From the NCBI GenBank assembly GCA_024679065.1, contig JAGIQG010000011.1:39680001-39744000 (forward strand): DNA of 64,000 bases, in the 5' to 3' direction. This DNA is from Sphyrna mokarran. Its lineage: Eukaryota. Position numbers and translations under genes: made by a program. The notes under the pieces are model-generated. The model ran no database searches. It worked only from the letters and a program-made list of their open reading frames with translations, and was not told the origin of the DNA. Every line of letters starts with the position of its first letter. Position 1 is the stretch's first letter. Shown here one piece after another: positions 1 to 64,000 of this stretch.

Positions 1-1581
1 TTAAAGAGGCGACCAGAGCTGACCATGGTAAATATATTGTTGTTGCGAAAAATAGTAGTGGACATGCCCAAGCTGCTGTTGTCGTCAATGTACTTGATAG
101 ACCTGGCCCTTGTAAAAACATCAAGGTCAGCTATGTCACTAAAGATTCCTGTATGCTTGCCTGGGAAAATCCAGATGATAATGGAGGCTCAGAAATTACT
201 AACTACATAGCAGAAAACCGTCAACCCAGCCAGAGAGGATGGTCTGTGATCTCATCTGATTTGACTAAACGTGTGGTCAAAGTTCCACTTACAACAAATC
301 ATGAATATTTCTTCCGCGTGTGTGCAGAAAACAAAGTAGGACTAGGTCCAACCATTGAAACCAAAACACCAGTTTTAGCCATAGATCCCATTGAAAGACC
401 TGGAGAACCTGAAAACTTCCATGTTGCTGACATAGGAAAGACATTTGTCCTGCTTAATTGGAGGCGACCTGACTATGATGGTGGTAGTCCTAATCTATCT
501 TATCATGTTGAAAGAAAGCTAAAGGATTCAGCTGAATGGGAAAGATTACACAAAGGAAGCATTAAAGACACTAGTTTCATGGCTGACCGATGTATTGAGA
601 ACCAAACCTATCAGTTTAGAGTTCAAACAAAGAATGAAGGTGGTGAAAGCAACTGGGTGAAGACAGATTATGTTATTGTTAAGCCAGAAATACAGAAACC
701 AGTCTTGGATCTAAAGCTGACTGGAGTGTTAACTGTAAGAGCAGGTGACACCATCAGAATTGAAGCATCTCTCAGAGGCAAGCCTCAACCAGAAGTTGTT
801 TGGGTAAAGGACAAAGATGCAGTTGATCTGAGCAGATCACCTCGAGCTAAGATTGAAACAACTGCTGACACAGCCAAACTCACTATAACTAAATCTAAAC
901 GCGAAGACAGTGGCAAATATGTAATCACTGCAACTAATTCAGCAGGTAGCTTCACAGCATATGCCACCGTGAATGTGTTGGATGTACCAAGTGAAGTCAG
1001 AAGCTTGAAGGTCTCTGGCATTGCAAGTGATAGATGTAGAGTCAGCTGGGACCCACCAGCAGATGATGGTGGCTGTGAAATTCAAAACTATGTTCTAGAG
1101 AAGTGTGAAAGTAAGAGAATGGTCTGGTCCGTGTTCTCCTCTTCTATAATTGCCGAATATGCAAATGTTACTCGTCTTATTGAAGGAAACGAATATATCT
1201 TCAGGGTACGTGCAGAAAACAAAATAGGCACAGGTCCACCAACAGAAACAACGCCAATGGTAGCTAAGACACAGTTTAATAGACCTGGTCCTCCAGATGC
1301 ACCAGAGGTCACTAAAGTTAGCAAGGAAGAAATGACTGTTGTTTGGAATGCACCAGAAGATGATGGTGGAAAATCAATCACAGGATATATTCTGGAGAAG
1401 AAAGAGAAACGAGCTGTTAGATGGATTCCAGTCACCAAGAGTTCAATCCCAGAGAGACGCATGAAGGTTACAAATCTGATTCCTGAACGTGAATACCAGT
1501 TCCGTGTCAAAGCTGAAAATGAAATTGGATTAGGAGACCCAAGCCCACCATCAAAACCGGCAATAGCAAAGGATCCAATGG
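1..1581 (+). CDS. TTN: TTN exon (5'-truncated by window; ~human exon 304): Ig(part)-Fn-Fn-Ig-Fn-Fn, A36-A41
   Basis: Open frame from base 3 ([11 protein letters not shown]...) through ORF 153..1712; donor G|GTACTT after KDPM. Confidence 0.95.
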
Positions 1582-4500
1582 GTACTTACATTATAACATT
1601 TTTAAAAATTCTCAAAGTACAAATATTTAATTCCTTGTCACTTTATAAATTTCTCCTGACTCATTTCCTATCTTTCTTTGCACAGAACCTCCTGGCCCTC
1701 CAACTGGTCTAAAGGTGGTTGATAGTACAAAGACTTCAATTTCCCTTGGCTGGACAAAGCCAGTGTACGACGGCGGTTCTCCCATCATTGGTTATGTTGT
1801 TGAAATGAGATCAAAGGGTGTCAGCAAATTACCCGAAGAAGGATGGAAGAGATGTAATGTTCCAGCTCAGCTTGTCCTTACTCAATTTACCATGACAGGC
1901 CTTAATGAGAAAGAAGAATATGAATTTAGAGTTTCTGCACAAAACCAGGTTGGAATTGGTCGCCCTGCTGAACTGAAGGAAGCAGTATCACCAAAGGAGA
2001 TATTGGGTAGGCTCTGCATTTTGTCCTTTACCTCCTTTGTGATATAAATAAAACTTTTTCTAATGTAGTAATATTTTTTGATGGCAAACTGGTTTCCAAC
2101 ACCAAACTGATTTTTTTTTTCAGAACCGCCAGAGATTGATTTAGATGCAAGCCTGAGAAAAGTTGTCACTGTCAGAGCAGGATGTCCAATCAGATTGTTT
2201 GCCACTATCAGAGGCCGACCTGCACCTAAAGTCACCTGGAGGAGAATGGGAATAGATAACGTTGTCAGGAAGGGTCAAGTGGACTTAATTGACACAATGG
2301 CTTTTCTCGTCATTCCTGAGAGTACTCGTGATGATTCTGGCAAATATTCACTGACGCTTGTAAATGCAGCAGGCGAAAAGGCAGTGTTTGTGAATGTTAA
2401 AGTTCTTGGTGAGTTATATTCATTCTCTTTTTGTTTTGGATGCTTTCTGATGTAACTTGATCATAGGAAAGGAATTTCTAAAGTTTGTTCAGGAGAGCTC
2501 CCTTAATCAGTACTTTTTCTGCCCAATGAGGATGGAATCATTGCAGGATTTGGTCCTAGGGAAAGTAATAGGCCAAGTGAAAAATATTACATTGGGGGGA
2601 AAGCATCTCAGGAAAAATGAGCATAGATATATTGAGCTTAAATATTGTGGAGAAGGACAAATAGCAATATAGAATAAAAATACTCAAATACGGACAAGTT
2701 CATTTTGGTGAATTGAGCAAGGGCTTGGCTCAGGTAAATACAAATCAAACTGGCAGACTAAAGTGGAATCGTGCAATGAGTGATCTTAAAAGAGATGGTT
2801 CAGATAACCTATATGTATTCCCAAAAGGAACAAGAAGAGGGCAACCAATGCTAAATCTGTTTGGATCTCTTTGCTAACACTTAAAAAAGCATTAATAGGA
2901 TGAATCAGTAAGGGCCTTTTGGCAGATGTCAGTTTGATAATAAAAGAGAGAATATAAAAATTACAGAGAATTGAGAAAAGAAAATAAGAAAAGTGAAGAA
3001 AGATTATGAGAACAGATTGACATGAATGAGAATCCAAACATTGTCGAAGGCATATCAACAATGGAAGAGGAATAAAATGAGGAACCGTTGGTTGAGGCAC
3101 ATGGCTTGGCTGAGGTACAAAGGAGATTGTTGTGATTGGGGAGAAATCAGAATAGCTAAAGAGAAGGAACTTGAAAGATTGACATAAAGTGAATAGTTCA
3201 CATGCTCTAGATGGGAATGCTGAGCAAACAAAGGAGTAGAAATTGTGGAGGGGCTGGCCAGAATATGTCACTCCTCCTGAGATATGGGAGTGATATCAGA
3301 AAAAATGAGACTTGTTTAAGAAAGTACAAAATAATTTTGGCAATTACAGACTAGTCAGTTTAAAGTAGGTGATTTCTGACCTTGTCACCCCAGCACAAAT
3401 CACATCAATCCCAGAAAATAGCGCATGGGCCTAAAAGTTGGTTTTTCGCCTGGCACCTTCCTCGTGTAAGATAGAAATAAGGAGAATCTTTTCTCTCGGA
3501 GGGTTATAAATCCTTGGAACTCTCTTTCTCAAAAAGCATTGGAAACAGAGGGTGAAATTTTCCCAAGGCTGGGAATTTCTGCCCAAGGTGAATGGACCTT
3601 TGCATGGTCCATCCCTGCCTGCTACAATTCCCATGGTGGGTGAGACAGGAAAACTCCACCCATAGTCTTTGAATACTTTTTAAGGTAGAGTTATATAGAG
3701 TTTTGGTTAACTAGGAGCTGGGCAGGAATATGGGGTTGAATCATGTTATTGAATGGAAGAGCAGGTTTGAAGGATGCATGGCCTACTCCTGCTCCTACTT
3801 CATGTGTTTGCTCTTCAAAAGAACTGGCATAGACTCGATGGACTGCTTCTGTGCTTTATTTTTCTAAAATAAAGTTTTGACTTTTATGAAATTTGTTTTT
3901 GGTTTTTAGATACACCTGGACCTGTCTCAGACCTTGAAACTTCAGATGTTACAAAAAATACATGTCATTTGTCCTGGTCACCACCTGAAAATGATGGCGG
4001 TAGCCAAGTGACCCACTATATAGTGGAGAAACGGGAAGCGGACAGAAAGACCTGGGGTGTAGTGATACAAGATTTGAAGAAAACTAGTTTCAAAGTGACT
4101 GGCCTGGTACCTGGATGTGAATACTATTTCAGAGTAACTGCTGTCAATCAATATGGACCCGGAGTTCCAAAAGACACTGCCAAACCTATTTCGGCAAGAG
4201 ATCCAATCAGTGAGTATTTTTTTTTTTAATTTTCCTGTTAAACTAAAAGGAAAAGAGCTGGATTGACCAAAATGTCTTTAGTGATCATTAGCCTCTCTGG
4301 ATAGTATTGATATCAATTAGTCTCAAACTAACAGTTTACAATTTGATTTTTAGGTGAACCAGATCCACCCAAGAAATTGGATGTCATTGATATAACGAAG
4401 AACAGTGCTTCACTGTCATGGTTGCCACCTATTAGAGATGGAGGAGCTAAAGTTGATGGTTACATTGTTGAGTTTCAAGAAGAAGGCCAATCTGAGAAAC

Positions 4501-5151
4501 AATGGACACAATACTCCGTAATCAAGGAACTGTCTATTCTTGTAACAGGTCTTAAGGAAGGAATTAAATACAAATTCAGAGTGGCAGCTAGAAATATTGT
4601 AGGAGCCAGCTTGCCCAGAGAAACTGAAGGATTATTTGAAATTAAAGAACAACTGAGTAAGTAAACAGTTCATTATTTCAATCCAAAATAAAAACAGAAT
4701 TCTAAGAAAAATAGTGATTGAAGACTTTCAGTTTAAGCAACAGTCTATTAAAGCTACCAGGAAACTTGAACAAGTTTCAAATTTGTGCCTTATTAATGTT
4801 CTCCCACCAAGCTGCAGCTCACTGCCTTCCTTCCATTGTAGCACTCAGATCTTTAGCATGTATGACTAGTCACTGGGGGTGATGGAGGGTGCAGATTCTA
4901 GGGAAGGCAAGAAATTGCTGCCAACAATCCAAAGGAACTCCTGTTTTTTCTAGCACACTTTTTGGAGTGGTATCGTTTTAAAATTTTACAATTAGGCTTC
5001 TCAATATTTATAGAAAGGGGACTGGCAGATGCTGTTGATTCTTCTTCCTTTCCCCTTTGAAAGATGTAAATTGACACTGAGCTTCCATTTTAGTGCAGTC
5101 TGGTAGACAAAGACACACACACACACACACACACACACCACACACACACCA

Positions 5152-5191
<40 letters not shown>

Positions 5192-8100
5192 CAAACTTTT
5201 CCCTAGTCATCATTTTCAGCTATGAAGTCGAAGACTTGTTGTTTCAACCACTTCTTCAAGATAGCTTCAAATTTTTTTAAAAAATTGTATTTAAGTAGTA
5301 CCTCTCAGAGACATTTCAGAGTGTTTCACAGGCAATGAATTATTCTGACATATGGCAATCACAATTTTGCAGGCAAGAATGATAGCCATTTTTCACAAAA
5401 ACAGGGGCCGGGATTCTCCAACCTCACCCACGGCTGGGCTTCTTTGGTCCCGCTGCAGTGAATGGAGATTTAGCTGAGTGCCAAATTCTTTCTTCTCATT
5501 GGCAGCAGTGGCAGGATAGCAATACAAGATCAGAGAATTACAGCCAAGATCTCATCAACGGCAATGACACTTTGAATGAATACCTTAACAGCGCTTCAGC
5601 TTAACATCTTAAATTATCAAATTGGCATCTCAAACAATCCAGCACTGAGTTAATATTCCACTGAAGTTGCATCCCTAATCTGATGTTCAAGTCCTGGAGT
5701 GGAGCTGAATCCTACAAATTTTTGGTACCAAGGAATGAAACTGAACTGATACTGTATTGGTAGAAAGTACAAATAATTTCTTGTCAGTAATTGTTAGATT
5801 ATTTAAGATGCTGATATATTAGAACTGCTTCCCCAATTGTTTGTTGATGAGGGGGATTTTAACCAGTTGCCTGCAGTCATGAAAGATTGGGAAGCTTCTA
5901 GCTAACAATGCTTCCTTGGAAAATTGGCATAGGTATGTTTTAAAGATACATGTAGGTTTTTAACAAAGGTTCACATTCCTGCATTAACATTGTTTTAATG
6001 CCTTTTTTTTAATAGTGCCACCAAAGATTATCATGCCTGAATTCATAACAATCAAAGCCGGGCAGAAGCTTAGAATTGAAGCTCATGTAGCTGGCAAGCC
6101 TACACCAGTTTGCAAATGGATGAAAGGAGATGATGTCGTAATGCCATCCAGTCGCCTGGTTGTACATAAGACAAAGGATACTTCAGTACTTATCATTAAA
6201 GATGTTACCAGAAAAGATAGTGGCTACTACAATCTTTCTGCAGAAAATAGCTCCGGCATCGCCACCCAGAAAATACGTGTGGTGATAATGGGTGTGTATA
6301 TTTGATGCTTTGTGTAATCATAGAATCATAGAAAATTTACACATAGAAGGAGGCCACTTGGCCCATCGCTTTTTTTCCAGCTAAAAAGAAGCCATCCTGT
6401 AATCCCACTTTCCAACATTTGGCCCATAGCCCTGAAGATTACAGCACTTGAGATGTATATCTAGGCACTTTTTATATGAGTTGAGAGTCTCTGTCTGTTC
6501 TATCTTTTGACATAATGAGTTCCAGACCCTATAATCCTCTGGGTGAAAAGCTATTTCTTCACTGCCCCAATCATTTTAAATTTATGTCACCTGCTTACTG
6601 TCCTCGCTGGAAAATCCCTTTCCATCAACTCCATCTAGGCCCCTCTCAATTTTATACAGCTCAATAAAATCTCCCTTCAGACTCTTGCATTCCAAGGAGA
6701 AGAACCTCCGCCTATTCAGTCTTTCCTCATAGCTAGAATTTTCCAGTCCTGGCAATGTCCTCATAAATTCCCCCTGTACCCTCTCTAGTGCATCTATATC
6801 CTTTCTCTAATGCAGTGACCAGAACTGCACACACTAATCAAATTGTGACCTAAGTAATGTTTCATGTAGTTTCAGTTTAACCTCCCTACTGTTATATGCT
6901 GTGCCTCAGCTAATAAGCAAAAGAATTCTATGCGCCCTCTTAGCCATTTTACCAACCTGTTCTGCTACCTTCAGGGATTTGGAGACATGCAGTCATTATC
7001 TTGCATTCCTTCTACACCTTCCAGTGTCCTCCTATTAATTGTGTACTACTTTGCCATGTTTCACCTTTCCAAGTGCATCCCCTCAAGCTTCTCTGGATTG
7101 AATTCCATTTGTGGAGATGCCAGCATTGGACTAGGGTAAACACAGTAACAAGTCTGATGAAACACAGTAAGAAGTCCAGGTCACCAAACCCGGTGTTGTC
7201 AGACTTTTTATTGAATTCCATTTGCCACTTTTTTGCCCATTGACCAATCCAACAATATCTTCCTGCAGTCTCCAGCAATCCTCCTCACAACAAACCAAAC
7301 AGCCAATTTTTATCAACTGTGAACCTCCCCTACACTTACATCAAATCATTAATATATACCACAAAAAGCAGGAGACCTAATTCTGAGCCTTGGGGAACCC
7401 CACTGGAAGCAGCCTTCACACCCTTCCTGCCACAAATCGAATTTTATATCCAACTTGCTACACCCCTTGGATCACATGGGCTTTTTTTTTAACCAGTCTT
7501 CCATGTAGGACCTTGTCAAAAGCCTTTCTAAAATCTATCTAGGCCACATCAGTTGCACCATTCTGACCAATCCTCCTTGGTACCTCCTCAGAAAATTCAA
7601 TCAAATTAATCACAAACATGATCTTCCCTTAACAAATCCATGTTTACTATCCTTGATTAATCTACACCTTTTGAAGTGACAGTTTATCCTGCCCTTCAGA
7701 ATTGGTTCCAAGGCTCAAAATGACTAGCCTATAATTATTTTGTCTAACCTTCACTCCCTTTTTAAGCAAAGATACAGTAGTAGACCCCTCACTCTCCTGT
7801 GTCTCTTCTGTATCCAGTGAGGATTGGAAAATGACAGAGCCTCCACAATGTCCTCCCTGATTTCTTTTAACAGCACGAGGTACATTTTGTCTGGTTCTGA
7901 TGAATTATCCACTTTCAAAGATGCTAATGCTCTAATGTTTCCTCTGTCCTAAGGTTATGTAAGGTTGTGCACTTGAACGAATTAGAGCTGTGTAAATAGT
8001 ATTCCATTAATACTGCTCTGTAAAGCAGCATTATTTCATCGTTTCATTCTGAACACTTAATGTTTTTCAGATATTCCTGGACCACCACAGCCACCATTTG

Positions 8101-11100
8101 ATATTTCAGAAATTGATGCTGATTCTTGCAGCCTGAACTGGCATATTCCATTTGAAGATGGTGGCAGCAACATAACAAACTATGTAGTAGAGAAATGTGA
8201 TTTGAGTCGTGGTGACTGGGTTACAGCTGTGGCATCTGTAACAAAAACAAATTGTAGAATCGGAAAGCTTATCCCTGGACAAGAGTACATGTTCCGTGTT
8301 CGTGCAGAAAATAGATTTGGTATTTCGGAACCTCTCACTTCTGATAAAATGATTGCTCAGTATCAATTTGGTAAGCTATAACAAAGTGTTTCGCCTGCAA
8401 TTTTTTAAGACATAAAACCTGGCTTCAGCGCTGATGGAAGCTTTTTTTTATATTTTTATATACAGATGTTCCCAGTGAACCAAGGAATGCACGTGTCACA
8501 AAGGTGAACAAAGAATGCATATTTTTGGCATGGGACAGACCAGAAAGTGATGGTGGTAGTCCCATCACTGGATATGCTATTGAACGTAAAGAGAGAAATA
8601 GCCTTCTCTGGGTAAAGGCAAATGACACATCTGTCCGTGCCACTGAGTACCCGTGTTCAGGACTGATTGAAGGGCTAGAATATACTTTCCGAGTCAGTGC
8701 ACTGAACAGGGCTGGATCCAGCAAGCCTAGTAAACCAACTGAGCTTGTAACAGCTAGGACAGCTGTTGGTAAGTATTCCCAAAAATATTGAAAAAGTTAC
8801 TTTTATAATTATCTTAAATACTTTGGATTTTACTCCTTAAAGTTTTTGTGTGTAAACTTAGAAACATGTGCCCATGTTTTACAACAGATCCACCAGGCAA
8901 ACCTGAAGCCATTGACGTCACGAATAGTACAGTTTCTCTCATCTGGGCAAGGCCCAAACACGATGGTGGAAGCAAAATAATTGGTTATTATGTTGAAGCC
9001 TGTAAATTACCTGGTGATAAGTGGATCCGATGCAACACCAATTGTCAAAATGTACCTACTGAAGAATTCACTGTTACCAATCTTGAAGAACATGCCCAAT
9101 ATCAATTCAGGGCCATTGCAAAGACAGTAGTTAATATCAGCAAACCATCTGAACCTTCAGATCCAGTGACCATCGTGACAGAACATGGTATGAATGAATG
9201 TCATTTTGATGCCTGATTTTGATTTTGTAGAACTTGCAATGTCATAAAAAGAATGATAAATGTAATATATTAATTTTATTGTACTTGAGAAATATTATTC
9301 ATATTAAAGTGTTCTGTTTGAATTACAGTTGCACCAAGAATTGATTTGGGTGTCTCCATGAAGTCTCTGATCACTGTGAAGGCTGGATTTAATGTTTGTT
9401 TAGACGCTCATGTCTTTGGAAAACCCTTTCCAAAGATCACTTGGAAGAAAGAAGGCAATGTACTAAAGTCTGGTGAAGGCATTAAAATAGCCAGAGCAAG
9501 AAATCTGTGCACACTCGAATTGTATAGTGTACAAAGGAAAGAAACTGGAGAGTACACTATTGTGGCAGAGAATGAAAGTGGATCCAAATCGGCTAATGTA
9601 AAACTGAAAGTATTAGGTAAAAGTATTTTAAAATGTTTCATAGGATATGAGTGAATCTGGTGTCCATTATACAATAGCTTAATAAAATGTGTATGTGAAT
9701 TTTCAACTATAAATGTAATTTTTATGCAAGCCTGACCAAAAGAACAAGATTTTAAAGCGAATGATTAGTTTCATTTTTAACTCAATTAAAAAAAATCCAA
9801 AAATTTTAATGCATTATTATGTTCTGTGTTTTTCATAGATAAACCTGGTCCACCAGCTTCTATCAAAATTAGCAACATTTATTCAGATCGTGTTACACTG
9901 AAGTGGGAACCTCCTCTTGAGGATGGAGGTTCTGAAATAACTAACTACATAGTCGATAAACGTGAGACAAGCCGTCCTAACTGGGCTCAAGTTACTGCTA
10001 ATTTACAGATTACACAGTGTGGTATAGAGAGACTGATAGAAGGACATGAATACCAGTTCCGTGTCAGTGCAGAGAACAAGTATGGAATTGGTGATCCAAT
10101 TATTACTCATCCAGTTGTTGCTAAGAATCCATACAGTAAGTAAAATGTTATAATTTTGTAGCTACTTTTGATTTTAATTGATTAGTAGGCAAACACTACT
10201 TAACACATGTTTTGCATTATTTACAGATGTACCTGGGCCATGTGAAGCTCCAATAATTAGCAACATCACAAAAGATCATATGACTGTTAGCTGGAAAGCC
10301 CCAGCAGATGATGGTGGATCTCCGGTGACTGGATATATGTTAGAAAAACGTGAGACATTGTCTGTTGCTTGGTCAAAAGTCAACAGAAGACCAGTTTTAG
10401 AAAGAACAGTTAAAGCCACAGGACTTCAAGAAGGCACTGAGTATGAGTATCGAGTTATTGCCTTGAATAAAGCGGGACCGGGTAAACCCAGTGAATCTTC
10501 AAAAGCAGCATTTGCCCTTGATCCTCAGTGTAAGCAGCCATATAACTTTATATATAAATAAATATATATGTACATACATTTATGAGTATCATATTGCCTT
10601 ATTCTCTTGTTTGTTGAACTTTTTCTTTGAAATTGTTTTATTTCCATTCAGATCCTCCAGGACCTCCTGCCTTCCCAAAAGTTGTTGATACAACTCGCAG
10701 TACTATCAGTTTGTCTTGGAGTAAGCCAGCATATGATGGTGGCAGTCCAATTTTGGGATATCTAGTTGAAGTTAAGCGTGCAGATGGTGAACACTGGACA
10801 AAGTGCAATATACCGAAGAATCTTCGTGAGACAAATTATACTGTAACAGGACTATCTGAAGGCACTGAGTATCAGTTCCGCGTAAGCGCAGTGAACAAAA
10901 TAGGCTTCAGTGATCCAAGTGAGGTGCCAGAAAAACATACTGCCAAGGATATTTTGAGTAAGTCTTCATTACTTTGTGAAGCAAATTCAATATTGTCATT
11001 AAAACGTTATGTTATCCTCAACAAGTCAGGCAATGTATGGAGTGATGGTACTTTCTAATGAAAGGTCATCGACCCGCTATGTTAACTCTGTCTATCATTC

Positions 11101-11398
11101 TACAAATGCTGCCCAACCTTTTCAGTTTTCCAGCATTTTTAATTTTGTTTACAATTTGCAGCATTTGCAGTATTTTGCCTTTGTATCATCTTTCTGAAAT
11201 GTTCTCTCCATTATTCAAATAGTGCATTCTAAATAAATGGGTTAATGGCAATAAATAACTAAATATTTTTGACACTTGTAGTCTGAAATCCAGCAACATT
11301 ATTACAGAATCAATGGGTGGTATTTTCTACCTTTCCCATTAGTAGGATCTTCTGGTTCAGTTGAGATTAACCACCACCAAACAACCCCCCCTCCCTTC

Positions 11399-11429
<31 letters not shown>

Positions 11430-14400
11430 ACTACCATCACCACCACCATGTGGTAGGTTCCTGGTGGCAAAGTGGACGCACCATGTAAAAGTCTGTAGAA
11501 TGTGGCATCAGCACCTATTGACTCACCACAGGGAAACCCGCCATAGAGAGGCTGAAATATCCTGGATAGCTGAAGATCATCTCAAACTAGCACCAGACGT
11601 GCATGCCTTGGCATGCTGTAAGTGTCCTTATGTTCTTCAACTGACCCTTAAGAATGTAGTTTGAGTCAGATAATGCCATAGTGTAGTATGATGCCCTTTT
11701 TCTAATGGGATAGGGCTTACAGAATCAGATCTTTCTTTATCATAATGGAAATGAGGACATATTCAAGAGTTGTAAAGTTAGATGGGAATTTTGTGAATAG
11801 GTTTTTTTTTGTAAGTTTAAGGCTATTTTTGTGCAATTTGTTATATTTTAATTAAGTAAAAACATAATTTTACAGGTATGTAATTAGGTAGATGAAGCAA
11901 ATTTTGCATGAATACAATTGGCATTTTTTGTGACTGAACTAAATGACAGTGTAGAGGTAGCATAGGACATTATTAGTTCCTGGAATAATGGTTCTGGAAT
12001 CTGATTGACCAGATGGGTTGAAGTGAAAAGGTTCTCAGGGATATAGCTAAAGCAGTGATGGCCTCAAGTTCTGTAATCTGTTCGGTAGAATTAATTTGAT
12101 AACAGAGAAACATATCTTAATACATGTGGGAGATTTTTAATAATGAAGATTGAATTGTGTGCCTTTTTTCTGAACAGTTCCCCCTGAAGCAGATCTTGAT
12201 GCTGACTTAAGGAAGGTGCTTGTATTGCGTGCTGGTGTCACAATGAGAATCTATGTGCCAGTGAGAGGCCGGCCTCCACCAAAGATTAGTTGGGCTAAAA
12301 TGAATGCCAACTTACAGGATAGACAAGGACTTGATATCAAAACTTCAGACTATGACACAATGTTGTACTGCGAAAATGTGAATCGATACGATGCTGGAAA
12401 GTACATCTTAACTTTACAAAATAGCAGTGGAACAAAAGCATACACTCTTACTGTAAAGGTTCTTGGTAAGTTGTTACAAATTATTTTGTTGTCATAAAAA
12501 ATAAAATATTAATATAAAGTGAGTTGATTATATTTAATTTGTTCAGTGAGACAACCATTTACCTTTTTCTTTACTTTTTAATTAGATACTCCTGGTCCTC
12601 CAGTTAATCTTATAGTTAAAGAAACATCAAAGGATTATGCTGTTATATCATGGGATCCTCCTCTCGTGGATGGTGGCAGTCCAGTTAAAAATTACATAGT
12701 AGAGAAACGAGATGCTGAAAGAAAGGCATGGTCAACTGTAGCAACTGAGTGTTCCAAGACAAGTTTCAGAATTACTAAATTGGAAGAGGGTAAATATTAT
12801 TACTTCAGGGTTCTAGCTGAAAATGAGTATGGCATTGGTGAACCTTGTGAGACGAAAGATGCAGTGAAGGCTTCAGGTAAGGATTAAACACATTGACTAC
12901 TTTTCACGAATTTAATACTGGACAAAAAAAACTGCATATTATAATTTTTTCCTCTTAAACAATCTATTGCATTATATAGAAGAGCCTGGGCCTGTGGAAG
13001 ACTTAAAGGTTGCAGCTGTGTCCAAGAGTTCTTGCACTCTGACATGGAATAAACCAATCAGTGATGGTGGAACACGAATTACTGCTTATGCTGTTGATGT
13101 AATGGTTCAAGAGGACAAGTGGAAAGAGTTGATGAGAGCTAAGAAGTTGCAATTTTCAACAAATGACCTGGAGGAAGGAAAAGAATACACTTTCAGAGTA
13201 AGGGCACAGAATGATGCTGGATTCAGTGTGCCACGTGAAATTACACTTGTAGCAAAGGATCAAGTTGGTGAGTAAGCCCCTTTTGGCATTTGTAGTTTAT
13301 CTTTGAATAATTAGAAGTTCAAATGCAAGTTTGAATTGATGAATGTAAAATAACTAATATTTGGTTTTGTTAATTAACTAGACCTTTTTGGACACATTAG
13401 CAAGTCTCAGAAACTTCTAAGATGTTTTGCAGTGAATAAATTACTTTTAAAATTTAACTACTGTTTATATAGGCAAGGTTATGATAAAGCTGTATGAAAG
13501 CTTTTATTGGTAGGGGGATTGAATTTAGGAGCCGCAGCATCATGTTGCAGCTGTACAAAACTCTAGTGCGGCCGCACTTGGAGTATTGTGTGCAGTTCTG
13601 GTCGCCACATTATAAGAAAGATGTGGAGGCATTGGAGAGGGTACAGAGGAGGTTTACTAGGATGTTGCCTGGTATGGAGGGCAGGTCCTATGAAGAGAGG
13701 TTGAAGGATTTGAGGTTGTTTTCGTTAGAAAGGAGGCGGCTAAGGGGGGATCTTATTGAAGCATATAAGATAATTAGAGGTTTGGATAGGGTGGACAGTG
13801 ATAGCCTTTTTCCTAGGATGGAGAAAGCTAGCACGAGGGGACACAACTTTAAATTAAGGGGTATGAGTTATAGGACGGATATCAGAGGTAGGTTCTTTAC
13901 TCAAAGAGTGATTAGGGAGTGGAATGCCCTGCCTGCAGCTGTTGTAGATGCGCCAAGTTTGGTGGCGTTTAAGAGGTTAGTTGATAAGTATATGGATGAG
14001 AAGGGAATGGTTTAGTTAGGAGGGGCATTGCTTTTTATTTTGGTCGGCACAACATCGAAGGCCGAAGGGCCTGTTCTGTGCTGTATTGTTCTATGTTCTA
14101 TGTTAAACACAGAGTACTGTGCAGCTCTGGTCACCATACTGTAGGAAGGATGTGATAATACTAAAAAGGGTGGAGAGGAGATTCACCAGGATGTTGCCTG
14201 GGCTGAAGTATTTCAGAAGTGAAGGAAGGCTGGTGGTTAGGCTCAGGTTTTTTTTCCTTAGAACAAAGAAGGATGAAGTGGAACCTGATCAGAGAATACA
14301 AAACTAAGGAACATAAATAAGGTAAATCAGAAGAAACTTTTCCCCTTAGTCAAGAGGGCAATTACCATAGGCCTTAAATTTAAGGTAAGGGGCAAGAGAT

Positions 14401-17400
14401 TTGATAGGGATTTAAGGGAAAACTTTTTCACCCAGACAGTGGAACTCGTTGCCTGAAAGTGTGGTAGAGGTGGAAACCTTCATGATACGTAAGGAGTATT
14501 TAGATGATCATTTAAAACGCTGTAGCATTCAAGACTATAGACTAAGTGCTGGAAAAAGGGATTTTAATAGATAGTGCTTTATGGCTGATGCAAATCAGTA
14601 GTGCCAAAGTGCCTCCATCTGTTCTGCGGACTTGTATGACTCTAAGGTCATAGGGAGGTAGAGATATATAGATACACTGTGCTGAGTGGCAGACAGGGTG
14701 GTAAGGTCCCAGCTGGATAAAATGGAATGGTGGTATGGTGAAAGGGTGGGAGATTGACATAGTAGTAAGGCAGCAGGTTGGGTAGGTGGTGAGGCCTAGG
14801 GGGAGTCGAATGGTCAGGAGATTAGTTGGAGGGTCAGGGAAAATCAGAGAGTAAGTGGAGTTAGAGGACTAGGGAAGTTGAAGGCTCGAGAGGAGTCAGT
14901 GAATCAGAGGTGAATTAGAGAGTTGTGTGGGAGTTGATGGTTGGGGAGAGCTGAAGGGTCAGGGGAGTCAGGTGGTCAGTGTGGAGGAGTGTGGAGTGTC
15001 AGAGGATTGGGAGACTCAGAGGACCAGGAGCAAACTAGAGGATTGCAGCGTGTTGGAGAGTCAGGGTGAATCAGATGATCAGGGGCTTCTATCAGCTAGT
15101 GGAGGGGAATTCAGAGCGTAGGAATGAATTGGAGGGTCACAGATGAATATAAAGATCAGAATATATTGGATGGTCAGCAGTGTGTCAGAGAGACAGGGTT
15201 TATTCAGAGGGTTAGAAGTTTAACGGGGGATCATGAGGAATTTGGGAAGTTCGGGTCAGAGAAAGTACGGAGGTATTGAAAGGTCATGGGATATGGGAGT
15301 CAGGTGAGTCAGTATGAGTGATTATGTATAGTTACTCTGGAGTTTGAACTGTTTTCTTTCTGTTTGACATTTCCTGAGTAACAGATAAATAATCAAAATT
15401 ATCCAATCTCTCTTACTCCAGACGGTTTGGATTCGAGAATTGCCCAGTGTAAATCCAAACTTCCTGGAGAATCCCCACAGTCAGTGCATTGGGACATCTG
15501 ATGGGTCCCAATACGTATTATAAATGTTGGATAGGACCATCCAGAATTTCTGGCCCTATACATGCATTGCAGAAGGATTTAATTTAGCTTTACACAAAGA
15601 ATTATTAGAAAAATGAAACTTTGTGTTTAGATATTTGACAGGCAACCAAATTGAAGGCCTGAATTTTGCTGTCCCCCAGGAGATGTATTGGAAGGCATGG
15701 ATTGGGTAAAATCATGGGGAGCTGTGTATGATTAATTCCCTGATGTATTCGCAATATTGGGGCATTTTACCAACAATGGACTGAGGCAGTCTGTTCACTC
15801 TAAGTTCCAGAGTTAAAAGCCCAATTCACTGCATTTGGCATTTTATCTAAGGCAGTTGACTCCCACTTCCTGAGACTGCCAGATAATTTGAGGCTCTTCC
15901 CCACAAAGTGAGCAAAACATGGAAGGCAGACTCTGTAGCCAAAACAACCTCCCCAGAGCGCTGTCCCTCCAGCACGCATTCCTTCCACAATTTAAAAATT
16001 TGGCTTTACCTACCTGCCATGGCATTTGCCTGACGAAGACACAGAGTGTCGGAAGCTCGCAAATTTACTATCAAATAAATCGGTTGGATTTAAAATTGGT
16101 GTTGCTAGATTCTTACTGAGTTCTTACTACCCCAGTCCAACGCCGGCATCTCTACATCATCCCAGGTCCCAAGGCAGCTTCAGTAGAGAGTGCCACTCCG
16201 AATAGTGCTGCTAAACCGTTGGCCCTCTAATTGAGTGGCAGCTCATGAGGGTATGTCACCAGCATTAATAGGATGGCAGCTCATAAAATGCAGGAGGAAG
16301 TTCCATCAGTCACTCGTGCATGGTAGTGACACACATTTCCACCCGACATCAGGAACTCCACATTGCCCACCAAATTCTGGTCAATGTATTTAAAATGATA
16401 AATGGATTCAGTACAGTAGATTAAGAAAAGTTATTTTCTCTGATGGAAGAATCCACCAGAGAGATGGCAAGTGATTAGCACTGCTGCCTCATGGCACCAG
16501 GGACTCAGGTTCAACCCGGTCTCGGGTCACTGTCTATGTGGAGTTTGCACATTTTTCCCGTGTCTGCATGGGCTTCTTCTGGGTCTCAGATTTCTCCTGT
16601 CAGTTCAATGATGTGCGGCTAAGGTTGATTGGCCATGCTAAATTGACCCTAGTGATAGGGGATTAGCAGGGTAAATATATGGGCAATAAGGCCTGGGTGG
16701 GATTGTGATCAGTGGTTTGATGGCCAAATGATACCTGCATGGTAGGGATTCTATAAAACAAGAGTCACAATCTCAAAATTAGACCTGGATCATTTCTATG
16801 TTTGGAGGTGAAGTATAGAATTTCTAGGTTTGTAGGTGAAGTATAGAATTCCCTTCCCCTCAAAAGTTTGTGGATACTGAGACCACTGAAATTTTCAAAA
16901 CATCAACAGATTGTTGTTAGGTCAGGTTATAGGGTTTTGGCTTGAAGATGGATAGATTGAGTTGAAGCTAAGATCTGATCCAATGATGCAATGTTGCCAA
17001 AAGACTGAATGACCTATTGCTGATCTCATTATAGGACATAGCTAGTCTTTTCATCTTCAATTCTAACATTCCAAGTATAAATAAACTACATTTATATTAC
17101 ATTAAAATTGGCACAAACCAAGTGCACAATTTGCACAGTAGTTATAATAGCTACTTCAATTAGACAATGATCATTAAATAATCTCTTTGAAATTGGTTAG
17201 CCATTATATGTCACCTATGGTAAAGTACTTTATGTCAATTGTTAAGTTAAACTGTGTACCATCTTGAGGCCTCGCTCATAATAAGACATTGCAAACTATT
17301 ATTTAAACGACACAATGGTTTTAAAGTACACTTGTCAAAACTGAAAATTAAACTTATTAAACTTTTTTTGCCTCAACAGTACCACCAAATCTTGACTTAG

Positions 17401-20400
17401 GAGATTTCCCTGACCTAACATACATTGCCAAGGAGGGAACTACTGCCCGTATAAAGATTCCAATCAGTGGCAAACCTGTACCAAAAGTAACATGGAAGAA
17501 AGGTGAAGATGTGCTTCAGGAAACTGGAAGAATATCTGTGGAATCCACAGCAATTAGTACAATTCTCACAGTGCGAGATTGTCAAAAGAGTGATGCTGGA
17601 AAATATACAATCAACTTGAAGAATGTTGGTGGCACTAAAGAAGCTGCACTGTACATGAAAGTAGTTGGAAAACCTGGAATACCAACTGCACCTTTCCGTT
17701 TTGATGAAGTAACAGCAGATGCAATCACTTTAATCTGGGCACCTCCCAAGGATGATGGCGGTGCAGAAATCACTAACTATATTTTAGAAAAGCGAGATAA
17801 TGTCACCAATAAATGGGTGACAAGCGCATCTGCTGTACAAAAAATATCGTTCAGAATCACAAGGCTTCATGAAGGAAATGAGTATGTGTTTAGAGTCAGT
17901 GCTGAGAATAAATATGGAGTGGGAGAAGGTCTGAAATCTGACCCTGTGATAGCCAAGCACCCATTTGGTAAGCATCTTTTGCATTCTGCAACTAAACTTT
18001 AATTACAGTGCTACATTCAATTTGAAACTGAATGTTGTTTCTCTTTTTCCCTTCCTCAAGACGTGCCTGATGCTCCTTTGCCACCAGAGATAGTTGCAGT
18101 TAGACATGATTCTGTCTCCCTGACTTGGAAGGATCCAAAGAGAACTGGTGGCTCACCAATCACAGGTACAAAATCTAAGTTCTCTTTTTTGGCCAGTAGT
18201 TAAATTTATATAACTGCACAACATTTATTTGAAACTACTTTTTTGCACCAGGTTATCACGTTGAATATAAAGAAAGAAACAGCCTCCTTTGGAAGAGAGC
18301 AAATAAGGCTGTACTGAAAATGAAGGATCTTAGAGTGCCAGGCTTGACTGAAGGTCTTGAATATGAATTTAGAGTAATGGCAATTAACTTGGCTGGTGTG
18401 GGCAAACCTAGTGGACCATCACATCCTGTTACTACACTTGATCCAATTGGTACGTGAAATCCTTTGCACAGTTTTCCATTTCTTATTATTGTGCATTATA
18501 AATGACAAAATCAGTGCCTGACATAAAATGCTTTTATTTTCAGATCCTCCTGGAAAACCTGAAGTCATTAATGTTACCCGAACATCTGTGACCCTAATCT
18601 GGACTGAGCCCAAGTACGATGGTGGTCACAAACTAACTGGCTACATTGTTGAGAAACGTGATCTGCCTTCAAAGACATGGATGAAAGCAAATCATGTAAA
18701 CGTTCAAGAATGTGCTTTCACTGTTACTGATCTTACTGAGGGCTGTAAATATGAATTCCGTATAAGGGCAAAGAATGCAGCAGGAGCAATTAGTCCACCA
18801 TCTGAAACTACAGGAACCATTATCTGCCAAGACGAATATGGTGTGTAATTTTCTTTTGTTTAACCACATGATAAAAATAAAAAAGAGAAAAAAAAATCTA
18901 ATTCACTTTTTTCTTTTATACCCGCAGTGGCACCAACAATTATAATTGATCCGACCATCAAAGAAGGCTTAACAGTTAGAGCTGGTGATACTATTGTAAT
19001 TACTGCTACTAGTATTCTTGGCAAACCTCCACCAACATCAGTATGGTCTAAAGGTGGAAAAGACTTCAAAGTCTCTGAGATTGTTCAAATTGATCAAACT
19101 CCAACTTCCTCGACACTGTCTGTTAAATATGCTACGAGGAAAGATTCTGGTGAATACACAATCACTGCCAGTAATCCATTCGGCACCAAAGAAGAAAATG
19201 TGCGTGTGAAAGTGTTGGATGTCCCTGGTCCTCCAGGACCTATTGAAATAAGCAATGTTTCATCTGAGAAGGTCACACTTAATTGGTTACCACCAATAGA
19301 AGATGGAGGTTCTCCAGTTAAATCTTACACAATTGAAAAGAGAGAAACTAGTCGCCTTCTCTGGACTTTAGTTGCCGAAGATGTTCCAACCTGCAGATAT
19401 GTTGCAAGCAAACTTATACAGGGAAATGAATATATCTTCCGTGTCTCTGCCGTAAATCAGTATGGAACTGGTGATCCAGTGCAGGCAGAACCAGTTAAGA
19501 TGGTGGATAGTTTTGGTAATCACAGTCTTTTTTTAAATACTGATTAAAATAATAATGATTTAAAATGATATTACTTTTGTACATGGGTCTGATAGAAATA
19601 TAAACTTAATTTATGCTATCCCTCTTTCAGGTCCTCCTGGCCCACCTACAAAGCCTGAGGTTACCAATGTTACCAAAAATACTGTTACTGTTGGCTGGAA
19701 GAGGCCAGCCGATGATGGTGGTAGTGAAATCACAGGATACATTGTGGAACGTAAAGAAAGGAAAGGCCTGAGGTGGATTAGAGCAACGAAGAAACCCATA
19801 TCAGATCTCCGACATAAAGTAACAGGACTCAATGAAGGAACTGAATATGAATTCCGTGTCAGTGCAGAAAACAAGGCAGGCATTGGACCACCAAGTGATC
19901 CATCACTACCAGTACTAACAAAAGATGTAGCATGTAAGTATTAACATTGCACTATACCTTTCTCATTTTTGTGTTGGGTACATTATTCTGTGAAAATAAA
20001 CATACTTACTTGTATGTAATTGCATCATTTTCTTCCAATTTATACAGATGTACCTGGACCACCTTCGAACCCAAGAGTGGTTGATACAACGAAGAATACT
20101 GCTAGCTTGACTTGGGGAAAGCCCCACTATGATGGTGGCCTTGATATTATTGGCTATATTGTCGAACACAAGAAAGAAGGAGATGAGAACTGGGTAAAAG
20201 ACACAACAGGCACCGCACTCAGAATAACTGAATTTGTTGTTGCTAATCTTCAGCCAGGAGAAAAATACCGCTTCAGAATTAGTGCTGTCAATGCAGAAGG
20301 AGTTGGTGAGCCTGCACAAGTTGAAGATGTTATTGAAATTAAGGAACGTGAAGCAGCACCTGATTTTGAATTAGATGCTGAACTGAGAAGAACTCTTGTT

Positions 20401-23400
20401 GTCAGAGCTGGAGTGGCCATTCGTATTTTTGTACCAATCAAGGGACGTCCAACTCCTGATGTCACATGGTTCAAAGAAGACATCCCAGTTAAGGGTCGTG
20501 CAACTGTAGAAAACACAGATTCATATACATTCCTGCTTATCCCAGACTGCACAAGATATGATGCTGGAAAGTACACAATGTGCCTTGAAAATGTTGCTGG
20601 TAAAAAGAGTGGCTTTGTAAATGTGAGAGTCTTGGATTCACCAGGTCCACCCATAAATCTCCGAGCCAGAGAAGTAACAAAAGACAGCGTTACAATACAG
20701 TGGGATATGCCAATGATTGATGGTGGTTCACGGATAACCAATTACATTGTAGAAAAACGAGAATCAACTCGGAAGGCATACTCTACTGTCACAACCAATT
20801 GCCAGAAATGTTCACTCAGAGTTGTCAATTTGGCAGAAGGATGTGAGTACTTCTTCAGGGTAATGGCAGAGAATGAATATGGCATAGGTGAACCAGCTGA
20901 GACTACAGATCCTATAAGAGCATCTGAAGCCCCATCACCTCCAGAACGTCTGCACATTATGGATATAACAAAGCATACTGTTAGCCTAGCTTGGCCAAAA
21001 CCAGAACATGATGGTGGTAGCAAGATTACAGGATATGTGCTTGAGGCACAGAAGAAAGATTCTGAAAAATGGGTATCTTTGGCAACTGTGAAGACACTGG
21101 ATTATATTGCAAAGAATCTTACTGAAAATGAAGAATACACATTCCAAGTAATGGCAGTAAACGCTGCTGGGAGAAGTGATCCACGAGAAAGCAGACCAGT
21201 TATTGTTAAGGAACAAACAATGCTTCCAGAATTTGATCTACGTGGCATATACCAGAAACTTGTGATTGCAAAGGCAGGTGATAATATCAAAGTTGATATC
21301 CCTGTCCTTGGTCGACCAAAACCAACAGTCACCTGGAAGAAGGATAACCAGCCTTTGAAGCAGACCCAGAGGATAAATATTGAAAATACAGCAAACTCCA
21401 CCATACTTAACATCATTGAATGCGTACGAAATGATAGTGGCAAGTTTACATTAACAGCTAAAAATATACTTGGTGAAGTAAGTGACATCATCACAGTTCA
21501 GGTTCATGACATTCCTGGACCTCCAAAAGGGCCAATTAAATTTGATGAAGTTTCATCTGATTATGTATTGCTATCATGGGAACCTCCAGAAAATGATGGA
21601 GGAGTGCCATTGAGCAATTATGTTGTAGAAATGCGTGAGACCAACAGTACTACATGGGTAGAACTAGCAGCTACTGTAATACGTACAACATTTAAAGCTC
21701 CTCACCTTACCACTGGAACTGAATATCAATTCCGAGTTAAGGCTCAGAACAGATATGGTACAGGTCCTGCAATCTCTTCAGAGGCTGTTGTTGCAGCATA
21801 TCCATTTAAGGTGCCTGGACCTCCTGGAACTCCACAAGTTATTGCTGTTAGTAAGGATTCAATGACTATCACCTGGAATGACCCTGTTTCTGATGGTGGA
21901 AGTCCCATTTTTGGATACCACATTGAAAGAAAGGAAAGAAATAGTATACTTTGGCAAACTGTTAGTAAGTCTTTGGTTGTAGGCACCACCTTTAAATCAA
22001 CTGGACTTACTGATGGCATTGCATACGAATTCCGTGTTGTAGCTGAAAACATGGCTGGTAAAGGTAAACCAAGTAAGCCATCAGAACCTGTATATGCATT
22101 GGACCCGATAGATCCTCCTGGTAAACCAGTTCCACTCAACATTACTAGAAACTCTGTAACACTCTCCTGGACAAAACCTGAATACGATGGAGGCTTTAAG
22201 ATAACTGGTTACACAGTTGAAAAAAGGGATCTGCCTAATGGTCGCTGGCTTAAGGCAAACTTCAGCAATGTGATCGAGACTTCATTTACTGTTAGTGGTC
22301 TTAATGAAGGCGACACATATGAGTTCCGCATAGTAGCTCGTAATGCTGCTGGTTCAGTAAGCAAACCATCTGAGCCTACTGATGCCATTATATGCAAAGA
22401 TGATATTGAAGAACCCAGAATAATGGTTGATGCTAAGTTCAAGAGCATTTTACTATTGAAAGCTGGTGAAACGTTTAAACTTGAAGCAGATGTTAAAGGG
22501 CAACCTCCACCAACAATGGTTTGGACTAAAGAAGACATTGAACTTGAAGAAACAGGGAAACTAGAAATAAAGATGACAGATTTCTCCACTGTTCTAACAC
22601 ACAAAGAGAGTGTAAGAAGAGATGGTGGTGCTTACACACTTACTGCATCCAATCCTGGAGGAACAGCGAAACATGTTTTTAACGTCAAGATTTTGGATAG
22701 ACCTGGGCCTCCTGAAGGACCAATAGTAATTTCAGATGTCACAGCAGAAAAATGTGTGATATCCTGGTTGCCTCCACCAGATGATGGTGGTGCCAAGATT
22801 GAACACTATGTCGTTGAAAAACGTGAAACCAGTCGGCTTGCATGGACTAATGTGGCCACGGACGTCCAACTAACCAAATTAAAAATACCCAAACTTCTGA
22901 AAGGAAATGAATACATTTTCCGTGTAATGGCAGTAAACAAATACGGAGTTGGTGAACCTTTAGAATCAGATCCTGTTGTTGCTGCTAATCCATTTGTACC
23001 ACCTAGCCCACCAAAGAATCCTGAAGTTACAGCAATCACAAAAGATTCAATGGTAGTTTGTTGGGGACATCCTGATTCTGATGGTGGAAGTGAAATTACT
23101 AACTACATTATTGAGAGGCGTGACAAGACAGGAATGCGCTGGGTTAAATGTAATAAAAGAACTGTAACTGATCTACGATACAAAGTTGGTAAGCTCACAG
23201 AAGGACATGAATATGAATACAGAATCATGGCTGAAAATGCTGCTGGTGTAAGTCAACCCAGCTCTTCCAGCCCATTCTACAAAGCACTTGACACTGTATT
23301 CAAACCTGGACCACCAGGTAACCCAAGAGTGCTAGATACCAGCAGATCTTCAATCACTATTGCATGGAATAAACCTATCTATGATGGTGGTTCAGAAATT

Positions 23401-26400
23401 ACAGGTTATATGGTTGAAACAAGTCTCCCTGAAGAAGATGAATGGACAGTTGTAACGCCACAGAGTGGACTTAAGGCTACTTCATTCACAATCACTAACC
23501 TAAAAGAAAACCAAGAGTACAAAGTTCGCATATATGCTGTAAATTCTGAAGGCATTGGAGAGCCTGCACAAATTCCTGGAACTGTTAAAGCTGAAGAAAG
23601 GTTATTGCCTCCTGAAATTGAGCTTGATGCAGACTTGCGTAAAGTGGTAACTATAAGAGCTTGCTGTACCTTGAGATTATTTGTTACAATTAGAGGAAGA
23701 CCAACACCTGAGATTAAATGGGCAAGGGAAGATGGGGAGCCCCTAGATAGAGCTTCAATTGAAAATACAAGCTCATATTCCCTCTTAATCATTTCAAATG
23801 TGAATAGATTTGATACTGGCAAATATGTCATAACAGTAGAGAATAGTGGCGGTAGCAAATCTGCTTTTGTTAATGTTAGAGTTCTGGATACTCCAGGAGC
23901 ACCACAGAACCTTAAAATTAAGGAAGTTTCCAAAGACTCTGTTACAATTAATTGGGAGCCTCCAATCATTGACGGTGGTTCAAAGATTAAGAATTACATC
24001 GTGGAGAAAAGAGAATCAACACGGAAAGCTTACTCTACAGTGATTGCCAATTGTCATAAGACAAGCTGGAAGGTGGATCACTTGCAAGAAGGCTGCAACT
24101 ATTATTTCCGTGTTTTAGCTGAAAATGAATATGGAATAGGCCTTCCTGTTGAAACACCTGATTCAGTTAAAGCATCAGAGAGGCCACTACCACCTGGCAA
24201 AGTAACTCTTGTAGATGTGACAAGAAATAGTGCAGTTTTGTCATGGGAGAAACCAGAGCATGACGGAGGCAGTAGAATTTTAGGATATATCGTGGAAATG
24301 CAAAGTAAGGGCAGTGAAAAGTGGACAACGTGTACTACAGTGAAAATAACTGAAGCCACCATAACAGGATTGACACAAGGTGAAGAGTATATGTTCCGAG
24401 TGTCAGCACAAAATGAAAAAGGTGTCAGTGATCCCCGACAACTGGGCGTTCCTGTTATTGCAAAAGACCTTGTGATTGTTCCTACTTTAAAGCTTCTGTT
24501 TACCACATTCAGTGTGCTAGCAGGAGAAGACCTAAAAGTTGATGTACCATTTATTGCATGCCCTAAACCAACTATATCTTGGATGAAAGATGGTCAGCCA
24601 TTAAAACAAACGACAAGGATTAATGCTGACAGCAAAGACAATAAAGCAGTTTTGGTGATTAAGGAGGCCTGCCGTGAAGATGTTGGCCAATACAATATAA
24701 AGCTTACAAATACTGCCGGGGAAGTATCTGAAAATCTTAGCATTGTTGTGTTAGACAAGCCTGGGCCTCCAACTGGACCAGTCAAAATTGAAGAGGTCAC
24801 TGCAGACAGTATTGTCGTATCATGGCAACCACCAGAATATGATGGGGGCTGTCAAATCAATAATTACATCGTTGAGAAAAGAGATACTTCAACCACTGCT
24901 TGGCAGATTGTTTCTGCTACTGTTGCCCGAACAACTATCAAAGCTGTACGTTTAAAGACTGGTACCGAATATCAATTCAGGATTGCAGCTGAGAATCGAT
25001 ATGGAAAGAGCAGTTATCTTGTTTCTGAATCAGTTGTGGCACAATATCCTTACAAGGCCCCTGGTCCACCTGGTACCCCTTTCATAACAAGTGTTACAAA
25101 GGATAGCATGGTGGTGCAATGGAATGAACCTGTCAATGATGGTGGCAGTAGGATCCTGGGTTACCATCTTGAACGTAAAGAAAGAAACAGCATTTTATGG
25201 GTCAAGCTGAACAAGACAATTATTACTGACACAAAATTAAAGACCTCAAATCTTGAGGAGGGCATTGAATATGAATATAGAGTGTATGCTGAGAATATTG
25301 TTGGCATTGGCAAACCTAGCAAAGTATCTGAATGTGTAGCGGCTAGAGATCCTTGTGATCCACCAGGTCGTCCTGAAGCTATAATTGTCACTAGAAATTC
25401 AGTGACACTGCAGTGGACCAAGCCTGAATATGATGGAGGCAGCAAAATCACTGGCTACATTGTTGAAAAGAAAGAACTTCCTGATGGCCGTTGGATGAAA
25501 GCCAGCTTTACTAATGTCATTGATACTCAGTTTGCTGTCACTGGCTTGGTAGAAGACCAGAGATATGAATTCAGGGTAATTGCTAGAAATGCAGCTGGTG
25601 TATTCAGTGAACCATCTGAATCCACTGGTCCAATTACTGTTAGAGATGAGGTAGAACCACCTCGAATAAGCATGGATCCGCAATATAAGGAAGGTATTGT
25701 AGTACATGCAGGCGAATTATTTAAAATTGAAGCTGATGTTCATGGAAAACCAATACCTGAAATCCAATGGATGAAAGGAGACCAAGAACTTGAAAACACA
25801 GCTAGGCTTGAAATGAAAAATACAGATTTTAACACAATTTTGACTGTCAAGGAAACAATTCGTGTCGATAGTGGCCACTATACCCTTTTGGTAAAGAACG
25901 TAGCTGGTCAAAAGTCTGCTACTGTTAATGTGAAGGTACTAGACAGACCTGGACCACCTGAGGCACCAATTATTATAACTGGAGTAGGTGCTGAAAAATG
26001 TACATTAACTTGGAAGCCTCCAAAACAAGATGGCGGTAGTGATGTTTCACATTACATTGTTGAAAGAAGAGAAACTAGTCGTTTGGTCTGGACACTCGTT
26101 GAGTCTAATGTGCAGACGACAAGTTGCAAAGTTACCAAGCTTCTGGAAGGAAATGAGTATATCTTCCGTGTTATGGGTGTAAACAAATATGGTGTAGGCG
26201 AGGCACTTGAATCTGATCCAGTAATAGCAAAGAATCCATTTGTACGTCCAGATCCACCAAAGGCACCTGAGGTCACTACTATCACAAAGGATTCCATGAT
26301 TGTTGTATGGGGAAGACCTGCATCTGATGGTGGCAGTGAAATTCAGGGTTACATTTTGGAAAAACGAGACAAGGAAGGTATCAGGTGGACAAGGTGTAAC

Positions 26401-56400: not shown

Positions 56401-59400
56401 AATGGAGTTTTCTCTCACTCTCTTCAGGCAATACCAAGAGACCTAAAATAATATTGCTCAGATTTTGTTTTACTGTATTTATAGATTCCCTGTCCCCTTT
56501 AAATAGGATTTCTCCTTTTGTAGTGCTACAGTAGGTGTGCTGTTGTAGCAATGCTGCATTTCCCCCAATGGTAACATCAGGCTCCCTCATTATACTCAGA
56601 GCTCACCTTACTTAGATAAACAGCAATGGCCCTGAAAAGCTGATCGGAGTCATGACAGGGTCAAATGACAGTTGGAAATACTTCTTGACTCTTCTCTGGG
56701 AGAATTTATCTTGAAGAAAAATCCTGGCATGTGCCTCTTTGCTGGTTATAGTTTCAGGGCTAACTGAGCATTTTCCAGTAGTTTACCCAACTAGTTAGAA
56801 TGTGAATGTGTGAGTCCCACAAATCATTTGAACCCAAATTACTTCAACCCATCTTTAACAAGCATTATTGTGCAGCAATCAAGGAGGGAGTCCCAGACCC
56901 AAGCCTAAGTGTGTTGTGGCCAAATGCGGCAGCCACATCAACAAACATATCCAATGTAATAAAAACCACGGATCAAATCTCAACTTTCTCAATTGCCTCA
57001 ATTACTCACAATTTAAAATCGCTCACATATCATTAAACTTCATAACCAATTATACTGAAAGTTCTTAATTTGTTTTATTCTGTAGAACCACCTGGCAAGC
57101 CACAGAATCCAAGAGTTACAGACACAACAAGAACATCTGTATCCATTGCCTGGAGTCCACCAGAAGAGGAGGGAGGTTCCAAGGTCTCAGGCTACCTTAT
57201 TGAGATGCAGAAGGTTGACCAGTATGAATGGACTAAATGCAATACTACTCCAACAAAAATATGTGAATACACACTGACTCACATGCCACAGGGAGCTGAA
57301 TACAGGTTCCGTGTTATCGCAGTTAATGCTGGTGGTCCTGGTGAGCCAGCTGATGTGCCAGGAACTGTTAAAGTCACTGAAATGTTAGGTGAGAAATGCT
57401 AACATTGCTGCCATTTGTGACATGTCATGCGTGTAATGTTATGCTATGCCAAATTTAGGTTCTGCTATGGATCCATTAATTAACCAAGTCCATTGAATTG
57501 TACAGTGCAAATTCACAGTTGTCAGCCATCCAAAACTGTCCAACATAACCTGAAAAGAAACCTCACCTACAATGCACTCACTCCAAAAAAAGTTCTATTT
57601 TCTTATTAGAAAATCAGGGTATACAATTGCTGAAATGGCTAGATAAGGGAATCTTCAACTTCAATGATACTCATTAGACATAAATACAAAGGCTTCTATA
57701 TGTCATTTTTCATCCATCAATGGTTGATCCCTCAATGATGAAAGTAGAGAGGAGCCAGTACATTTACAGTCAGGCATGCACTAACAATGATATTGCCCAA
57801 ATCAGGCATGAATTAGCCCAAGTTATAAATAAGAGTCATAGACGTTAACAGCGTGAAAACAGGCCTTTTGGTCCAACTTGTCCATGCCACCCTTTATTTT
57901 AAAACCTTCTAAGCTAATCCCAATTGCCCGCATTTGGCCCATATCCCTCTATACCCATTGTACCCATGTAACTATCTAAATGCTTTTTAAAAGATAAAAT
58001 TGTACCTGCCTCTACTATTACTCTGGCAGCTTGTTCCAGACACTCACCACCTTCTGTGTGAAAAAATTGCCCCTCTGGACACTTTTGTATATCTCCCCTC
58101 TCACCTTAAACCTATGGCCTCTGGTTTTAGACTCCCCTACCTTTGGGAAAAGATATTGACTATCTACCTTGTCTATGACCCTTATTATTTTATAGAGCTC
58201 TATAAGGTCACCCCTCAGCCTCTTATGCTCCAGAGAAAAAAGTCCCAGTATATTCAGCCTCTCCTTATAATTCAATCCATCAAATCCTGATAGCTTTCTA
58301 GTAAATCTCTTCTGCACTCTTTCTAGTTTAACAACATCCTTACAATAATAGGATAACCAGAATTGCACACAGTATTCCAAGTGTGGCCTTACCAATAGCT
58401 TGTACAACTTCAACAAGACGTCCCAACTCCTGTATTCAATGTTCTGACCAATGAAACCAAGCATGCCGTATGCCTTCTTCACTACTCTGTCCATCTGTGA
58501 CTCCACTTTCAAGGAGCCATGAACATGTATCCCTAGATCTCTTTGTTTTGTAACTCTCCCCAACACCCTACCATTAACTGAGTAAGGCCTGCCCTGGTTC
58601 AATCTACCTAAATGCATCACCTCACATTTGTCTAAATTAAACCCTATCTGTCATTCGTCAGCCCTCTGACCCAATTGATCCAGAGCTATCACATTTTTCT
58701 CGCACTTGTTTTATGATATGGGTAAACTAATTTTTGAGATGTCACCAATATATGATTTGGGATCTTTTTTATTAAAGTTGGTTTTCTGTTTTTTTTTTCC
58801 AGAATATCCTGATTATGAACTTGACCAACAATATCTTGAGGGTCTGATTGTAAGACAAGGTGGAGTGATCAGATTAACAGTACCCATAAAAGGAAAACCT
58901 ATTCCCATTTGTAAATGGACAAAGGAAGGTCATGATATTAGCATGCGTGCAATGATTGCAACTTCTGATACCCACACTGAACTTGTAATAAAGGAAGCAG
59001 ACAGAGCTGATTCAGGCACTTACGACTTGGTTCTAGAAAATAAATGTGGCAAAAAGACAGTATACATTAAGGTGAAAGTGATTGGAAATCCAGATCCTCC
59101 ACAAGGACCACTTGAATTTGATGACATTCAAGCACGTTCTGTCAGAGTATGTTGGAGGCCTCCTGCTGATGATGGTGGATCTGATATCATTGGGTATATC
59201 ATTGAGAGACGTGAGGTACCCAAAGCTGCCTGGTACACTGTTGATGCCAGAGTAAAGGAGTGTTCCGCTGTTGTTAAAGGCCTGAAGGAAAATGTGGAAT
59301 ATCACTTCCGTGTTTCTAGTGAAAACCAATTTGGCATTAGCAAACCTCTAAAATCAGAAGAGCCAGTTGTACCAAAGACACCACTAAGTAAGTAAAACAT

Positions 59401-62400
59401 TGTTAATTGTAGCCTTAAGCAAAGACTACATTATCTTACCTTTCGCATTTAATTAATTTTTCATATATTGTAGCTAATTCATTGATGTCATTCTAGATCC
59501 ACCAGAGCCTCCAAGCAATCCACCGGAAATACTGGATGTCACGAAGAGTTCTGTCAGTCTCTGCTGGTCAAGGCCAAGGGATGATGGTGGCTCACGTGTT
59601 ACTGGCTACTTTATTGAACGTAAAGAGTCTACCACAGACAAATGGGTGCAACAAAACAAGACCCGTATTACCACAACAATGTATACCATTGCTGGCCTTG
59701 TTCCAGATGCTGAGTATCAATTCCGTATTCTGGCAGAGAATGAGATAGGCCTTAGTGATCCAAGCCCACCATCCGATTCCATCCAATGCAAGGATCCTTT
59801 CGGTAAGTTTTATTGAATCTACGTAAGTTCACTGTATGAATGTGCAATTTTAAAGTAAGATTCCAATAGCAATGCAACTGTTGTACCTTAGAAAGGTGCT
59901 TTACTATCAATTTAATCACATTAAAAGTTAATATAATTCAAAAAATTATATTTCACAGATAAACCAAGCCAACCTGGAGAGATTGAGATTACTTCTGTCA
60001 TGAAGGATAGCATCACTATAGAATGGGAACGTCCTGAATGTGATGGTGGCAAGGAGATTATTGGTTATTGGGTTGAATATCGTCAATCTGGTGACAGTGC
60101 ATGGAAGAAATGTAACAAGGAAAGAATAAAGGACAAGCACTTCACACAGGGAGGTCTTCTGGAAGCCACAGAATATGAATTTAGAGTCTTTGCAGAGAAT
60201 GAGACTGGTGTCGGCAGACCCCGTAGAACCATAATGGCAATCAAGACTAAATTGACTTGTATGTACTTCAGTTTTGTGTTTTAATTTAAATTAATGCTTT
60301 TGTGTTGTTATAAATTACTCCTGTTCATGCTTCTTTTATCTTATCAACAGCTGGAGAAGAACCATGTGTTAAGCAAGAGATTGCTGAGGTTACTGCTAAA
60401 CTAGGCGAATCAGCCACATTGACCTGTCAGATTATTGGTAGACCACTTCCTGAAATTACATGGTATCATTTTGGAAAGGAATTGCATCAAAGTCGGAAGT
60501 ACAAAATGAGTTCAGATGGACGTAATCATTCAATTACCATTGCAACAGAAGATCAGGAAGATGAAGGTTTATATATATGCAAGGCTACTAATGATGTTGG
60601 AGAAACAGAGATCAGTGGTAAAGTATTGCTCGAGGCTCCTCCACAATTTCACCCTGCGTACCCATTGAAAGAGCAATACCTCGTAGGTGTTGGTACCAGT
60701 CTTCGCATCCATATTGTATATATTGGGCGGCCTGTGCCTGCTATTCGCTGGTTCCATGGAAAAAAACCCTTGACAGATTCAGATAATGTTTCCATAGAAA
60801 ACACAGAGCACTATACTCACCTCGTAGTGAGAAATGTTCAACGGAGGAACCATGCTGGAAAATATAAGGTGCAGCTGAGCAATGCATTTGGAGCAGTTGA
60901 AACAACATTCAGTGTGGAAATCCAAGGTAATCTATGGTTAGTTTTATTGAGTTACTGCCAGATAATTTCACTTAAACAGTACATCTAATATTATTTACAT
61001 TTGCATATAGATAAACCAGCTATGCCAGAAGGACCAATAGTAATTGATGCTTTGCTGAAGAATTCTGCTGTAATCAGTTGGAAACCACCACTTGATGATG
61101 GAGGTGCATTAATTACCAACTACATTGTGGAAAAATGTGAAGCCAAGGAAGGTGAAAAATGGCATCTAGTATCATCCTCTATTGCAAGCACATCTTGTAG
61201 AATTTTGCACCTCATTGACAATGCTGGCTACTATTTCCGTGTTTCTGCTCAAAATCAGTTTGGAGTCAGTGAACCATTAGAAGTTTCCTCTGTTGTCATA
61301 ATCAAGAGTCCATTTGGTAAGTATCTACATAAATTAATTTGTTACTTGCCTATCATCTTGCTATATTTTGAATTCTAATATGTATATTGTTTTTCCTCCT
61401 TATAGAGAAACCTGGGCCACCAGTCAAACCTGTTGTAAGTGCAGTCACAAAGAACTCCTGTGTGGTTTCATGGAAACCACCTGCCAGTGATGGTGGTGCA
61501 AAGATTAAAAATTATTACCTTGAAAAACGGGAGAAGAAACAGAATAAATGGATTGCTGTAACAACCAATGAAATACATGAAACAGTCTACTCTGTGAAAG
61601 GCCTCATTGAGGGCTTGGAGTATGATTTCCGTGTCAAATGTGAAAATCTTGGTGGTGAGAGTGACTGGAGTGAAGTGTCTGATCCTGTTGTTCCAATGTC
61701 TGATGTACCCATCATGGCCCCGAAGTTCAAAGAAGAAATACGCAACTTGAGTGTGAAATATAAGGGGAATGCCACTTTTGTTTGCAAGATCATTGGTAAT
61801 CCTAAACCTGTTGTAAAATGGTTTAAACAAGGAAAGGAAATTGAGCCTGATGGTGAAAAGGTGAAGATCCAGGAATTTAAAGGAGGATACCACCAATTGG
61901 TGATTACTGGTGTCACAGGAGATGATGCCTCTGTGTATCAGGTCCGAGCAGTTAATCAAGGAGGCTCCATTTCATCAACGGTCTCTTTGGATGTTGACGG
62001 TATGTATCATGTACCAATTATGTTATATAATAATAAGGGGGTGTAATTGGTCTTGGGAGTCGTGCAAAATGGGTGAATCAACAGCTCATTTTACAAGCCA
62101 TTCAATTTTCTTTTACATCAGTTTATCTTTTCATTGAAGTCATTGGAAAAAATCAGTTAGATGGGGTGAAAAACAAGCTGTTTATACACTATTTCCCATT
62201 TGTTCCCGAGACCAACTTTACCCATGCTAAGTTCATTGTTTTACATTAACTTGCTGCCTTCAAATATTTATTTTTACTTCTAAAACTTTTTTTTTTTTGT
62301 TTCCAGTTCCTGCCCAGATTCATCTACCCAAACAACTGGAAGGCATGGGTGCAGTTCACGCTCTCCGTGGTGAAATAATAAGCATTAAAATTCCTTTCAG

Positions 62401-64000
62401 TGGCAGACCTGATCCAGTAATCACATGGCAGAAGGGTCAAGACCTTATTGATAATAATGGTCATTACCAAGTAATAGTAACAAGATCATTTACATCTCTT
62501 GTATTCCCCAATGGAGTTGACAGGAAAGATGCTGGTTTCTATGTTGTATGTGCCAAGAATCGATTTGGTATAGATCAACAAACAGTTGAATTGGATGTGG
62601 CTGATGTACCTGATATGCCAAGAGGACTTCAAGTTAGTGACATTACACGTGATTCTGTTGTATTAACATGGAATCCTCCAGCTAATGATGGTGGAAGCAA
62701 AGTCATTAACTATGTCATTGAAAAATGTGCAACAACTGCAGAGATGTGGATTCGAGTTGCACAGTCACGTGACACTCATTACACTGTTGTGAATCTTTTC
62801 GGCAAGACCAGCTACCAGTTCCGTGTGATTGCTGAGAACAAGTTTGGCCAGAGCCTGCCATCAGAGCCAACTGATCCTATAGTCACCAAAGAAGACAAGA
62901 CAAGAGTTATGAACTACGATGAACAGGTTGATGAATCAATTGAAATTACCAAAAGCAAAGCTACCCATTCCACTATTAAGGAACTTCACAGTCGATACTC
63001 AATTGCTGAAGAGCTGGGACGTGGACAGTTTAGTATTGTTCATCGGTGTATCGAAAACACCAGTAAGAAAACATACATGGCGAAGTTTGTTAAAATAAAG
63101 GGTGCTGATCAGGTGCTAGTGAAGAAAGAGATTGAAATTTTCAATATTGCAAGACACAAGAATATTCTTTGGCTACATGAATCATTTGAGAGCCTTGAAG
63201 AACTGGTCATGGTCTTTGAGTTCATTTCAGGCCTTGACATCTTCGAGCGCATCAATACAACCAACTTTGAACTGAACGAAAGGGAAGTTATTATCTACAC
63301 CCGCCAGATCTGTGAAGCACTCGAATTTCTACACAGTCAGAATGTTGGCCTTTTTGACATCAAACCAGAAAATATAATCTACACCACAAGAAAGAGCTCT
63401 TTTCTTAAGATTGTTGAACTTGGACAGGCCAGACAACTCAAACCTGGTGACAACATTAGAATCCAATTCACTGCTGCAGAGTATGCAGCACCTGAACTCC
63501 ATCAACATGATATGGTCAGTGCAGCTACTGACATGTGGTCAGTCGGTGCGCTTGTCTATGTACTTCTTAGTGGTCTAAATCCATTTATTGCTGAAACAAA
63601 CCAACAGGTTATTGAAAACATTATTAGAGTACAATACAACTTTGAGGATGAAGTTTTTAAAGATATCTCCACTGAAGCTCTAGACTTTGTCGATCGCCTG
63701 TTGGTCAAAGAAAGGAAGGCTCGGATGACAGCTGCTGATGCTCTTGAACATCCATGGTTGAAACAGAAGACAGAAAAAATGAGCACCAAAGTGATTAAGA
63801 CTTTGAGACATAGAAGATACTATCAAACCCTAGTTAAGAAAGAATTAAATGTTGTTGTTTCTGTAGCTCGAATTTCTTCTGGTGGAGCTGTTAGAGCCCA
63901 CAGGGGAGTTACAGTTGCCAAGGTTAAGATAGCTCCAATTGAAATTGGACCACTTACTGGACAAATAATGCACGCTTCTGCTGAAGAAGGTGGTCATGTT
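1..64000 (+). CDS. TTN: Titin, partial multi-exon gene: A-band end of D-zone, C-zone, P-zone, titin kinase and start of M-band (55 exons in window)
   Basis: Spliced frame is open throughout. It gives Ig-Fn-Fn-Ig-Fn-Fn-Fn, then 11x Ig-Fn-Fn-Ig-Fn-Fn-Fn-Ig-Fn-Fn-Fn, then Ig-Ig-Fn-Fn-Ig-Ig-Fn-kinase, with typical titin motifs (PGPP, WxxPxxDGGSxIxGYxVEKRE, YxFRVxAEN) and the titin kinase sequence. All introns are GT..AG, phase 1. Confidence 0.99.
1686..2006 (+). CDS. TTN: TTN exon (~305): Fn3 A42
   Basis: cacag|AACCT acceptor, EPPGPP...KEIL, donor G|GTAGGC. Confidence 0.93.
2124..2408 (+). CDS. TTN: TTN exon (~306): Ig A43, start of C-zone super-repeat 1
   Basis: poly-T cag acceptor, EPPEIDLDA...VKVL, donor G|GTGAGT. 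Confidence 0.93.
2460..3365 (+). mobile_element. Old degenerate CR1-type LINE, ORF2 endonuclease to early RT fragment
   Basis: ORF 2457..2672 ([15 protein letters not shown]...LQDLVLG...GKHL) resembles the CR1 endonuclease C-terminus; ggcaattacagactagtcagttt resembles GNYRPVSL; many stops and frameshifts. Confidence 0.7.
3470..3810 (+). mobile_element. CR1 LINE 3' end, interrupted by a MITE-like insert
   Basis: Degenerate RNFFSxRVxNxWNSL...IFKxELxR coding tail and 3' UTR gcatggcctactcctgctcct. Confidence 0.75.
3550..3661. mobile_element. 112-bp MITE-like element with 14-bp terminal inverted repeats
   Basis: gggtgaaattttcc ... ggaaaactccaccc (12/14 complementary); removing it restores CR1 sequence with an aga/ata 3-bp target duplication. 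Confidence 0.65.
3910..4209 (+). CDS. TTN: TTN exon (~307): Fn3 A44
   Basis: ttttag|AT, DTPGP...RDPI, donor A|GTGAGT. Confidence 0.93.
4354..4656 (+). CDS. TTN: TTN exon (~308): Fn3 A45
   Basis: tttag|GT, SEPDPP...KEQL, donor A|GTAAGT. Confidence 0.93.
5113..5189. repeat. (CA)n microsatellite, interrupted
   Basis: Direct inspection. Confidence 0.97.
5300..5750 (-). mobile_element. Degenerate tRNA-derived SINE (DeuSINE-like)
   Basis: Reverse-oriented tRNA head (gttcaagtcctggagtggagctgaatcc) and a ttaacatct...ggcatctcaaacaatccagcact segment resembling the reverse Deu domain (from memory). Confidence 0.5.
5405..5545. mobile_element. MITE-like element, same family as 3550-3661
   Basis: ggccgggattctc ... 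gagaattacagcc imperfect TIR (10/13); shares internal gctggg...gtgaatgga..ttt with the 3550 copy. Confidence 0.55.
6016..6291 (+). CDS. TTN: TTN exon (~309): Ig A46
   Basis: aatag|TG, MPPKII...VVIM, donor G|GTGTGT. Confidence 0.9.
6316..7930 (-). mobile_element. CR1-type LINE, 5'-truncated and degenerate
   Basis: Minus ORFs 6582..6764 ([28 protein letters not shown]) and 7012..7278 ([10 protein letters not shown]); (aatcatag)2 3' tail at 6316. Confidence 0.9.
7112..7209. mobile_element. Penelope-like terminal-repeat fragment with internal inversion, inserted into the CR1
   Basis: 15-bp target duplication attgaattccatttg at 7097-7111 and 7210-7224; the left part is the reverse complement of the element end seen at 16120-16155 and 51157-51190. 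Confidence 0.7.
8071..8370 (+). CDS. TTN: TTN exon (~310): Fn3 A47
   Basis: tttcag|[12 protein letters not shown]...AQYQF, donor G|GTAAGC; not listed in + ORF track. Confidence 0.93.
8466..8768 (+). CDS. TTN: TTN exon (~311): Fn3 A48
   Basis: tacag|AT, DVPSEP...RTAV, donor G|GTAAGT. Confidence 0.93.
8888..9187 (+). CDS. TTN: TTN exon (~312): Fn3 A49
   Basis: aacag|AT, DPPGKP...TEH, donor G|GTATGA. Confidence 0.92.
9329..9616 (+). CDS. TTN: TTN exon (~313): Ig A50
   Basis: tacag|TT, VAPRIDL...LKVL, donor G|GTAAAA. Confidence 0.92.
9839..10135 (+). CDS. TTN: TTN exon (~314): Fn3 A51
   Basis: catag|AT, DKPGPP...KNPY, donor A|GTAAGT. Confidence 0.93.
10227..10529 (+). CDS. TTN: TTN exon (~315): Fn3 A52
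   Basis: tacag|AT, NVPGPC...LDPQ, donor T|GTAAGC. Confidence 0.93.
10652..10957 (+). CDS. TTN: TTN exon (~316): Fn3 A53
   Basis: ttcag|AT, YPPGPP...KDIL, donor A|GTAAGT. Confidence 0.93.
11052..11185 (+). mobile_element. Degenerate short repeat, probably a second Penelope-like terminal-repeat family with a decayed hammerhead
   Basis: ctaatga-aa-GGTC-atc-GACC hairpin followed by gttaactctg...gatgctgc-like...ttccagcatttt...gcagcatttgcagtattttg; family assignment from memory. Confidence 0.45.
11399..11426. repeat. (CA)n microsatellite
   Basis: Direct inspection. Confidence 0.95.
12178..12465 (+). CDS. TTN: TTN exon (~317): Ig A54, start of C-zone repeat 2
   Basis: aacag|[11 protein letters not shown]...VKVL, donor G|GTAAGT. 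Confidence 0.93.
12586..12876 (+). CDS. TTN: TTN exon (~318): Fn3 A55
   Basis: attag|AT, DTPGPP...VKAS, donor G|GTAAGG. Confidence 0.93.
12980..13267 (+). CDS. TTN: TTN exon (~319): Fn3 A56
   Basis: tatag|AA, EEPGP...KDQV, donor G|GTGAGT. Confidence 0.9.
13499..14104 (+). mobile_element. Young 5'-truncated CR1 LINE (ORF2 C-terminus, 3' UTR and tail)
   Basis: Uninterrupted 173-aa ORF ([55 protein letters not shown]); tail gttctatgttctatgtt. Confidence 0.95.
14105..14645 (+). mobile_element. Older CR1 LINE 3' fragment (host of the young copy; its left stub is at ~13471-13498)
   Basis: ORF 14119..14307 ([26 protein letters not shown]), frameshifted; CR1-like 3' UTR ending tgtatgactcta. Confidence 0.85.
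14650..15310. repeat. G/A-rich low-complexity, degenerate minisatellite-like tract
   Basis: Recurring ggagggtcaggg / gagtcag units with strong purine skew on the + strand. Confidence 0.6.
16024..16064 (+). ncRNA. Minimal type-I hammerhead ribozyme-like motif (A13G variant, probably inactive)
   Basis: Perfect 6-bp stem I and 5-bp stem II around CUGANGA; GGAA replaces GAAA; UC cleavage site at 16057-16058. Confidence 0.7.
16024..16160 (+). mobile_element. Penelope-like terminal repeat with a hammerhead ribozyme fold at its 5' end
   Basis: atttgc-CTGACGA-a-gacac-aga-gtgtc-GGAA-gc-TC-gcaaat, then caaataaa..gttgga...cagtccaacgccggcatctc shared with the 51082 and 7112 copies. Confidence 0.75.
16388..17030 (+). 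mobile_element. Old CR1 3' fragment split by the V-SINE
   Basis: Degenerate FKMINGF..VD..KLFSL.EES|KTR.HNLKIR...NSLP.K coding tail on both sides of the SINE. Confidence 0.6.
16465..16753 (+). mobile_element. tRNA-derived V-SINE (HE1-like)
   Basis: A-box/B-box head (tggcaagtgattagc; ggttcaacccgg), V-domain tgtggagtttgcacatt..cccgtgtctgc, then gattggccatgctaaattg and tail gggattctat. Confidence 0.85.
17380..17967 (+). CDS. TTN: TTN exon (~320): Ig A57 + Fn3 A58
   Basis: aacag|TA, VPPNLDL...KHPF, donor G|GTAAGC. Confidence 0.93.
18061..18165 (+). CDS. TTN: TTN exon (~321): N-terminal part of Fn3 A59
   Basis: ctcaag|[11 protein letters not shown]...GGSPIT, donor G|GTACAA. Confidence 0.9.
18252..18449 (+). 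CDS. TTN: TTN exon (~322): C-terminal part of Fn3 A59
   Basis: accag|[13 protein letters not shown]...LDPI, donor G|GTACGT. Confidence 0.9.
18544..18840 (+). CDS. TTN: TTN exon (~323): Fn3 A60
   Basis: ttcag|AT, DPPGKP...QDEY, donor G|GTGTGT. Confidence 0.92.
18928..19515 (+). CDS. TTN: TTN exon (~324): Ig A61 + Fn3 A62
   Basis: cgcag|TG, VAPTII...VDSF, donor G|GTAATC. Confidence 0.93.
19631..19933 (+). CDS. TTN: TTN exon (~325): Fn3 A63
   Basis: ttcag|GT, GPPGPP...KDVA, donor T|GTAAGT. Confidence 0.93.
20048..37153 (+). CDS. TTN: TTN giant exon, 17,106 bp (~human exon 326): 58 Ig/Fn3 domains A64-A121, including five complete C-zone super-repeats
   Basis: Within the 5723-aa ORF 20020..37191; acceptor tacag|AT, donor G|GTAATT after GVKVT; about 3.25-kb periodicity. 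Confidence 0.97.
37596..37810 (-). mobile_element. V-SINE (HE1-like) 3' half
   Basis: catagaaaccatagaatccct tail; gcatggccaatcca...gcacatctttg is the reverse complement of the body of the 16465 copy. Confidence 0.8.
38290..38586 (+). CDS. TTN: TTN exon (~327): Fn3 A122
   Basis: tccag|AA, EKPSTP...KEQL, donor G|GTTAGT. Confidence 0.92.
38734..39321 (+). CDS. TTN: TTN exon (~328): Ig A123 + Fn3 A124
   Basis: ttcag|AA, ESPEIDM...KLPY, donor A|GTAAGT. Confidence 0.93.
39424..39726 (+). CDS. TTN: TTN exon (~329): Fn3 A125
   Basis: tccag|CA, TTPGPP...IDPC, donor G|GTATGT. Confidence 0.93.
39855..40151 (+). CDS. TTN: TTN exon (~330): Fn3 A126
   Basis: ctcag|AA, EIPTNL...HDTF, donor G|GTAACT. Confidence 0.92.
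40249..40536 (+). CDS. TTN: TTN exon (~331): Ig A127
   Basis: catag|GT, GAPAIDM...LLVL, donor G|GTACAT. Confidence 0.92.
40630..40929 (+). CDS. TTN: TTN exon (~332): Fn3 A128
   Basis: cacag|AC, DKPGPP...KNAF, donor G|GTAAGA. Confidence 0.93.
41014..41316 (+). CDS. TTN: TTN exon (~333): Fn3 A129
   Basis: aatag|TT, VTPGQP...ADPI, donor G|GTATGT. Confidence 0.93.
41421..41726 (+). CDS. TTN: TTN exon (~334): Fn3 A130
   Basis: tgcag|AC, DQPGQP...KDIL, donor G|GTAAGT. Confidence 0.93.
41833..43599 (+). CDS. TTN: TTN exon (~335), 1767 bp: Ig-Fn-Fn-Ig-Fn-Fn A131-A136
   Basis: tgcag|AA, EEPEIDL...VSPV, donor G|GTAAGT; overlaps ORF 42063..43607. Confidence 0.94.
43708..44001 (+). CDS. TTN: TTN exon (~336): Fn3 A137
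   Basis: atcag|AT, DPPGMP...RDES, donor A|GTAAGT. Confidence 0.93.
44120..44407 (+). CDS. TTN: TTN exon (~337): Ig A138
   Basis: tacag|TT, IAPSIEF...IRVQ, donor G|GTATTT. Confidence 0.92.
44541..44840 (+). CDS. TTN: TTN exon (~338): Fn3 A139
   Basis: tttag|AT, DTPGPP...QIPY, donor A|GTACGT. Confidence 0.92.
44965..47031 (+). CDS. TTN: TTN exon (~339), 2067 bp: Fn-Fn-Ig-Fn-Fn-Ig-Fn A140-A146
   Basis: cacag|CT, TVPDEP...EHPF, donor G|GTAAGT; overlaps ORF 45102..47039. Confidence 0.94.
47144..47446 (+). CDS. TTN: TTN exon (~340): Fn3 A147
   Basis: tgtag|TT, VPPSPP...QNPV, donor G|GTAAGT. Confidence 0.93.
47559..47864 (+). CDS. TTN: TTN exon (~341): Fn3 A148
   Basis: taaag|AT (AAG acceptor), DPPGQP...KDEY, donor G|GTATGC. 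Confidence 0.9.
47972..48262 (+). CDS. TTN: TTN exon (~342): Ig A149
   Basis: ttcag|CT, APPNAEL...VKVL, donor G|GTAAGT. Confidence 0.93.
48371..48670 (+). CDS. TTN: TTN exon (~343): Fn3 A150
   Basis: tttag|AT, DSPGPC...RNSF, donor A|GTGAGT. Confidence 0.93.
48785..49090 (+). CDS. TTN: TTN exon (~344): Fn3 A151
   Basis: aacag|CA, TIPSPP...KEPT, donor T|GTAAGC. Confidence 0.92.
49185..49490 (+). CDS. TTN: TTN exon (~345): Fn3 A152
   Basis: gacag|AT, YVPAAP...VERI, donor G|GTAAGC. Confidence 0.91.
49753..50034 (+). CDS. TTN: TTN exon (~346): Ig A153, start of C-zone repeat 11
   Basis: tctag|AA, EMPDLEL...VKVY, donor G|GTAAGT. Confidence 0.93.
50147..50740 (+). CDS. TTN: TTN exon (~347): Fn3 A154-A155
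   Basis: cttag|AT, DTPGPP...KDQR, donor G|GTATGT. Confidence 0.93.
50783..51263 (-). mobile_element. tRNA-derived SINE with LINE-like tail, interrupted by a Penelope-like insert
   Basis: Reverse tRNA head at the right end (B-box reverse complement ggaatttgaac ~51054); reverse tail ggccagcatttattgtccatccctaat at the left. Confidence 0.75.
51082..51192 (+). mobile_element. 5'-truncated Penelope-like terminal repeat with a partial hammerhead
   Basis: 12-bp target duplication ccccagagaatt at 51070-51081 and 51193-51204; ggggc-agt-gctcc-GAAA-gc-TC; caaataaacctgttggac...gtccaacgctggcatctc. Confidence 0.8.
51360..51647 (+). CDS. TTN: TTN exon (~348): Ig A156
   Basis: aacag|TG, VIPKIDL...VIIL, donor G|GTAAGT. 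Confidence 0.93.
51811..52110 (+). CDS. TTN: TTN exon (~349): Fn3 A157
   Basis: ttcag|AT, DKPGIP...KSAI, donor A|GTAAGT. Confidence 0.93.
52685..52875. repeat. C-rich low-complexity tract
   Basis: Recurring ccccatcc / ctccaac / cactcacc units. Confidence 0.55.
54310..54470 (+). mobile_element. Short degenerate CR1 3' end
   Basis: VIEA..TVNFKM.LDKY-like tail, then ggccaaatg...cctatgctgtatcatt. Confidence 0.5.
54889..55191 (+). CDS. TTN: TTN exon (~350): Fn3 A158
   Basis: aatag|GT, SVPAPP...MDPI, donor G|GTAATG. Confidence 0.93.
57086..57388 (+). CDS. TTN: TTN exon (~351): Fn3 A159
   Basis: tgtag|AA, EPPGKP...TEML, donor G|GTGAGA. Confidence 0.93.
57833..58680 (-). mobile_element. Relatively young 5'-truncated CR1 LINE
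   Basis: Uninterrupted minus ORF 58018..58620 ([11 protein letters not shown]...[17 protein letters not shown]...[12 protein letters not shown]...[14 protein letters not shown]); 3' tail near 57835. Confidence 0.95.
58803..59387 (+). CDS. TTN: TTN exon (~352): Ig A160 + Fn3 A161
   Basis: tccag|AA, EYPDYEL...KTPL, donor A|GTAAGT. Confidence 0.93.
59497..59802 (+). CDS. TTN: TTN exon (~353): Fn3 A162
   Basis: tctag|[12 protein letters not shown]...KDPF, donor G|GTAAGT. Confidence 0.93.
59959..60258 (+). CDS. TTN: TTN exon (~354): Fn3 A163
   Basis: cacag|AT, DKPSQP...TKLT, donor T|GTATGT. Confidence 0.93.
60351..60926 (+). CDS. TTN: TTN exon (~355): Ig A164-A165 (P-zone)
   Basis: aacag|CT, SGEEPC...VEIQ, donor G|GTAATC. 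Confidence 0.93.
61011..61316 (+). CDS. TTN: TTN exon (~356): Fn3 A166
   Basis: tatag|AT, DKPAMP...KSPF, donor G|GTAAGT. Confidence 0.93.
61406..61999 (+). CDS. TTN: TTN exon (~357): Fn3 A167 + Ig A168
   Basis: tatag|AG, EKPGPP...LDVD, donor G|GTATGT. Confidence 0.93.
62307..64000 (+). CDS. TTN: TTN exon (~358, Mex1; runs off window): Ig A169, Fn3 A170, NL linker, titin kinase, regulatory tail, start of M1
   Basis: poly-T tccag|TT; hand translation [15 protein letters not shown]...MNYDEQVDE...[12 protein letters not shown]...YMAKFVK...HPWLKQ...RHRRYYQTL...AEEGGHV with no stop; absent from the ORF track, presumably because it is open-ended. Confidence 0.96.
62996..63760 (+). other. TTN: Titin kinase (CAMK-group pseudokinase) domain coding segment
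   Basis: GRGQFS 63017, YMAK 63074, LFDIKPEN 63350, ELG 63416, APE 63488, DMWSVG, HPWL 63749. Confidence 0.95.

Follow-up and report, generated by a model that had tools for sequence, protein, structure and literature searches.

The titin intron and the hammerhead motif

Annotation of the 64-kb stretch of DNA analysed here (the window) identified the host gene as titin, which is the best PDB match, with Ig/Fn3 exons on the + strand. The motif lies within a titin intron of 4112 bases (13268..17379, +) that begins with GT, ends with AG, and whose flanking exons join in frame. Contigs of two sequencing runs, which we guess to be RNA, end at 13267, the exon side of the intron start; run contigs were compared over 12900-16450, a stretch that stops short of the next exon at 17380. 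The giant A-band exon (20048..37191, +) is five exons downstream of the motif-bearing intron, with its acceptor at 20048 and with 37191 marking the end of the open frame. Other repeats in this intron, at 13490-14210 and 14800-15310, comprise two LINE-like fragments and a purine-rich degenerate repeat, the LINE-like fragments forming a direct repeat (D4) and having very high contig depth.

The hammerhead motif comprises 41 bases at 16024-16064 on the + strand, and thus has the sense orientation within titin that the initial annotation had assigned to it. The 5' strand of stem I, ATTTGC (16024..16029), is followed by the core segment C3-A9, CTGACGA (CUGACGA in RNA; 16030..16036), an extra A (16037) and the stem II hairpin GACAC-AGA-GTGTC (16038..16050). 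The second core segment, G12-A15.1 (16051..16058), consists of GGAA (16051-54), GC and TC (16057-58) and includes the change A13G at 16052; the palindrome AGCT at 16054-57 represents the vestigial stem III, C17 is at 16058 with the expected cut site directly 3' of it, and the 3' strand of stem I, GCAAAT, occupies 16059..16064. The earlier description of stems, core, extra A and GGAA therefore agrees with the sequence letter by letter, and so does the minimal type-I architecture with its palindrome and extra A, the latter being present in 75 of 81 parsed relatives.

Both stems are present in the predicted fold of the 41-mer and both covary among relatives (see below). Stem II has pair probabilities of 0.89-0.98 in three contexts, while that of stem I is about 0.9 in the 41-mer and is predicted to fall to 0.45 and 0.05 when flanking sequence is included. 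The predicted energy of -10.1 kcal/mol (z -1.16) is equalled by 23 of 200 shuffles, so that stability of the fold alone is unremarkable. A descriptor of the core with at most one mismatch plus stems I and II found this site and no other on both strands of the window, and had no match on either strand of 150 simulated 64-kb sequences (19.2 Mb) at strict or relaxed stem lengths; the motif is thus not a product of chance. The plain pattern CTGANGA..GAAA was uninformative, with five matches in the window against 6.5 expected. In the search with hammerhead models that had been suggested as a check, the Rfam hammerhead families gave no match at E<=10 within 14000-18000.

The parent element and its copies

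The motif and the sequence that follows it (16022..16160, +) correspond to the 5'-truncated end of a Penelope-like element, consisting of hammerhead and tail, with 94-99% identity to dispersed copies. This assignment follows from the longer copies, in which the sequence runs on upstream into an endonuclease frame and the tail continues into the ATG of the element's open reading frame (ORF); the titin copy ends at the A and T of that start codon (16159-60). A search of the shark's own genome with 15990-16185 returned 950 first-look candidates, of which 40 were scored, with 94-99% identity over the same 140 bases. Exact patterns identified 1518 copies still attached to upstream element sequence and 88 that start at the edge of stem I like the titin copy. 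A non-LTR retrozyme, made of noncoding tandem monomers, was rejected as the source, the titin copy being single and the hammerhead of the family being joined to a coding element in these 1518 exact matches.

In five long copies that were fetched, the parent frame encodes a reverse transcriptase (RT; PF00078, E 1e-10) and a GIY-YIG endonuclease (E 3e-4) in one frame; the domain scan covered two frames, with RVT_1 above the cut-off in one and GIY-YIG just under the Pfam cut-off in both. In one locus (L067) a 3.4-kb unit is flanked on either side by the same repeat, and the hammerhead thus lies in the terminal repeat of an element with RT and GIY-YIG domains. The Penelope origin proposed by the initial annotation is supported by the dispersed copies, the upstream endonuclease frame and the two domains of the long copies. 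A CX2-5CXXC linker between RT and endonuclease defines the Neptune/Nematis type of EN+ Penelope-like elements (PMC8557442), and the CX4CXXC linker CHSNLCKTC that precedes the endonuclease in L065 and L067-L069 points to a parent of this type.

Regarding known systems, the motif resembles the minimal hammerheads of metazoan Penelope-like elements as described in the available text of Cervera and De la Pena (2014; PMC4209133) in having no true stem III, palindromic positions 15.2-16.2, an extra base between 9 and 10.1, the pair G10.1-C11.1 and a terminal-repeat location, and most copies there are likewise solitary and truncated; the titin copy differs in carrying A13G and in coming from a shark genome, sharks being unnamed in that text. 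The element also shares features with the Poseidon element PAc of Anolis carolinensis (Frangieh et al., 2024; PMC11167929), namely an RT and GIY-YIG frame, a hammerhead in the terminal repeat and copy ends at two positions that delimit a tail of 30-40 bases, together with an insertion reaction that in vitro is independent of hammerhead cleavage. In contrast to PAc, whose ORF begins at stem II and whose reverse transcription starts 111-118 bases into the ORF (PMC11167929), here about 100 bases separate the cut site from the ORF downstream of it, and long copies terminate at the start codon; the CX4CXXC linker of the parent is a further difference. Our literature search, mainly of the main texts of open-access articles, found no report of a titin intronic ribozyme or of Penelope hammerheads in sharks. 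The titin-intron motif is, as judged from its sequence, a further case of the minimal hammerhead that Cervera and De la Pena (2014) reported from Penelope-like elements, and one young copy of a large family.

Several features of the copies bear on how they were inserted. Inverted double insertions were present in all eight fetched pairs, which had been chosen for being opposed; in L112-L119 the usual arrangement is one arm that includes the whole tail and a second that stops about 35 bases short of this point, and these two arm ends match the two start points given for the Anolis element (PMC11167929). Flanking duplications measure 49 bases in L002, 14 in L009, 11 in L025 and 12 in L028, several of them starting inside the last bases of the tail; such widely differing lengths and starting points suggest priming through short homology with the target. 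In another subfamily, seen in six of 20 fetched copies (L120, L122, L133, L134, L137 and L139), stem II is shorter and the 3' strand of stem I has become a T run, with only two stem I pairs left. Other titin introns contain two stubs from a related Penelope family that are older and decayed, at 51070-51190 (+) and 7110-7175 (-); the former has a 12-base flanking duplication, and both stem I and part of its core are missing.

Regarding the age of the titin insertion, one contig from the run of a relative matches 14425-16017 and, after six intervening letters, continues at 16160; it therefore lacks the insertion (16018-16159). This absence, seen in one contig of one run, and the near-identity to sister copies argue for a recent event and against a conserved role, and the insertion is probably young and not conserved. 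The same contig led us to reject a domesticated hammerhead, which would be shared between species at this intronic site. Intronic hammerheads of amniotes such as that of RECK share the type-I architecture, the intronic location and the retroelement origin, but are described in the available account as canonical and conserved across amniotes (PMC6155905), whereas the titin copy is minimal, mutated and absent from the orthologous intron of the relative. A CAT repeat at 16018..16020 and 16158-16160 (+) is an uncertain candidate for a 3-base target duplication or microhomology, and no target-site duplication longer than 3 bases was found at the titin insertion.

Covariation of the stems and changes in the core

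For the covariation analysis, 127 of 141 tail anchors in the loci yielded parsable motifs, and the 81 from loci picked by ORF or tail, and not by the motif, were used; each place was represented once, so that L031, the A13G query copy, was dropped in favour of L004, and a few rows show evident parsing errors. Pairing was scored in 80 distinct relatives: 319 of 400 cells pair in stem II, against 255.8 +/- 6.1 in shuffles, and 373 of 480 in stem I, against 342.8 +/- 5.0, none of 2000 shuffles reaching the observed value for either stem. In 25 hand-picked rows 87% of cells are paired, compared with 27-46% when slid, and both partners are altered in seven of 11 pairs, which is not significant alone (5.8 in shuffles, 132 of 500 as high). 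The initial annotation had predicted covarying stems and a conserved core, taking their absence as a refutation; the stems do covary, and A13 is present in 81 of 81 parsed relatives, in a parse that anchors on the core and from which the A13G query copy was dropped. These patterns argue that the fold has been under selection in the history of the element, and since the rows are related they represent a few compensated changes between families and not many independent events.

The family carries the core CUGANGA...GAAA...UH, from which the titin copy departs with GGAA. Compared with the intact sister L002, the titin copy shows one difference in 139 bases, which is A13G at 16052. Exact copies in the genome number 288 for the intact sequence, four for A13G, three for a control A>G change in the loop and one for the control A14G, in agreement with the earlier claim that GAAA is the family state and G16052 the single core change. 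With four A13G copies against three and one for the controls, A13G is at background level and looks like ordinary drift; separate origins or one minor source would both account for the four copies.

Mutagenesis of hammerheads is a further ground for expecting A13G to cause loss of activity. A13 belongs to the consensus of the core, where changes are reported usually to result in drastic loss (PMC3088659); our literature search, mainly of the main texts of open-access articles, found no published measurement of a cleavage rate for A13G. The claim that this change disables the ribozyme would hold for the titin copy in the role of the cutting half, while the dimer geometry suggests that it does not extend to the role of the half being cut: A13G would remove the catalytic half and leave a cleavable one.

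It has to be considered whether an intact insertion was harmful and A13G was selected because it shields titin pre-mRNA from cleavage. The lone change in 139 bases does hit a core position, for which we estimate a chance probability of about 8% (11 of 139 sites), and the copy lies in sense orientation within a gene that is essential; of the five descriptor matches around titin, three are antisense, a number too small to mean much. However, three further exact A13G copies exist elsewhere and the control A>G changes occur at a like rate, an intact motif on its own would not be expected to cut and would leave little to select against, and the titin copy's own cut site in a dimer stays unprotected by A13G, all of which makes selection very unlikely.

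A second core variant, G8A, keeps C3 unchanged and so has an uncompensated C3-A8 mismatch. It is represented by at least 853 exact copies genome-wide, whereas the mirror CpG change C7U has 37, and this imbalance (853 CA, 37 TG) indicates that G8A spread as a subfamily and led us to reject CpG decay as its source. Examples are L112-L114 and L044-L048, and some copies of the subfamily keep long coding frames; each of the three opposed A8 pairs that were fetched carries A8 in its two arms, one of these pairs with a 696-residue open frame, and a fourth pair is mixed. A downstream marker accompanies A8 in 27 of 28 rows compared with five of 20 G8 rows (p 2e-7, in a sample biased to the subfamily of the window). 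G8A was rejected as the majority form, with 39 A8 against 61 G8 among the first 100 of 1518 matches (hand count) and with other variants of stem II in 20 G8 copies that were fetched. A8 is enriched among stubs that start at stem I (55 of 88; p 0.002, hand counts), which the age of the subfamily could explain too. In the Anolis element a different mutation of this base, G8C, is reported to abolish cleavage (PMC11167929). These counts suggest that the G8A subfamily may have spread without a working hammerhead.

Expected cleavage and consequences for titin

In the parent element, the geometry of the motif suggests that cleavage after C17 would occur only as a pair, each core serving the cut site of the other copy, probably with the assistance of the element's protein. 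The titin copy would have arisen by reverse transcription that began at the tail beside the start codon of the element and went no further than the 5' edge of stem I, so that the copy is 140 bases long. Standing alone, with A13G in its core and with a stem I predicted to form poorly in the titin context, this copy would bring about no meaningful cleavage of titin RNA, and its likeliest fate would be to remain uncut and be spliced out with the intron.

The initial annotation had further claimed that nascent titin RNA would be cleaved if the motif were active, for which we found no support. Among Penelope hammerheads, single minimal motifs are reported to show no detectable cleavage and dimers little (PMC4209133), and for the Anolis element it is reported that its hammerhead cut only together with its own protein, that killing the hammerhead left insertion unaffected, and that public RNA data were without RNA ends at the cut site (PMC11167929). 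By analogy, cleavage would not be expected of a lone minimal hammerhead even if it were repaired. Moreover, a descriptor scan, which required a core of the GAAAGCT type and read 10-kb pieces separately, detected no intact sense partner in the titin coding span. In the 464 kb around titin the descriptor has five matches, two of them on the + strand, namely the titin-intron copy and one intact copy.

The latter, at L172:3490-3620 (G000:C113:39403492), has an intact core and an endonuclease remnant and lies about 27 kb upstream of the titin Z2 exon, between Ig-type exons that precede the first domains of titin. It probably belongs to the neighbouring upstream gene, outside the titin transcript; we take this neighbour to be CCDC141-like.

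The titin copy might still serve as a substrate, if the RNA of an intact sister paired with AGCU and the 3' strand of stem I and cut after 16058 in trans, perhaps aided by the protein. The substrate half AGCTC-GCAAAT is unchanged, the 288 exact intact copies are possible suppliers of the core, and protein-assisted cleavage is reported for the Anolis element (PMC11167929). Against this stand an interaction of only 6+4 intermolecular pairs, with a trans complex predicted to be 4.7 kcal/mol less stable than two monomers, the missing cis partner in the titin coding span and the lack of RNA ends at the cut site in the Anolis data cited above. Nor is there an excess of genomic 5' ends at the cut site: of 12 pattern hits about two resemble genomic copies that start there on unrelated DNA, the remaining hits being inversion junctions, a duplication or decayed copies. 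Cutting in trans is extremely unlikely on these grounds; if it did take place, sister RNA and protein would cut nascent titin RNA 4 kb upstream of the giant exon, and a transposon RNA would act as a sequence-specific nuclease on a host gene via its own scattered stubs.

Splicing offers another route by which the insertion could affect titin, through a cryptic acceptor in the tail (CCCCAG, 16130-35) that together with a donor at 16250 would define a frameshifting exon of 115 bases. The context of this AG is retained in both families examined and the donor, at 7.1 bits, is close to the median of called titin donors, but the acceptor reaches 1.1 bits, under all 50 called titin acceptors (lowest 2.9), and ranks 41st of 368 AGs in the intron, on a matrix built from automatically called sites picked for good scores and hence favouring real sites. 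The likelihood of such an exon is close to negligible.

Thus, the motif is very probably the hammerhead-bearing end of a recently inserted Penelope-like retrotransposon and most likely a non-cutting passenger that is removed with the intron. The biological weight given to it for titin by the initial annotation was most likely overstated, the copy being an inert passenger and not a titin switch, and the insertion is most likely without consequence for titin. The family provides a clean, young example of a published motif, and if the C3-A8 variant is inactive, its copies would be natural evidence that hammerhead cleavage is dispensable for the spread of Penelope elements, in agreement with what was found in vitro for the Anolis element.
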